Source of the DNA: Dehalococcoidia bacterium
GTDB lineage: Bacteria; Chloroflexota; Dehalococcoidia; Lucifugimonadales; Australimonadaceae
DNA: 64,000 nt
Assembly: GCA_965206315.1 (NCBI GenBank)
Contig: OZ242210.1
Coordinates: 1,474,822-1,538,821 of the forward strand
Direction of reading: 5' to 3'
The notes under the pieces were generated by a model. The model saw only the letters and a program-made list of their open reading frames with translations, did no database searches and was not told where the DNA came from. Positions 1 through 64,000 of the stretch are shown here, in pieces. The stretch's first letter is position 1, and every line of letters starts with the position of its first letter. A program made the translations under genes and the position numbers.

Positions 1-1
1 G

Positions 2-700
2 TGCGCGACCGTCGCCGCCACCATCTTTGTGAACCCCACGCAGTTCGGCCCCAATGAGGACCTCGACCGCTACCCGCGCTCGCTCGCCGCCGACCTCGCG
101 CTGCTGGAGCAGGAGGGCGTCGACTGCGTCTTCACGCCCTCGGTCGACGAGATGTACCCGGCGGGCTTCACGACTACCGTCCACCTGGACGGCCCCGCGC
201 TGCCGCTGGAAGGCGAGGCCCGCCCCGGACACTTCGACGGCGTCGCCACGGTCGTGGCTAAACTCCTGCTGCAGTCGCTGCCGGACCGCGCCTACCTCGG
301 ACGCAAGGACGGCCAGCAGACCGCCGTCGTCCGGCGGCTCGTGCGTGACCTCGACATCCCCACGGAGATAGTCATCGTTCCCACGGTGCGCGAGCCGGAC
401 GGTCTTGCGATGAGCAGCCGCAACGCTTACCTGTCGCCGGAGCAGCGCTCCGCAGCGCCGGTCGTCTTCCGCGCACTCTCCGCATCGCGCGACCGCTTCC
501 ACGCCGGACAGCAGGACATCGCTGAGCTGGAGGGGGCGGCACGTCGCATGATCGAGGCGTCGCCCCTGGCGTCGGTCGAATACGTCGCAGGCGTCGACCC
601 CGACACGATGGAACCGTGGGACGGGCGCGGCCCGTGCATGCTCGCCGCCGCCGTCCGCATCGGCAGCGTACGCCTCATCGACAACGTCATCCTCGACTGA
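2..700 (+). CDS. panC: pantoate--beta-alanine ligase, C-terminal part (5' end lies outside the window)
   Basis: The frame is open from the window edge. It carries TIFVNPTQFGPNEDLDRYPR and AMSSRNAYLSPEQR, both PanC hallmark motifs. Confidence 0.9.
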   Translation, partial: CATVAATIFVNPTQFGPNEDLDRYPRSLAADLALLEQEGVDCVFTPSVDEMYPAGFTTTVHLDGPALPLEGEARPGHFDGVATVVAKLLLQSLPDRAYLGRKDGQQTAVVRRLVRDLDIPTEIVIVPTVREPDGLAMSSRNAYLSPEQRSAAPVVFRALSASRDRFHAGQQDIAELEGAARRMIEASPLASVEYVAGVDPDTMEPWDGRGPCMLAAAVRIGSVRLIDNVILD

Positions 701-702
701 TT

Positions 703-905
703 CTCCGTCGTTCCTGCGCAGGCAGGAACCTCGCTCCCTGTCCGCCCCCCTCGCCCCTTGGGAGAGGGCAACGCGCTTTAGCGTGGGTGAGGGTCAGTGG
801 TGCGGGGCGTGTCATCCCGAGCGAAGCGCAGCGGAGCCGAGGGATCTCTCGGGTGCCTGGTCCCTTCCCCCTTGATGGGGGAAGGTTAGGATGGGGGTGA
901 CCTTG
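703..905. repeat. Intergenic cluster of hairpin REP-like repeats (families C, A, 'gtcatcccgagcgaagcg' and D)
   Basis: Contains ttcctgc-gcag-gcaggaa (711-728), ccctcgcccc..gggagaggg..gggtgaggg, gtcatcccgagcgaagcgcagcggagccgagggatc, and ccttccccc-ttgat-gggggaagg. The same units recur at 4160-4365, 10855-10880, 49110-49140, 54913-54962 and 55660-55700. Confidence 0.8.
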
Positions 906-927
906 GAGCGCGGGTAGAGCGCTTCCC

Positions 928-2196
928 CTAGATCTCGCGTGTCAGCGTCGCGAGGAACTCCTGGTTGCTCTTCGTGCGGCTCATCCGCTCGATGACGCGC
1001 TCCGCCGCCTCGGACGGGTTCATCGCGTCTGTCGAGATGAGCGAGCTCATCCGCCGCAGCAGGTACACCTGACGCAGCGTCAGCTCGTCCAGCAGCAACT
1101 CCTCGCGGCGCGTGCCGGAGCGCTGGATGTCGATCGACGGGAACGTGCGCCGCTCGGCGAGGCGGCGATCCAGGTGCAGCTCCATGTTGCCGGTGCCCTT
1201 GAACTCCTCGTAGATGACGTCGTCCATGCGGCTGCCGGTCTCAACCAGGCACGCGGCGAGCACGGTCAGGCTCCCCGCCTCCTCCGTGTTCCGCGCCGCG
1301 CCGAAGAAGCGCTTGGGCGGGTAGAGCGCCACCGGGTCGATGCCGCCGGAGAGCGTGCGCCCGCTCGTCGGCACCGCGACGTTGTACGCGCGGGTGAGGC
1401 GCGTGATCGAGTCGAGCAGCACGACCACGTCGCGACCGTCCTCGACGAGCCGCTTGGCGCGCTCCAGGCACAGCTCCGCGACGCGGCAGTGGTCCTCGAC
1501 CGGCTCGTCGAACGTCGCGCTGTACACCTCGCCGTCCACGGAGCGCTTGATGTCGGTCACTTCCTCGGGACGCTCGCCGATGAGCGCAACCATGATCTGG
1601 ATGTCCGAGTAGTTCGCCGTGATGCCGGAAGCTATCTGCTTGAGTAGCGTCGTCTTGCCCGCCTTGGGCGCCGCGACGATGAGCCCGCGCTGGCCACGTC
1701 CCACCGGAGCGAGGATGTCCATCATCCGGGTGGAGACCTCGTGTGCGGTGGTCTCGAGTTTGATCTGCGTGTCGGGGAAGATGGGCGTGAGGCGCTCGAA
1801 GCTCTTGCGGCGTCGCGCGACCACGGGGTCGAGGCCGTTGATCGACTCGACCTTCGTGAGGCCGTGGTAGCGCTCCGACTCCTTCGGCGTGCGCACCTGC
1901 CCCAGCACGAGGTCGCCGGTGCGGAGTCCGTAACGCCGCACCTGCGTCTGGGAGACGTACGTGTCGGTCATGCTGCGCGAGCGTCCGTTGTGGCGGAGGA
2001 AGCCGTAGCCGTCCGGCAGCACTTCCAGCACGCCGCTCGCGAGCTGATGGTCCTGGCTCTCCGCCCACGACGTGAGCACCCCGTAGAGGAGGGCGTCGTG
2101 GGTCCGGGGCGGCGGACCTTCCCGCTCAGGCTCCATCTCGTTGAGGAGCGCAAGCAACTGCTCAGATGTCTTGGACTGGAGTTCCGCGAGGTTCAT
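928..2196 (-). CDS. rho: transcription termination factor Rho
   Basis: 422-aa ORF with an N-terminal [15 protein letters not shown], an RNA-binding [14 protein letters not shown], a Walker [12 protein letters not shown], and C-terminal [17 protein letters not shown]. Confidence 0.95.
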
Positions 2197-2371
2197 GCAG
2201 CGACTTCTCCGATGCTATGCGATGCGCGTGCGCGCACTCGCGCGCCTTGCGCCACAGGGATATGCGTACTGGTGAGTGGTGTATGAGCCGTAGATGGGGT
2301 TTGTACTGCCTGGCGGGTTCCGGGGGACTGGCGCGAAGCAGGATGCATCCGAACGATGCGTTGACTGTCTT

Positions 2372-2401
2372 AGTTTACCCGTGCATGCAACACGGTTGCA
2401 A
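2372..2401 (-). promoter_or_regulatory. candidate sigma70-type promoter for rho (TTGCAA-18-TAAACT on the minus strand)
   Basis: ttgcaa lies at 2396-2401 and agttta (reverse complement of TAAACT) at 2372-2377. This would give a leader of about 170 nt. Pattern match only. Confidence 0.3.
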
Positions 2402-2445
2402 CCCCTCTCCACCGCATTACCACGCCATTCCCGCCCCTCGCCCCA

Positions 2446-4146
2446 TCACGCCCCGTTGCCCATCGGCAGTTCGGGTTGCGCGCCCTCGCGCATGACGTGC
2501 GTCGCCGCGGCGGCGAACTCGCGGAACAGCGGGTGTGGCTGCTCCGGGCGCGAGCGGAACTCCGGGTGGAACTGCACCCCCACCATGAACGGGTGCTTCT
2601 CCAGCTCCACGATCTCGACGAGCGTGCCGTCCGGAGAGAGGCCGGATGCGAGCATCCCCGCCTCGTAGAGCGTTTCCCGGTACGCGTTGTTGAACTCGAA
2701 CCGATGCCGGTGGCGCTCGTTCACCTCCGGCGTGCCGTAGGCCTTCGCGGCCCTGGAACCGTGCGCCAGCACGCACGGGTAGTTGCCGAGGCGCATCGTC
2801 CCGCCCATGTCGTTGACGCTCCGCTGGTCGAGCATCAGGTCGATCACCGGGTCCGGCGTCTCCGGATCGAACTCGGTCGAGTTCGCGCCCGTGAGGCCGA
2901 GGACGTTCCGTGCGTGCTCGATGACCATAACCTGCATGCCGAGGCACAGCCCGAGGTACGGTAATTGACGCTCGCGCGCGTAGCGTACCGCCTGGATCAT
3001 CCCCTCGACCCCCCGGCTGCCGAAGCCGCCCGGCACCACGATGCCGAGCGTGTGGCTGAGCCACGCGTCCGGACCGTCGCGCTCGATGTCCTCCGAGCGC
3101 ACCCAGTCGATGCTCACGTCGCGATCGTGGTACAGCGACGCGTGACGCAGCGCCTCGCGGACCGACAGGTACGCGTCCGGCAGGTCGGCGTACTTGCCCA
3201 CGACCGCGATCGGTAGCGGCCCGTGCGGGTTCGCCATGCGCTCCGTCATCGCCTCCCAGCGCGACAGCCCGTTGCCGTTGCGCGGCGCGAGGCCCAGCTC
3301 ACGCACGAGGATCTCGCCGACGCCCTCCTGTTCGAGCACGAGCGGGGCCTCGTAGATGTTGGACAGCGTCTCCATCGGAATGACCGCGTCCGGGGCCACG
3401 TCGCAGAAGAGCGCTATCTTTTCCTTAATTGAATGGGGGATCGGATGGTCGGACCGACAGATGATGGCGTCCGGCTGGATGCCTATCGCGCGAAGCTCTT
3501 TAACGGAGTGCTGCGTCGGCTTCGTCTTCAGCTCCCCCGTCGCCCCGATGTACGGCAGAAGCGTGACGTGCACGTAGAACGTGTTGCCGCGACCCACCGC
3601 CATCCGCATCTGGCGTATCGCCTCGAGGAACGGCTGACCCTCGATGTCGCCGACCGTACCCCCGACCTCGACCAGCACGACGTCCGGCGCGCCTTCTCCC
3701 TTGTCCCCCCCATCATGTGCATCCTGTCCATCGATGTAAGTTCTTTCCTCCCGCTGCGCCCGAAGCATGAACTCCTTGATGACGTTCGTCACGTGCGGCA
3801 CCGTCTGGATCGTGCCCCCGAGGTGATCGCCGCGACGCTCCTCCCCGAGCAGCTGCGTGTACACCTGCCCCGCCGTGATGTTCGAGTTCGACGTCAGCTC
3901 GATGTCGATGAAACGCTCGTAGTGCCCCAGGTCGAGGTCCGTCTCGCACCCGTCACGCGTCACGAACACCTCCCCGTGCTGGTACGGCGACATCGTCCCC
4001 GGGTCGACGTTCAGGTACGGGTCGAGCTTCTGCACCGCCACCGTCAGCCCCCGGCTCTTCAGGATGCGCCCGATCGCCGCCGCGCAGATCCCCTTCCCGA
4101 TCGAGCTCACCACGCCCCCCGTCACGAAGATGTACTTCGTCGTCAT
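2446..4146 (-). CDS. pyrG: CTP synthase
   Basis: MTTKYIFVTGGVVSSIGKG at the N-terminus and a GATase domain (LGLCLGMQ, HRHRFE). Start is set at the ATG at 4146. The 51 further upstream codons in the ORF track translate REP repeats. Confidence 0.95.
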   Translation of the reverse strand: MTTKYIFVTGGVVSSIGKGICAAAIGRILKSRGLTVAVQKLDPYLNVDPGTMSPYQHGEVFVTRDGCETDLDLGHYERFIDIELTSNSNITAGQVYTQLLGEERRGDHLGGTIQTVPHVTNVIKEFMLRAQREERTYIDGQDAHDGGDKGEGAPDVVLVEVGGTVGDIEGQPFLEAIRQMRMAVGRGNTFYVHVTLLPYIGATGELKTKPTQHSVKELRAIGIQPDAIICRSDHPIPHSIKEKIALFCDVAPDAVIPMETLSNIYEAPLVLEQEGVGEILVRELGLAPRNGNGLSRWEAMTERMANPHGPLPIAVVGKYADLPDAYLSVREALRHASLYHDRDVSIDWVRSEDIERDGPDAWLSHTLGIVVPGGFGSRGVEGMIQAVRYARERQLPYLGLCLGMQVMVIEHARNVLGLTGANSTEFDPETPDPVIDLMLDQRSVNDMGGTMRLGNYPCVLAHGSRAAKAYGTPEVNERHRHRFEFNNAYRETLYEAGMLASGLSPDGTLVEIVELEKHPFMVGVQFHPEFRSRPEQPHPLFREFAAAATHVMREGAQPELPMGNGA

Positions 4147-4159
4147 ACGACACCCCACC

Positions 4160-4365
4160 TTCGTCGTTCCTGCGGAGGCAGGAACCTCGCCTCTGGTGGG
4201 GCAGGGGAGCGGGCGGCCTGGTCCCTTCCCCCTTGATGGGGGAAGGTTAGGATGGGGGTGAACGCGGCGTAGCGGGGTAGGGTGGAGCGGTGTGCCCAAC
4301 TCCCCTCGCCCCCTGGGAGAGGGAAACGCGCAACAGCGCGAGGGTGAGGGTCGCGTGGGTGAGGC
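4160..4365. repeat. REP-like repeat cluster (families C, D, A)
   Basis: Contains cgttcctgcggaggcaggaacctcgc, ggtcccttcccccttgatgggggaaggttaggatgggggtga, and ccctcgccccctgggagagggaaacgcgcaacagcgcgagggtgagggt. Confidence 0.8.
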
Positions 4366-4515
4366 GTCGGGTCGACAACGAAAGAGGGGACACTACGCCG
4401 CAGGTGGCTCGCCACCGATCTCGAGCGCGGCGTCGTCGCTTGCACGCAGCGATTCTAGGCACCGCTGGCGCCGAGTGTCAATCGACGCGTCCCTGCAACC
4501 CCGCACACTGGCGCA

Positions 4516-4545
4516 TTGACACATCACGCCCCACGCTGGTAGAAA
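4516..4545 (+). promoter_or_regulatory. candidate promoter of surface-protein paralog 1 (TTGACA-18-TGgTAGAAA, extended -10)
   Basis: TTGACA at 4516-4521 and TAGAAA at 4540-4545, preceded by TGg. The same two boxes occur upstream of paralog 2 (12507-12535), although the spacer sequence differs. Confidence 0.5.
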
Positions 4546-4759
4546 GAACCTTGCGTGTTGACGCAGGCACATACGCGAGGCGATTGGCCGGAACTGCCCT
4601 TTGCATCCTATTGCAAGGGCGGCGGCTCTCGTTGGACAATAGCATCCCTGCCATGCCGCGCAGCACTTTGCGCGCACGCAGACACAGACGAATAACGGAC
4701 CACCCTGCTCTCGGAGAGAGCGCCAAGCCCAAGACTACAGCTCCATAAGGGGGGTAGAA
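4546..4759 (+). promoter_or_regulatory. long conserved 5' leader of surface-protein paralog 1 (structured 5' UTR candidate)
   Basis: Nearly identical to 12536-12749, with 3 mismatches across 4535-4831. Hairpins at 4549-4567, 4596-4620, 4648-4663 and 4707-4721. SD aagggggg lies just before the GTG at 4760. Confidence 0.5.
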
Positions 4760-7700
4760 GTGAGATTCACCAAGATTCCGCTCATAGCGACATTGATGGC
4801 AGTGGCGCTCTCGCTGCTCATCGTTCTCCCGACGCTGGCTCAGGTCAGCGGCGACCGAACCGACGGCCGGCTCTCCGCCGGCGACTGGATCGACGTCCGC
4901 GTCGCCGACAACATCGACGACCTCAACAACACGCCGGATGAAGCTACTCCGGCCCCTGCGAACATCGGCAACAACGATGATGCGTGGGCCACCGCCACTG
5001 GCGGCGGAGCCTTCAACGCGCGGGACACCTACTTCGACGGCACCCTCTACGTCTCCAACAAGGACGATGCCTACAACACCATCCTCATCACCGCAAAGGT
5101 GAGCGGCACTGGGAACCTCCAGGCTTCGGGCCCGTCCGGTCGTGGAGATGACGCAGCTACTGAGGACAACCCCGACACACCAGCAGTCGAAAACGACGAG
5201 AGTGTGGTCGACTGTTACGATTCGGCTAACGGCGGCGTTGCCATCGCGACCGTCAGGAACAGCCGCAGCAACACCCCGGTCACGGCATTCCTCTTCCCGA
5301 CGAATGAAGATGAAGGCGGCACAGAGATTTACCAGGGTGTAGTCGCCATCCTTGACCAGGAAGACGCCATCGGGCCCCACAACGGCCCTTGTGCCGCCGA
5401 CCAGGTCGAGCCTGAACTCTACTTGGGCTCGGGCGAGCAGATTCTTGACGCCGACCGTGACATCGAGCCCGACCCGGTAGACGACCCCGCCACGGAAAAC
5501 GTCAACGAGCGCACCGTGGCCATCCGCGGCTACAACGACCCCGGCAACGATGACGGCTGGACGCACGCCAGCATGGCGGTGCTCCCCGCCCGCGACGGCG
5601 ACACCCTCACCATCACCGTGAAGGGCGTCTCCGGCTCCGTCCGCCTCGTCGTCGACGGCGCAGCGCCCGAGATCGAGGACGTCTCCCCCGCCTCCGGCGG
5701 CACCCAGAGCAGCACCAGCATCGACCTCGGCTTCACCGTCAGCGACGACGGCTCCGGCATCCGCTACGACGGCGAGTCCGGCGTGAGCGGCGACCCCGAC
5801 CTGACCCCCCACAACGGCGACCGCGACCAGCGCTTTGACGAGCCGATCACGAAGGTGGGCGCTGGCCAGGACCTCACCACTAGTCCCCCCACCTACGTCG
5901 CGGGCGACGGCAGCACCGAAGACATTATGGTGCTCTACGACGACGACGACTCGGGCATGACCATGCAGTATCTCATCAACACCAACTGCGCTAACGGCGG
6001 CACCCAGACGAGTGAGGCCCAGTGTGAATCGGGCGGGACCACGTACGACAACGACTCCAACTCCGCCTACACCGGCTACCTCATCAACTTCGACGCCGCT
6101 GACGATGTCTCCGCGTACGGCAGCAACGGCTGGACGCAGGGTATGAGGGGCGTTACGTACGACCTCGACATGCGCCTCGTGGGCCAGGGCTTCGGCGAGT
6201 ACTTCTGGCAGGTTACCGCCAAGGACCGCGTCGGCAACATGGCCATCACCGACTCCGACGAGGACGACCCCGGCGCACAGCCCTACTCCTTCAAGGTCGA
6301 CGACGAGGGCCCGATGGTCCCGGACGAGGGCGCGCGCACCGGCATCGGCTACGAGCCCGGTGAGGGCGAGTTCAAGAGCCGCTCCTGGATCGCTCTCAGG
6401 TTCGTCAACGAGGACCAGGGCGATGCCGACCGCATCGACGCGGGCACCGTGGAGCCGGGCGACTTCACGGTCGAGGGCCACACGGTCATGAGCGTCGTCG
6501 TCCCGAGCGACAAGAAGGTCTGCAAAGAGGACGACCCGGCGACGGAAGAGGAAGAAGACGCCAAGAACATCGATTCTTTCGATTCCGGTTGTGACTTCGA
6601 GCCCCGCGCACGCATCTACCTGGAACTGGCGGACGCACTCGACTCCGACGAGACGCCCACCATCCAGCTGCTCGGCGGCGTCTTCAAGGACATCGCCGGC
6701 AACAACAACGTCACGCAGTCGCTCGAAAACGTGCAGGACAAGATCGCACCGGGCGTGAGCATCACGATCACCAGCGACAGCGGCGCGACCGGCCGCACCG
6801 CCACGGACGACGAAGGCTCCTTCACCGTGCGCGTCACCTCGGACGAGGATCTGCGCACCTTCCCGCGCCTCTTCTTCGCCACCCTCGAGGGCGAGGCGGA
6901 CGTCGACGATGGCGTCGGCGGCACAGCAAGTAACCTCGTGATCAGGGAAGCGACCACCACCCCACCGGACGGCAAGGAGCTGACCGAGAAGGAATCGAAC
7001 GTCTGGGAGAAGTCGTTCGAGGACGATGACATCGAGGGCGACGACGACCGGATCGTGGCGGTCGTCATCACCGCCGAGGACGAGGAAGGCAACAGCGGCA
7101 ACAGCGCCGGCTGGAAGGACAGCGACAGCAACGGCATCCCGAGTGCGGGCGACTCGCTCGACTTCAAGAAGCTGGACGCCGGCGGCTTCCTCCTGGAGAT
7201 CGACAGCGCCTTGGCGGCGGCGGAGATCGAGGTGCTGCCGTCCACCGACCCCGGTGAAGTCACGGACGAGACGGAGAGCCCGAACCCGTACATCCAGATC
7301 ACCTTCAGTGAACAGGATGAATACGGGATCCGCGTCACCGACGACAAGGGCACCACGGCCGAGAACGCCCCGGCAGTGGGGGACCCGGACTACGATGCCA
7401 ACTACGACCCGACCGACGACGACGAGAGGGGTACGTCCAGGAAGATAGACATCGGTGACGGTGACACGGCGAGGACGGACTCGCACCGCAGCGTCGAGAT
7501 TACGGCGATCACGCTCAACGGCAACGACATGCTGGCCGATATCGTCCAGGTCGACCCGTGGAAGTACGTGCTCGCGGTCACCGGCCTCGAGATCGGCGAG
7601 TACGAACTCGTCTACTCGGCCCGGGACGACGTCGGCAACGACGTCGAGGACGAGGACGAGACGTTCGAGGTGCTCGAGCGCCAGCCGTACGACATCGAGC

Positions 7701-8215
7701 TCCAGCCCGGCTGGAACCTCATCTCCCTCCCCGGCGACCCGTTCAACCCCGCCGTGGGCAGCGTCATCGGCGCCGACCTCAGGGCCGACACCGTCCTCGG
7801 CTACCAGGGCGGCGAGTGGGTCACCGCCGTCAAGAACGACGACGGCCGCTGGCAGGGCACGCTGGTCGACATCGTGGGTGGCTACGGCTACTGGGTGCGG
7901 ACCACCGCGGTCGAGACCATCGAGGTCGTGATTCCGCCCATCCTGCCGACCTCTAACCTGCCGACCGTGCCCGTGGTCTCCGGGTGGAACCTGCTGGGCG
8001 TCGTGGACGCAGACCAGACGAACATCGGCAACGAAGGCGACAGCGAAGACGCTGACGAGTACTTCACCAGCCTGAACACCTGGCGTGTGGCCTACAGCTT
8101 CGCGACCCAGCAGAACCAGTGGTCCAAGCTGCTGCCCGGCCAGGCCGACCACATGGTGGAGAACGGCAAGGGCTACTGGGTCTGGGTCACCCGCCCGGGC
8201 ACCCTCGTCCCGTAA
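4760..8215 (+). CDS. large acidic secreted protein, surface-layer-like family, paralog 1 (1151 aa)
   Basis: GTG start preceded by an SD. Signal peptide MRFTKIPLIATLMAVALSLLIVLPTLAQ. D/E/T-rich. The order of conserved blocks is shared with 12750-15677, 15805-19398 and 40184-43228, and the protein ends NGKGYWVWVTRPGTLVP. Confidence 0.85.
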   Translation: MRFTKIPLIATLMAVALSLLIVLPTLAQVSGDRTDGRLSAGDWIDVRVADNIDDLNNTPDEATPAPANIGNNDDAWATATGGGAFNARDTYFDGTLYVSNKDDAYNTILITAKVSGTGNLQASGPSGRGDDAATEDNPDTPAVENDESVVDCYDSANGGVAIATVRNSRSNTPVTAFLFPTNEDEGGTEIYQGVVAILDQEDAIGPHNGPCAADQVEPELYLGSGEQILDADRDIEPDPVDDPATENVNERTVAIRGYNDPGNDDGWTHASMAVLPARDGDTLTITVKGVSGSVRLVVDGAAPEIEDVSPASGGTQSSTSIDLGFTVSDDGSGIRYDGESGVSGDPDLTPHNGDRDQRFDEPITKVGAGQDLTTSPPTYVAGDGSTEDIMVLYDDDDSGMTMQYLINTNCANGGTQTSEAQCESGGTTYDNDSNSAYTGYLINFDAADDVSAYGSNGWTQGMRGVTYDLDMRLVGQGFGEYFWQVTAKDRVGNMAITDSDEDDPGAQPYSFKVDDEGPMVPDEGARTGIGYEPGEGEFKSRSWIALRFVNEDQGDADRIDAGTVEPGDFTVEGHTVMSVVVPSDKKVCKEDDPATEEEEDAKNIDSFDSGCDFEPRARIYLELADALDSDETPTIQLLGGVFKDIAGNNNVTQSLENVQDKIAPGVSITITSDSGATGRTATDDEGSFTVRVTSDEDLRTFPRLFFATLEGEADVDDGVGGTASNLVIREATTTPPDGKELTEKESNVWEKSFEDDDIEGDDDRIVAVVITAEDEEGNSGNSAGWKDSDSNGIPSAGDSLDFKKLDAGGFLLEIDSALAAAEIEVLPSTDPGEVTDETESPNPYIQITFSEQDEYGIRVTDDKGTTAENAPAVGDPDYDANYDPTDDDERGTSRKIDIGDGDTARTDSHRSVEITAITLNGNDMLADIVQVDPWKYVLAVTGLEIGEYELVYSARDDVGNDVEDEDETFEVLERQPYDIELQPGWNLISLPGDPFNPAVGSVIGADLRADTVLGYQGGEWVTAVKNDDGRWQGTLVDIVGGYGYWVRTTAVETIEVVIPPILPTSNLPTVPVVSGWNLLGVVDADQTNIGNEGDSEDADEYFTSLNTWRVAYSFATQQNQWSKLLPGQADHMVENGKGYWVWVTRPGTLVP

Positions 8216-8298
8216 CCCCGCCGCTCCCGAGCGGAGGCCCGCGCCTCACCGCGCAGCCTCCGCCCTGGCGGGTGACCCCGCCACAGCGACACACAACA

Positions 8299-8326
8299 GA
8301 GCCCCCTCCCCCAACGGAGGGGGCTC
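8299..8326 (+). terminator. GC-rich hairpin downstream of paralog 1 (gagccccctcc-cccaac-ggagggggctc)
   Basis: Perfect 11-bp stem about 85 nt after the stop codon. No T-tract. Confidence 0.4.
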
Positions 8327-8339
8327 CGCTGTCCCCCCG

Positions 8340-8995
8340 ATCCTGCCTCCCCTCATCGGCGCTAGCGCGCCCGCCCTCACCCGCCGGGAACACCCTCACC
8401 CACGCACTTTCAGTGCGCTCCCTCTCCCAGAGGGCGAGGGTAGGGAACCGGGCCCCCTCTGAGTGAGGGTCCCCCCCAGGACGCGGGGCAATAGCCCCCG
8501 TCATTCCAGCGAACGCGGGAATCCAGTGGCCTGGCCCCCCGGACGCGGGGCACAGCCCCCGTCATTCTCGCGAAGGCGGGAATCCAGAAGAAGAGCGGAG
8601 CGATGCCGGTCTGACCCCTCGCCCCCTGTGGTGAGGCGCGGTGGGTGTTCCTACCCCTCGCCCCCTGGGAGAGGGAAACGCGCGCCAGCGCGAGGGTGAG
8701 GGCCAACGTGTGACACGCACCCATTGCGCGGACCCGCCCCCATGCCCCACCATGGAACGCGACACCCAACCGAATACCGGACCGACACCCTCGCGGACGA
8801 GCCGCGGGAAAGGGCGCAAAGCCTCCTGAGAGCCAGGAGGCTTTTCCCTTTAAACCCTCACCCGCCACTTCGTGCCTCCCTCTCCCCCAGGGCGAGGGGG
8901 GGAACCGGGGGCCTCCCTGTCTGGCCCCTCGCCCCCTGGGAGAGGGCAACGCGCCTTGGCGTGTGGGTGAGGGTCAATTAATCGGTGGAGAAGAC
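8340..8995. repeat. large mosaic REP-like repeat array
   Basis: Successive units of families B (gcgcccgccctcacccgcc...ccctctccc), E (gtcattccagcgaacgcgggaatccag; gtcattctcgcgaaggcgggaatccag) and A (ccctcgccccctgggagagggaaacgcgcgccagcgcgagggtgaggg). A unique segment at about 8700-8850 interrupts the array. Confidence 0.8.
8818..8851 (+). terminator. intrinsic-terminator-like hairpin with T-rich tail (aaagcctcctg-agagc-caggaggcttt-tccctttaaa)
   Basis: 11-bp stem followed by a T-rich tail, which is unusual in this GC-rich window. It closes a non-repeat segment of about 150 nt. Confidence 0.45.
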
Positions 8996-8997
8996 CT

Positions 8998-10971
8998 ATG
9001 ACCGCCGTGCTCGAAGACTACAAGAACGACCCCGTTGCCTTCGTCGAGGAGGTCCTCGGCCACCCCCCGCCCTACGAGAAGCAGCGGGAGATCCTCCGCA
9101 CCGTCGCCGATGAGCGCCGCACCAGCGTCGTCGGCGCCAACGGCTCCGGCAAGGACTGGGCCGCCGCCCGCACCATGCTCTGGTGGCTCGCCACCCGCCG
9201 GCAGGCCATCGCCGTCGCCACCGGCCCCACCCAGCGACAGGTCGAACAGATCGTCTGGCGCGAGATGCGCGCCGCCTGGAAAGCCTCCAACGTCGACCTC
9301 GGCGGACGCATGAGCGGCTCCCAGTGGAACATCGCCGACGACCGCTACGCCATCGGCTTCTCCACCAACAAGGCCGACAACCTCCAGGGCTTCCACTCCC
9401 CGGAGCTCCTCGTCGTTGTCACAGAGGCCCACGCCATGCCGCAGGACCAGATGGAGGCCCTCAAGCGCCTCTACCCCGCCCGCATGCTCCTCACCGGCAA
9501 CGCCTTCTCCCGTGACGGCGAGTTCTTCGACTCCCACCACACCAAGCGCCACATCTACACCGGCGTCACCATCTCCGTCTACGACACCCCCAACTTCACC
9601 GGCGAGAACGGCGGCGCCCCCGGCATGCCCACCGAAGAAGACATCGAGGAGCGCAAACTCGACTGGGGCGAGGACCACCCCCTCTACCAGGGCTCCATCC
9701 TCGCCAAATTCCCCGACATGCTCGACGACTCCCTCCTCTCCCGCTCCGCCATCGAAGCCGCCGTCACCCGCTGGGAAGAGGGGGGAGAGGGCAACGCGCT
9801 ACGCGCCCCCGTCCCCCTCCCTCGCCCCCTGGGAGAGGGGGAGGAACCCTCCGCCCCCGTCCCCATCCCTCGCCCCCCGGGAGAGGGAAACGCGCCTTGG
9901 CACGAGGGTGAGGGTTCCCCTGCGTCCCCCTCTTCGGCGCTGTCGCGCCCGCCCTCACCCGCCGCTGCTGCGCGGCTCCCTCTCCCCCAAGGAGAGGGGG
10001 AGGAACCCTCCGCCCCCGTCCCCATCCCTCGCCCTCTGGGAGAGGGAAACGCGCGCCAGCGCGAGGGTGAGGGTTGCCCCCCGCCCCCTGATCCCACCCC
10101 TCGCCCCCTGGGAGAGGGAAACGCGGTTCACCGCGAGGGTGAGGGTGTTCCCCACCGCGAGGGTGAGGGTGTTCCCCACCGCGAGGGTGAGGGTTGCTCC
10201 CCGCCCCCCGATCCTTCCCCTCGCCCCTCGGGAGAGGGCGATCTCCCCACCCCTCGCCCCCTGGGAGAGGGAAACGCGCCCCAGCGCGAGGGTGAGGGTG
10301 CCCCCCGGCGCGTGGGTGAGGGCCCCCGCCTCGGCGTCGACGTCGCCCGCTTCGGCTCCGACCACACCGCCCTCTGCGTACGCCGAGGCTGGCGCGTCGA
10401 GTCCCTCCGCTCCTTCTCGCGCGTCGACACCATGCGCACCGCGGGTGAGGCTGCCGCACTCGTACGCGACCGCGACATCCCTGCCGTCTTCGTCGACGAG
10501 GGCGGCCTCGGTGCGGGCGTCGTCGACCGCCTCCGCGAGCTCGAGGTCCCCGTGCACGGCGTCCAGTTCGGCGGCAAGGCCCGCCAGTCCGGACGCTTCG
10601 CCAACAAGCGCGCCGAACTCTTCTGGGAGCTCCGGCGCCTCTTCAACGACAACCTCATCGCCATCCCCCGTGACGAGGAGCTCATCAGCCAGCTCCTCGG
10701 CCTCCGCTACGACGTCACGAGCGCCGGACAGGTCAAGATGGAGAGCAAGTCCTCCCTGCGCCGCCGCGGCCTCCGCTCCCCCGACAAGGCCGACGCCCTT
10801 GCCCTCGCCTTCATGGAGCCCCCCTCGCTCCAGATCTGGACCGGCCCCCCGTCCGTCGTTCCTGCGGAGGCAGGAACCTCGCATTTGCCCCCCGTCCGCG
10901 ACTCCACCTCCTGGCCCTCCTCCCCCTCCACCTCCCCCGAAACCCTCCGCAACCGCTTGGGGGTGTGGTAA
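8998..10971 (+). CDS. phage terminase large subunit-like protein, interrupted in frame by a REP array (possibly decayed or domesticated)
   Basis: N-terminal ATPase part with a Walker A-like VVGANGSGKD and a Walker B-like ELLVVVTEAH. C-terminal RNaseH-like nuclease part GVDVARFGSDHTALCVRRG ... KADALALAF. Residues about 262-440 are a translation of REP units (PLGEGNARQREGEG). The ORF tail reads into a family-C hairpin (VVPAEAGTS). Confidence 0.7.
   Translation: MTAVLEDYKNDPVAFVEEVLGHPPPYEKQREILRTVADERRTSVVGANGSGKDWAAARTMLWWLATRRQAIAVATGPTQRQVEQIVWREMRAAWKASNVDLGGRMSGSQWNIADDRYAIGFSTNKADNLQGFHSPELLVVVTEAHAMPQDQMEALKRLYPARMLLTGNAFSRDGEFFDSHHTKRHIYTGVTISVYDTPNFTGENGGAPGMPTEEDIEERKLDWGEDHPLYQGSILAKFPDMLDDSLLSRSAIEAAVTRWEEGGEGNALRAPVPLPRPLGEGEEPSAPVPIPRPPGEGNAPWHEGEGSPASPSSALSRPPSPAAAARLPLPQGEGEEPSAPVPIPRPLGEGNARQREGEGCPPPPDPTPRPLGEGNAVHREGEGVPHREGEGVPHREGEGCSPPPDPSPRPSGEGDLPTPRPLGEGNAPQREGEGAPRRVGEGPRLGVDVARFGSDHTALCVRRGWRVESLRSFSRVDTMRTAGEAAALVRDRDIPAVFVDEGGLGAGVVDRLRELEVPVHGVQFGGKARQSGRFANKRAELFWELRRLFNDNLIAIPRDEELISQLLGLRYDVTSAGQVKMESKSSLRRRGLRSPDKADALALAFMEPPSLQIWTGPPSVVPAEAGTSHLPPVRDSTSWPSSPSTSPETLRNRLGVW
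9775..10325. repeat. REP-like array inserted inside the terminase-like ORF
   Basis: About 10 family A/B units. They include cgcgagggtgagggtgttccccac repeated in tandem (10130-10200). Confidence 0.8.
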
Positions 10972-11530
10972 TGGGGAACACCACTCATGGCGCTATCGCG
11001 CCCGCCCTCACCCGCCCGCTATCGCGGCCTCCCTCTCCCCCAAGGAGAGGGGAGGGGACCGGGGCCCCTTCGCTATTCCCTTCCCCTCGCCCTCCGGGAG
11101 AGGGAAACGCGGTTCACCGCGAGGGTGAGGGTTGCCGCCCTTGCCTGCTCCCCTCGCCCCCTGGGAGAGGGAAACGCGCGCGAGCGCGAGGGTGAGGGCT
11201 GCCCCCGCCCCTCGCCGGGAACACCCTCACCCGCCACTTCGTGCCTCCCTCTCCCAGGGGGAGAGGGGAAAGAATGAAGGCGCCCGCCTTCCCATCCCTC
11301 GCCCCCTGGGAGAGGGCAACGCGCCCCAGCGCGAGGGTGAGGGTTGCCCTGTGCGCCAGCACGTGGGTGAGGGCTGCTCCCCTCGCCCCCTGGGAGAGGG
11401 AAACGCGCCCCAGCGCGAGGGTGAGGGTTGCCCTGCGCGTCACCGCGTGGGTGAGGGCTGCCGCCCCTGTCTGGCCCCTCGCCCCCTGGGAGAGGGCAAC
11501 GTGCGTCAGCACGTGGGTGAGGGTTTAAAA
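10850..11530. repeat. mosaic REP-like repeat array
   Basis: Family C hairpin (10855-10880), then alternating B and A units up to the DUF559 start. Confidence 0.8.
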
Positions 11531-11537
11531 TCCCCCC

Positions 11538-11885
11538 ATGGACTTCACCTCGAGAGCCCGCGGCCTCCGCCGCACCTCCACCGATGCGGAGCGACTGCTA
11601 TGGCAGCGGGTACGCAACCGAGCACTCGACGGGCACAAGTTCCGCAGACAGGTCCCCATCGGCCCATACATCGCCGACTTCGTCTGCGTCTCCGGAGGAC
11701 TGATCATCGAACTGGACGGGAGCCAGCACCACGAACAAACACCTGAAGACCAAGAGCGCACGCGATCGCTCGAAGGCGCCGGCTACCGCGTCCTCCGCGT
11801 CTGGAACAACGACGTCCTCCATCGCATGGACAAAGTACTGAACGCAATCATGGCCGAACTGAACGCAACCAAGGAGGACAGCTGA
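11538..11885 (+). CDS. DUF559 (Vsr-like) endonuclease domain protein
   Basis: Motifs TDAERLLWQRVRNR..GHKFRRQVPIGPYIADFVC....IIELDGSQH.........D..R...LEGAGYRVLRVWNNDVL are typical of the DUF559 family. Confidence 0.9.
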   Translation: MDFTSRARGLRRTSTDAERLLWQRVRNRALDGHKFRRQVPIGPYIADFVCVSGGLIIELDGSQHHEQTPEDQERTRSLEGAGYRVLRVWNNDVLHRMDKVLNAIMAELNATKEDS

Positions 11886-12500
11886 TGTGGAGTGTCAGTG
11901 GCGCTGTCGCGCCCGCCCTCACCCGCCGCTACGCGCCGCGCTTCAGCGCGCCCCCTCCTCCCCCAAGGAGAGGGGAGGGGACCGGGGCCCCCTGTCTGAC
12001 CTCCCTCGCCCCCTGGGAGAGGGAAACGCGCGTGAGCGCGAGGGTGAGGGTTGTCGCCACCGCGAGGGTGAGGGTGCCCCAGCTGATGTGGAGTGTCAGT
12101 GGCGCTGTCGCGCCCGCCCTCACCCGCCGCTACGCGCCGCGCTTCAGCGCGCCCCCTCCTCCCCCAAGGAGAGGGGAAAGAATGAAGGCGCCCGCCTTCC
12201 CATCCCTCGCCCCCTGGGAGAGGGAAACGCGCGCCAGCGCGAGGGTGAGGGTTGCCCCCTTGCCTAGCTCCCTCGCCCCCTGGGAGAGGGAAACGCGGTT
12301 CACCGCGAGGGTGAGGGTGTTCCCCCGGGTGAGGGTCGCCCATTGTCTGGCCCCCTCGCCCCCTGGGAGAGGGAAACGCGCGCCAGCGCGAGGGTGAGGG
12401 TCGCCCCCTTGCCTGCTCCCCTCGCCCCCTGGGAGAGGGAAACGCGGTTCACCGCGAGGGTGAGGGTTGTCCCCTCCGTGAGGGCGAGGGTTGCCCCCTA
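11886..12500. repeat. mosaic REP-like repeat array, including a 98-nt direct duplication that starts inside the DUF559 stop region
   Basis: 11879-11976 and 12080-12177 are identical (cagctgatgtggagtgtcagtggcgctgtcgcgcccgccctcaccc...). Family A units follow each copy. Confidence 0.8.
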
Positions 12501-12506
12501 TCCTCA

Positions 12507-12535
12507 TTGACACACGCGCCGTCCGCTGGTAGAAA
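12507..12535 (+). promoter_or_regulatory. candidate promoter of surface-protein paralog 2 (TTGACA-17-TGgTAGAAA)
   Basis: TTGACA at 12507-12512 and TAGAAA at 12530-12535. Same architecture as 4516-4545. Confidence 0.5.
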
Positions 12536-12749
12536 GAACCTTGCGTGTTGACGCAGGCACATACACGAGGCGATTGGCCGGAACTGCTCTCTGCATCCTA
12601 TTGCAAGGGCGGCGGCTCTCGTTGGACAATAGCATCCCTGCCATGCCGCGCAGCACTTTGCGCGCACGCAGACACAGACGAATAACGGACCACCCTGCTC
12701 TCGGAGAGAGCGCCAAGCCCAAGACTACAGCTCCATAAGGGGGGTAGAA
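12536..12749 (+). promoter_or_regulatory. conserved 5' leader of paralog 2
   Basis: Nearly identical to 4546-4759. Confidence 0.5.
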
Positions 12750-15677
12750 GTGAGATTCACCAAGATTCCGCTCATAGCGACATTGATGGCAGTGGCGCTC
12801 TCGCTGCTCATCGTTCTCCCGGGACTCGCACAGTCCTCTGGCTACGACGACACCCGGGGTACGCTCTCCAGCGGCTCCAGCCTGACGGTTTCTGTCGTGG
12901 ACACGCTTGGGACGACGTTGACTGGCGACCGCACTGGCTTCGAGGACACCGGAGCAGAGGTGCTTGCCGGCTCCTACTTCAACGGCACTCTCTACGTCTC
13001 GAACGACGATGACGCGCACAACCTGGTGCGGATCTCCGCTGTGGGCGGCTCCACCACCGAGTTCGCGGGGCCGTCCGGCTCTACGACGGATGTTCCCGAT
13101 GCTGCCAATGACACGCCGGATGACCCGACCACGGACGCAAACGAGTTCGCCGCCGCTTTCGACGAATCATCGGACAACGTCGACTGTGTCGTGGCGACGG
13201 TGCGGAACAACCGCAGCGGAAAGCGGATCAGCGTCAGCCTGAACAACGACACTGCGAATTCCACAGGACTCCTGAACTCGGTGGTCTTTGCGGTCGTCCC
13301 GAACGGCTTGGAGGAGATGAACAACGGCACCAGGGCGTGCGGCGAGGAAGCCGCTGATGACCCGGTGGCGGTTACTACACTCAGTGCCACTGACGGCACC
13401 GCCGTAACGGGTGCCACGGACACCGCAGACGGCGCGCGCATGCCGGCGCGCCACGGCGACACCCTGACCATCACGGTGAGGGGCGTCTCCGGCAGCATCA
13501 CCATCAAGGTCGACGCCGAGGGGCCGGAGTTCTCCGAGATCTCCCCCGAGCACGGCGCCTTCATCAGCTCCCAGACCGTCAAGTTCCGCTTCGTCGTCAG
13601 CGACTCCGACTCCGGTCTCGCGCACGACGGCGAGCTCGACTACTCCCAGGGCGACCGGGACGCGCGCGCCTACAACACCGACGGCGACAACTTCACGACC
13701 TCCGAGCCCCGCTCCGTGGTAACCACCGGCCAGTCCCGGGATATCCAGGTGATGATGGATGGCGGCGACCAGAGCGGGAACGGCAGCAGCGGCTGGCGCC
13801 AGCGCGGCGACCGGCCCGGCGTCTCCTACTTCCTGGACATGGCCGTCACCAACGTTTCTGAGGGCTCCAACCCCTGGTACCTGCAGGCCACCGACCGCGC
13901 GGGCAACACGGACCGCACCGACTCCAGCGCGAGCAAGGACGGCGACCAGCCCTTCAGCCTGACCGTCGACGTCTCCTCGCCGGAGTTCAGGGACGCCCGC
14001 ACGGGCATCTCCTACGACTCCGACAAGAAGAAGGAGGTCGTCAACCGCTCCTACATCGCGGTGACGTTCGAGGACGCGGACAGCCTCGATGCCGTGATGA
14101 ACATCGACCACACCAAGTTCCTCGTCGAGGATGCCGAGGTCGTCGGCGCCATCCACCTCTCCGACGACTCGGACTGCGACGAGGACGAGCCTCTGGACAT
14201 AGACGGGGTCTGCATCACCGACGACCAGGTGCCGGGCTCCCGCATCTACCTTGAACTGGCCGAGCCGCTCGCCCCCGACGCCGCACCCCTGGTTTCCATG
14301 TTTGGCGGCGCCGCGCTCGACCTCGCCGGCAACCCCAGCAACCAGGATGAGGTTACCGCAGCGGACAACATCGCTCCGGCCATCACGGTCACGATCGCCA
14401 CGGAGGTCGGCGACCGCCCGGTCATCAGGAACAATGGCGAAGTCACCGTCAGCATCAGCTCGGACGAGGACCTGCGCCGCCTGCCGACCGTCTACTTCGC
14501 CGAAGTCGTGGTGCATGCTGACTCGACAGAGGCGAAGCCGGTCCAGGGTCTGGGCGGCGTGCGCCGCGGCGACCGCGTGCAGACCGGCTCGGACGACAAC
14601 TCCTGGATGCGCGTCTACAACAACGGCGACGTCGGCAGTGATGACGCGCTCTACACGGTCATCGTCGTCGCCGAGGACGACGCGGACAACGTCGGCTCCA
14701 CGCCTGGCTGGACGCGGGACAGGAAGACCAAGGTGCCCGAGTCCGGCCACAAGGCCACCCTCGCGGATCTCACGGCAGGCGGTCTGCTCTTGGAGATCGA
14801 CACGGCCGCGAACGCCGGCAACGACCCCGACTTCTCGCTCTCCCCGCAGTCTGATGAAGGCGAGACGGAGAGCAACAACCCGTACGTCACCATCGATCTG
14901 ACCGACGAGGAGAAGGAGTACAGCGCGGCGCTCAAGGGCGACTCGCACACTGCAGTTGCGCTCGTCTCCGTCACGCTGAACGGCAACGACGTGAGCGACC
15001 ACGTCGCCGAGGTGGAGGACAACAAGTACACGTTCGCTGGGCAGAACCTCGGCATCGGCGAGTACGAGTTGAAGGTCACCGGCCGCGACGACGTTGGCAA
15101 CGAGGTGTCGGACACCTACGAGTTCGAGGTCACGGCGCGGGCTGCGTACGAAGTGGACCTCATACCGGGCTGGAACCTTGTCTCGGTGCCGGGCACCCCG
15201 CTCGACTCCAGCGTCCAGTCGGTCATGGGCGACACCATGCAGGCAACCATCGTGCTGGCCTACCAGGACGACGCATGGCTCACCGCCGTCAACGACAACG
15301 GCACGTGGCGCGGGACCCTCACCGACATCGTCGGCGGCTACGGCTACTGGGTCCAGACCACCGCCTTCGAGTCCATCTCGGCCCTGATCCCGGAGACGGA
15401 CACCTCGTCCATCCTCCCGACGGCCAGCGTCATCGCGGGCTGGAACCTGCTCGGCGTCGTGGACGTCCTGCAGGCCGACGCCGGCGACCCGCCGTCCGGC
15501 GGCGATGAGGCCGACGACTACTTCGACAACATCGAGTGGAAGGTCGCCTACTCCTTCAACACTTCGGAGAACACGTGGGCGAAGTCCATACCGGGCGACG
15601 GCGACAACGACGACGAGATCGTCAACGGCAAGGGCTACTGGGTCTGGAGCACGGAGGCCGGCACGCTGGTCCCGTAA
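12750..15677 (+). CDS. large acidic secreted protein, surface-layer-like family, paralog 2 (975 aa)
   Basis: GTG start. The first ~70 nt of the CDS are identical to paralogs 1 and 3. The protein ends NGKGYWVWSTEAGTLVP. Confidence 0.85.
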   Translation: MRFTKIPLIATLMAVALSLLIVLPGLAQSSGYDDTRGTLSSGSSLTVSVVDTLGTTLTGDRTGFEDTGAEVLAGSYFNGTLYVSNDDDAHNLVRISAVGGSTTEFAGPSGSTTDVPDAANDTPDDPTTDANEFAAAFDESSDNVDCVVATVRNNRSGKRISVSLNNDTANSTGLLNSVVFAVVPNGLEEMNNGTRACGEEAADDPVAVTTLSATDGTAVTGATDTADGARMPARHGDTLTITVRGVSGSITIKVDAEGPEFSEISPEHGAFISSQTVKFRFVVSDSDSGLAHDGELDYSQGDRDARAYNTDGDNFTTSEPRSVVTTGQSRDIQVMMDGGDQSGNGSSGWRQRGDRPGVSYFLDMAVTNVSEGSNPWYLQATDRAGNTDRTDSSASKDGDQPFSLTVDVSSPEFRDARTGISYDSDKKKEVVNRSYIAVTFEDADSLDAVMNIDHTKFLVEDAEVVGAIHLSDDSDCDEDEPLDIDGVCITDDQVPGSRIYLELAEPLAPDAAPLVSMFGGAALDLAGNPSNQDEVTAADNIAPAITVTIATEVGDRPVIRNNGEVTVSISSDEDLRRLPTVYFAEVVVHADSTEAKPVQGLGGVRRGDRVQTGSDDNSWMRVYNNGDVGSDDALYTVIVVAEDDADNVGSTPGWTRDRKTKVPESGHKATLADLTAGGLLLEIDTAANAGNDPDFSLSPQSDEGETESNNPYVTIDLTDEEKEYSAALKGDSHTAVALVSVTLNGNDVSDHVAEVEDNKYTFAGQNLGIGEYELKVTGRDDVGNEVSDTYEFEVTARAAYEVDLIPGWNLVSVPGTPLDSSVQSVMGDTMQATIVLAYQDDAWLTAVNDNGTWRGTLTDIVGGYGYWVQTTAFESISALIPETDTSSILPTASVIAGWNLLGVVDVLQADAGDPPSGGDEADDYFDNIEWKVAYSFNTSENTWAKSIPGDGDNDDEIVNGKGYWVWSTEAGTLVP

Positions 15678-15695
15678 CCGCAGGCTGAAACCTAT

Positions 15696-15723
15696 CCCCG
15701 CGGAGGTTGCTGCCTCCGCGGGG
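15696..15723 (+). terminator. perfect 11-bp hairpin between paralogs 2 and 3 (ccccgcggagg-ttgctg-cctccgcgggg)
   Basis: Read from the sequence. No T-tract, so it could be an attenuator, a processing site or a stabilizer. Confidence 0.4.
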
Positions 15724-15738
15724 AACGATGAAAGAGAA

Positions 15739-15804
15739 GAACGGACCACCCTGCTCTCGGAGAGAGCGCCAAACCGAAACTACAGCTCCACAAGGGGGGT
15801 AGAA
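15739..15804 (+). promoter_or_regulatory. truncated copy of the conserved leader (translation-initiation module) upstream of paralog 3
   Basis: aacggaccaccctgctctcggagagagcgccaa..c..aa.actacagctcca.aaggggggtagaa matches the 3' ~65 nt of the leaders of paralogs 1 and 2. No promoter boxes are present. Confidence 0.5.
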
Positions 15805-18800
15805 GTGAGATTCACCAAGATTCCGCTCATAGCGACATTGATGGCAGTGGCGCTCTCGCTGCTTATCGTGCTGCCGGGTATCGCGCAGACCGGCGACCTC
15901 ACCGACGGCAAGCAGTCCAGCGGCGTTGTCGACGTTGGTGTCTTCGACGACATCACGGACGCGCAGATGGCCAAGCTGACGAACAGCGCGAGCGACGTCG
16001 CGGGAGTCGACAGCATCGACTCCGGTGTCTTCATCCCCAGAGACACCCCTGTGCGCCAACACGGCACTGAAGCCGTCCACTCCTCGGGCGACCTCGCATA
16101 CTTGGCCGAAAACACAGTCTCCCCCCAGGACACGTTCTTCAAGAACACGCTCTACGTCTCCAACGATGGGAACGCCTACAACACCGTCCTCATCAACGTT
16201 AGGAGCGACGAAACCGCCACCTGTGACACTACCGACGGTACCGTTGCCAACGTGATGGCGACGGTGCGGAACAACCGCGCCGGCGGGGACCCGATAACGC
16301 TCGAGCTCGCCCTGTCGAGCACTGCTGGCAACTTCCAGGCGTTCTTCAAGGTCGTCGAGGACGGTGATGAGGGCACCCTCGTGGATGCTACCGGCACTGC
16401 GGTTGCGGGTGAAGACCCCGTCCCGTTCACCGAGCACGGCGGCCCGACGTGGTGTGCGGACACCAGCACCTACGACCACGACGACGACACCACCACCACA
16501 GAGATCCAGCGTGAGAGCACAGCGGCTACCGCGGGCTACAACCCGGTGCAGCAGGACCCGAATGCGAACCCGCCGACCCGCGGGGAGATTGCGACGATCT
16601 TCGCAGACCACGGCGACCGGCTGACCATCACGACGAACGCCGGTTCCGGCCAGATCGAGCTGGTGGTCGACGGCGAAGGCCCTGAGTTCACCGCCGTCAC
16701 GCCGGACGACAACGCGGTGTTGGAAGCCAGGGACGTCACGTTCAGCTTTGAGGTGCGGGACGACGACTCCGGCCTCCGCCACGACGGCGAGAGCGTCATC
16801 TCCCCTGACGGCGACTACGACGAGATCAATCCGGACGGCGACCACAACCTCGGCTCCGAGCCGCTCTCTGTGGACCCGGAGACGGCGGTCAACTCGAACG
16901 GCGAGTCCGCGGACATCGACGTGAACGTTGCGCCGAACCCGCGGAGCAAGACCGAGACGCCCACCGACCCGGAGTGGGACGACATCAGCGCGTCCGGCAC
17001 GTGGCGGATGGCCGGCAACCGCGCGGGCGTCGCCTACGCCTTTACGGCCGGCGCTCACAGGAACGATGACGCGTCCTACCTCTACCAGATTGAGGCCACC
17101 GACCGCGCGGGCAACAAGAACGCGACCGACGCGGAGTCCGACACGGACAACGTGGATGAGCCGTACGTCTTCCGCGTGGACAACACGGACCCCGACCTGA
17201 TCGATGCCCGGACGGGCATCACCTGGGACTCTGACAAGGACACGGAGGTGGTGGACCGCTCCTACGTCGCGCTGACGTTCAACGACGGCGCCGACGGCGG
17301 CGGGGACCCGCTTGGCGACGTCGACACCGACAACATCACCGTGGTCGGCTACACCATCGTGGGCTTCATTCACCCGAGTGAGAGGCCGGCCATCGACAGG
17401 AACCTGGGCATCCCGAAGCGGGCGAACTTCTCACCCACCAACATCCGGTACACGCCCGCTGAGCCATCCGGCACGCGACCGTCGCTGGTAGAGCCCACCA
17501 ACGACAATGCGTACACTGCGGCTTTGGCCGTGACGCCGGACTCAGACCGGACAACCGCGCAGAACAATCTTCTGCTCCTTGAGGGCCGGTTCGTTCACTA
17601 CGCGATAATCGACGCGCAGCCTGACGAGGCCAATGGGGACTCGCCGGAACCCGCCGAGCCGACCAGCACAGAGCCCGACTGTGACGACCTTGGCGAACTC
17701 ACCGCCGCCAACGTGGAGCTTTGTGGACAATGGGACCAGCACGAGATAGACAAGGCTGCGTATGACGCTGCCGAGGATGCCAAGGAAGCGGCAGACGAGG
17801 AGCACCAGGCTGCCGTCGACGCGTACAACGCTGCCCCCGGCAAGGACATCGTGGGCGGCGACATCGCAGACCCGCGCTCCCGCGTCTACGTGGAGCTCTC
17901 CGAGGACCTCCCGGCCGACGCCGAGCCGGATGTGGTGGTGATCGGCGGCGCGGTGCATGACCTTGCCGACAACACCAACGACGCGAAGACGGTCGATTCC
18001 GAGGACTGGATCGCGCCGAGCCTGACGGTGACCGTAACGGGTACCGCGAACGACCGCCCGGTCATCAACGGCGATGGCTCGTTCTCGATCGATGTGCGGT
18101 CGGACGAGGACCTGGCACGGCGCCCGGTGGTCTTCTTCGTGAGCATCGCAGCCACGCAGACCGAGGGCGAAGACACGGAGACAACCAACGACGACGAGTA
18201 CGAGTATGCCATCGATATGAGGGACGAGGCCTCCGCGCTGACGCAGGCGGAGGATGAGAACCACTGGACCAAGAAGTACAAGAGGTCCAGCATCGATGAC
18301 AGCGTCGGCACCGGCCTGATAGGCATCGTCGTGCTCGGCAAGGACTCGGAGGACAACTCCGGCGCGACGACGGGCTGGTCGCCCGACATGCACCGGAACG
18401 CCGGGAACCCCGCTGCGGACGACGAGCTGACTCTGTCCAAGATGGACGACGCGGGCCTGCTGGTCGAGATTGACGAAGAGTTCAACGCCGACGTGGACGA
18501 GGACCTCGGCGAGGTGACGCCGCGGAGCGACGACAAGGCGACCACGGAGAGCGCCAACCCGTTCGTCAAGCTCACCTTCGGGAACGAGGGCAAGGAGTAC
18601 AGCCTCGACGGGTTCAGCGGCGCGGACTCGCACAAGACCGTTACCGTGACGGAGATTACGCTGAACGGCGACGACGTCATGGCCCACCTGAACCGCGTGA
18701 GCTCGACCGAGTTCTCACTGGTGCTGCGCGACCTCGCGGTCGACTCCTACGAGGTCGTGTTCACGGCCGAGGACGATGCGGGCAACGAGTTGGAGGACGG

Positions 18801-19398
18801 CGAGTTCGACTTCAAGGTGAACCCGCGCGAACCGTACGAGATTGACGTGCAGCCGGGCTGGAACCTGGTCTCGCTGCCGGCGACGCCGGTGGACTCCGGG
18901 ATAGCCGACGTGCTGGCGAACAACCAGTACATCTCGCCGGTGCTCGGCTACCAGGAAGGCGACTGGATCACGGCCATTCGCGAAGAGGACGGCACGTGGC
19001 GCGGTCGGCTGACCGAGATCGTCGGCGGCTACGGCTACTGGGTGCACGCCCGGACGTTCGAGTCCATCGAGACGATGCTCTCCGAGGTCGACCCGGCCGG
19101 GATCCTGCCGACGGTGCCGGTGACGGCGGGCTGGAACCTGCTCGGCGTGCTGGACATCTTCCAGAACGACGCGGGCGACCCGCCGGGCGAAGAGAGTGCA
19201 AACGGCTTCGCAGCTGCGAACTACGAGGCTGACAACTACTTCAGCAGCATCGACTGGAAGGTGGCGTACACGTACGACACCACCCAGAGCCTGTGGGTCA
19301 AGACGGTGCCGGAAGCAACCAGCGACGGTGCCAACGAGATCAAGAACGGCAATGGCTACTGGGTCTGGTCGCCCAGCCCGAGTACACTCGTCCCGTAA
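15805..19398 (+). CDS. large acidic secreted protein, surface-layer-like family, paralog 3 (1197 aa)
   Basis: Start is set at the GTG at 15805 (VRFTKIPLIATLMAVALSLLIVLPGIAQ) by homology to paralogs 1 and 2. The ORF-track start at 15505 overlaps the end of paralog 2. The protein ends NGNGYWVWSPSPSTLVP. Confidence 0.85.
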   Translation: MRFTKIPLIATLMAVALSLLIVLPGIAQTGDLTDGKQSSGVVDVGVFDDITDAQMAKLTNSASDVAGVDSIDSGVFIPRDTPVRQHGTEAVHSSGDLAYLAENTVSPQDTFFKNTLYVSNDGNAYNTVLINVRSDETATCDTTDGTVANVMATVRNNRAGGDPITLELALSSTAGNFQAFFKVVEDGDEGTLVDATGTAVAGEDPVPFTEHGGPTWCADTSTYDHDDDTTTTEIQRESTAATAGYNPVQQDPNANPPTRGEIATIFADHGDRLTITTNAGSGQIELVVDGEGPEFTAVTPDDNAVLEARDVTFSFEVRDDDSGLRHDGESVISPDGDYDEINPDGDHNLGSEPLSVDPETAVNSNGESADIDVNVAPNPRSKTETPTDPEWDDISASGTWRMAGNRAGVAYAFTAGAHRNDDASYLYQIEATDRAGNKNATDAESDTDNVDEPYVFRVDNTDPDLIDARTGITWDSDKDTEVVDRSYVALTFNDGADGGGDPLGDVDTDNITVVGYTIVGFIHPSERPAIDRNLGIPKRANFSPTNIRYTPAEPSGTRPSLVEPTNDNAYTAALAVTPDSDRTTAQNNLLLLEGRFVHYAIIDAQPDEANGDSPEPAEPTSTEPDCDDLGELTAANVELCGQWDQHEIDKAAYDAAEDAKEAADEEHQAAVDAYNAAPGKDIVGGDIADPRSRVYVELSEDLPADAEPDVVVIGGAVHDLADNTNDAKTVDSEDWIAPSLTVTVTGTANDRPVINGDGSFSIDVRSDEDLARRPVVFFVSIAATQTEGEDTETTNDDEYEYAIDMRDEASALTQAEDENHWTKKYKRSSIDDSVGTGLIGIVVLGKDSEDNSGATTGWSPDMHRNAGNPAADDELTLSKMDDAGLLVEIDEEFNADVDEDLGEVTPRSDDKATTESANPFVKLTFGNEGKEYSLDGFSGADSHKTVTVTEITLNGDDVMAHLNRVSSTEFSLVLRDLAVDSYEVVFTAEDDAGNELEDGEFDFKVNPREPYEIDVQPGWNLVSLPATPVDSGIADVLANNQYISPVLGYQEGDWITAIREEDGTWRGRLTEIVGGYGYWVHARTFESIETMLSEVDPAGILPTVPVTAGWNLLGVLDIFQNDAGDPPGEESANGFAAANYEADNYFSSIDWKVAYTYDTTQSLWVKTVPEATSDGANEIKNGNGYWVWSPSPSTLVP

Positions 19399-19426
19399 CA
19401 CGGACGCGCACAGCAAGGGTACGAAC

Positions 19427-19457
19427 GAAGCCCCCGCCGATCACCGGCGGGGGCTTC
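19427..19457 (+). terminator. 13-bp-stem hairpin after paralog 3 (gaagcccccgccg-atcac-cggcgggggcttc)
   Basis: Perfect inverted repeat 29 nt after the stop codon. Confidence 0.5.
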
Positions 19458-19521
19458 CCCTCTCCGAAGGTTGCGAGGAAACCCGCATGACAACCGCGCC
19501 CCCCTCCCATAGAATCGGCCC

Positions 19522-20316
19522 ATGCCCCGATTCGCACACCCTCCCCGCGCGCTCCTCGCCCTCGCCGCGCTGCTGACCGCGCTACTCGCTGCGCTCCTCG
19601 CCGCCGCGCTCCTCCCCCCGCTCCCCGCCTCCGCCCAGGACGGCGACGGAGACGGCGAAGAGCGCCTCGAGAGCATCCCCCCGTTCCCCGTCGTCTACCT
19701 CCAGGGCACCGTAACCCTCGACGGCGCCCCCGTCGCCTCCGGCGAGATCGTCGTCCGCGTCGGCGACTGGGAACGCCCCACCCGCATCCCCGTCGTCGAC
19801 GGCCGCTTCGACTGCGCCAGCGACCAGGGCTGCCTCCTCGTCGGCCCCCCCGGCTACATCACCGAGGACCCCCTGCGCTACATCTACGTCGGCGAACCCG
19901 TCACCTTCCACCTGAACGGCGACCAGCAGGCCGACCTGACGTACCCCTTCGCGCACATGGCCGAGCCCTGCTTCGTGGGAAGCGTCGAGCTCCGCTTCGG
20001 CTCCGGCGCCGACCCGCGCACCGACCAGCCATGCCCCGGCGGCGCACCTTCCCCCACCATCGTCGCCCCCCCACCGACCCCAACCGCGACGCCCACCCCC
20101 ACCCCCATCCCCACGGCGACGCCCACCCCGCCCCCCACGCCGACGCCCGTGCCGCCCACGGCAACGCCCGTTCCGGCGCCAGAGCCCACGCCGACGCCCA
20201 CACCTGAGCCGTCGTCCGGCGGCGCTGGGATGCTCATCGTCGCGGTGGTGGTGCTCGTTGGCATCGCGGCCATCGTTGGCGTCGGAGTCGTCGCGCTGCG
20301 TCGCCGGCGGTCGTAG
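19522..20316 (+). CDS. secreted, C-terminally membrane-anchored protein with a Pro/Thr-rich linker
   Basis: Signal peptide ...LPPLPASAQ, a beta-rich domain (PVVYLQGTVTLDGAPVASGEIVVRVGD), a PTPTATPTPTP linker, a TM helix MLIVAVVVLVGIAAIVGVGVVAL and RRRRS at the C-terminus. Confidence 0.7.
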   Translation: MPRFAHPPRALLALAALLTALLAALLAAALLPPLPASAQDGDGDGEERLESIPPFPVVYLQGTVTLDGAPVASGEIVVRVGDWERPTRIPVVDGRFDCASDQGCLLVGPPGYITEDPLRYIYVGEPVTFHLNGDQQADLTYPFAHMAEPCFVGSVELRFGSGADPRTDQPCPGGAPSPTIVAPPPTPTATPTPTPIPTATPTPPPTPTPVPPTATPVPAPEPTPTPTPEPSSGGAGMLIVAVVVLVGIAAIVGVGVVALRRRRS

Positions 20317-20347
20317 GGTCGCCGCGCCAGGGGTCGGCGTCGCGTCC

Positions 20348-20356
20348 TGCTATACT
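20348..20356 (+). promoter_or_regulatory. extended -10 element (TGcTATACT) 7 nt upstream of the bioY ATG; possible leaderless transcript
   Basis: tgctatact at 20348-20356 and ATG at 20363. No SD lies between them. Confidence 0.35.
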
Positions 20357-20362
20357 CCCCGT

Positions 20363-21019
20363 ATGCAGACAACCCAGTCACGCCTCCCCCTCATCGACTC
20401 GATAATCCCCGGCAAGGGCCTCCTGCGCGACGCTGCGCTCGTGGCGGGCTTCGCCCTGCTCGTGGCGCTGTTCGCGCAGATCGCGGTGAAGCTCCCGTTC
20501 ACGCCCGTCCCCATCACGGGGCAGACGCTCGCGGTGCTGCTCACGGGCGGCGCGCTGGGCGCGAACCGCGGCGCTGCCAGCCTCGCGCTCTACATGCTCG
20601 TCGGCATGGTCGGCCTGCCGGTGTTCGCGCCGTCATCGCTCGGCGAAGGGACGGTCTTCCACTTCATCTTCCCGTGGGAGGGCAGCGCTGACCTCGTCTG
20701 GCAGATCGCCAGCGGCGGCTACATCGTCGGCTTCATCGGCGCAGCGTGGGTCGTCGGGCGGCTGGCGGAGCGCGGCTGGGACCGCAGCTGGCGTGTGCTG
20801 CTGGCGCTGCTCGCGGGCAACGTCGTGCTGTACGTTCCGGGGCTGCTCTGGCTCGGCTACTGGGCCGTGGACAACGAGTGGACGTCCGGCGCGAGCATCA
20901 TCCCGGACACGCTGCAGTGGGGCCTCTGGCCGTTCGTGGCGGGCGACCTCATCAAGCTGTACGTGGCCTCGGTCGCGCTGCCGGGCGCGTGGGCGCTCGT
21001 TGGGCGCAGGGAGCGTTAG
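20363..21019 (+). CDS. bioY: biotin transporter BioY
   Basis: Polytopic membrane protein carrying the typical BioY sequence PFTPVPITGQTLAVLLTGGALG...GLPVFA. Confidence 0.85.
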   Translation: MQTTQSRLPLIDSIIPGKGLLRDAALVAGFALLVALFAQIAVKLPFTPVPITGQTLAVLLTGGALGANRGAASLALYMLVGMVGLPVFAPSSLGEGTVFHFIFPWEGSADLVWQIASGGYIVGFIGAAWVVGRLAERGWDRSWRVLLALLAGNVVLYVPGLLWLGYWAVDNEWTSGASIIPDTLQWGLWPFVAGDLIKLYVASVALPGAWALVGRRER

Positions 21020-21021
21020 GC

Positions 21022-21675
21022 GTGGAGATCACCTGGATAGGCCACGCGGCGTTCCGTGTACGCTCCGGAAACAAGACGCTCGTCATGGACCCGTTCCCGC
21101 CGGAGCTGGGGCTGCGCATACCGCCGCCGCAGGCGCAGGCCGACCTCGTTACGCAGAGCAGCAGCGATCCACTCCATTCCGCGCTCGGCGCAGTGTCGGG
21201 CGAGCCGATAGCACTCGACGGCCCCGGCGAGTACGAGGCTGCGGGGATGCACCTGCGCGGCCTCCGCACGACGCGCCGCACGCAGGAGAGCGAGCCGCAG
21301 CAGTGGAACACCGTGTTCTCCGCGCAGGCCGAGGGCATCGTGTTCTGCCACTTGGGGAACCCCGACCGGCTGCTCACGAACCGGGAGGTCGATGCGCTGG
21401 GCTCGCCGCACGTGCTGATGGCGCCTGTGGGGAGCGATACCGGACTGTCGGCCGCGGACGTGGTCGAGATCGTGCGGAACGTCGAGCCGCGCATCATCAT
21501 CCCGATGCTTTACGCGCACAGCGGCAACAAGCATCCGCTGCGCGAGTTGGGACCATTCCTGCACGAGCTGGGCGTTCGCGAGCCGGAGGCGCAGCCGCGC
21601 CTGACCGTGACGCGGGCGAACCTGCCGGACGACACGCAGGTGGTCGTGCTGCAGCCCACGGGGGCGATGCTGTAG
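21022..21675 (+). CDS. MBL-fold metal-dependent hydrolase (UPF0173-like)
   Basis: GTG start giving VEITWIGHAAFRVRSGNKTLVMDPF..., then ...IIIPMLYAH. Family-level call only. Confidence 0.7.
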   Translation: MEITWIGHAAFRVRSGNKTLVMDPFPPELGLRIPPPQAQADLVTQSSSDPLHSALGAVSGEPIALDGPGEYEAAGMHLRGLRTTRRTQESEPQQWNTVFSAQAEGIVFCHLGNPDRLLTNREVDALGSPHVLMAPVGSDTGLSAADVVEIVRNVEPRIIIPMLYAHSGNKHPLRELGPFLHELGVREPEAQPRLTVTRANLPDDTQVVVLQPTGAML

Positions 21676-21733
21676 GGGCTTGCGTTGACCGCTGGCGCGT
21701 CGTGTTCCTAGAATGGCCGCCGGAAGGTGTGCC

Positions 21734-22408
21734 ATGCAAGAGATGCTCATCGACAGTATCCGCGTCAGCCTGATGAACTATCAGCGCGTCGTCATCCTCA
21801 AGGAGCGAGAGTCGGACCGCTATCTGCCGATACGTATCGGCTCCCCGGAGGCGGACGCCATCGCGCTGAAGCTGCAGGACGTCACGGCGGCGCGGCCCCT
21901 CACGCACGATCTGATGGGCTCGGTCATCACGTCGCTGGGCGCGTCCATCAAGCACGTCGTCGTCTGCGACCTTGAGAACGACACCTTCTTCGCCAGGCTC
22001 GTGCTGGCGCTGGCGGACGGCTCGGAGTCGGAGATCGACTGCCGCCCGAGTGACGCGATAGCGGTGGCAGTGCGCGGCGGGCAACTCGTGCAGGGCAAAG
22101 ACGGCGAAGAGCACTGGTTCTCGTCGCTGCAGGAGGCGGAGGAGTTCGCGCGGCAGGAAGGCGGCGACGCAGCAGCCGTGCGCTCCAAGGTGCCGATCTT
22201 CGTGGAGGAGCGCGTGCTGGAGCGCGCAGGGGTCGTCGTGGACGGCACCGTGGAGGAGGAGGGGAGCGAGGGTTCGCCGCGGCGAAGGCCGCGTCCCACA
22301 AGGCAGGGGGTCACCGAGGAGGAGATGGAGAAGCTCTCCGCGTTCTCGGAGTTCCTGGAGGACCTGCCGGGGCTCGAGGACCTTGGGAAGCCGGGGGAGA
22401 CGCAGTAG
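21734..22408 (+). CDS. bifunctional nuclease (BFN/DUF151) family protein with an acidic C-terminal tail
   Basis: Motifs VVILKERESDRYLPIRIGSPEADAIALKLQ....RPLTHDL and CRPSDAIAVAVR. SD ggaaggtg precedes the ATG at 21734. Confidence 0.8.
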   Translation: MQEMLIDSIRVSLMNYQRVVILKERESDRYLPIRIGSPEADAIALKLQDVTAARPLTHDLMGSVITSLGASIKHVVVCDLENDTFFARLVLALADGSESEIDCRPSDAIAVAVRGGQLVQGKDGEEHWFSSLQEAEEFARQEGGDAAAVRSKVPIFVEERVLERAGVVVDGTVEEEGSEGSPRRRPRPTRQGVTEEEMEKLSAFSEFLEDLPGLEDLGKPGETQ

Positions 22409-22447
22409 GCGCGCTTCATGCCTTCGGGCGGCTCCCTGCGCCGCTCC

Positions 22448-22545
22448 CTGGATTCCAGCATTCGCTGGAATGACGATGCCCTCCATACCATCCGGTACCC
22501 TCATCCCAGCCCTCTCCCCTTGTAGGGAGAGGGAGCAAGAGGACG
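22448..22545. repeat. REP-like hairpins (family E and ccctctccc-cttgta-gggagaggg)
   Basis: ggattccagcattcgctggaatgacg and ccctctccccttgtagggagaggg. Confidence 0.7.
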
Positions 22546-22568
22546 TTTCGCTTTGCTTGTGCGGCATA

Positions 22569-22586
22569 TTGTGATAGGATTCACGC
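22569..22586 (+). promoter_or_regulatory. Rex-operator-like site upstream of the atp operon (TTGTGAT-AGGA-TTCACGC)
   Basis: Matches 11 of the 14 arm positions of TTGTGAA-N4-TTCACAA. It overlaps a possible TTGCTT-16-TAGGAT promoter and ends 17 nt before the atpZ ATG. Confidence 0.35.
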
Positions 22587-22602
22587 AGCTCCTGATCAGT
22601 GT

Positions 22603-22851
22603 ATGAAACGCCGTTCGTGGTGGGTTTCAGCGGCGCAGTTCACCGGCCTTGGCTGGTACATTGCCACGGCGATCGTTCTCCCGACGCTGGCAGGGGTGTG
22701 GCTCGACGGCAGAGCGGGAACCTCGCCTCTCTTCCTCCTGGGAGGGCTCCTTTTCGGAGTAGTCCTCGCGTTCTACGGGGTCTACCGGATGGCGTCGGGT
22801 TACCTCACCGGCAGCAGGGACAGCAGCCGGGATGAAGAGGCTGACGGATAG
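22603..22851 (+). CDS. ATP synthase accessory protein AtpZ/AtpI-like
   Basis: 82-aa two-TM protein (FTGLGWYIATAIVLPTLAGVWLD) positioned first in the atp operon. Confidence 0.75.
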   Translation: MKRRSWWVSAAQFTGLGWYIATAIVLPTLAGVWLDGRAGTSPLFLLGGLLFGVVLAFYGVYRMASGYLTGSRDSSRDEEADG

Positions 22852-23723
22852 TGAAGAGTCGTCTGATCCTGTTGCCGGTCCTGGCGCTGGCCTTGCTTGG
22901 CGTGGTGCTGGGGCCGATAGGCGCCAAGCTCCTGGGCTTCGAGCGCTTGATCGACGCTCCGGCGGTGCACCTGGCGCCCCAGAAGATATTCGCTATCGGC
23001 GGCTTTACCGTCACCAACACGCTCCTCTCCGCCTGGCTCACGTGCATCGTCATCCTGCTCCTGTTCGGACTCGGCTCGCGCCGTATGGCCATGGTTCCGG
23101 GGCGTTTGCAGGGCTTCCTGGAGGTGCTGGTGGAGGCGCTCTACGGCTTCATCAGGGGTATGGCGGGAGAGCGCTATGCCCGGCGCTGGTTCCCGCTCCT
23201 CGCGACGATCTTCGTGTTCGTCGCGTTCAACGCGTGGATGGCGCTGCTGCCCATCTACCCCACGGTGGGTTTCAAGGCGGAGGGTGCGGACCACGTAACG
23301 ACGCACCTGCTGCGGAGCGCGGGCACGGACATCAACATGCCGCTTGCGCTCGCGCTCATCGCGTTCGTGTTCATCGAGGCGTGGGGGTTCCGCGTCCACC
23401 GGTTCGGGTACCTCCGGGAGTTCTTCCGTTTCGGAAACCCGGTGCAGACGTTCATCGGGCTGCTGGAGCTCATCAGCCACTTCATCCGTATCATCAGCTT
23501 CACGTTCCGTCTCTTCGGCAACATGCTCGCCGGAGAGATCGTCCTGTTCATGATGACGTTCCTGACCTTCTTCGTAACGCCCATCATCTTCTACGGGCTG
23601 GAGATACTGGTCGGGGGCGTGCAGGCGCTCGTGTTCATGGGCCTGACGCTCGTGTTCGCGGTGCTTGCAGTGGCCCCGCACGAGGGGCATAAGGAAGAGC
23701 ACGCAGAGGCCGGACAGCACTAA
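22851..23723 (+). CDS. atpB: F0F1 ATP synthase subunit a
   Basis: Polytopic protein with ISFTFRLFGNMLAGE (the conserved Arg motif). Operon context. Confidence 0.95.
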   Translation: MKSRLILLPVLALALLGVVLGPIGAKLLGFERLIDAPAVHLAPQKIFAIGGFTVTNTLLSAWLTCIVILLLFGLGSRRMAMVPGRLQGFLEVLVEALYGFIRGMAGERYARRWFPLLATIFVFVAFNAWMALLPIYPTVGFKAEGADHVTTHLLRSAGTDINMPLALALIAFVFIEAWGFRVHRFGYLREFFRFGNPVQTFIGLLELISHFIRIISFTFRLFGNMLAGEIVLFMMTFLTFFVTPIIFYGLEILVGGVQALVFMGLTLVFAVLAVAPHEGHKEEHAEAGQH

Positions 23724-23796
23724 GACCCGCCACCGCGCGGGCAGACGAGGCGGAACGCGGAACGCGCCGCCTGAACAGACCAAGGAGGTTTGGGGA

Positions 23797-24030
23797 ATGA
23801 ACGATTTCGGAGAGATGGGCAAGTTCCTCGCCGTGGGCCTGGCCGGGCTGGGCATGGCCGGCGCCGGTGTCGGCCTGGGTATCCTGGGCAGCGGTGCGAT
23901 GAACGCCCTCGGCAGGAACCCGGAAGCCCGTGACGCAATCGCGCCGAACATGATCCTGGCGCTGGCGTTCACGGAGGCCATCGGCATCTACGGCCTCGTG
24001 GTGGCCATCCTGCTCATCTTCGTTGCGTAA
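23797..24030 (+). CDS. atpE: F0F1 ATP synthase subunit c
   Basis: 77 aa, with GLGILGSGAMNALGRNPEA and ALAFTEAIGIYGLVVA. SD aaggagg precedes the ATG at 23797. Confidence 0.95.
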   Translation: MNDFGEMGKFLAVGLAGLGMAGAGVGLGILGSGAMNALGRNPEARDAIAPNMILALAFTEAIGIYGLVVAILLIFVA

Positions 24031-24075
24031 GCGGCGCGGCGTGAGCAACGTAACGCACATGAGGAGGCGGGCGAC

Positions 24076-24618
24076 GTGCTGGCAGCACCAAGACTAGCCG
24101 AAGAAGCAAGCGGCATAGGAGCGCTGGGCATAGACCCGTGGAGCCTGCTGGCCTACGTGGTCACCTTTGGCCTGCTCGTAGTGCTCCTCTACACCCTCGC
24201 GTACAAGCGCATCCTGGGAGTGCTCGACGCCCGGTCCGGCAGGATCCGGGACAGCCTGGAAGAGGCCGACCGCGTGCGCCGCGAGGCACAGGAGCAGCAG
24301 GAGGCGATGCAACGCACCCTGCTGGAGGGTCGCGAGGAGGGCCAGCGCGTGCTCGCTGAGGCGCGCGAGGCTGCGGAACGCTACCGCGAGCAGCAGGCGA
24401 CGCAGGCGCGAGCCGAGGCGGCGCAGCTGATCGACCGTGCCCGCGAGGAGATTCGACAGGAGCGCGACGCTGCCCTCGAGCAGGTGCGCTCCGAGTTCGC
24501 GTCGCTCGCGGTCAGCGCCGCCGAGCGCATCATCCACCGTTCGCTGGACCCCGACGCGCACCGCGATCTGATCGACGAGGTGCTCGCGGAGGGGGACGCC
24601 CGCGCAGGGCGGAACTAG
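24076..24618 (+). CDS. atpF: F0F1 ATP synthase subunit b
   Basis: An N-terminal TM helix followed by a long charged coiled coil. Operon position. Confidence 0.9.
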   Translation: MLAAPRLAEEASGIGALGIDPWSLLAYVVTFGLLVVLLYTLAYKRILGVLDARSGRIRDSLEEADRVRREAQEQQEAMQRTLLEGREEGQRVLAEAREAAERYREQQATQARAEAAQLIDRAREEIRQERDAALEQVRSEFASLAVSAAERIIHRSLDPDAHRDLIDEVLAEGDARAGRN

Positions 24619-24627
24619 GAGCGTGGG

Positions 24628-25200
24628 ATGGCGAAAGCGCCCATAGCGAAGCGCTACGCGCAGGCGCTCTTCTCCCTAGCGGAGACCGAGGGGAAGCAGG
24701 AAGCCTGGCTGGACAGCCTCTCCGGCATAGCCGAGGGGCTGTCAGACCCGTCGGCGGCGCTGTTCTTCAACGAGCCGCGTATACCGTCGGCGCGCAAGGC
24801 GGAGGCGGCTGCTCAAGTCGCTGCCGGAGCGGACCCGCTGGTGCGCAATTTCGTGGGGCTGCTCGTGCAGCGGCAGGCGGTTGGCTCGTTCGGCGCGGTC
24901 GTCAGCGAGTACGGACGCCTGCTGAACGAGAGCCTCGGGCGGGTGCAGGCCTCGGTGACGAGCGCCGTGCCCATATCGGCTGAGCAGCGGAGCACACTGA
25001 CGGCCTCGCTCGGGGCCATGCTGGACAAAGAGGTCGTTCTCGACGTCCAGGAAGATTCGGACATCATCGGCGGAATCGTCGTGCGGGTGGGAGACCAGAT
25101 CATCGACGGGAGCGTGCGCTCCCGCCTGAGCGATCTGCGGCAGAGCCTGGAACGGCAGGGCCTCCCCCGGACGGCGCGTGAAACGGAGGAGCGGGCATGA
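24628..25200 (+). CDS. atpH: F0F1 ATP synthase subunit delta
   Basis: [13 protein letters not shown]... OSCP-like sequence, with [20 protein letters not shown] near the C-terminus. Confidence 0.9.
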
Positions 25201-26702
25201 CGACTCGCGGACAGGACATCGCAGCCGTACTCAAGCGGCAGATCGAGGAGTTCGGCGGCGAGACTACCCTCACGGAAGTGGGGACTGTCGTAGAGGTTGG
25301 AGACGGCATCGCCACCATCCACGGCCTGAGCAAGGTCGGCTTCGGCGAGCTGCTGGAGTTTCCGAGCGGTCTGGCAGGCCTCGCGCTCAACCTCGAGGAA
25401 GACCTCGTCGGCGCGGCGATCATGGGGCCGGACGTCGGCGTGAAGGAAGGCGACCTGGTCAAGGCGACCGGTGAGATCGCCCGCGTGCCCGTGGGCGACG
25501 CGCTCCTGGGCCGGGTTGTGAACCCGCTCGGTGAGCCGCTGGACGGCAAGGGCGCGGTGCAGACGGACGGTATCCGCCCCATCGAGATCGTGGCGCCGAA
25601 CGTCGTGGTGCGGCAGTCGGTCAACAGGCCGGTGCAGACGGGCATCAAGTCGATCGACGGCATGATCCCCATCGGGCGCGGCCAGCGTGAGCTAATCATC
25701 GGCGACCGCTTCACGGGCAAGACCGCCATCGCCATCGACACCATCATCAATCAGAAGGGCGAGGACCTCATCTGCATCTACGTGGCTGTAGGCCAGAAGC
25801 AGAGCAAGGTCGCCTCGATCCAGGCGACGCTGGAAGAGTACGGGGCGATGGAGCACACGGTCATCGTGGCGGCCAACGCGTCCGATCCCGCGCCGCTGCA
25901 ATACCTCGCCCCGTACGCTGGCTGCGCCATCGGCGAGGAGTTCATGGCGAGCGGGCGCGAGGCGCTCATCATCTACGACGACCTCACGAAGCACGCGTGG
26001 GCGTACCGCCAGATGTCGCTGCTGCTCCGCCGCCCTCCGGGCCGCGAGGCGTATCCCGGCGACGTGTTCTACCTGCACAGCAGGCTCTTGGAGCGCGCCG
26101 CGCGGCTCGACGACGACCATGGCGGCGGCTCGCTGACCGCGCTGCCCATCATTGAGACGCAGGCGGGCGACGTGTCCGCCTACATCCCCACGAACGTCAT
26201 CTCCATCACGGACGGCCAGATCTACCTGGAGGCGGACCTGTTCAACAGCGGCATCCGCCCGGCGGTGAACGCGGGCCTCTCCGTGAGCCGGGTGGGCAGC
26301 TCGGCGCAGACGCGCGCGATGCGGCGCGTCGCCGGACGCATGCGGCTGGAGCTCGCGCAGTACCGCGCGCTCGCCAGCTTCGCGCAGTTCGGCGCGTCCG
26401 ACCTCGACGCGGCGACGAGGGCGCAGCTGGAGCGCGGTCAGCGGCTCACAGAGCTGCTGAAGCAGCCGCAGTACCGTCCGCAGAGCCTCCCCCAGCAGGT
26501 CTGCTCCATGTACGCCGCGGTGAACGGCCACATGGACGACGTGCCGGTGGACCGCGTGCGGGAGTTCGAGGAGCGCTTCGTCGGCTACCTGGAGACCTCC
26601 AAGCCTGAGCTGATGAGCGCGATCCAGGAGAAGAAGGACATAGACGAGGCGATCGAAGAATCACTGAAAGAGGCGATAGCCTCCTTCAAGGCCACGTTCT
26701 AG
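25197..26702 (+). CDS. atpA: F0F1 ATP synthase subunit alpha
   Basis: [19 protein letters not shown]-loop and overall alpha-subunit sequence. ATGA overlap with atpH. Confidence 0.97.
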
Positions 26703-26711
26703 GAGACCGCG

Positions 26712-29016
<2,305 letters not shown>

Positions 29017-29022
29017 GACGCC

Positions 29023-29463
29023 ATGCCCATGCGGCTCGAGATCGTAACTGCGGAGCGCGTGCTCTTCCAGGGCGACGTGGACGCCGTCGTAGCGCCCGGC
29101 ATCGACGGGGAGATCGGCATCCTGCCGAAGCACGCCGCCCTGATGACCGTGCTCCAGCCCGGCGAACTCCGCTACCGCACCGGCGGCAACGAGGAGCACT
29201 TCGTCGTGACCGGCGGCTTCATCGATGTGCACGGCGACAAAGTGTCCGTTCTCGCGGACGCGGCGGAGCGAGCGGATGAGATCGACCTCGCAAGGGCCGA
29301 GGAAGCCGTCTCTCGCGCCCGTCAGCGCATCGCAGAGCACCAGGAGGACTTCGACCTCGAACGCGCGCTGCACTCGCTGCGCAGGGCGCAGGTACGGCTC
29401 AACGTGACGCGCCGCCGCAGGGGTGCAGGCGTGCCGCAGCGGGAGCGCGGGGCCGGAGCCTGA
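29023..29463 (+). CDS. atpC: F0F1 ATP synthase subunit epsilon
   Basis: LEIVTAERVLFQGDVDAVVAPGIDGEIGILPKHAALMT. Confidence 0.93.
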   Translation: MPMRLEIVTAERVLFQGDVDAVVAPGIDGEIGILPKHAALMTVLQPGELRYRTGGNEEHFVVTGGFIDVHGDKVSVLADAAERADEIDLARAEEAVSRARQRIAEHQEDFDLERALHSLRRAQVRLNVTRRRRGAGVPQRERGAGA

Positions 29464-29473
29464 GGGCTGCCCG

Positions 29474-30124
29474 TTACACCCCTATCTCTCCGTTCGTGTT
29501 CGGGTTCAGGTAGTACGTCATCGACTGCAGCGAGACGACGGGGTCGACGTTCTGTATCCGCACTCCGTTCGGGACGATGGCGGACTTCGGCGCATAGTTG
29601 AGGATGGCCTTTACATCTGCCCCCACGAGCTGGTCTATCACGTCCTGCGCGACGCCCGCGGGCACTGCTACGATGGCGATCTTCACGCCCTCGGCGGCGG
29701 CCACCTCTCGGAAGTTGGCGAAGTCGTGCACGAGCAAACCCCCGGCCGGCTGTCCGATGATCTGGGGGTTGGAGTCGAACGCGCAGACGACGCGGAAACC
29801 CTCCGGCTCGAAGCCCGGATAGCTGATGATCGACCTGCCGAGCCGCCCGACGCCCACGACGGCGACGTTCCACGTCTGGTCGAGGCCGAGGATGTGCCGC
29901 AGCTGCTGCAGCAGATTGGGGATGCTGTAGCCGCGTCCCTGCTTGCCGAAGCGTCCGAAGTAGCTGAGGTCCTTGCGTATCTGCGCGGGCGTCGCCTGCA
30001 GGAATTCGCCCAGCTGCTGCGAGCTGATGACTTCCAGCCCTATCTCCTGGAGGTGGGAGAGCGCCCGGAGGTACTGGGGAAGGCGCTCGACGACCACCCC
30101 GGGTACCTGGGGTTCGGTGGTCAT
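29474..30124 (-). CDS. rex: redox-sensing transcriptional repressor Rex
   Basis: RLPQYLRALSHL winged helix, then a Rossmann fold VAVVGVGRLGRSI. Convergent with atpC, with a 10-nt gap. Confidence 0.93.
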   Translation of the reverse strand: MTTEPQVPGVVVERLPQYLRALSHLQEIGLEVISSQQLGEFLQATPAQIRKDLSYFGRFGKQGRGYSIPNLLQQLRHILGLDQTWNVAVVGVGRLGRSIISYPGFEPEGFRVVCAFDSNPQIIGQPAGGLLVHDFANFREVAAAEGVKIAIVAVPAGVAQDVIDQLVGADVKAILNYAPKSAIVPNGVRIQNVDPVVSLQSMTYYLNPNTNGEIGV

Positions 30125-30142
30125 GTGGCTCCGTCTCCTCGA

Positions 30143-30182
30143 TTGTGAAACGTTTGTGAAACGATAGTAACGACGTTCACAA
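30143..30182. promoter_or_regulatory. cluster of Rex half-sites upstream of rex (TTGTGAA x2, TTCACAA x1)
   Basis: TTGTGAA at 30143-30149 and 30154-30160, and TTCACAA at 30176-30182. The spacing is non-canonical (15 nt between inverted halves). Confidence 0.35.
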
Positions 30183-30209
30183 ACGTCAAGCAGACGGGGG
30201 CGCGCTCCC

Positions 30210-31427
30210 CTAGAGCGTCAGCTCCAGGATGTAGAGCCCGCCCTTGAGCCGGTCCACGACGTACATGATGCCGCTCTCGTCCACGTAGACGTCGTTGATG
30301 CCGTTGGACGGCGCTCCCTCCGGCACGGGCGGCACGAAGTAAGCCACCTCCTCCGGGCGGAAGGGGTCGCTCGTGTCGAACACCCGCACGCCCGCGTTGA
30401 AGAATGTGCCGTAGATCAACGTGTCGGACTGCGAGCAGGTGGGGACGGGCTGGTTCTCGTGGATGTTGTGCGCGCCGAACCGTCCGCCCCGACTGGCGAA
30501 GTCGTTGACGTCCGGCATCGGGAAGGTGCTGATGATGACTGGATTGCTCTCCTCGCGTATGTCCATCATCCAGATCAGTTTGGGGTGGTCCTCGCCGTTA
30601 TCCTTCACCGCCTCATGGGTCACCACCATCAGGTCGCGGCTGAACAGGGGCAGCGCCGTGTGGCAGAAGCCCGGGAAGGGAGGCGCGACGTTGATGCTGC
30701 CGACCACCGAGGGGTTCGCCTTGTCGGCGATGTCGAGGATGAATACCCCGGAGTCGAGGTAGCAGCAGTAGGCCCGGTCCGGGCGCTGGGGGTAGACGTT
30801 GGCGTTGTGCAGCCGGTGGCCTGAGTCGATCAGGGGGTGCCGCCACATGGGAGGAGCGTCGTCTCCCTCGCGGGTGCCGGGCACCCACCAGCGCCCGGCC
30901 TCCGCAGGGTGCTCCGGGTCGCGCACGTCCACGATCATGTAGAACTGGTCGTCGAGCTGGTTGCGCGGTTGGAAATCGGCCGCGCCGGTGGAGAGGTGCG
31001 CGTACTCGCCGTCGACCCACCAGAGGCAGTGGCAGCCACGCGAGTAGGGGCCTCCGAGGTCGAGGAAGCCGATGCGGCGGGGCCCCTCGTCTGCGTTGCT
31101 GATGTCGTAGACGCCCATCCCCGTGCCCGGCTGTCCCGGCTGCACGGACTGGTAGGCCACGAGCATCACGTCGTCCACGATGGCCAGCGAGTTGGAGCGC
31201 AGGTGCGGGTAGGCATGCTCTGTTTGCATCACCAGCCTGGGGTTGGCGACGTCCGTGACGTCGACGCTGGTGATGTCCTTGGGGGCGCTCTCGTGGGCCA
31301 GGTAGAGGATTCGCCGGCCATCGGCGTTCACGTGGAGGTGGACGCCCTCGCCGATGTTGCCGAAGCCGTTGAGGTCGTGGTGGGAGATGAGCCGCATGTT
31401 GCGGATCTCCTGCGTCTGCGTCGCCAT
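30210..31427 (-). CDS. LVIVD-repeat beta-propeller protein (cytoplasmic, no signal peptide)
   Basis: Repeated motifs VYDISNADEGP, VFILDIADKANP, IWMMDIREESNP, VRVFDTSDPFRP and MYVVDRLKGGLYILEL. Start at the ATG at 31427, preceded by aaggagg. Confidence 0.75.
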   Translation of the reverse strand: MATQTQEIRNMRLISHHDLNGFGNIGEGVHLHVNADGRRILYLAHESAPKDITSVDVTDVANPRLVMQTEHAYPHLRSNSLAIVDDVMLVAYQSVQPGQPGTGMGVYDISNADEGPRRIGFLDLGGPYSRGCHCLWWVDGEYAHLSTGAADFQPRNQLDDQFYMIVDVRDPEHPAEAGRWWVPGTREGDDAPPMWRHPLIDSGHRLHNANVYPQRPDRAYCCYLDSGVFILDIADKANPSVVGSINVAPPFPGFCHTALPLFSRDLMVVTHEAVKDNGEDHPKLIWMMDIREESNPVIISTFPMPDVNDFASRGGRFGAHNIHENQPVPTCSQSDTLIYGTFFNAGVRVFDTSDPFRPEEVAYFVPPVPEGAPSNGINDVYVDESGIMYVVDRLKGGLYILELTL

Positions 31428-31564
31428 AGCGCCTCCTTGAGAGTCCACGTTTGCGTCTGTGGGCTGCAAGTTAGCAGCAAACCGCACGCGCGTCATCTGC
31501 CTCTGGCGCGCGTCATGACGCGTGCTATAGTGGCGTGCATCCTCCTCTCGTGAGGTGCAGCCCC

Positions 31565-31858
31565 TTGTACATCGGCTCCTGCCGCCTCACCTTCCGGTTG
31601 CACGGCAACGACTCGCTCAAGGGCAAGCGACAGGTCTCGCGCTCGCTCATCGAACGCTTCCGGCAGCGCTACCACCTCGCTGCCGCGGAGGTCGCCGCGA
31701 TGGACGAGCACCAGCGGCTCGTCATCGGCATCGCCTGCGTCAGCAACGAGTACTCCCACGCAGAAGAGATGCTCAACAAGGCCGTCGCCTTCGCCGACAA
31801 CCACAACTCCGAAGCCGAGCTCGTCAACGTCGAACGCGCCGTCACCGCCGAGGACTGA
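31565..31858 (+). CDS. DUF503 family protein
   Basis: (M)YIGSCRLTFRLHGNDSLKGKRQVSRSLIERFRQRY...IGIACVSN. TTG start with SD gaggtg 7 nt upstream. An extended -10 TGcTATAGT lies at 31523-31531. The ORF-track start at 31535 is probably too early. Confidence 0.75.
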   Translation: MYIGSCRLTFRLHGNDSLKGKRQVSRSLIERFRQRYHLAAAEVAAMDEHQRLVIGIACVSNEYSHAEEMLNKAVAFADNHNSEAELVNVERAVTAED

Positions 31859-31860
31859 CG

Positions 31861-34146
31861 ATGGACGCGGCGCGGTTCGTCGAACAGCTGCGTACCGGCA
31901 GTCTCGCCGGGGAGATCGAACACGTGCAGGAGATGACGGAGCGCGAGGCCGCGCACGGCGAACTCGCGCACGCGCTCGATCCGCTCCTCGAAGCGGCGCT
32001 CGCGGAGCGCGGCCTGCTGCCGCTGTACACGCACCAGGCGCGGGCCGTCGACGCCGCGCTGAACGGACGCGACGTGGCGCTCGCCACGCCCACGGCGAGC
32101 GGCAAGAGCCTCTGCTACCACGTGCCGGTCGCGCAGGCGATGCTGACGGACACCAACGCTCGCGCGCTCTACCTCTTCCCCACCAAGGCGCTCACGCAGG
32201 ACCAGCTGCGCGGCCTGAAGGGCCTGCTGCCGCCGAAACTGGCCGGCCGCGTCGCGATCTTCGACGGCGACACCCCCACCGGCGAGCGGAGCGCGGTGCG
32301 GCGCTCGGCGCAGGCCGTGTTCACGAACCCGGACATGCTCCACGTAGGGATGCTGCCGCACCACCGCACGTGGGCGCGGCTCTGGCAATCGCTGCGCTAC
32401 GTCGTGATCGACGAGATGCACGTCTACCGGGGCGTGTTCGGATCGCACGTCGCCAACGTGCTGCGGCGGCTGCGCAGGCTGTGTGCGCACTACGGCAGCG
32501 ACCCCGTCTTCATCCTCTGTTCCGCCACCATCGCCAACCCCGGCGAACTGGCGGAGCGTCTCACCGGCAAGCCCGTGGAAGCGATCGAGGAGGACGGCGC
32601 TCCCCACGGCGGCAAGCACTTCGTCTTCTGGAACCCGCCGGTGGACCCGGAGGGGATACGCATCCGCGCGGGCAGCACGTCGTCGGCGCTGCTGGAGATG
32701 CTCGTGAAGCGGGAGGCGCGGACGCTCGTGTTCGTGCGCACGCGGCGGCAGGCCGAGGTCGTCTGCCTCGACGTCCGCAGGCGGCTCGAGCGGAGCGACG
32801 CCGAACTCGCGGCCCGCGTGCGCCCGTACCGCGGCTCGTACCTGCCGGAAGAGCGGCGCGCGGTGGAGCAGGGGATGCTGAACGGCGACCTGATGGGCGT
32901 CGTCGCGACGAATGCGCTGGAGCTCGGCATCGACATCGGCGGGCTGGACACGACCGTCCTCACCGGCTACCCGGGGAGCGTCGCGAGCACCTGGCAGCAA
33001 GCCGGACGCAGCGGACGCACGCACGAGGGCGCATTGAGCATCCTCGTGGCCCGCGACGACCCCCTCGACCAGTACCTCATGCGCCACCCGGACTTCGTCT
33101 TCGGACGCTCGCACGAGCATGCGCGCATACGGCCGGACAACCCGTACGTGCTCGGCCCGCACCTGAAGGCTGCTGCCTACGAGCTGCCCCTGGCGCCGGA
33201 GGAGGGCGGACTGTTCGGCAACGGCTTCGAGCCGCAGGTGGCCGCGCTCGCCGATGAGGGCGCGTTGCAGGAGCGCAACGGACGCTGGTTCATCGCGCCG
33301 TCGGTCGAGTACCCCGCGGGCGAGGTCAACATACGCTCCACGTCGCACGTGGACTACGCGGTCGTCGAGGCGCGGTCGGGCCGCGTGATGGAGCACGTCG
33401 ACGAGTACTCCGCGTTCAGCCAGCTGCACCCCGGCGCGGTCTACCTCCACCTCGGCGAGACGTACGTCGTCGAGGACCTTGACCTCGAAGCGCACGTCGC
33501 CTGGCTCTCGCGCAGCGAGCCTGCCTACTACACCGACGTGCACGAGCTGACCGACATCCGCATCGCGGAGACGCGCGCGACGAAGATGCTGAACGGAGCC
33601 ACGGTCTGCTTCGGCGACGTGGAGGTGTCGCGACACGTGATCGGCTACCGGAAGCGTCCGCTCTACGACGGCTCGCGGCGGCGCGGCGACAGCCTGAGCG
33701 AGACGACGCTGCAACTGCCCGCGCGCGTCTTCTCCACCGCCGCCGTCTGGTTCGACCTGTCGCCGGAGGTGCACGACCGCGCTCGGAAGGAGCGCGCCGA
33801 TCTCCCCGGCGGGTTGCACGCGGTGGAGCACGCGGCCATCGGCGTGCTGCCGCTCTTCGCGCTCTGCGACCGGAACGACATCGGCGGCGTCTCCACGGCG
33901 CTGCACCCGGACACCGGCGAGCCGCAGGTGTTCATCTACGACGGCCACCCGGGCGGCGTCGGCATCGCGGAGCACGCCTACGCCGTCATCGAGGAGCTGC
34001 TGGAGGCGACGCTGGGAGCGGTCGCGGAGTGCTCGTGCTCGGACGGTTGTCCGTCGTGCATCCAGTCGCCGAAGTGCGGGAACAACAACTACCCGCTGGA
34101 CAAGCGAGTCGCGGCGGACCTGCTGCGCGGGCTGTTGGAGAGGTAG
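31861..34146 (+). CDS. DEAD/DEAH-box helicase with a C-terminal DUF1998 zinc module (MrfA/YprA-like)
   Basis: Motif I ATPTASGKSL, motif II VIDEMH, and C-terminal CSCSDGCPSCIQSPKCGNNN. Start at the ATG at 31861. The ORF-track N-terminal extension overlaps DUF503 in another frame. Confidence 0.88.
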   Translation: MDAARFVEQLRTGSLAGEIEHVQEMTEREAAHGELAHALDPLLEAALAERGLLPLYTHQARAVDAALNGRDVALATPTASGKSLCYHVPVAQAMLTDTNARALYLFPTKALTQDQLRGLKGLLPPKLAGRVAIFDGDTPTGERSAVRRSAQAVFTNPDMLHVGMLPHHRTWARLWQSLRYVVIDEMHVYRGVFGSHVANVLRRLRRLCAHYGSDPVFILCSATIANPGELAERLTGKPVEAIEEDGAPHGGKHFVFWNPPVDPEGIRIRAGSTSSALLEMLVKREARTLVFVRTRRQAEVVCLDVRRRLERSDAELAARVRPYRGSYLPEERRAVEQGMLNGDLMGVVATNALELGIDIGGLDTTVLTGYPGSVASTWQQAGRSGRTHEGALSILVARDDPLDQYLMRHPDFVFGRSHEHARIRPDNPYVLGPHLKAAAYELPLAPEEGGLFGNGFEPQVAALADEGALQERNGRWFIAPSVEYPAGEVNIRSTSHVDYAVVEARSGRVMEHVDEYSAFSQLHPGAVYLHLGETYVVEDLDLEAHVAWLSRSEPAYYTDVHELTDIRIAETRATKMLNGATVCFGDVEVSRHVIGYRKRPLYDGSRRRGDSLSETTLQLPARVFSTAAVWFDLSPEVHDRARKERADLPGGLHAVEHAAIGVLPLFALCDRNDIGGVSTALHPDTGEPQVFIYDGHPGGVGIAEHAYAVIEELLEATLGAVAECSCSDGCPSCIQSPKCGNNNYPLDKRVAADLLRGLLER

Positions 34147-34160
34147 GCGCGCGCAATATC

Positions 34161-35855
34161 ATGAGGTACGTGCACCGAGGCGCCCGTTTGTTCTCCGTTT
34201 CCCTCCTGCTGGCCGTTACGGCGCTGACGTCCGCCTGCTCCATGCGAACGCAGGACGAAGTCGTTGAGACTCCTCCGGCATCCGGCGAGATACCGCTGCG
34301 CATCCTTGCCCTCAACGACTACCACGGCCACATCGCCACGTCCTCCGACTCCTTCGGCGGCGTGGGGCGCGCCGATTACCTCGCCGCCAACATCGAGGCC
34401 GCACGGGCCGAGGTCGAGAACTCCGTCTTCGTCTCCGCCGGCGACCTCATCGGAGGGTCACCCCTCATCTCCGCGCTCTTCTACGACGAGCCGACCATCG
34501 AGGCGATGAACCTGATGGGGCTGGACTTCAACGGCGTGGGCAACCACGAGTTCGACGAGGGGCTCGCCGAACTCCGGCGGATGCAGCACGGCGGCCCCCA
34601 TCCCGTCGACGGCGACCTTGACGGCGACCCCTTCGGCGGCGCCGATTTCGAGTTCCTTGCGGCCAACGTCATCGAGGACGCCACCGGCGAGACCGTCTTC
34701 CCTCCCTACGCCGTCCGGCGCTACGAAGGCGTTAGCGTCGCGTTCATCGGCCTCACCCTCCTGGGCACTCCGTCGATCGTGTCGCAGTGGGCGGTGGAGG
34801 GCCTGACCTTCCTGGACGAGGCAGAGACGGTCAACGCCCTGGTCCCCGGCCTGCGAGCCGAGGGCGTCGAGGCCATCGTCGTCCTGCTGCACGAGGGCGG
34901 GCGCTCCGACGGCGGGCAGAACGACTGCGGCTCGGGGCTTACCGGCCGCCTCGCCGACGTCGCCGCGCGCATGGACGACGCGGTGGACGTCATCATCGCG
35001 GGCCAGGCCAATGACGAGTTCGTCTGCCAGGTGGACGGGAAGTGGGTCACCATGGCCGACAACCGGGGACGGCTGTTCACGGTCATCGACGCCGCCCTGG
35101 ACCGAGGCACGGGAGACCTCGCGGTGAAGGCCGCCGAGAACGTTCCCAACACCCAGGCCGGGGTCACGCCCGATCCAGCGCTCACGGCACTCATCGACCG
35201 GTACGATGGCCTCTCGGCGCCGCTTGCCAACGCCGTCGTCGGCTCCATCACCGCGGACGTCACCCGCTGGAGGAACGCCGCGGGCGAGTCCGCGCTCGGA
35301 GACGTCGTCGCCGATGCGCACCTGGCGTCGACGCGAGCCGCCGGGAGCGGCGGCGCCGTGGTGGCCTTCATGCACCCCGGCGGCATCCGCGAAGACCTCC
35401 TCTTCGACAGTGCCGGCCCGGAGTCCGACGGGGAGTTGACCTACGGCGAGGCGTTCTCGGTGCTGCCTTTCGGAAACAGCCTCGTCACCGTGTCGCTCAC
35501 GGGCGCCCAGATAGCGGCCCTGCTCGAGTCCCAGTTCCGCGGCTCCACGGACGACACCAGCGATGTCCTCCAGGTCTCGAGCGGGTTCAGCTACACCTGG
35601 GATGCGGCGCGTCCGGTGGGATCGAGGGTGGACATCTCTACCATTGCGATCGACGGCGTCCCGGTCGATCCCGAGGCGACGTACCGCGTCACCGCCAACA
35701 ACTTCCTGGCTGACGGAGGCGACGACTACGCCATACTGAAGCAAGGCACCGAGCGCACCGGCGGCGACGTTGACGTCGCCGCCCTGGTCGCCTACTTCGA
35801 AGCCGCCAGCCCGGTCGCCCCAGGCCCGCAGGACCGCATCACCCGTCTCAATTGA
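34161..35855 (+). CDS. secreted bifunctional metallophosphatase/5'-nucleotidase
   Basis: Signal peptide ending LTSAC (possible lipobox). Motifs ILALNDYHGH and GNHEFDEG, plus a C-terminal 5'-nucleotidase domain (NNFLADGGDDY). Confidence 0.88.
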   Translation: MRYVHRGARLFSVSLLLAVTALTSACSMRTQDEVVETPPASGEIPLRILALNDYHGHIATSSDSFGGVGRADYLAANIEAARAEVENSVFVSAGDLIGGSPLISALFYDEPTIEAMNLMGLDFNGVGNHEFDEGLAELRRMQHGGPHPVDGDLDGDPFGGADFEFLAANVIEDATGETVFPPYAVRRYEGVSVAFIGLTLLGTPSIVSQWAVEGLTFLDEAETVNALVPGLRAEGVEAIVVLLHEGGRSDGGQNDCGSGLTGRLADVAARMDDAVDVIIAGQANDEFVCQVDGKWVTMADNRGRLFTVIDAALDRGTGDLAVKAAENVPNTQAGVTPDPALTALIDRYDGLSAPLANAVVGSITADVTRWRNAAGESALGDVVADAHLASTRAAGSGGAVVAFMHPGGIREDLLFDSAGPESDGELTYGEAFSVLPFGNSLVTVSLTGAQIAALLESQFRGSTDDTSDVLQVSSGFSYTWDAARPVGSRVDISTIAIDGVPVDPEATYRVTANNFLADGGDDYAILKQGTERTGGDVDVAALVAYFEAASPVAPGPQDRITRLN

Positions 35856-35912
35856 CCGCTAAAGCGCGGCGGGGTGAGGGTTGTCCTGGGCCGTCCTGAT
35901 AGACTGCGGCCC

Positions 35913-37046
35913 ATGACGACCACCACCGGGAAAGCGGCCTACGTCTACGACGACGTGCTCTCCGGCCACGTGCTGCGCGAGGGCCACCCGATGCGTCCGG
36001 TGCGCCTGCGCCACACCTATGCGCTGCTGCGCGCCTACGGGGCGTTCGAAGACGAGCATGCGCTGCTCGTCCCGCCGCGCCCCGCGACGCTCGACGAGCT
36101 GACGACGTTCCACACTGAGGAGTACGTCGAGACCGTCCGACGCCTCAGCAGCGGCGAGGAGGCCGACGGCGACCGGCACGGCTTCTCCGCGCACGGCGAC
36201 AATCCCGTGTACGAGGGGATGTACGAGGCCGCGCTGCTCTCGACCGGCGCGTCGGTGGAGGCGGCCGAGCTCATTGCGGACGGCGATGCGTCGGCGGCGT
36301 TCGCTCCGGCGGGCGGACTGCACCACGCGATGCGCGGGTGGGCGTCCGGCTTCTGCATCTTCAACGACCCGGTCGTCGCCATCAACGTGCTGCGCAGGCG
36401 CGGCCTGCGCGTGGTGTACGTGGACGTCGACGCGCACCACGGCGACGGCGTGCAGGCCGCCTTCTACCGCGACACGGACGTGATGACGGTCTCCGTGCAC
36501 GAGAGCGGTCGCTGGCTCTTCCCCGGCACCGGCATGGTGGCCGAGATCGGAGCGGGCGAGGCTGCGGGCTACTCCGTGAACCTGCCGCTCTTCCCGTACA
36601 CGGGCGACGACGTCTACCAGGAGGCGTTCGAGCGCGTCGTGCCGCCGCTCATCGAGGCGTTCGCGCCGGACGTGCTCGCGGTGCAGATGGGCGCCGACGC
36701 CTACGTCACCGACCCGCTGACCCACCTCGCGCTCAGCACGCATGGCTACGAGTCCGTCGTGCGCCGCTTGGGCGCCATGGGCTACCCGATGCTCGCGTTC
36801 GGGGGCGGCGGCTACGACCTCGACGCGACGGCGCGCTGCTGGACGCTCGCCTACGGCTCGATGCTCGGGCGCGAGTGGCCGGACGAGCTGCCGTCCGGCT
36901 CGGACGCCTACCTGACGAGCCTGTACCTGCGTGACGCCGTGCTGCCCCAGATCGAACCGCAGTTGCACGAGAAGTCGCGCGAGTTCGCGCAGCAGCAGGT
37001 CGCGGAGATCGAGCGGCTCATCTTCCCCGTGCACGGGCTCGCGTAG
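35913..37046 (+). CDS. histone deacetylase family protein (AcuC-like)
   Basis: HPMRPVRLRHTY, GGLHHAMRGWASGFCIFND and DVDAHHGDGVQ. Confidence 0.88.
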   Translation: MTTTTGKAAYVYDDVLSGHVLREGHPMRPVRLRHTYALLRAYGAFEDEHALLVPPRPATLDELTTFHTEEYVETVRRLSSGEEADGDRHGFSAHGDNPVYEGMYEAALLSTGASVEAAELIADGDASAAFAPAGGLHHAMRGWASGFCIFNDPVVAINVLRRRGLRVVYVDVDAHHGDGVQAAFYRDTDVMTVSVHESGRWLFPGTGMVAEIGAGEAAGYSVNLPLFPYTGDDVYQEAFERVVPPLIEAFAPDVLAVQMGADAYVTDPLTHLALSTHGYESVVRRLGAMGYPMLAFGGGGYDLDATARCWTLAYGSMLGREWPDELPSGSDAYLTSLYLRDAVLPQIEPQLHEKSREFAQQQVAEIERLIFPVHGLA

Positions 37047-37058
37047 GAGGCAAAACGC

Positions 37059-38141
37059 ATGCGCATAGCGTCGTTCGAGACGATGGCAGTCCGCATCCCG
37101 CGCGAGCCGGGGCCGTCCGCGCCGCGCGAGGAGGCTGACTACGTGACACTCCGCCTGCGCACGGACGACGGCATCGAGGGCATCGCCTACGCAGGGTTCG
37201 CGTCGACGCTCGTGACGAAGGCACTCAAGGAGACGGTGGACGCGCTCGCGGCGGAGACGGTCGGCGCGGACCCGCACGCCGTTGAGGCGATCGGACGCAA
37301 CCTCGCCCGCAAGGCCGGCGGCGGGTCGCCTGCCGGGCTCGTGACGCGCGCCATCTCAGCGATAGACGTGGCGCTCTGGGACATCCGCGGCAAGGCGCTG
37401 GGGATGCCGGTCTGGAAGCTGCTGGGTGCGGCCTCCGGCTCGGTCCCCACCTACGCCAGCGGCTTCCTCTGGCGGCACTACGATCTCGAAGCGCTCGCCA
37501 CCACCGCCGCCGGCCTCGTCGGGCAGGGTTTCCGCGCGATGAAGTTCCGCATGGGGGCCGAGGCATCTGCGCAGGCGGAGCTGGCGCGGCTGCGCACGAT
37601 GCGCGAGGCTGCCGGTCCCGATGTCGATCTCATGGTCGACATCAACCAGGGGTGGGACGTGAACCGGGCCATCGCGGTGGGGCGGGGCATGGCCGAGTAC
37701 GGCCTCTTCTGGCTGGAGGACCCGGTGCACTTCCAGGACTACGCCGGGCTCGCGCGCATCGCCGACGCGCTGGACACTCCCATCGCCGGGGGCGAGTACC
37801 ACTACGGCGTCGAGCCGTTCCGCCACATGCTGGAAGCGCGCTCCATCGACATCGTCATGGTGGACCTGCTGCGCGTGGGCGGCATCACGCAGTGGATGAA
37901 GGCCGCGCACATGGCGGAGGCGTACAACCTGCCGGTGGTGACGCACCTGGCGCCGGAGATACTCGGTCACGCGCTCGCCGCCGCGCCGAACGGCCTCTAC
38001 GTCGAGCACATGCCGTGGGCGTTCGCGCTGTTCGAGGAGGTGCCGCAGCTCGACCCTTCGACCGGGCGTCTCGTAATGCCGGACGAGCCCGGCCTCGGAC
38101 TTCGGTTCGATGAGGCCAGAATCTCGGCCAGCACACTCTAG
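37059..38141 (+). CDS. enolase-superfamily enzyme (mandelate racemase/muconate lactonizing family)
   Basis: KFRMG...DLMVDINQGW...LEDPV..., the typical metal-ligand pattern. Substrate unknown. Confidence 0.8.
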   Translation: MRIASFETMAVRIPREPGPSAPREEADYVTLRLRTDDGIEGIAYAGFASTLVTKALKETVDALAAETVGADPHAVEAIGRNLARKAGGGSPAGLVTRAISAIDVALWDIRGKALGMPVWKLLGAASGSVPTYASGFLWRHYDLEALATTAAGLVGQGFRAMKFRMGAEASAQAELARLRTMREAAGPDVDLMVDINQGWDVNRAIAVGRGMAEYGLFWLEDPVHFQDYAGLARIADALDTPIAGGEYHYGVEPFRHMLEARSIDIVMVDLLRVGGITQWMKAAHMAEAYNLPVVTHLAPEILGHALAAAPNGLYVEHMPWAFALFEEVPQLDPSTGRLVMPDEPGLGLRFDEARISASTL

Positions 38142-38176
38142 GATGGCGCTGAGCGGCGCGGTACAATCGAGGTGAA

Positions 38177-38530
38177 ATGAAACCGGGCGACGTCATACCG
38201 AAACCGTGGGGCAGCGAGCACATCGTCGACCTGAACGCGGCGTATTGCATCAAGTACCTGCGCATCCGGCGCGGCCAGCGGCTGAGTGTGCAGTACCACG
38301 AACAGAAGCGCGAGACGATGCTGCTGGTGCGCGGTAACGCCCTCCTGCAGCTCACCGACGAACAGGACGCCAAGAAGGACATCGTCATGGAGTTCGGCGA
38401 GCCTTACATCGTCGAGCCCGGCATGGTGCACCGCATCGAGGGGATGTCCACGGAGCCGGCCGTCATCCTCGAGGTGAGCACGCCCGAGCTGGAAGACGTC
38501 GTGCGGCTGCAGGACGACTACGGGCGCTAG
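38177..38530 (+). CDS. cupin domain protein (type II phosphomannose-isomerase-like)
   Basis: KPWGSEHI......K.L.I..GQRLSVQYHEQKRET....G. Confidence 0.75.
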   Translation: MKPGDVIPKPWGSEHIVDLNAAYCIKYLRIRRGQRLSVQYHEQKRETMLLVRGNALLQLTDEQDAKKDIVMEFGEPYIVEPGMVHRIEGMSTEPAVILEVSTPELEDVVRLQDDYGR

Positions 38531-38538
38531 CCTGCGCC

Positions 38539-39087
38539 ATGCGCCTCGAGACGCCCCGCCTCGTCCTCCGTGAGTACACGGAGGACGATTCCGTTGCAGT
38601 CCTCGCCTATCAGAACGACGCACGCTACCTCCGCTACTACCCGTGGGACGAGCGCACGCTCGACGATGCGCGGCGGTTCGTCCAGCGGTTCATCGACTGG
38701 CAGTCCGAGTCTCCGCGACGCCGCTTCCAACTCGCCGTTCTGCTGCGCAAGAACGGCGCGCTCATCGGCAGCTGCGGCGTGCGCCGCAAGCCTGACGACG
38801 ATACCGAGGCAGATATCGGCTTCGAGCTGTCGCCCGAGCACTGGGGCCGGGGCTACGCGACCGAGGCGGCGACCGCGATGGCGGAGTTCGCGTTCCGCGA
38901 GCTGGGGGTGCGCCGTCTCTCGTCGTGGTGCATCGCTGAGAACATCGCCTCCGCTTGCGTACTGGAGAAACTCGGGATGTCGCTCGAGGACAGGCTGCCC
39001 GCCGCCGAGCGCTTCAAGGGCCGCGACTGGGACACGCTCCTCTTCGGCATGACCCGCGAGCGCTGGGAGAGCGCCGCAGTCAGGTAG
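38539..39087 (+). CDS. GNAT family N-acetyltransferase (RimJ/RimL-like)
   Basis: LETPRLVLREYTEDD ... GFELSPEHWGRGYATEA. Confidence 0.85.
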   Translation: MRLETPRLVLREYTEDDSVAVLAYQNDARYLRYYPWDERTLDDARRFVQRFIDWQSESPRRRFQLAVLLRKNGALIGSCGVRRKPDDDTEADIGFELSPEHWGRGYATEAATAMAEFAFRELGVRRLSSWCIAENIASACVLEKLGMSLEDRLPAAERFKGRDWDTLLFGMTRERWESAAVR

Positions 39088-39137
39088 AATGGTTGTTCCA
39101 CAGCCCTTCTAAAGTTGCCGCGGAAAGGATCGCGAGC

Positions 39138-39530
39138 ATGGACCAACTCAGCTACTACCAGGCCAAACTGGCGTATGAGACGGACTCAGCGGACCTGTAC
39201 GCGGCCATCCAGAACGGCGAGGCCATCGTCGTGGTCGACGGACGCGCTGCGGCTGCCTACGCTCACGAGCACATTCCGGACGCGATAAGCCTTCCGCACC
39301 GGGAGATCAGCGCCGAGACGACCGCTTCGTGGGACAGGTCGAAGACCTACGTCTGCTACTGCGACGGCATCGGGTGCAACGCGTCGACGCAGACCGCGAT
39401 GAAGCTGCTGCAGCTGGGGTTCCAGGTGCGCGAGCTCATCGGAGGGCTGGACTGGTGGAAGCGGGACGGCTACCCGACCCACGGGTCCGAAGCGGGCGTC
39501 GCCGCGGGCATACGGTGCGGCTGCAACTGA
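39138..39530 (+). CDS. rhodanese-like domain protein
   Basis: VVVDGR....Y...HIPDAISLP ... VCYCDGIGCNASTQTAMKL (active-site Cys loop). Confidence 0.8.
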   Translation: MDQLSYYQAKLAYETDSADLYAAIQNGEAIVVVDGRAAAAYAHEHIPDAISLPHREISAETTASWDRSKTYVCYCDGIGCNASTQTAMKLLQLGFQVRELIGGLDWWKRDGYPTHGSEAGVAAGIRCGCN

Positions 39531-39538
39531 GCTGCCGA

Positions 39539-40162
39539 CTACCCGGCCTCGTATATCTCGAGACCCAGCGCCCGCTCGCCGGGCCCGCTCGACCGCCCCG
39601 GGCAGGCTGAAACCGCGACGATGCACGGCATCAACGCCCGCATGTCGATGTAGTCGCCAGCCTTCACGTCGAACGGCTCCTCCCAGAACGTCCGGCCGTT
39701 CTCGTCGATCCCCGTGCGCATGAAGATGTTGAACGGGTCGTGCACGTAGTTCCCGTCGAGGCCGAACGGCTCCACCGCCTTCGCGAGGATCTCCTGGCAC
39801 CCCGGCGAGTCGATGCCGTAGCGCTCCACCCTGCTGACGGCGCAGCACCGCCCGCTGAGCATGTCGTGCGTGACCGCCCCGCTGGGCGACGGCCGGTGCT
39901 CGACGGTGTCCGCGGTGACCTCGAGCATCGGACGCTCCCATGGCGCCCGCGTCCAGAGGGTGTTCCCCGCGGTGGGATGGATCGTCTCCCGGCGGCGCGT
40001 CACCGACGACCCCAGGTGCTCCCAGGGGTTGTCCAGGTTGAACGCGTTGAAGTCGATAACCTGCGGGCCTTCCGGCTGCGTCAATCGCAGGAGCTGTCCC
40101 TCCCGCAGAACAACCGCCAGACCGTCGTGCTTCCTGACGACATGCGTCTCAAGCAGTCCCAC
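39539..40162 (-). CDS. DUF1989 (urea-carboxylase-associated) family protein
   Basis: QVIDFNAFN......E.L....T ... GDYIDMRALMPCIVAVSACP. Family-level recollection. Confidence 0.65.
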   Translation of the reverse strand: MGLLETHVVRKHDGLAVVLREGQLLRLTQPEGPQVIDFNAFNLDNPWEHLGSSVTRRRETIHPTAGNTLWTRAPWERPMLEVTADTVEHRPSPSGAVTHDMLSGRCCAVSRVERYGIDSPGCQEILAKAVEPFGLDGNYVHDPFNIFMRTGIDENGRTFWEEPFDVKAGDYIDMRALMPCIVAVSACPGRSSGPGERALGLEIYEAG

Positions 40163-40183
40163 GTCGCCCTCCGAACGCAGAGC

Positions 40184-43100
40184 CTACGGAACGAGCGTGC
40201 CCGGCTCCGCGGACCACACCCAGTAGCCCTTGCCGTTCACGATCTCCGGAGGCTCGTCGTCGTCCGCCTCTTCGTCGTCCTTGTCGTCCTCCGGAGCGAT
40301 GCGCACCCAGCGATGGTACTGCCCGTCGAAGGTGTAGGCGACGCGCCAATCGAAGCTGCCGAAGTAGTTGTCGGCCTCGCCGTCTCCGTCTCCCGCTCCC
40401 GGCGCCTTCCCTGCCGCGTTCTGGAACAGGTCTATGACGCCCAGGAGGTTCCAGCCGTGGTTCACGCGGATCGTCGGCGGCAGCGACGTCGTCTCCTGCT
40501 CCGGGATCAGCGGCGCGACCGTTGCGAACGACATCGCGTATACCCAGTAGCCGTAGCCCGCTTCGATCTCCGTCAGGCTGCCGCGCCACGAACCGTCCTC
40601 ATCCACCGCCGCCGTCAGCCAGTTGCTGTCCTGGTACGACATCACTGCCGAGATTCCCCCACTGGGCGGGATCACGGCGTTCAGCGATGGGTCCACCGGC
40701 GTTCCCGGCACCGAGATCAGGTTCCAGCCCGGCGATATGTCGATCTCGTAGGCGCCGCGCGCCACCACCGAGAACGCGAACTCGCCCTCAGCCTCGTTCC
40801 CCGCCTCGTCGACCGCCTTGTAGACGACCTCGTGGCGACCCTGCGCCAGGTTCCCCGCCTGGAGCGCGAACTGCGCATCGTCGACCCTGCTCAGCCGCGC
40901 CGACGCGTCGCCGCCGTTCAGCGTGATCTCGGTGATGTACACCTTCGCGTGCGAGTCCGAGAACTCCGCGTCCGGGTTGTCGCCCCCGCAGCCGCCGTTA
41001 GTGCCCGTGGGGCAGAGCGCGTACTCCTCCCCCTCCGTCGAGAACAGCATCGCCACGATCGGCCTCGCGCTCTCCGTTTCGTCGTCTTCCTGCCCACGGC
41101 GCGGCGTCACCCGCAACTCCGGCGTTGCGTCGTCGTTGAAGTCCGAGTCCAGCTCGAGCAGCAGCCCCGCCTCGTCCATCGCCTCGACGTCGAGTGTGTC
41201 GCCGTCCGATGGGTTGTCCTGTCGTGATACCGGCTTCCAGCCGGGCGTCGAGAAGACGTTGCGGTTCTCGTCCTCCGCGGACACGATCACGCCGATCAGC
41301 TCGCCGAGGCCGGTCAGGCGGGACGCTTCGTACGCCCTGCGCCAGTGCAGCGGGTCCTCCTGCTCCACGAGCGCGCCGCCGGTCTGCACACTCCGTATCG
41401 AGTAGACGTACTTGCCGGTCTTCGTGCCGTTGTCCCTCGTCCCCTCGACCGTGTCGATGGCCACGAAGTAGACCGTTGGCCGGCGGCGCACCTCCTCGTC
41501 GGAGCGTACGTCCACGACGAATTCGCCGTCGCTGTTCGCGATCAGCCGCCCTTTCCCTTCCTCCCTGGCGGGCAGGGGGCCGGGGGTGAGGGTTGCCCCC
41601 TCCGCAAGCGCAGCAACGCCGACCCTGAAGAGCGGTGCGACGATGTCCTCCGCGGTGCGGTCGACGGAGTCGTTGGGGTTGCCTGCGAGGTCGTAGACGA
41701 TCCCTCCGAAGAGCAGCACGTCCGGCGTCTCGTCGGATGCCAGCTCGTCCGCTAGCTGCAGGTAGATGCGGCTGCGGGGGTCGTCTATCGGGTTGCCTTC
41801 GATGTCCATGGCCATCTCGTCGCCAGTCAGGCGGCCGGGGTGGACGATGCCCACCACGCGATGGCCGGAGACCGTGAACTGCTCGTGATCGATCCCGGAG
41901 CGCAACGGCTCACCGAAGTCCACCATGATGGAGTTCCGGTCGGGGACCTCCTTCTCTTCGCGCGTGTCGTAGCCGACGCCCGCCTGCACCGCGCGGACGG
42001 ACGGCTCCGTATCGTCGATCGTGAACGTGTACGGCTGAGGGTTGTCCGTGTCGTCGTACCACCCGACGCTCACGGTCTCGTTGCCGGCGCGGTCCCTGGC
42101 TGTCACCTGCATCTCGTACGAGCCCTCGTCGAAGTTGTTCCCGCGCGCAGCGTACTCGTAGGCGACGCCGGGGCGGTCCCCGAGCAGCGTCCAACGCCCG
42201 ATGTCCGTGATGTCCGACATGGAGCCTACCCGGAGGCTTATGTCGGCGGCCTTGCCGCTCACGGGGATCTGCCCGGCGGAGCGCACGGTGAGCGGTTCGC
42301 CGGAGGTCACCTGGTCGCGGTCGCCGTTGACCTGCGTGAGGTCGCCGTCCGCCGAGCGCACGAGTTCGCCGTCGTGCCGCAGGCCGGAGTCGTCGTCGCG
42401 CACCTCGAACGAGAAGTCGAGGCGGCCGGAACGCCAGGCGCTGTCGTGCTCCGGCGTGATCTCGTCCAGGTCCGGCCCCTCGCCGTCCACCTCCAGCGAC
42501 ACCTGACCGGCGCCCGCGATGCTGATAGTGACGGTGTCGCCGTGCCGCCCGAGGATCGAGGCAATCTCGGTCTGCCCCACCCCATCCGTGTCGTAGTAAG
42601 GTTCCCCGCTGCTGCCCTCCACGCATAGCGGACCGTCACTCGACTCGTAGTCATCTTGCCCAGCGGGTAATTCGGCACGCGGGTCGAGGACGCGGACGAA
42701 CGCCTGGTAATACGTGTTCCCCGAGCCCAACGGGGTCTCTGCCGTCGTTGGCATCTGCACCGTTATGGTGGCACGTCCGCTCCGCACCGTCGCCTCAACA
42801 CAGCCGTCCGCGTTCGGTGTCACTTTGGAATCGACCGCCGTGATGAGGATCGTGTTGTGCGCGTCGGGATCGTTGGAGACGTAGAGCGTGCCGTCGAAGA
42901 ACGTGTACTGAGGCTGTACCTCCGGGTTCGCCAGGTACGCGGTGTCGCCCGTGGTGTGCTCGTCGTCGGTTATCCCTGAGATGCGTGAGTAGGGAGGATC
43001 AGTGGGGACGTACGTGTTATAGGTGCTGTTGAATGCGTTCTTCGCGAGCTTCGCGTCCGCGATGTCGGAGAACACGCCGACGCTGAACCCGCCGCTGCCG

Positions 43101-43228
43101 GTCTTGCCTTCCGTCTTGTCGAAGGTCTGGCCGGACGCAGGCAGCAGCAACAGCGACACAGCGGCTGCCGCCGCGAGCATCGCCAGCAGGACCAGGGGTG
43201 TGTGTCTTCGGATAAGCATGGCCTTCAT
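40184..43228 (-). CDS. large acidic secreted protein, surface-layer-like family, paralog 4 (1014 aa)
   Basis: Different signal peptide (MKAMLIRRHTPLVLLAMLAAAAAVSLLLLPASGQ) and no conserved leader. The block order matches paralogs 1-3 and the protein ends NGKGYWVWSAEPGTLVP. Confidence 0.85.
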   Translation of the reverse strand: MKAMLIRRHTPLVLLAMLAAAAAVSLLLLPASGQTFDKTEGKTGSGGFSVGVFSDIADAKLAKNAFNSTYNTYVPTDPPYSRISGITDDEHTTGDTAYLANPEVQPQYTFFDGTLYVSNDPDAHNTILITAVDSKVTPNADGCVEATVRSGRATITVQMPTTAETPLGSGNTYYQAFVRVLDPRAELPAGQDDYESSDGPLCVEGSSGEPYYDTDGVGQTEIASILGRHGDTVTISIAGAGQVSLEVDGEGPDLDEITPEHDSAWRSGRLDFSFEVRDDDSGLRHDGELVRSADGDLTQVNGDRDQVTSGEPLTVRSAGQIPVSGKAADISLRVGSMSDITDIGRWTLLGDRPGVAYEYAARGNNFDEGSYEMQVTARDRAGNETVSVGWYDDTDNPQPYTFTIDDTEPSVRAVQAGVGYDTREEKEVPDRNSIMVDFGEPLRSGIDHEQFTVSGHRVVGIVHPGRLTGDEMAMDIEGNPIDDPRSRIYLQLADELASDETPDVLLFGGIVYDLAGNPNDSVDRTAEDIVAPLFRVGVAALAEGATLTPGPLPAREEGKGRLIANSDGEFVVDVRSDEEVRRRPTVYFVAIDTVEGTRDNGTKTGKYVYSIRSVQTGGALVEQEDPLHWRRAYEASRLTGLGELIGVIVSAEDENRNVFSTPGWKPVSRQDNPSDGDTLDVEAMDEAGLLLELDSDFNDDATPELRVTPRRGQEDDETESARPIVAMLFSTEGEEYALCPTGTNGGCGGDNPDAEFSDSHAKVYITEITLNGGDASARLSRVDDAQFALQAGNLAQGRHEVVYKAVDEAGNEAEGEFAFSVVARGAYEIDISPGWNLISVPGTPVDPSLNAVIPPSGGISAVMSYQDSNWLTAAVDEDGSWRGSLTEIEAGYGYWVYAMSFATVAPLIPEQETTSLPPTIRVNHGWNLLGVIDLFQNAAGKAPGAGDGDGEADNYFGSFDWRVAYTFDGQYHRWVRIAPEDDKDDEEADDDEPPEIVNGKGYWVWSAEPGTLVP

Positions 43229-43311
43229 ACCATCGTAACCCGAACGTCACCACCGCGTCACCACGACAAGGACGACAGGGAGAGTCGACCTGGACAGGAC
43301 GGAGACACCGT

Positions 43312-43335
43312 AGGGGCGGCCCGAAGGCCGCCCCT
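43312..43335 (-). terminator. hairpin after dnaK (aggggcggcc-ttcg-ggccgcccct on the minus strand)
   Basis: 10-bp GC stem about 30 nt after the dnaK stop. Confidence 0.5.
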
Positions 43336-43365
43336 GGCGATGTCTTACACGGCGTGAGGCGTGTC

Positions 43366-45279
43366 TTACACCTCGCGGTACTCGCCCTCGATGGTGTCGT
43401 CGTCTCCGGCGTCGCTGGCGCCATCGTCGGAGGGCGGGGCGTCGTCCGGGCCGGACGCTGCAGCCTCGGCCTGCTGGCGGGCGTAGACCGCCTCGCCGAT
43501 CTTCTGGACGGCGGCGGAGAGCGCCTGGGTGGCCGCCTGCAGCGACGCGGCGTCCGCGTCCTCCTGCGCGAGTACGCTCCGCACGTCGGCGATGCGCGCC
43601 TCGACCTCGCTCTTCAGGTCGGCGTCGATCTGCTCGCCGAACTCCTGCAGCGTCTTCTCGGCCTGGTAGGCGCTGGTGTCGGCGATGTTGCGCGCCTCGA
43701 TCTGCTCGCGCTTGCGGGCGTCCTCCTCGGCGTGCGCCTCCGCCTCCTTCACCAGCCGCTCGACCTCGTCCTTGGCGAGGCCGGAGCTTGCGGTGATGGT
43801 GATGCGCTGCTCCTTGCCGGTGGCCTTGTCCTTCGCGGAGACGTTCAGGATGCCGTTGGCGTCCAGGTCGAACGACACCTCGATCTGGGGGATGCCGCGC
43901 GGCGCGGGTGCGATGCCGTCCAGGTTGAAGCGGCCGATCGTCTTGTTCTCCCCGGCCATCGTGCGCTCGCCCTGCAGCACGTGTATCTCCACGCTGGGCT
44001 GGCCGTCCGCGGCGGTGGTGAACATCTCGCTCATGGACGTGGGGATGGTGGTGTTGCGCTTGATGAGCGGCGTCGCCACCCCTCCGAGCGTCTCGATGCC
44101 GAGCGTGAGCGGCGTCACGTCCAGCAGCAGGATGTCGGTGACGTCGCCCTGCAGGACGCCGGCCTGGATGGCCGCGCCGACGGCGACGACCTCGTCCGGG
44201 TTGACGCCCTTGTGCGGCTCCTTGCCGAACAGCTCCTTCGCCCGGTCGATGACCGCAGGCATGCGCGTCATGCCGCCCACGAGGACAACCTCCGCGACGT
44301 CGCCGGCGCTGACGCCCGCGTCCTTCAGCGCCTGCTGGCACGGGCCGACGGTGCGGGCGACGAGGTCGACGGTCAGCTGCTCCAGCTTGGAGCGGGTGAG
44401 GCTCATCGCCAGGTGCTTCGGGCCGGAGGCGTCCGCCGTGACGAACGGCAGGTTGATCTCCGTCTGCTGCGCGCTGGAGAGCTCGATCTTCGCGCGCTCG
44501 GCGGCCTCCTTCAGGCGCTGGAGGGCCATGCGGTCCTCGCGCAGGTCGATGCCCTGCTCGCGCTTGAACTCGTCGGCGAGCCAGTCGATGACGCGCTGGT
44601 CGAAGTCGTCGCCGCCGAGGTGCGTGTCGCCGTTCGTGGACTTCACCTCGAAGACGCCGTCGCCGATGTGGAGGATGGAGATGTCGAAGGTGCCGCCGCC
44701 CAGGTCGTAGACGGCGATGACCTCGTCCTGGTGCTTGTCGAGCCCATAGGCGAGCGCGGCGGCAGTGGGCTCGTTGATGATGCGCAGCACCTCCAGGCCC
44801 GCGATCGTCCCGGCGTCCTTGGTCGCCTGCCGCTGGCTGTCGTTGAAGTAGGCGGGCACCGTGATGACGGCCTGGTTCACCGGCTCGCCGAGCTTGGCCT
44901 CCGCGTCGGACTTGAGCTTCTGGAGCACCATGGCGGAGATCTCCGGCGGCGAGTAGTCGCGGTCGTTCATGACGACGGCGGCGTCTCCCGCCTTGCCGGC
45001 CTTGGTGACGTAGCCGAGCGTCTTGCGCTCCGCATCGGTCTCGGTGAACTTCCGCCCGATGAGCCGCTTCACGGAGTAGACGGTGTTCGTCGGGTTCGTC
45101 ACCGCCTGCCGCTTGGCCACCATGCCGACGTACCGCTCGCCGTTCTTCGGGTTGACTGCGACCACGGACGGCGTCGTGCGTCCGCCCTCGGTGTTCTCGA
45201 GGACGAGCGGCTCCCCCGCCTCCATGACGGCCATCGCCGAGTTCGTCGTTCCGAGGTCTATGCCTATTACCTTCGCCAT
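43366..45279 (-). CDS. dnaK: molecular chaperone DnaK
   Basis: [14 protein letters not shown]..., DLGGGTFD. Start at the ATG at 45279, preceded by aaggag. Confidence 0.97.
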
Positions 45280-45284
45280 TCCGG

Positions 45285-45857
45285 TCACTCCTTCGCTTGT
45301 TCGTCGTTGGTTGTCGTGTCGTCGCCCGCCGCTGCGCCTTGCGAGACGACGACCTGTGCGGCGCGCAGCACCCGGTCAGCACTGTGGTAGCCAGGCTGTA
45401 AGGTCTTGATAACCGTACCTTCGGGCTGAACAGTGCTAGGGATGAAGGCAAGAGCCTCATGCCGAGTAGGATCGAATACCTCGCCCTCTGCAGGGTCAAG
45501 AATTGCAACGCCTTGTCTAGCGAGACGTTGGACCATGTCATCAAAGGCAATCTTGATGCCTCCGTACAAATTAGGGTCAGCATCAGCAGGGAGGTTAACG
45601 ACAGTCGCCCAAATATGGTCGACCATAGGTATGAAGAGGTTCTCCACCATTCGTGTAAACGCCTTATGGGCTTCCATTTGGCGCTCCTCTTCTACTCTCC
45701 GCTTGTAGTTGACCAGGTCGGCCTGCGCGCGCTGGGCTATCGCCTTCATCTCGTCGCGCTCGCGCTCCGCTTGCGCGATGGAATCCTCCGGGGTCTGCGC
45801 CCCGGCCGCCTCGGGCTGGCCGACGCCGGTCTGTTCGTGCTCTTCGTTCGCGACCAT
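45285..45857 (-). CDS. grpE: nucleotide exchange factor GrpE
   Basis: [13 protein letters not shown] ... [16 protein letters not shown]. Confidence 0.92.
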
Positions 45858-45859
45858 GC

Positions 45860-46369
45860 TTACTGCTCTCCGGGCTTCCGTGGGGTCGGCCTGCTCGTGC
45901 CGAGGAACAACTCCATGATGTCCTGCATCGCCTGCTCGAACGGCATGGCCGCGCGCGCGGGCCGCGTTGGCGGTGCCTGCGACGCCTCCATCGCCGAGGA
46001 GAGGCGGTCGAAGACGGCCATCGCCATCTCGACGCCGGCAAGGTTCAGGCGCATCTCGTCCACGAGGTGCTTGATCATGCGCAGTTTCGCGATGTCGCGC
46101 TCCGAGTAGAGGCGCAGCATGCCGACCGTGCGCGACGGTCGCACGAGCCCCACGCGCTCGTACTTGCGGAGCGTCTGCGGGTGCATGTGCAGGATGCGCG
46201 CGGCCACGCTGATGATGTACAGCCCCTCCTCCGGGACGGGAGCGTCCTGCGGGCGCTCCGCCGGGGCCTGCGGCTGCCGTGCGGGAGGCGCGGCGCGCTG
46301 CCCCTCGGCGGTTATCCGAAGGGACGACAGGAGCCGTTCAGTGGCCGTTGGTCTGCGTCGCTGTTGCAT
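45860..46369 (-). CDS. hspR: MerR-family heat-shock repressor HspR-like
   Basis: YIISVAARILHMHPQTLRKYERVGLVRPSRT.GMLRLYSERDI..L..IK. First gene of an hspR-grpE-dnaK unit. Confidence 0.85.
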   Translation of the reverse strand: MQQRRRPTATERLLSSLRITAEGQRAAPPARQPQAPAERPQDAPVPEEGLYIISVAARILHMHPQTLRKYERVGLVRPSRTVGMLRLYSERDIAKLRMIKHLVDEMRLNLAGVEMAMAVFDRLSSAMEASQAPPTRPARAAMPFEQAMQDIMELFLGTSRPTPRKPGEQ

Positions 46370-46422
46370 CGCTACTGCCTCGCGGTGAGGGTGCTGTCTT
46401 CACCTCTGTGTCGGTAGTCCGT

Positions 46423-46461
46423 ATGATATGTATTGACACAGTCCATGTCAACTCTTATCAT
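46423..46461. promoter_or_regulatory. 39-bp palindrome forming two interlocked divergent promoters plus an HspR-type inverted repeat
   Basis: The palindrome reads atgata-tgta-TTGACA-cagtcca-TGTCAA-ctct-tatcat. Plus strand: TTGACA (46433-38), 17 nt, TATCAT (46456-61). Minus strand: TTGACA (46451-46), 17 nt, TATCAT (46428-23). Confidence 0.6.
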
Positions 46462-46561
46462 GCGGACACAGCGGAAAGGAGGCTCCGCTGAGATCGAGAG
46501 AACCGAACTCGGTCCACCGGCGTAGTTCTCTATGAAAGGTGAGTGGGGAAGGAGGACACCG

Positions 46562-46750
46562 ATGATACTCTTCAAAGCCTGCCAGCGGTGTAACGGGGAC
46601 CTTTACGACGCAGCCGACATCTACGGGCCTTACCTGGAATGCATCCAGTGCGGCCACATGATCGACCTGCCGGACGGACGACTCGCCAAGGCCGAAGCGG
46701 AAGGACGCGCGCTCAGGGCGGCGAAGGTGGCGGTGAGAGCGGCGGCGTGA
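46562..46750 (+). CDS. small zinc-ribbon protein (62 aa)
   Basis: MILFKACQRCNGDLY...YLECIQCGHMIDL contains two CxxC pairs. SD ggaaggagg precedes the ATG at 46562. Confidence 0.55.
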   Translation: MILFKACQRCNGDLYDAADIYGPYLECIQCGHMIDLPDGRLAKAEAEGRALRAAKVAVRAAA

Positions 46751-46795
46751 GACGAAGCGCACGCCCTTCGTGAGGCATACGGCGGACCCGGCGGA

Positions 46796-46823
46796 GCCCC
46801 GCCTCTCCAACGAGAGGCGGGGC
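46796..46823. terminator. bidirectional 12-bp-stem hairpin between convergent genes (gccccgcctctc-caac-gagaggcggggc)
   Basis: Perfect inverted repeat. It lies 6 nt after the DUF309 stop and 46 nt after the zinc-ribbon stop. Confidence 0.55.
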
Positions 46824-46829
46824 GTTCGC

Positions 46830-47309
46830 TTATCTCGGGGCATCGACGTCCGTCCTGGTGATGGTGGGGAACGGCGGGCCGAAGTGTCCGTCGCCGGCGG
46901 CGAGCCGGGCGTTCACGTCGTCCATCAGTCGCTGCGTGTCCACGCCGGCGTAGGCCGGGGCGAACGCCCGCAGGATGCGCACGGCCTCGGTCAGCTGGCT
47001 CCGCATCCCCTTCTCGTTCCGGCGCAGTGCGTGGGCGAACCCCGCGCCGAGCTTCGTGAGCGCAAGCAGGAAGAGCCGCTCCGGGTACGGCGCGTCCTTC
47101 CAGATCTCCTCGAACGTGTCGTGGCTGTCGCGGAACCGCCCGTCGTTGAACTCGGCGATGCCGCGCTGCAGCGTTGCGGACCGCGCGAGCGACGCGCCGT
47201 CGCCTCCGTCGCCGGTGCCCGCGACGTACGCGAGCCACTGAGCGTCGGCCTGGCGGCGGGCGCCGTGCGGGAACTCCTGCGGGGGACGGGCGAGCGGCTG
47301 CTGCGCCAT
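46830..47309 (-). CDS. DUF309 domain protein
   Basis: GIAEFNDGRFRDSHDTFEEIWK......RLFLLALTKLGAGFAH. The ATG at 47309 overlaps the ccmE stop (ATGA). Confidence 0.7.
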   Translation of the reverse strand: MAQQPLARPPQEFPHGARRQADAQWLAYVAGTGDGGDGASLARSATLQRGIAEFNDGRFRDSHDTFEEIWKDAPYPERLFLLALTKLGAGFAHALRRNEKGMRSQLTEAVRILRAFAPAYAGVDTQRLMDDVNARLAAGDGHFGPPFPTITRTDVDAPR

Positions 47310-47815
47310 CAGGCGCCAGAGGTCGTGGCGGAGGAGCCCTCGTATTCGTACGGGGCTTCGCCCTCGAGCGACTGGTACTTGGAGGCGCACTTCACGAAGA
47401 CGCGGTCGGTCATGAACACGCCGCCGGGCTCGTAAGTGCCCTCGAGCACGATCTCCGAGTGCGGGTTGAAGAAGAGGTCCGGCAGCACGCCGTCGTACGT
47501 GGCGTCGATCTGCGCGCCGTTCTCGTGCAACTGGAACGTCGCAATGGTGTTCTCGGTGCTTGCTCGGTCGAAGGAGCCCTCGACGAGCGCGCCCTTCACC
47601 TTGAGCGACTCCCCGGCGGCGGGGCCCTGCGCGACGAGCTCGTCGACCGTCAGGTAGAACGACGTTGCCGCCTGGAACGCGGTGAACCCGAAGTAGCCGA
47701 ATGCGGCGAGCAGCACGATGCCGACGATGATGAGCTTGCGCTGCTTCGTGAGGAACGAGGGCGCATCGGTAGCGCCAACGGGCGTTGCGGGCTGTTCTGC
47801 GGGCGTGTACTGCAT
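47309..47815 (-). CDS. ccmE: cytochrome c maturation heme chaperone CcmE, CXXXY variant
   Basis: N-terminal TM anchor, an OB-fold (LKVKGALVEGSF...) and VKCASKYQS in place of the canonical HDENY (Cys143 at 47387-47389, Tyr147 at 47375-47377). Confidence 0.85.
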   Translation of the reverse strand: MQYTPAEQPATPVGATDAPSFLTKQRKLIIVGIVLLAAFGYFGFTAFQAATSFYLTVDELVAQGPAAGESLKVKGALVEGSFDRASTENTIATFQLHENGAQIDATYDGVLPDLFFNPHSEIVLEGTYEPGGVFMTDRVFVKCASKYQSLEGEAPYEYEGSSATTSGA

Positions 47816-47832
47816 GGGTCTGCGCCAGAGTC

Positions 47833-47848
47833 TGTGAACCGCTTCACA
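47833..47848. promoter_or_regulatory. perfect Rex-operator-like palindrome TGTGAA-CCGC-TTCACA upstream of ccmE
   Basis: Located 18-33 nt upstream of the ccmE ATG. It abuts a minus-strand TACAAT (47853-47848). Confidence 0.55.
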
Positions 47849-47859
47849 TTGTAGCAGAA

Positions 47860-47886
47860 TCCCCGCTCCCCTCTGAGGAGCGGGGA
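47860..47886 (-). terminator. 10-bp hairpin after bicupin 1 (tccccgctcc-N7-ggagcgggga), followed by TTCTGCT on the minus strand
   Basis: Separates the bicupin genes from the ccmE transcription unit. Confidence 0.5.
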
Positions 47887-47932
47887 CTCGTTGCTGCTAT
47901 GTCTCCGATCGCCTTCGCAGGCGCTGGTCGGG

Positions 47933-49039
47933 TCACGCCCGGGCGGGGATGAACTCGTGCATACGGGACCTGAGGCCGCGCTTGGTGAGCTCGCTCTCGA
48001 AGAGCGCGTGGATGCGCGGGTCCTCGTCCTCGTACTCGATCTGCATCCCGCCGGCCTTCTCCGACTTGTCCATGTTCTCGTAGCTCCACATCTTGGACTC
48101 GAGAACCGGGTAGCGCGCGCCGCCGAAGTCGAACACGAGGTAGCGCGACTGCCCCGGCGACACGTTGAAGTGCTGGTGGTACGTCGGGCCGTCCGGCGGC
48201 GCGTAGAGCGTGCCCGGCTTCCAGTCGACGCGCACCGTGTCGACCGGGCTCTCGCCCTCCTTCCAGAGCAGCGAGTAACCCTCGCCGGTGACGCAGAAGA
48301 TGTGCGCGCCCGCGTTGTGGGCGTGCGCCTTCTTGTACGTGCCCTCGAAGAACTGCGAGATGTGGCAGTGCATCGACGAGTCGCCGAGCAGGAACTGGAT
48401 GTTGTTCCCCGCCGCGCCGCGGGCGACCCACGGCGGCAGCTCGAAGTTCACCAGTTCCGGCACGAAGTTCGTCTCCCACTGGTGGCGGCCCGGCTTCACC
48501 TGCCGGAACTCGCCCTCGCCGTCGAAGTACTTCTCTGCGGCCATCCGCTCCGGGAAGGAGAACGGGTTGTCGAAGATGAAGTCCGGGTTGCGGAAGACGT
48601 TGAAGATGATGGGGAGGTCGGTCACGGCGGCGAGCCGCGCGGGCTCGGTGCCGGAGCCGTTGAAGATCTGGTGCTTCGCGTTCAGCGGGATGGCGAAGAT
48701 GGCGCTCGGCCCCCACTCGAACGAGTACCGACGCCCGTCCGGACGCTCGATGACCGTCGAGCCGCGTCCGGAGATGACGTGGATCAGCTCGTCGTGCATG
48801 TGCTGTTCCTGGTTGAGCTCGCCGCCCGGCGGGATCTCCACGACGTACGCCGAGAGGTAGTCGCTCTTGCCCGCGACGTGCACGTACGTGCCGAGGCCGC
48901 CGAGGCGCTCCCACGGCTCGACCGGCACGGTGTGGCAGTCGACGGCGTACCCCTCGAAGACGGGGATGTTTTCTTCCTTCAGGAAATCGCGGTAGGGGAA
49001 CACCCCGTAATACGGATTGAATTCGACTTCGTCGCCCAT
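47933..49039 (-). CDS. bicupin protein (gentisate 1,2-dioxygenase-like), copy 1
   Basis: Two cupin motifs: EQHMHDELIHVISGRG and KAHAHNAGAHIFCVTGEG. Substrate unknown. Confidence 0.7.
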   Translation of the reverse strand: MGDEVEFNPYYGVFPYRDFLKEENIPVFEGYAVDCHTVPVEPWERLGGLGTYVHVAGKSDYLSAYVVEIPPGGELNQEQHMHDELIHVISGRGSTVIERPDGRRYSFEWGPSAIFAIPLNAKHQIFNGSGTEPARLAAVTDLPIIFNVFRNPDFIFDNPFSFPERMAAEKYFDGEGEFRQVKPGRHQWETNFVPELVNFELPPWVARGAAGNNIQFLLGDSSMHCHISQFFEGTYKKAHAHNAGAHIFCVTGEGYSLLWKEGESPVDTVRVDWKPGTLYAPPDGPTYHQHFNVSPGQSRYLVFDFGGARYPVLESKMWSYENMDKSEKAGGMQIEYEDEDPRIHALFESELTKRGLRSRMHEFIPARA

Positions 49040-49044
49040 GAGTA

Positions 49045-49268
49045 ACGCTCCGTTCGATGTATTCGGGACAGGCGTGAGCCTACACGACGCGGCCCACGCC
49101 TGCCACCCTCGTCCGTCGTTCCTGCCGAGGCAGGGACCTCGCCCCGCCGAGGGGCCCTCACCCGCCGCCGCTGCGCGGCGGCACCCTCTCCCTCAGGAGA
49201 GGGGTTCCCGTTGCCGCCCCCTGCCTGGCTCCCCTCGCCCTCTGGGAGAGGGGCTGGGGGTGAGGGGA
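49045..49268. repeat. REP-like cluster between the bicupin duplicates
   Basis: Family C hairpin (ttcctgc-cgag-gcaggga), ccctctccctcaggagagggg, and cccctcgccctctgggagaggggctgggggtgagggg. Confidence 0.75.
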
Positions 49269-49269
49269 G

Positions 49270-50376
49270 CTACCCCCTTGACCCCACGAACTCCCGCATC
49301 TTGGAGTTCAGGCCGCGCTTGGACAGCTCGCTCTCGTAGAGGTCCAGCACGCGCGGGTCCTCGTCCGTGTACTCGATCTGGTGGCCGCCTTCCTTCGTGG
49401 ACTTGTCCATGTTCTCGTAGCCGACCATCTTCGATTCGAGGACCGGGTAGCGCGCGCCGCCGAAACCGAACACGAGGTAGCGCGACGGCCCGTCGGCGAC
49501 GTTGAAGTGCTGGTGGTACGTCGGTCCGTCGGGCGGGGCATAGAGGGAGCCCGGCTTCCAGTCGACGCGGACGGTGTCGACCGGGTTCTCGCCCTCGCGC
49601 CAGAGGAGGGAGTAGCCCTCGCCGGTGACGCAGAAGATGTGCGCGCCCGCGTTGTGCCGGTGCGCCTTCTTGTACGTGCCCTGCTGGAACTCCGAGATGT
49701 GGCAGTGCATGGACGAATCGGCGAGCAGGAACTGGATGTTGTTCCCCGCCGCGCCGCGCGCCGCCCACGGCGGCAGCTCGAAGTTGACCAACTCCGGCAC
49801 GAAGTTCGTCTCCCACTGGTGGCGTCCGGGCTTCACCTCGCGGAACTCGCCCTCGCCGTCGAAGTAGCGGGAGACGTCGGAGCGCTCCGGGAAGGTGAAC
49901 GGGTTGCCGAAGATGAAGTCCGGGTTGCGGAAGACGTTGAAGATGATGGGCAGGTCCGTCACGGCGGCGAGCCGCGCGGGCTCGGTGCCGGAGCCGTTGA
50001 AGATCTGGTGTTTCGCGTTCATGGGGATGCCGAAGATGGCCGTCGGCCCCCACTCGAACGAGTACTTCTTGCCCTCCGGCGTCTCGATGACCGTCGCGCC
50101 CCTGCCGGAGACGACGTGGATCAGCTCGTCGTGCATGTGCTGCTCGGGGTTGAGCTGGCCGCCCGGCGGGATCTCCACGACGTACGACGACAGGTAGTCG
50201 GAGCGTCCGGCGAGGTGCACGTACGCGCCGAGTCCGCCGAGCCGCTCCCACGGCTCGACCTCGACCGTATGGCAGTCGACGGCGTACGCCTCGTGGATGG
50301 GGATGCCCTCGCTCTTGATGAAGTCGGTGTACGGGAAGTTGCCGTACCAGGGGTTGATGTCGAACTCGTCTCCCAT
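49270..50376 (-). CDS. bicupin protein (gentisate 1,2-dioxygenase-like), copy 2
   Basis: 368 aa, collinear with copy 1 and roughly four-fifths identical by eye. Confidence 0.7.
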   Translation of the reverse strand: MGDEFDINPWYGNFPYTDFIKSEGIPIHEAYAVDCHTVEVEPWERLGGLGAYVHLAGRSDYLSSYVVEIPPGGQLNPEQHMHDELIHVVSGRGATVIETPEGKKYSFEWGPTAIFGIPMNAKHQIFNGSGTEPARLAAVTDLPIIFNVFRNPDFIFGNPFTFPERSDVSRYFDGEGEFREVKPGRHQWETNFVPELVNFELPPWAARGAAGNNIQFLLADSSMHCHISEFQQGTYKKAHRHNAGAHIFCVTGEGYSLLWREGENPVDTVRVDWKPGSLYAPPDGPTYHQHFNVADGPSRYLVFGFGGARYPVLESKMVGYENMDKSTKEGGHQIEYTDEDPRVLDLYESELSKRGLNSKMREFVGSRG

Positions 50377-50443
50377 GGTTCCTCTCCTCCTCGCGCCAGG
50401 ATGCCGCGAGCGTACACGAACGCACGCCTACGCGCCAAGCGGG

Positions 50444-50496
50444 GGCCCTCACCCACGCGCTGAAGCGCGTTGCCCTCTCCCAGTGGGCGAGGGGAG
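50444..50496. repeat. REP family A unit (reverse orientation) at the left edge of the low-GC island
   Basis: gccctcacccacgcgctgaagcgcgttgccctctcccagtgggcgagggg. It shares cgcgctgaagcgcgttgcc with 52408-52457 in the same orientation. Confidence 0.7.
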
Positions 50497-50839
50497 TTTT
50501 CTGACGGTCTCAATTGGTCTCATTCGGTCCCAAAGCACGCCTACGGCCCAGCCCTCTTTCTTTTTTTGATGGTGACATTTGGTGCCATTTGGTGACATGC
50601 CACTCCTGCAGCCCCATCGATGCTCTGGGGCAGGCTCGCCACGCTGTCCGCCAAGGCGGCGCGTCGTCGCTGACCAGCGTACGCGCTCCAGCCGCGACCG
50701 CGAAAGAGCCGGGTGTCGCGGTGGGGGTGGGGGAGTGGGCGCGGCGAGCGGCTGGTATGGTGTCCCTGAAGGGTAGAAGTTCATTTGCCGCGCCCTACAG
50801 GGACACCCGCTGGGAGTGGAAACATGAGGGGAGGATAGG

Positions 50840-51247
50840 ATGAACGCGGATGAGTCGATCTGCGTACGGAGAGAGTGTGACCATCCGGCCATCTGCCGAG
50901 GGCTATGCGGTTGTTGTTGGCGCACATGGTGGTTCCAGATCGAGTTGCCTCACCGGATAGAAACATGGCCAAGAGTGGGGATCATGGCATGGCTTGCGGG
51001 TGAAGATCCGCCGCCCTGCGCAGTCGAGGGATGCGATAAGCCCTATGGCCCCGGGTGGGGAGTGGGTGGGGGATATGGCCTCTGCAAGCTCCACTATGGG
51101 CGTGCCTATCGGCATTTCAAGAAGATGGGCGGCGTTGCCGAAGGAGACGAGGGGATATGGTCTGCCTGGCAACCCATAGAGAAAGAGCTCATCGCTAGGC
51201 AGATACAGGACTTGGAATCTCTATTGAGCGAGTCGAACGAAGAGTAA
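50840..51247 (+). CDS. Cys-rich hypothetical protein with two zinc-finger-like motifs of the kind found next to HNH endonucleases
   Basis: C..reC.HP..CRGLC..C and C.veGC.KP......GLCKLHYGRAYRHFKK. SD gaggggagga precedes the ATG. Confidence 0.5.
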   Translation: MNADESICVRRECDHPAICRGLCGCCWRTWWFQIELPHRIETWPRVGIMAWLAGEDPPPCAVEGCDKPYGPGWGVGGGYGLCKLHYGRAYRHFKKMGGVAEGDEGIWSAWQPIEKELIARQIQDLESLLSESNEE

Positions 51248-51299
51248 TGCAGCTATGTTGAGAACAGTAGACAAGTACCGAGAAGGCGACGGAGGCACC

Positions 51300-52301
51300 T
51301 CATCGAAAGGCTGATCGTGTAACAGATACCTGAGGCAGAACCTGTGCAACCGAATGTCTGACCTCATTGAGGAAGCGGTCGGTTGCTTGCGGATGCACTC
51401 GAACCTCCTGGATTACTTTCTGGAGTGAGATTGGTATTCGGGGACACGGTTCGCTGGTATCGACCTGTCTCTTTGACCCCCACGCTCGCCTGATGAAGCT
51501 TCCTAGGCTGAGAAAGTTACTCCTGTCGAGATGTACTATCCTAAGTTCGTTCTCATGGCGATATTTCACATCCTTGTGGGTTGCTATGAATTCAGGTGAG
51601 TATATGTTTATCATGTCGGCTCTCTCGTGGGCCTGATACTCGAGATAGTGCACCTGCCATACGGAAGTATGGTCGTGTTCTTTCAGAGTCTCGTTAAGTT
51701 CACCGAAAGTTGTTCTTACGGTGACCGACCTAGGATTGCTACACAGTGCCCACATTGCTTGTGATTCCAGATTGTTGATGTGCCAGCAATTGACATAACA
51801 AGATTGATAGATATCTTCAAGTACACGGGAAAGCTGCAAGACCGGTGCCATAATGGGTGTTGGCAAGGGTGGCAATTCCACTAGATTGATGAGTTCTTGT
51901 AAGGCAGTGGTAGGCTTTCCTTCAAGAGGATCGACCAGATCCTGCAGACGGGATAGGTAGAGCGACTGGGTGTCAAGCAGATCCTGAAACTTCCAATAGT
52001 CTTGATATCTCCACACAGATAGCGAGCTGGGGAGCCCGGAGCCATTACGCTGAAAAGCATCAGGTGGAAAAATGTGGACACAGTGATCGGGTTCATCTGG
52101 GTTGAGAGTAGTTTCATGGCAAGGCAAATGTCCTCTCACGTACCCTAAAGCCATATAGGGATAGATCTCTATTAGTTTGTGTCCAACAGGATAAGGTCGT
52201 GCCTTAATCTTGATTGGCTTGCCTGCGGCTATGTCCCGCTCTAACTCCACCATGAGAAGAACCCGAAGAAACAAATCCACGATGAAGCGCAGCACTTTCA
52301 T
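51300..52301 (-). CDS. DUF2971 family protein
   Basis: WKFQDLLDTQSLYLSRLQDLVDPLEG and the later YRHENELRIV resemble DUF2971 (recollection). Strongly deviant low G+C. Confidence 0.55.
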   Translation of the reverse strand: MKVLRFIVDLFLRVLLMVELERDIAAGKPIKIKARPYPVGHKLIEIYPYMALGYVRGHLPCHETTLNPDEPDHCVHIFPPDAFQRNGSGLPSSLSVWRYQDYWKFQDLLDTQSLYLSRLQDLVDPLEGKPTTALQELINLVELPPLPTPIMAPVLQLSRVLEDIYQSCYVNCWHINNLESQAMWALCSNPRSVTVRTTFGELNETLKEHDHTSVWQVHYLEYQAHERADMINIYSPEFIATHKDVKYRHENELRIVHLDRSNFLSLGSFIRRAWGSKRQVDTSEPCPRIPISLQKVIQEVRVHPQATDRFLNEVRHSVAQVLPQVSVTRSAFR

Positions 52302-52407
52302 TTGTCCCCTGTCCTAGCACGTCGTATCGACGTATTCCGCCGTGCGCTCCAGCACACTCTGGATTCTCGCCTTCGCGAGAATGACGGGGGCTGCGCCCCG
52401 CGTCCGG

Positions 52408-52457
52408 TTCACCCTCACCGCGCGCTGAAGCGCGTTGCCTCTCCCCTTAAGGGAGAA
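52408..52457. repeat. REP family A unit at the right edge of the low-GC island
   Basis: ttcaccctcaccgcgcgctgaagcgcgttgcctctccccttaagggag. It is preceded by a family E hairpin at 52360-52386. Confidence 0.7.
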
Positions 52458-52460
52458 GTG

Positions 52461-52769
52461 CTATCCCTCCCGCTCCCCGAGCGTGCGGCGCAGGTCGTCC
52501 ACCTCGCGGCGGAGGTCGCGATTCTTGCGCCAGAGGAAGACGGCGTAGGCGAAGAAGCCCGCCCAGGTGAGCAGCGTGCCCGCGAGCAGGTAGCCGAGGT
52601 TGCTCTCGCCCGGCGCGGACTGCGCGATCGGAGCGGCAAGCGCGGCGGGCGAGAACAGCGCGAGCACGATGAGCGTGGCCGTCGCGGCGGCGATGAACCG
52701 GAAGGTGAGGGAGACGGCGATGGCCCGGTGTTCCCGGAAGGTGATGATGGAAGCGAGTCGGTTGCGCAT
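52461..52769 (-). CDS. CcmD-like small membrane protein, N-terminally extended
   Basis: The C-terminal TM plus charged tail GYLLAGTLLTWAGFFAYAVFLWRKNRDLRREVDDL resembles CcmD. The gene starts 8 nt after ccmC. Confidence 0.55.
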   Translation of the reverse strand: MRNRLASIITFREHRAIAVSLTFRFIAAATATLIVLALFSPAALAAPIAQSAPGESNLGYLLAGTLLTWAGFFAYAVFLWRKNRDLRREVDDLRRTLGEREG

Positions 52770-52776
52770 GTGGTCC

Positions 52777-53460
52777 TCAGGCGGCGGCGAGCCGCAGCTC
52801 CTCGACGGCCTCCTCGTCGCTGCGGAGCGCGTAGCGCTCGGCGATGAGGGCCGCGAAGAGCACGATGAAGGTGACGAACGAGAAGAGGAGCGTGAGCAGC
52901 ATCTCCCGCTCCAGCGAGCCCTGCGCGCCGGGGCCGGTGACGCGCTCCGGGTGCAGCCCGCCCCACCAGTCCGCCGCCATGTAGACGAACGGCACGGTCG
53001 CCGCGCCGATGATGGCGGTGACGGCGGCCCAGCGCCGGCCGCGCTCGGCGTCGGGCGCGTAGGCGCGCACCATCAGGCAGCCGATGAAGATGAGCCACAG
53101 CACGAAGGTGAGTGTCCCGTTCGCATCCCACACCCACCAGGTACCCCACACCGGCTTCGCCCAGACCGCGCCCGTGATGATGGCGACGGTGAAGAAGACG
53201 ACGCCGACCTCCGCCGAGGCGTAGGCGAGACGGTCGCAGACGCGCTCGCGCTTGACGAGGTACCAGACGCTGCACCCCGCGGCGAGCACGAACGCGAGCC
53301 AACTGGTGAGGATGACGGGGACGTGGAAGTAGAAGAGGCGCTGGACGATGCCCATCGACCGCTCGGTCGGGGCGTAGCCGAAGATGAGGTACATGTCTAT
53401 CAGCACGAGGACTCCCGCCACGAGCAGGAGTCCCAGTCTCCAGGCGCCGGTCACGCTCAC
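52777..53460 (-). CDS. ccmC: heme exporter protein CcmC
   Basis: WAKPVWGTWWVWDA tryptophan-rich motif. The GTG start at 53460 overlaps the ccmB stop (GTGA). Confidence 0.88.
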   Translation of the reverse strand: MSVTGAWRLGLLLVAGVLVLIDMYLIFGYAPTERSMGIVQRLFYFHVPVILTSWLAFVLAAGCSVWYLVKRERVCDRLAYASAEVGVVFFTVAIITGAVWAKPVWGTWWVWDANGTLTFVLWLIFIGCLMVRAYAPDAERGRRWAAVTAIIGAATVPFVYMAADWWGGLHPERVTGPGAQGSLEREMLLTLLFSFVTFIVLFAALIAERYALRSDEEAVEELRLAAA

Positions 53461-54134
53461 TCCTCCAACACGTACTCGAACACGAGCGATGATAGCACGA
53501 GGAAGACGGCGTCGAAGGCGACGATGAGCTGCAGCCAACCGCCGACGCCGTCCCAGCCCTCGCCGTCGAGCGCCTCCCGCGCGCCGGTGACTGCGCCGAT
53601 GAGCAGCGGCAGCGCAACCGGCAGGAAGAGCATGGGCAGCAGCACCTCCCGCGCCCGCGTGTGCACGGCGATGGCCGAGAAGAGCGTGCCGACCGCGGCG
53701 ATGCCGACCGTCGCGGCGAGCGCGATGACGATGAACCAGGCGTTGAAGAGCGAGAGGTCGTACAGGACGAGGAAGGCGGGCAGCATGAGCGCCTCCACCG
53801 TCACGAGCAAGGTGACGACGCTCAGGAGTTTGCCGAGGTACAGCGCCTCGCGGGGAACGGGGGCGAGGCGCAGGCCGTCCAGCGTGCCGCGCTCGTGCTC
53901 CAGCAGGAAGGTGCGGTTCATGCCGAGCACGGCGGTGAAGATCCAGGCGACCCAGACGATGCCCGGCCCGATGGAGGCGATGAGCTGCGGCGACGGCTCG
54001 AACGCGAAGGTGAAGATGAAGGCGACGACGAAGGCGAACGCGAGGACGGAGAAGAGCGTCTCGCGTGTCCGGAGCTCGAGGCGCACGTCCTTGGCGTAGA
54101 TGGTGAGCGCGGCGCGCAGCGTCTCCCGCATCAC
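53457..54134 (-). CDS. ccmB: heme exporter protein CcmB
   Basis: 225-aa six-TM protein between ccmA and ccmC, with FEPSPQL...GIVWVAWIF. Confidence 0.85.
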   Translation of the reverse strand: MMRETLRAALTIYAKDVRLELRTRETLFSVLAFAFVVAFIFTFAFEPSPQLIASIGPGIVWVAWIFTAVLGMNRTFLLEHERGTLDGLRLAPVPREALYLGKLLSVVTLLVTVEALMLPAFLVLYDLSLFNAWFIVIALAATVGIAAVGTLFSAIAVHTRAREVLLPMLFLPVALPLLIGAVTGAREALDGEGWDGVGGWLQLIVAFDAVFLVLSSLVFEYVLEE

Positions 54135-54889
54135 GCGGCCCCTTCTAACGTGTTGGGCGCCGGAACGCTGAGGAGCGCGGCGATCTCGTCGGGCGCCGCG
54201 CTCGCGGCCTCGCCGGTCGCGGCGATGCGTCCGCCGCGCAGGACGGCGAAGTCGTCGGCGAGCGCGAGCCCTCGGGTGGGGTCGTGCGCCGAGAGGACGA
54301 CGGCCCCGCCTCCGTTCGCGACTGCCCGCACGACGGTGTCGACGAACGCCTGGCCCTCCACGTCGAGGCCGGAGTCGGGCTCGTCGAGCAGGAGCAGTGC
54401 GGGTCGGTGCAGCAGCGCCCGGGCGATGGCGACGCGTTTCTGCATGCCGTTGGAGAGGCCGCGCACGCGGCGGTGGGCCCAGCGCTCCGCGCCGACGTCG
54501 CGCAGCACCTCGGCCGCCCGTTCGTCCGGCGTTGGCACGCCGTGAAGCCGGGCGTAGAAGCGCAGGTTCTCCTCCGGCGTGAGGTCGTCGTAGAGGAGGG
54601 AGCCATGGCCAACGTAGCCGGTGGCAGCGCGGACGCGCCCTGCGTCCTTATCGGCGTCGAAGCCCGCCGTCGTCACGCTGCCGGCGGTCGGCTTGACGAG
54701 CGCGGCGGCGACGCGCAGGAGCGTGCTCTTGCCCGCGCCGTTGTGTCCGAACAGGACGAGCACGCGCCCCCACGCCGCATCGAGGTCGACGGCGCGCAGC
54801 GCGTGGGTTATGCCGTAGGTCCTGGAGACGCCGCGCAGCTCCAGCGCGTGGCCGGAGCGCGGGGCGGTTGGTGCGGGGTTCGCTGCCAT
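54131..54889 (-). CDS. ccmA: heme ABC exporter ATP-binding protein CcmA
   Basis: Walker A GHNGAGKSTLL, signature LSNGMQKRVAIA and Walker B LLLLDEP. Start at the ATG at 54889. The ORF-track extension translates a REP unit. Confidence 0.88.
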   Translation of the reverse strand: MAANPAPTAPRSGHALELRGVSRTYGITHALRAVDLDAAWGRVLVLFGHNGAGKSTLLRVAAALVKPTAGSVTTAGFDADKDAGRVRAATGYVGHGSLLYDDLTPEENLRFYARLHGVPTPDERAAEVLRDVGAERWAHRRVRGLSNGMQKRVAIARALLHRPALLLLDEPDSGLDVEGQAFVDTVVRAVANGGGAVVLSAHDPTRGLALADDFAVLRGGRIAATGEAASAAPDEIAALLSVPAPNTLEGAA

Positions 54890-54972
54890 GGGGGTCGCGG
54901 GACAGTGTACCCTGTTCACCCCCATCCTAACCTTCCCCCATCGAGGGGGAAGGGACCAGACGGTACGGAGGT

Positions 54973-55602
54973 GTGAGCGTGGAAGTGTTCCGGCAGGTGG
55001 CGGCGGCGTTCGGCAGGCGCGGCATCCCAAAGGGGATGGAGGAGCGCGTGCCGCCCGGCCAGTACGTGACGCCGAAGATGCCGGTGATGAGCATGTCGCC
55101 GACGCCCGGCATCGACCTCGCCACGTGGCGGCTGCGGCTGTTCGGGGAGGTAGAGCGCGAGACGGAGCTGACGTGGGCGGAGTGGGAGTCACTCGCGCAG
55201 ACCGAGGTCACGGCGGACTTCCACTGTGTCACGCAATGGAGCCGGCTAAACGTCGGCTGGGAGGGCGTTCCTGCGTCGCGGGTGCTCGACCTGGCGCAGC
55301 CGACGGCGTCGGCGCGGTTCGCGATGCTGCACTGCTACGACGGCTACACGGCGAACATCGACGTCGAGGCGCTGCGCTCGCCGGACGTGCTGTTCGCGCA
55401 CCGCATGGACGGCGCTCCGCTCGAAGGGCAGCACGGCGGTCCGCTGCGGCTGGTCGTGCCGTCGCGCTACGGATGGAAGAGCGCGAAGTGGGTGAGCGGG
55501 GTCGAGTTCATGGCCGAGGACAGCCCCGGCTTCTGGGAGGAGCTGGGCTACCACATGCGCGGCGACCCGTGGCGCGAGGAGCGCTTCAGAGGGTGGCGGT
55601 AG
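54973..55602 (+). CDS. sulfite-oxidase-like molybdopterin-binding oxidoreductase
   Basis: FHCVTQWSRLNVGWEGV and GGPLRLVVPSRYGWKSAKWV. Confidence 0.82.
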   Translation: MSVEVFRQVAAAFGRRGIPKGMEERVPPGQYVTPKMPVMSMSPTPGIDLATWRLRLFGEVERETELTWAEWESLAQTEVTADFHCVTQWSRLNVGWEGVPASRVLDLAQPTASARFAMLHCYDGYTANIDVEALRSPDVLFAHRMDGAPLEGQHGGPLRLVVPSRYGWKSAKWVSGVEFMAEDSPGFWEELGYHMRGDPWREERFRGWR

Positions 55603-55842
55603 GGGTCTCCGGGGTGAGGTTCCTGCCTCCGGAGGAATGACGAAGCTACGCTCCGTCCGGTTCACCCCCATCCCAGCCTTCCCCCATCGAGAGGGAAGGG
55701 GCCAGGCAGGGCACCCACAAGGGGCACCCTACGCCCACAAACGGCTGCGAGATTCCCGCCTTCGCGGGAATGACGGAGTAACGCGGGAATGACGGAGTAA
55801 CGCAGGAATGACGGAGTAACGCAGGAACGACGAAGTAGGACG
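55603..55842. repeat. REP-like cluster ending in four tandem 19-bp units
   Basis: Families C, D and E, then cgcgggaatgacggagtaa x2, cgcaggaatgacggagtaa and cgcaggaacgacgaagtag (55763-55838). Confidence 0.8.
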
Positions 55843-56715
55843 CTAGACGGTGAAGGCGTTCAGCAGAGCCTCGGGGGAGCGGGCGGTGACGCGCTCGCGG
55901 ACGCCGCCCATGCGCTGGTCGAGCGAGGGTCGTGAGTCGTCCTGGTAGATGACGCCGAGGGGTACCCCGCCCTGCTCGATGATGTCTCGCGCGGCGCTCT
56001 TGCTGGTGGCGTCGTGGTCGTCGGGGATCTCCCAGGCCAGGGGGTCGATGCCCTTCGCCTTGTTGCCCTTGAGGAGGGCGTAGGTGTCGTTGTAGGTGGT
56101 GCAGGGGGAGTTGACGTGGACGATGGAGAAGCCATCGTGTTCCATGCCGCGCTTGATCATGGCGGCGAGGTCGCGGGGCTTGGTGGAGTAGCCGGAGGCG
56201 ATGTAGGTGACGCCGAGAGTGAGGTAGAGGTCGAGCGGGTTGAGGGTGGCCTCGAGCTTGCCGTAGGGGGTGGAGCTGGTGACGGTGTCCTCGACGGTGG
56301 TGGGGGACGACTGGCCCTTGGTGAGGCCGTAGACGCCGTTGTCCATGATGACGGCGCAGATGTTGAGGTTCCGCGCGGCCTGGGGCGCGATGTGCTCCAT
56401 GCCGATGCTGAGGAAGTCGCCGTCGCCCGCGACGACGACGACGTTGAGGTCCTCCCGCGCCATCTTCACGCCGAGGGCGAGCGGGAGCGAGCGTCCGTGG
56501 ATGCCGTGGAAGCCGTAGGGCTGCTCGCCCTCGTAGAGGTGGACGAGGTTGCCGGAGCAGCCGATGCCGGCGACGACGACGTTGTTGTGCATCGGGATCT
56601 CGCGTTCGATGTTCCAGTCGCGCATGGCGAACTCGAGGGCGCGTCGTACGCCGAAGTCGCCGCAGCCGGGGCACCAGAGGAAGTCGTACTCGGGGTTCTT
56701 GGCCGTTCCTGTCAT
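55843..56715 (-). CDS. korB: 2-oxoacid:ferredoxin oxidoreductase subunit beta
   Basis: WCPGCGDFG TPP/Fe-S motif and GDGDFLSIG. The ATG at 56715 overlaps the korA stop (ATGA). Confidence 0.9.
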   Translation of the reverse strand: MTGTAKNPEYDFLWCPGCGDFGVRRALEFAMRDWNIEREIPMHNNVVVAGIGCSGNLVHLYEGEQPYGFHGIHGRSLPLALGVKMAREDLNVVVVAGDGDFLSIGMEHIAPQAARNLNICAVIMDNGVYGLTKGQSSPTTVEDTVTSSTPYGKLEATLNPLDLYLTLGVTYIASGYSTKPRDLAAMIKRGMEHDGFSIVHVNSPCTTYNDTYALLKGNKAKGIDPLAWEIPDDHDATSKSAARDIIEQGGVPLGVIYQDDSRPSLDQRMGGVRERVTARSPEALLNAFTV

Positions 56716-58421
56716 GCGTTCACCGCCTGCGGTTGCCCGGCTCCGGCCAGGCGCGCCTTGATCCGCTCGCCGAGTTCCGTGGGACGGAACGGCAAGCCCG
56801 TGTACTGGGTGATGGCCTCTGCCTTGACGCCGAGGGAGCGCAGAACGCTCGCGAACTGTCCCTGGTAGTTGAGCTCGGGGACGAGGACGAGGTCCTTGGA
56901 GCGCAGCTCGTCCAGCAGCGCCGCAGGCAGGGGATTGAGGAACATGGTGTAGTACCACGCGATGTCCACGCCCGCGCCCCGCAGTTGCCGGTAGGCCTCG
57001 AGTGCGGGACCCTTGGAGCCGCCCCACGGCATGACGGCGACCGACGCGGAGGCGTTGTCGCTCTCGTAGGCGCCGTCCTCCAGCAGTTTGAGCTTGCTGA
57101 AGCGGCGCTCGGTCATGTGGATGTGGTACTTGGCGAGGTGGGTGGTGTCACCGTAGATGTCGTGCTCGGAGCCGTTGGCGACGTATGCGCCAGCGCCGCC
57201 GGGGACGGGGAACGGAGATATCTCCGTCGACTCGTATCGAAGATAGCCGTTCTCTCCCTTGTAGACGTCCCTGCCCTCGACCGGCGTGGCGGCGAGGTCA
57301 GGCTTGGGGATGTTCTGCGCGCGCTCGGCGAGGGAGTGCTCGCTGAGAAGGATGACGGGCCCCTGGTAGCGCTCGGCCCAGTTGAAGGCGTGGACGGCTC
57401 CGAAGAAGCACTCTTCCACGCTGCCGACGGCGAGCACGGGGATGGAGGAGTCGCCGTGAGCGGGGCTGAGCGCAGCGTTGAGGTCCGACTGCTCGGTCTT
57501 GGTGGGGAGGCCGGTGGCGGGGCCGCCGCGCTGCACGTCGACGATGACGCACGGGATCTCGGCCATCCAGGCGAGCCCGATGCCCTCGCCCATGAGGGTG
57601 AAGCCGGGGCCGGACGTGGCGGTCATGGACTTCTTGCCAGCGAACCCTGCGCCGACGATGCCGGTGATGGCCTCGATCTCGGAGCTGGCCTGGTAGGCGA
57701 ACTTGCCCTCGCCCACGAGGTTGCGCTCCATGTAGACGAGAACCGGCGTCGCGGGGGAGATGGGGTAGCCGAAGTAGAAGTCGATGCCGGCGTGCAGTGC
57801 GCCGACGGAGAGCGCGTCGTTCCCCTTGATGAAGACCTGCTCGTAGTCAGGCTTCTCGGGTTCGCCGAGGTCGCTGATGGGGTCTTCCTCGGCGAGGTGG
57901 GCGAGGCCGAGGTCGAGCGCCATGTGGTTGGCCTCGACGACCTTGTCGCGGCCCGCGAACCGCTGGGAGACGAACTCCTTGAAGTAGTTGACGTCCATAT
58001 TGATGAGCCGGGAGAGCCCGCCCATGACGACCATGTTGGCGGCACGGGACTCGCCGGTCTGCTTGGCGAGTTCGTCGAAGGGGACGGTCACACAGCGGAG
58101 GTGTTCATCGGAGAGGGGCGTTATGGAGGGGTCGAGGAGGATAATGCCGTCGTCCTGCACCTCGGTGCGGTGCTCGTGGTAGGCCTCGTCGTTGAAGGCG
58201 ACGAGGATGTCTATGGCATCCCCGGGGCTCTCGACCGGGGTACGGGAGACGCGCGCCTGCGTCCAGGTGGGGCCTCCGAGGATCTGCGAGGGGAAGGTAG
58301 CGAAGGTAAGCGCATGGTAGCCGACGCCGGTGGCAGCCCGGGCCAGCATCTCCGCTGCGGTTACGACTCCCTGGCCACCCTCGCCGGCAAAGCGGACGAT
58401 AATCTCACTTCGGCTGGCCAT
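56712..58421 (-). CDS. korA: 2-oxoacid:ferredoxin oxidoreductase subunit alpha (fused gamma-alpha domains)
   Basis: N-terminal gamma-type IVRFAGEGGQGVVTAAEML, then alpha-type GNDALSVGALHAGIDFYFGYPISPAT. aggagg precedes the ATG at 58421. Confidence 0.9.
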   Translation of the reverse strand: MASRSEIIVRFAGEGGQGVVTAAEMLARAATGVGYHALTFATFPSQILGGPTWTQARVSRTPVESPGDAIDILVAFNDEAYHEHRTEVQDDGIILLDPSITPLSDEHLRCVTVPFDELAKQTGESRAANMVVMGGLSRLINMDVNYFKEFVSQRFAGRDKVVEANHMALDLGLAHLAEEDPISDLGEPEKPDYEQVFIKGNDALSVGALHAGIDFYFGYPISPATPVLVYMERNLVGEGKFAYQASSEIEAITGIVGAGFAGKKSMTATSGPGFTLMGEGIGLAWMAEIPCVIVDVQRGGPATGLPTKTEQSDLNAALSPAHGDSSIPVLAVGSVEECFFGAVHAFNWAERYQGPVILLSEHSLAERAQNIPKPDLAATPVEGRDVYKGENGYLRYESTEISPFPVPGGAGAYVANGSEHDIYGDTTHLAKYHIHMTERRFSKLKLLEDGAYESDNASASVAVMPWGGSKGPALEAYRQLRGAGVDIAWYYTMFLNPLPAALLDELRSKDLVLVPELNYQGQFASVLRSLGVKAEAITQYTGLPFRPTELGERIKARLAGAGQPQAVNA

Positions 58422-58492
58422 CGTCTCAGTCCTCCTGGCGCAGTCAGGCACCGTGCGCAGCAAGCGGCCCGGCTGACACACGCCAACTAGGT

Positions 58493-58521
58493 AGGTTACG
58501 GAGCGCAGGGTAGGGTGTCAA
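58493..58521 (-). promoter_or_regulatory. candidate korAB promoter (TTGACA-17-TAACCT on the minus strand)
   Basis: tgtcaa at 58516-58521 and aggtta at 58493-58498. Confidence 0.35.
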
Positions 58522-58724
58522 TCGGCGCGATGCGGTGAAGGCGTCCATGCAGTACAAAGGTTCCCGCGCTCCGGAATCAACAGAGTGAACGATTCAGTCA
58601 TCCACGAGGGTTCAGCGAGGCGGAATCCTCTATCCCAACGAGTGGGCATGATTCGCGTCTTCCAGGCCAGATGAGACCGGGGCCGGGCGCCGAGTCCACC
58701 TGGGAGCGGTCAGGAACGAGCGCG

Positions 58725-58754
58725 TTGACACCGGAGAGAGGGCGGCGGTATGCT
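58725..58754 (+). promoter_or_regulatory. candidate citrate synthase promoter (TTGACA-18-TATGCT)
   Basis: TTGACA at 58725-58730 and TATGCT at 58749-58754. This leaves a leader of about 150 nt containing two hairpins. Confidence 0.4.
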
Positions 58755-58913
58755 CGCCGACGGCGCGAGAGTCCGGCGGGAGCCGGCTTCTCGAAGCGAA
58801 CCCAGGCATCCGGCGCGGAGGTTACATCCGCTCCGCGTCCGTGCAGCCCCGCTCCGCATCCCCCGATGGAGAAGGGGCTGATTTATGCCTGAGGTTCGAG
58901 GGAGGGAGGCTGC

Positions 58914-60053
58914 ATGGCCCAGAAGGAGATCGAGCTCAAGCGCGGGCTCAGGGACGTCTACTTCGAGTCCACTGAGTCCAGCCTGGTCATCGGCGACGTG
59001 GGACGCCTCATCTACCGGGGCTACGAGATCCACGACCTGGCCGAGCACGCGAGCTTCGAGGAGGTCATGCACCTCATGCTCGTGAAGCACCTCCCGACGC
59101 GCGCCGAGTTAGACGAGTTCGATTCGACCCTTCGCAGCAACCGGGCGGTGCCCCAGGAGGTCCTGGAGATCATCGAGCGGGTGAAGGATGCTCACCCGAT
59201 GGACGTGCTCCGCACCGGCATCTCCGCCCTCGCGGCGTTCGACCCGGAAGTCGACGACATCTCCCACGAGGCGACGCTGCGGAAAGGCCTCAGGATCACC
59301 GCCCAGACCCCCACCATCATCGCCGCTCACCACCGCATCCGCAGCGACCAGGCCCCGATCTCTCCCGACTCCTCCCTCTCCCACGCAGCGAACTTCCTCT
59401 ACATGCTCCTCGGCGAGCGTCCCGACGAAGAGACCGCCCGCCTGATGGACAAGGACCTCATCGTCCACCTGGACCACGGCTCCAACGCCTCCTCCTTCGC
59501 AGCCCGCGTTACGGCGAGCACCCTCGCCGACGTTCACGGCGCGATCGTGACCGGTCTCGGCACGCTCAAGGGTCCCCTGCACGGCGGGGCCGCCGAGGGC
59601 GTGATGAAGATGGCGCTGGAGATCGGCGAGGTCGACAACGTCGAGGAGTATCTCAAGGGCAAGCACGAGCGGCGCGAGCGCATCATGGGCTTCGGGCACG
59701 CCGTCTACCGCGCGGAAGACCCGCGGGCACGGCATCTTCGCGAGGGCTCCCGCCGTTTGGCGGAGAAGATGGGGGACCCGAAGTGGTTCCAGATCCTCAG
59801 CCGGGTGGAAGAGCACATGCGCCCGTACGCGGAGCGCGGGATATGCGTGAACGTGGACTTCTGGGCGGGCTCCGTGTACTACCTGCTGGGCATACCGGAA
59901 GACCTGTTCATCTCCATCTTCGCCGTTGCACGGGTGCCGGGTTACGTCGCACAGGTGCTGGAACAGCAGGACAAGAACATGCTCATCAGGCCGCAGATGA
60001 GATATGACGGACCGATAGACGTCGAGTTCGTTCCCATAGACCAACGAGGATAG
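58914..60053 (+). CDS. citrate synthase (or 2-methylcitrate synthase), small type
   Basis: LRDVYFESTESSLVIGDVGRLIYRGYEIHDL, HLDHGSNASSF and GFGHAVYRAEDPR. Confidence 0.92.
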   Translation: MAQKEIELKRGLRDVYFESTESSLVIGDVGRLIYRGYEIHDLAEHASFEEVMHLMLVKHLPTRAELDEFDSTLRSNRAVPQEVLEIIERVKDAHPMDVLRTGISALAAFDPEVDDISHEATLRKGLRITAQTPTIIAAHHRIRSDQAPISPDSSLSHAANFLYMLLGERPDEETARLMDKDLIVHLDHGSNASSFAARVTASTLADVHGAIVTGLGTLKGPLHGGAAEGVMKMALEIGEVDNVEEYLKGKHERRERIMGFGHAVYRAEDPRARHLREGSRRLAEKMGDPKWFQILSRVEEHMRPYAERGICVNVDFWAGSVYYLLGIPEDLFISIFAVARVPGYVAQVLEQQDKNMLIRPQMRYDGPIDVEFVPIDQRG

Positions 60054-60084
60054 ACTCTGCCAGGAGAGGGAGGCACGGAGCGTT

Positions 60085-60279
60085 ATGACCCAGCAGCAGG
60101 GGATCGAGGTTGCCGAGGCGGAGCCCGGCTGTGCGCATCATTGGGCTATAGAGAGCCCGAACGGGCCCACCAGTTACGGCACCTGCAAGCGGTGTGGGGA
60201 GACCCGCGAGTTCAGGAACTCCATAAAGATCACCAGTTGGGAATCGGAAGGCAGCCACGTCAACCGCAACCCGCGCTAG
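60085..60279 (+). CDS. small Cys/His zinc-ribbon-like protein (64 aa)
   Basis: CAHHWAIESPNGPTSYGTCKRCGETREF. SD ggagggagg is nearby. Hypothetical. Confidence 0.45.
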   Translation: MTQQQGIEVAEAEPGCAHHWAIESPNGPTSYGTCKRCGETREFRNSIKITSWESEGSHVNRNPR

Positions 60280-60312
60280 CCATCGAACGGCATAGCACTC
60301 CTGTCACGGCGC

Positions 60313-61485
60313 ATGACAGGCTTGTTCGCTCCCACCGGCGCTGACGCCGAAGCCCGCAGACGCATCGCGTTGCGCGGTCCCATCACGTTCGCCGAGTTCA
60401 TGGAGATCGCGCTCTACTGGCCGGACGGCGGCTACTACGCGTCGCGCCGCTCCTTCGGCCCCCTCGGCGACTTCTACACCGCACCGCTTGCACATCCCGC
60501 TTTCGGAGCGCTCGTCGCGCGCCAACTGCTCACGATGTGGCGTGCGCTGGGCAGCCCGGCGCCCTTCAACGTCATCGAGGCAGGCGCGGGCGACGGCACA
60601 CTGGCGATGGACGTCGTCGCGCACGCATCGGCGCTCGAGAGCGGTTTCCCGAACGCGCTGACGTACACGGCGGTCGACCTGCGCGAACCGCCCCCGGACT
60701 TCCCGTCCCGCTGGATACGCTCCGGGGGCGTCCCGATGGTGGGCGGCAGCGGGGTCGTGCTTGCGAACGAGCTGCTCGACGCCATGCCGCTGCACCGCGT
60801 TACGCAGGAGGGCGGACAGCTGCGCGAGCTGTTCGTGGACGCCGCGCCGGAGGGCGGCTTCATCGAGGCGACGGGCGAACCGTCAACCCCCGCGCTGGTC
60901 GAGCGCCTCGACAGGCTGGACGTCACGCTCTCTGAAGGTTTCCGAACGGAGGTGAGCCTGGCGTCGGAGGCGTGGCTTACAGAGGCGTTCGCCGCCATCG
61001 AACGCGGCTACCTTCTGTTGATCGACTACGGGCACGAGGCGTCGGCCTACTACGACGAGTCCCGGCGTGCGGGGACGCTGCGCTGCTACTCCGGCCATAC
61101 GCTGGGGATGAACCCGTACTTCGGCGTGGGGAGGCAGGATATCAGCGCGCACGTGGAGTTCACGTCCGTGCGGTCTGCGGCGATCGCAGCGGGATTCATG
61201 GAAGCGGGGGAGATGTCGCAAGCCGAATGGTTGCGGTTGCTGGGCATCGATGGCTATCGAGTGGAGATAGCGGAGCGGAGCGTACTGGGCCGCATCGAAC
61301 GTACGGCGAACCTGCATGGTATGGACGTCCTGGTGGACGGCGAGGGGATGGGCGGGTTCAGGGTGCTGGCGTTCGCCAGGGATGCGCCAACGGACGGAGT
61401 GCTGGGGGTGAGTCCACCGGAGTCTGTGCCCGCGCCGCTCGCCGGAGCGCGGCACATGCCGTTCGGGGTTACCCCACTCTGGTGA
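60313..61485 (+). CDS. class I SAM-dependent methyltransferase (DUF185/MidA-like)
   Basis: ITFAEFMEIALYWPDGGYY and NVIEAGAGDGTLAMDV. Confidence 0.82.
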   Translation: MTGLFAPTGADAEARRRIALRGPITFAEFMEIALYWPDGGYYASRRSFGPLGDFYTAPLAHPAFGALVARQLLTMWRALGSPAPFNVIEAGAGDGTLAMDVVAHASALESGFPNALTYTAVDLREPPPDFPSRWIRSGGVPMVGGSGVVLANELLDAMPLHRVTQEGGQLRELFVDAAPEGGFIEATGEPSTPALVERLDRLDVTLSEGFRTEVSLASEAWLTEAFAAIERGYLLLIDYGHEASAYYDESRRAGTLRCYSGHTLGMNPYFGVGRQDISAHVEFTSVRSAAIAAGFMEAGEMSQAEWLRLLGIDGYRVEIAERSVLGRIERTANLHGMDVLVDGEGMGGFRVLAFARDAPTDGVLGVSPPESVPAPLAGARHMPFGVTPLW

Positions 61486-61499
61486 CGAGCCTCCGCACC

Positions 61500-61612
61500 C
61501 ATACTCCCGGAGGGCCCTCACCCTAACCCTCTCCCTCAGGAGAGGGGATCAAACAGCCCGAGAGATGCTTCGACTCCGCTGCGCTCCGCTCAACATGACA
61601 AGGTCCACTGCG
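61500..61612. repeat. REP-like units (ccctctccctcaggagagggg; reverse 'gtcatgctgagcgcag' family)
   Basis: Same families as at 811-853 and 49190-49215. Confidence 0.7.
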
Positions 61613-61613
61613 C

Positions 61614-62447
61614 TCAGCATGACACGGGACGCGGAGGCGGCTCGCAGCGGCGGGCGGTGGCGATGAAGCCGGTGTGGCCGACCATGCGGTGGTCGGGGCG
61701 GGCGCTGGTCTCGGAGAAGTGCCACGGGCGCTCCAGCAGTTCGAACGCCTCCGCCATATGCCAGCGGTCGTCGCGGGTCAGGCGCATCATCAGTTCGTGC
61801 ACCTGCAGGACGGTCGGCAGGTAGGCGGCAAAGACCCCGCCCGTTCTCAGAACTCCGGCTGCGGCGTCGAGCAACCGCGATGGCTCCGGCACGTCCGCGA
61901 CGATGATGTCGGCCTCGTCGCTGCCGAGCCCGTCGGCGTAGGCGTCGCCGAGGACGATACGGTGGTTCGCGGCTCCGGGCGCGAGGTGCGCGACGTTCCG
62001 CTGCGCCGTTTCGACGACCTCCTCGCGGACCTCGTGCGAGACGAGCGAGCCGTCCGGCCCGACGGCGCGGAGGAGGGCCGCTGAAGCGGCGCCCGAGCCG
62101 AGCCCGACCTCGATGACGCGCGCGCCGGGGTACACGTCGGCGTGCATCAGGAGGGCGGCGAGGTCCTTGGGGTAGATCACCTGGCTCTGTCGCGGCAACT
62201 CCTTCACGGCGTCGGCGAACGGCGGACGGAGGATGAAGAGGCGGTGGCCTTTGTTGGTGACGAGGAAGAAACCCTCGTGCCGCCCGATGATCTCGTCGTG
62301 GGTGACGTAGCCGAGGTGCGTCTCGACGAGTGCGCCGCTCCTGAGTTCGACGCGGTATCGCCGCTTGCGCTGGTCGTAGACCAGGGCAACGTCGCCCTCG
62401 ACGAATGGGGCTCGTTTGAGGTCTGCTTCGCTGGGGGTAGCACTCAT
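61614..62447 (-). CDS. trmI: tRNA (adenine-N1)-methyltransferase TrmI (GCD14 family)
   Basis: QVIYPKDLAALLMHADVYPGARVIEVGLGSGAASAALL. Confidence 0.88.
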   Translation of the reverse strand: MSATPSEADLKRAPFVEGDVALVYDQRKRRYRVELRSGALVETHLGYVTHDEIIGRHEGFFLVTNKGHRLFILRPPFADAVKELPRQSQVIYPKDLAALLMHADVYPGARVIEVGLGSGAASAALLRAVGPDGSLVSHEVREEVVETAQRNVAHLAPGAANHRIVLGDAYADGLGSDEADIIVADVPEPSRLLDAAAGVLRTGGVFAAYLPTVLQVHELMMRLTRDDRWHMAEAFELLERPWHFSETSARPDHRMVGHTGFIATARRCEPPPRPVSC

Positions 62448-62469
62448 GAGTATCGCTGTTCGGAAACGA

Positions 62470-62497
62470 GGAGGGGCTGCGCCGCCGCAGCCCCTCC
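62470..62497 (-). terminator. 12-bp-stem hairpin after the peroxiredoxin gene (ggaggggctgcg-N4-cgcagcccctcc), followed by tcgtttcc on the minus strand
   Basis: Perfect inverted repeat 24 nt after the stop codon. Confidence 0.55.
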
Positions 62498-62520
62498 CGC
62501 ACGCTTCGTTGCCGCCGCGT

Positions 62521-62982
62521 CTATCCCTGGAGCTTGCTCAGCTCTTCGAGGATGGCGTTGGGGTCCGGCAGGACGCCCTGGTAGGCCTGGTGGTACCGGA
62601 CGGCGCCCTGCGGGTCGATGATGGTGACGGACCTGGTGCACATGCCGGAGTCCTCGTTGAAGATGCCGTAGGCCCGGGCGACCTCGCCGTGGGGCCAGAA
62701 GTCCGACAGGAGCGAGTGGGCGATCCCGCCCAGATTGGTGCCCCACGACCTGAGGGCGGGGCGGGCGTCGGCACCGAGGCCGAGGACGTGTGCGCCCTTC
62801 TCTTCGAACGACTTCAACGCACGGTTGAAGGTAGCGGTCTGAGTCGTTCAGCCGCCGGTGAACGCGGCGGGGAAGGAGTGGATGACGACCCACTTCTCAC
62901 CCTTGAAGCCGGCGAGGGAGACGTCCTCTCCGTTCTGGTCCTTGAGGGTGAAGTCCGGGGCTTGCTGGCCTACGTCCACCAT
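62521..62982 (-). CDS. AhpE-like peroxiredoxin with an in-frame TGA at the peroxidatic position (candidate selenoprotein, 153 aa)
   Basis: The ATG at 62982 is preceded by aggagg. Translation: MVDVGQQAPDFTLKDQNGEDVSLAGFKGEKWVVIHSFPAAFTGG-TGA-TTQTATFNRALKSFEEKG...LLSDFWPHGEVARAYGIF. The TGA (62848-62850) replaces the catalytic Cys. The ORF track reports only the 3' part (62521-62817). Confidence 0.7.
62805..62850 (-). ncRNA. SECIS-like hairpin immediately 3' of the in-frame UGA (cis element within the mRNA)
   Basis: Lower stem GAACGA/UCGUUC (62805-62810 with 62844-62849), a 13-nt 5' bulge, an upper 7-bp stem CUUCAAC/GUUGAAG (62812-62830) and a loop CGUGC containing GU. Confidence 0.5.
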
Positions 62983-63040
62983 GGTTGAGGCCTCCTGAGA
63001 GGGGGTGTGGCGGGTAGGATACCAGAAAGCGTGGGAGTGC

Positions 63041-64000
63041 TCAGGGCTGGATGAGCCCCTCCTGGGGCTGTGTCCAGGCTACCTTGGGCAGCATGGCGTG
63101 TTGCCTGGCACGTGCGAAGGATACGTCGTGGACGGGCACGTCGATGATCACCGGCGCCTGGCGTTCCAGTGCGAGCGGGAGCAGCCGTTCCAGGTCCAGA
63201 GGGTCGTCCGCCCGCATGCCTACCGCGCCGAAAGACTCGGCGAACCTGATGAAGTCCGGGTTGTGCAGGTCAGTTTCATAGGTGCCGGAGAAGAAATCAT
63301 CCAGATCGCGTGCGACGTTGCCGTAAGCGTCGTCCCTGAAGACGATGGTGACCACGTTGATGCCGTACTTGACCGCGGTTGAGAGCTCGGCGGCGTTGAA
63401 CATGAAACCACCGTCTCCGTTGATGCAGACGACGGCGCGGTCCGGCCGGGCGACCTTCACGCCCAGCGCCGTGGGGAACGCACCGCCAAGGTTGTAGGAG
63501 TAACCGGAGTCGACGTATGTCTTCGGGTGGTTCACCTTGTAGTGCGTGCGGGAGTAGTAGCCGAGCTGGGTAATGTCCCAGACGGTGAAGGCGTCGTCGG
63601 GGGCACCGTGCTGGATCGCTTCGATGATGGGGAACTGCGGCTCGTGGAGGTGGATGTCGTAGTAGGCGATGAGGCGTCGCGCAGCGGCGACCGCCGGTTC
63701 GGGCGATGGACGGTTCCCTGCGCCAGCCTCGGCGAGGTGGGGAAGGAGCGCTTCGATGGTCGCCCTGGCGTCACCGTGAAGGGGTATGGTGTTTGCCTGG
63801 ACCCGGGTGAGTTCGGAGTCGTCTACGTTGATGTTGATCAGGGTTGACGCTTCGCCCGCGGGGTTGCCCATCGAGAAGCGCGTTCCGACGCCTATCACGA
63901 CATCGGCCGACTGCATTACGTCGACGAGTTCGTTCATCTCCTGCACGTCCGCACGGGGGCTGAGGCAGGAGCCGTAGCACAGGGGGTGGCGGTCCGGGAT
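63041..64000 (-). CDS. thiamine-pyrophosphate-dependent enzyme (acetolactate-synthase-like), C-terminal part; 5' end outside the window
   Basis: GYSYNLGGAFPTALGVKVARPDRAVVCINGDGGFMFN TPP-binding motif. The frame is open up to position 64000. Confidence 0.85.
   Translation of the reverse strand: MPDRHPLCYGSCLSPRADVQEMNELVDVMQSADVVIGVGTRFSMGNPAGEASTLININVDDSELTRVQANTIPLHGDARATIEALLPHLAEAGAGNRPSPEPAVAAARRLIAYYDIHLHEPQFPIIEAIQHGAPDDAFTVWDITQLGYYSRTHYKVNHPKTYVDSGYSYNLGGAFPTALGVKVARPDRAVVCINGDGGFMFNAAELSTAVKYGINVVTIVFRDDAYGNVARDLDDFFSGTYETDLHNPDFIRFAESFGAVGMRADDPLDLERLLPLALERQAPVIIDVPVHDVSFARARQHAMLPKVAWTQPQEGLIQP

Follow-up and report, generated by a model that had tools for sequence, protein, structure and literature searches.

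The window examined here, by which we mean the whole 64,000-nucleotide stretch of Dehalococcoidia DNA, very probably carries on its minus strand a gene encoding a selenocysteine (Sec)-containing, AhpE-like peroxiredoxin (Prx), accompanied by a functional SECIS element. This reading draws on the comparison of sequences, which established the conservation of an in-frame TGA, its pairing with Cys in distant homologues, translation through the TGA, and the conservation of an RNA element that follows it. The coordinates of the features concerned are collected in Table 1. As reported in an initial, first-pass annotation of this DNA, the frame opens with an ATG at 62982 preceded by a good Shine-Dalgarno motif (AGGAGG, found at 62996-62991), and translation confirmed that it runs on into the 98-aa ORF at 62521-62817, to close with TAG at 62523-62521 of the minus strand. 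The sole in-frame TGA, at 62850-62848, lies immediately 3' of the codons for FPAAFTGG, and an ORF listing therefore splits the gene into products of 44 aa (62848-62982) and 98 aa (62521-62817, from a TTG start). The expectation that standard gene callers would divide such a gene was borne out in public collections, where every orthologue found is stored as two fragments, of 44 aa and of 92-102 aa. All that the first-pass annotation stated about the sequence itself was confirmed. Neither an intrinsic terminator nor a promoter was called near the Prx gene.

Table 1. Features of the candidate Sec-peroxiredoxin gene, in window coordinates
Feature	Position	Strand	Description and basis
Sec-AhpE-like Prx coding sequence (proposed)	62521..62982	minus	153 codons (M1...U45...G153) plus TAG; translation
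Shine-Dalgarno AGGAGG	62991..62996	minus	8 nt 5' of the ATG at 62982-62980; direct sequence reading
TGA, codon 45, proposed Sec codon	62848..62850	minus	motif P38-x3-T42-x2-U45
Catalytic Arg, codon 117	62632..62634	minus	R in 40/40 clade members (column +72)
Cys, codon 115	62638..62640	minus	two residues ahead of the catalytic Arg; alignment
Conserved apical hairpin, putative SECIS	62812..62830	minus	CUUCAAC-CGUGC-GUUGAAG; 7-bp perfect stem, 5-nt loop
Full stem-loop of the first-pass annotation	62806..62850	minus	lower stem 62849-62844/62811-62806, 13-nt bulge, upper hairpin

Domain and structure searches were conducted with the protein carrying Cys in place of the in-frame stop. This sequence matched the AhpC-TSA domain of Pfam (PF00578; E 1.9e-33; 115.4 bits, cutoff 26) and also the Redoxin domain, and its best solved relatives were entries for AhpE of Mycobacterium tuberculosis (E of about 2e-30, 109 bits), solved structures from other Prx subfamilies matching more weakly (BCP, E 1e-16; Prx1-type, E 7e-15). 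Full-length neighbours in the database carry the names AhpE or mycoredoxin-dependent peroxiredoxin. Judged by these similarities, the window protein is nearer to the characterised AhpE than to other Prx subfamilies, as had been proposed at the outset. No NCBIfam model was reached by the window protein; it is not a member of the PrxU equivalog family NF040737 (64.2 bits, cutoff 270) or of the Prx-SUH thiol peroxidase family NF045827 (45.1 bits, cutoff 298). In alignment with PDB 1XXU, the codon 45 column coincides with Cys45 of M. tuberculosis AhpE within FPLAFTGIC, a motif that the first-pass annotation had given correctly in placing the TGA at the peroxidatic Cys. The PxxxTxxC/U motif and the catalytic Arg are present in the window protein (P38, T42, U45, R117), and Pro38 (column -7), Thr42 (column -3) and Arg117 are invariant in the 40 TGA-containing genes described below. 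At position +5 after the Sec, Cys is absent from all 40 (U-T-T-Q-T-A), i.e., they are of 1-Cys type, unlike the many actinobacterial neighbours that carry CxxxxC. Cys115, which could speculatively serve as a resolving thiol, is restricted to a high-GC subclade comprising seven of the 40 listed sequences.

The closest seven proteins in a large collection are all fragments of 92-121 aa whose matches span no more than the C-terminal 59-78% of the query, and full-length matches begin only at about 48% identity. A 44-aa AhpC-TSA ORF occurs just 5' of the fragment in every contig that reaches far enough upstream, and the longer contigs share with the window a neighbourhood comprising a TPP enzyme, the Prx, a TrmI-like methyltransferase, Methyltransf_28, citrate synthase and POR. 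At the DNA level, TGA was found at codon 45 in all eight loci checked, and also in both of the close relatives among species-representative genomes, which are Dehalococcoidia MAGs. JGI metagenomes yielded TGA in 35/35 relatives at 51-92% identity, and TGC or TGT in 26/26 at 48% identity or less. After deduplication, TGA occupies this position in 40/40 distinct clade genes (51-92% identity), drawn from Dehalococcoidia MAGs and marine metagenomes on contigs of 42-70% GC. Among more distant homologues, alignment placed Cys in this column in 95 distinct genes, all using TGC or TGT, as well as in M. tuberculosis AhpE (Cys45). In a neighbour-joining tree, the 40 distinct TGA genes group as a single clade from which Cys forms are absent.

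An RNA element is also conserved with the TGA. The perfect 7-bp upper stem described in the first-pass annotation (CUUCAAC/GUUGAAG, closed by CGUGC) does exist in the window, where the motif is unique; its loop begins 24 nt after the UGA, with GU at loop positions 2-3 and the loop G at nucleotide 29 counting from the U of UGA. Across the 40 TGA genes, codons +7 to +11 (TTC AAC CGT GCG TTG) show the five lowest synonymous entropies among 51 conserved degenerate columns, averaging 0.15 bits as compared with 1.38 bits elsewhere. Codon choice at these positions is nearly fixed (TTC 38/38, AAC 36/36, CGT 37/40, GCG 37/39, TTG 36/36), while other Leu and Arg columns of the same genes reach about 2 bits, and the constraint persists in contigs of 42-70% GC. 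No entropy trough occurs there in the 95 distinct Cys homologues, which use preferred codons. In the window, two of the codons are rare, CGT accounting for 7% of Arg and TTG for 3.6% of Leu codons; the stem depends on TTG and the loop GU on CGT, and of synonymous recodings that follow the window's own codon usage, only 0.85% produce a perfect 7-bp stem. The 48-nt element out-folds 199 of 200 shuffles (z = -3.4). Within the clade, the core 5 bp of the hairpin are paired in 36-40 of the 40 genes; a sixth pair forms in 31 of them, a seventh in 24, and the CGUGC loop is found in 36. Checked in this way against orthologues, the upper hairpin is retained in 36/40 TGA genes, and its synonymous sites are constrained.

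The larger structure proposed in the first-pass annotation fared less well. Its lower stem (6 bp, GAACGA/UCGUUC) and 13-nt bulge both exist in the window, but the clade as a whole does not conserve the former: conservation is confined to GAA/UUY, which is forced by coding, and pairs 5-42, 6-41 and 7-40 are kept in 23, 12 and 16 of the 40 genes, respectively. On this alignment, a lower stem incorporating the UGA is confined to the subclade of the window gene. The two-stem structure has a predicted energy of -12.1 kcal/mol, as against -17.0 for the minimum free energy (MFE) fold, in which the lower stem is longer and the interior is paired differently. A published model of bacterial SECIS elements describes a loop of 3-9 nt, a stem of 4-16 bp, a G in the first two loop positions, a spacing of 16-37 nt and an MFE of -7.5 or below (PMC13188914). 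The window falls within these ranges (5-nt loop, 7-bp stem, 24-nt spacing, -12.1 to -17.0 kcal/mol), and the earlier placement of the apical GU at about 29 nt, in SECIS range, was correct; the fit alone, however, is no evidence, because 67 of 73 Cys controls (92%) likewise satisfy generic criteria of this kind. Since the criteria are non-specific in this sense, the weight of the RNA evidence lies on the synonymous-site constraint. Raw folding energies similarly fail to separate Sec from Cys genes, the latter being more GC-rich. Rfam gave no match at gathering thresholds over the whole window, and a permissive search of 62700-62950 returned only a noise match (E = 2.5). One relative, L007, which has TGT at codon 45, was considered as a natural Sec-to-Cys control for decay of the hairpin; it proved uninformative, having an almost intact hairpin and an additional premature TGA.

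These observations bear on whether UUCAAC-CGUGC-GUUGAA is the element to which SelB would bind, or whether Sec is inserted by means of a different or larger SECIS while this hairpin has some other RNA role. The latter view can draw on the absence of covariation in the stem: no compensatory double changes were found among the 40 TGA genes, in which the stem is kept by sequence identity, and with nine sequences an RNAalifold consensus did not recover the hairpin, nor did covariation counts support the two-helix model beyond sequence identity. Moreover, four clade members (L006, L096, L013, L103) lack the hairpin and show a different arrangement built around a strong outer stem (CUCCUCG/CGAGGAG), the thermodynamically optimal fold of the element in the window pairs its inner bases differently, and 12.6% of bacterial selenoprotein genes in BSepDB are without a canonical SECIS (PMC13326102). 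We nevertheless consider a role apart from SelB binding to be very unlikely, in that the constraint is limited to exactly 15-17 nt and is missing in the Cys clade, no other synonymous-site conservation is found 3' of the UGA, and the 24-nt position, the loop size and the loop G-U fit the published model (PMC13188914).

Conservation at the protein level indicates how the TGA is treated by the ribosome. The first start-like codon 3' of the TGA is a TTG at +11, in 36/40 genes, and upstream of it codons +1 to +6 keep their amino acids while their synonymous sites vary freely, as exemplified by Gln at +3, which is present in 40/40 genes and encoded by CAG in 22 and CAA in 18. On the evidence of these alignments, only ribosomes that pass through the TGA could translate this segment; protein-level conservation of codons that precede any possible restart therefore argues that the TGA is read through. 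Such conservation establishes read-through and not the identity of the residue inserted, and a standard amino acid might be incorporated, either under a reassigned code (Trp or Gly) or by near-cognate read-through. The Sec machinery was likewise not seen: tblastn with SelA, SelB and SelD of E. coli detected no selA, selB or selD, and ARAGORN no tRNA-Sec, in the window or in the fetched loci, which amount to about 1.7 Mb of DNA in all and tens of kb per genome. Given the small fraction of each genome covered, this absence is uninformative rather than negative. Indirect support for Sec decoding in the lineage comes from the selenoprotein-rich Dehalococcoidia MAGs in BSepDB that are described below (PMC13326102). 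Incorporation of a standard amino acid is extremely unlikely on other grounds. Elsewhere in the window, TGA closes ten further gene-like ORFs, past which the reading frame looks non-coding in composition. Among all TGA-bounded gene-like ORFs of the window, only the Prx TGA has a coding signature on both sides; a scan for TGAs with coding-like composition on both sides returned only 35853, 62082 and the Prx TGA. The TGA at 35853, considered as marking a second selenoprotein, is a plain stop between two neighbouring genes that happen to be in frame. In addition, the column is Cys in all non-TGA homologues, Trp or Gly at this position would abolish peroxidase chemistry, and a conserved local RNA element beside a single recoded UGA is a signature of Sec.

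The fragments might instead represent two genes, one encoding a 44-aa peptide for which the TGA is a genuine stop, the other a 98-aa protein initiated at the TTG (62817), which is invariant at +11 and is the start site chosen by gene callers. This proposal has almost no probability. A Shine-Dalgarno-like motif is absent ahead of the TTG; codons +1 to +10 are conserved as protein with synonymous variation, and hence are translated in frame; and neither fragment would possess a full Prx active site, the Thr and Sec being on one and the Arg on the other. Furthermore, TTC, AAC, CGT and GCG are invariant along with the TTG, which use of the latter as a start codon would not explain. The notion that a TGC or TGT was mutated or miscalled to TGA, in a pseudogene or through sequencing error, requires only a single-base change, and L007, with TGT at codon 45 and another premature TGA, illustrates that such lesions or errors do happen, but it is effectively refuted by conservation: 40 distinct sequences, at identities down to 51% and obtained in independent assemblies with different sequencing technologies, carry TGA at the same codon; dN/dS stays below 1 both before and after the TGA (0.05-0.56 by the Nei-Gojobori method, over 42 codons before and 100 after); Pro, Thr and Arg of the active site do not vary; and no Cys form falls within the monophyletic TGA clade. 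The read-error explanation, which the first-pass annotation had left to be checked, thus falls with the recurrence of the TGA in independent assemblies. Overall, the conserved TGA, the conservation indicative of read-through and the use of TGA as a stop elsewhere together argue for the effective exclusion of a reassigned code, a pseudogene and a sequencing error.

On the preferred reading of a Sec-encoding gene, the UGA at codon 45 would not be read as a stop but would direct insertion of Sec, by analogy with the established bacterial mechanism, and the CGUGC hairpin would recruit SelB-GTP-Sec-tRNA(Sec). The resulting active site, comprising Pro38, Thr42, Sec45 and Arg117, would be predicted from peroxiredoxin chemistry to reduce hydroperoxides by means of the selenolate, oxidation of which would give a selenenic acid; a thiol reductant would then regenerate the enzyme. 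SelB binding, incorporation of selenium and the catalytic cycle are in this sense extrapolated from known systems.

Several of those systems offer instructive comparisons. Sec-peroxiredoxins of the TxxU type (pfam00578) are described as an established, marine family (PMC13188914), beginning with PrxU of Eubacterium acidaminophilum in 2001 (cited in PMC13188914). Accounts of the family list 43 TxxU Sec-Prx genes in Sargasso Sea data in 2005 (PMC1088965), 12 Sec-Prx genes with five inferred Cys-to-Sec conversions in bacterial genomes as of 2006 (PMC1794560), and, in 2008, 253 Sec-Prx genes in GOS, a data set in which few selenoprotein families are more abundant (PMC2398784). The window gene resembles this family (Zhang/Gladyshev) in its Pfam domain, its T-x-x-U motif, its marine distribution, and the conversion of Cys to Sec within a mostly Cys-containing family. 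As the family is described in these texts, no breakdown by Prx subfamily is given, whereas the window clade is specifically AhpE-like, a difference that is one of description. The suggestion in the first-pass annotation that such an enzyme would be unusual in this lineage was overstated: two Dehalococcoidia MAGs in BSepDB carry 49 and 46 selenoprotein genes, placing them among the ten richest bacteria (PMC13326102), and TxxU Sec-Prx genes are abundant in marine data.

The best sequence match among solved structures is AhpE of M. tuberculosis (Rv2238c; PDB 1XXU, 1XVW, 4X0X), which has the same length of 153 aa and the same active-site position, residue 45; FP-AFTG, LLSDFWPHG and the conserved Arg are common to both proteins, and neither has a resolving Cys at +5. 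On the other hand, the mycobacterial enzyme has Cys45 rather than Sec, belongs to another phylum, is about 40-45% identical, and differs from the window protein with respect to the latter's subclade-specific Cys115. AhpE is served by a mycothiol/mycoredoxin reducing system, which is not expected for the window protein. The biochemically characterised PrxU of E. acidaminophilum (NF040737) also has Sec at the peroxidatic position by way of an in-frame UGA, as proposed here, but represents another Prx subfamily and size (a profile of 233 positions). With the prototypes of the bSECIS model, E. coli fdhF and fdnG, the window hairpin shares its placement as a coding-region stem-loop 3' of the UGA, with a small loop and an early G-U; the E. 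coli elements are unrelated to it in sequence, and the conserved part in the window clade is only a 5-7 bp stem.

A further set of TGA-containing Prx genes, designated Group B (L017, L037, L039, L084, L062), was found in Anaerolineales, Chloroflexia and Sulfobacillus harzensis. The TGA lies at the same active-site column (FPQAFTPV-U-TSQIP) in proteins about 41% identical to that of the window. In the neighbour-joining tree these genes group apart from the window clade, nearest to Cys forms of Syntrophaceae-type bacteria, and their downstream hairpin differs (AUUCCG...CGGAAU). Group B probably reflects an independent conversion of Cys to Sec.

Sec-peroxiredoxins are well known in marine bacteria and were catalogued from 2001 to 2008, and in this respect the window gene is sound but unsurprising; our understanding of Sec decoding and of peroxiredoxin chemistry is unchanged by it. 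The assignment of a Sec-Prx to the AhpE type is possibly recognised here for the first time, published sets having been compared by description only; a full-text literature search combining AhpE with selenocysteine returned no title or abstract describing a Sec-containing AhpE. A more ambitious, joint reading would see in these genes the first Sec-AhpE, an old monophyletic clade without reversion, a SECIS conserved in sequence and recognised sequence-specifically by SelB, and a selenenylsulfide formed with Cys115. We regard this combination as possible but tentative, and on balance somewhat doubtful. If it were true, the maintenance of UUCAAC-CGUGC-GUUGAA by sequence, and not merely by structure, would imply sequence-specific recognition by the SelB of this lineage, and a Cys115-Sec selenenylsulfide in one subclade would represent a novel mode of resolution among Prx of the 1-Cys type. 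The putative SECIS is in any case compact, strongly constrained and directly testable. The clade adds what appears to be an AhpE-type case to the repeated Cys-to-Sec conversions in peroxiredoxins. Finally, because its orthologues are stored as two fragments, annotations of Dehalococcoidia and related marine organisms systematically omit a probable antioxidant enzyme, as do inventories of their metabolism and redox functions.

All orthologues of the selenocysteine (Sec) candidate peroxiredoxin gene found in the public protein collection are stored there as fragments (proteins P0001-P0006 and P0043; loci L001-L011), each as a pair made up of a 44-aa ORF and a 92-102 aa ORF, with the longer piece beginning at the TTG codon of the putative SECIS hairpin or at a later codon. 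No selenoprotein annotation was present among these stored fragments. As a separate observation on one of these loci, citrate synthase in L002, a long-read contig, is called as two overlapping pieces of 216 and 176 aa, and the near-identical L003 carries it whole (379 aa); the split is probably an assembly frameshift error.

Coordinates of features in the window and in loci carrying homologues
Feature	Location	Strand	Description
Second TGA-carrying group	L017:3077-3523		homologue of the peroxiredoxin gene
Second TGA-carrying group	L037:10001-10447		homologue
Second TGA-carrying group	L039:10001-10453		homologue
Second TGA-carrying group	L084:6245-6691		homologue
Second TGA-carrying group	L062:10001-10447		homologue
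Four-member subclade	L006:514-579		peptide MHRAMK or FHRAMK
Four-member subclade	L096		as L006
Four-member subclade	L013:8822-8887		as L006
Four-member subclade	L103		as L006
TGT-carrying homologue	L007:648-1013		marine contig, 41% GC
Citrate synthase	L002:12717-13855		two pieces
Cys codon 115	window 62638-62640	-	two residues N-terminal to catalytic Arg, GMC-x-R
Inverted repeat, GC-rich	window 62470-62497	-	GGAGGGGCUGC...GCAGCCCCUCC, then UCGUUUCC
Low-GC island	window 51000-52500		46-56% GC
333-aa ORF	window 51300-52301	-	inside low-GC island

The surroundings of the gene in the window include an inverted repeat within the 73-nt spacer that separates its stop codon from the downstream TrmI-like methyltransferase gene; this repeat was not called in the terminator scan because its T-run is too short. 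Elsewhere in the window lies an island of low GC content (against 67% for the window), and the ORF within it, without a match in Pfam, hits phrog_34615, a family of unknown function, at E 5e-21 and PDC-S31, a candidate defence family in PADLOC, at E 5e-9. The ORF is probably a candidate defence gene gained by horizontal transfer.

Variation within the family affects the hairpin, the Sec codon and a further thiol. The canonical hairpin is lost in all four members of one subclade, which carry instead a strong 7-bp outer stem (CUCCUCG/CGAGGAG) around a small apical hairpin, an arrangement that looks like a remodelled putative SECIS inside the same gene family. L007 is closely related to the low-GC Sec genes, with 81% identity to L127. 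Its Sec position is TGT (Cys), its hairpin differs by one base, and the conserved Trp 14 codons 5' of the Sec position has changed from TGG to TGA; this may be a decaying copy in which Sec has recently given way to Cys, or the assembly may be in error. Cys115 occurs only in the high-GC subclade (the window, L001, L002, L005, L010, L012 and L094), being absent from the other 33 aligned genes of the main Sec clade. This Cys might supply the thiol that resolves the selenenic acid.

TGA likewise occupies this active-site column at all five loci of a second group of homologues (FPQAFTPV-U-TSQIP), which come from MAGs of Anaerolineales, Anaerolineaceae and Chloroflexia and from one isolate, Sulfobacillus harzensis DSM 109850. 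The downstream hairpin of this group, AUUCCG...CGGAAU, is unlike that of the window gene, and the sequences most closely related to the group carry Cys and come from Syntrophaceae-type bacteria. The second group probably represents an independent conversion of Cys to Sec.
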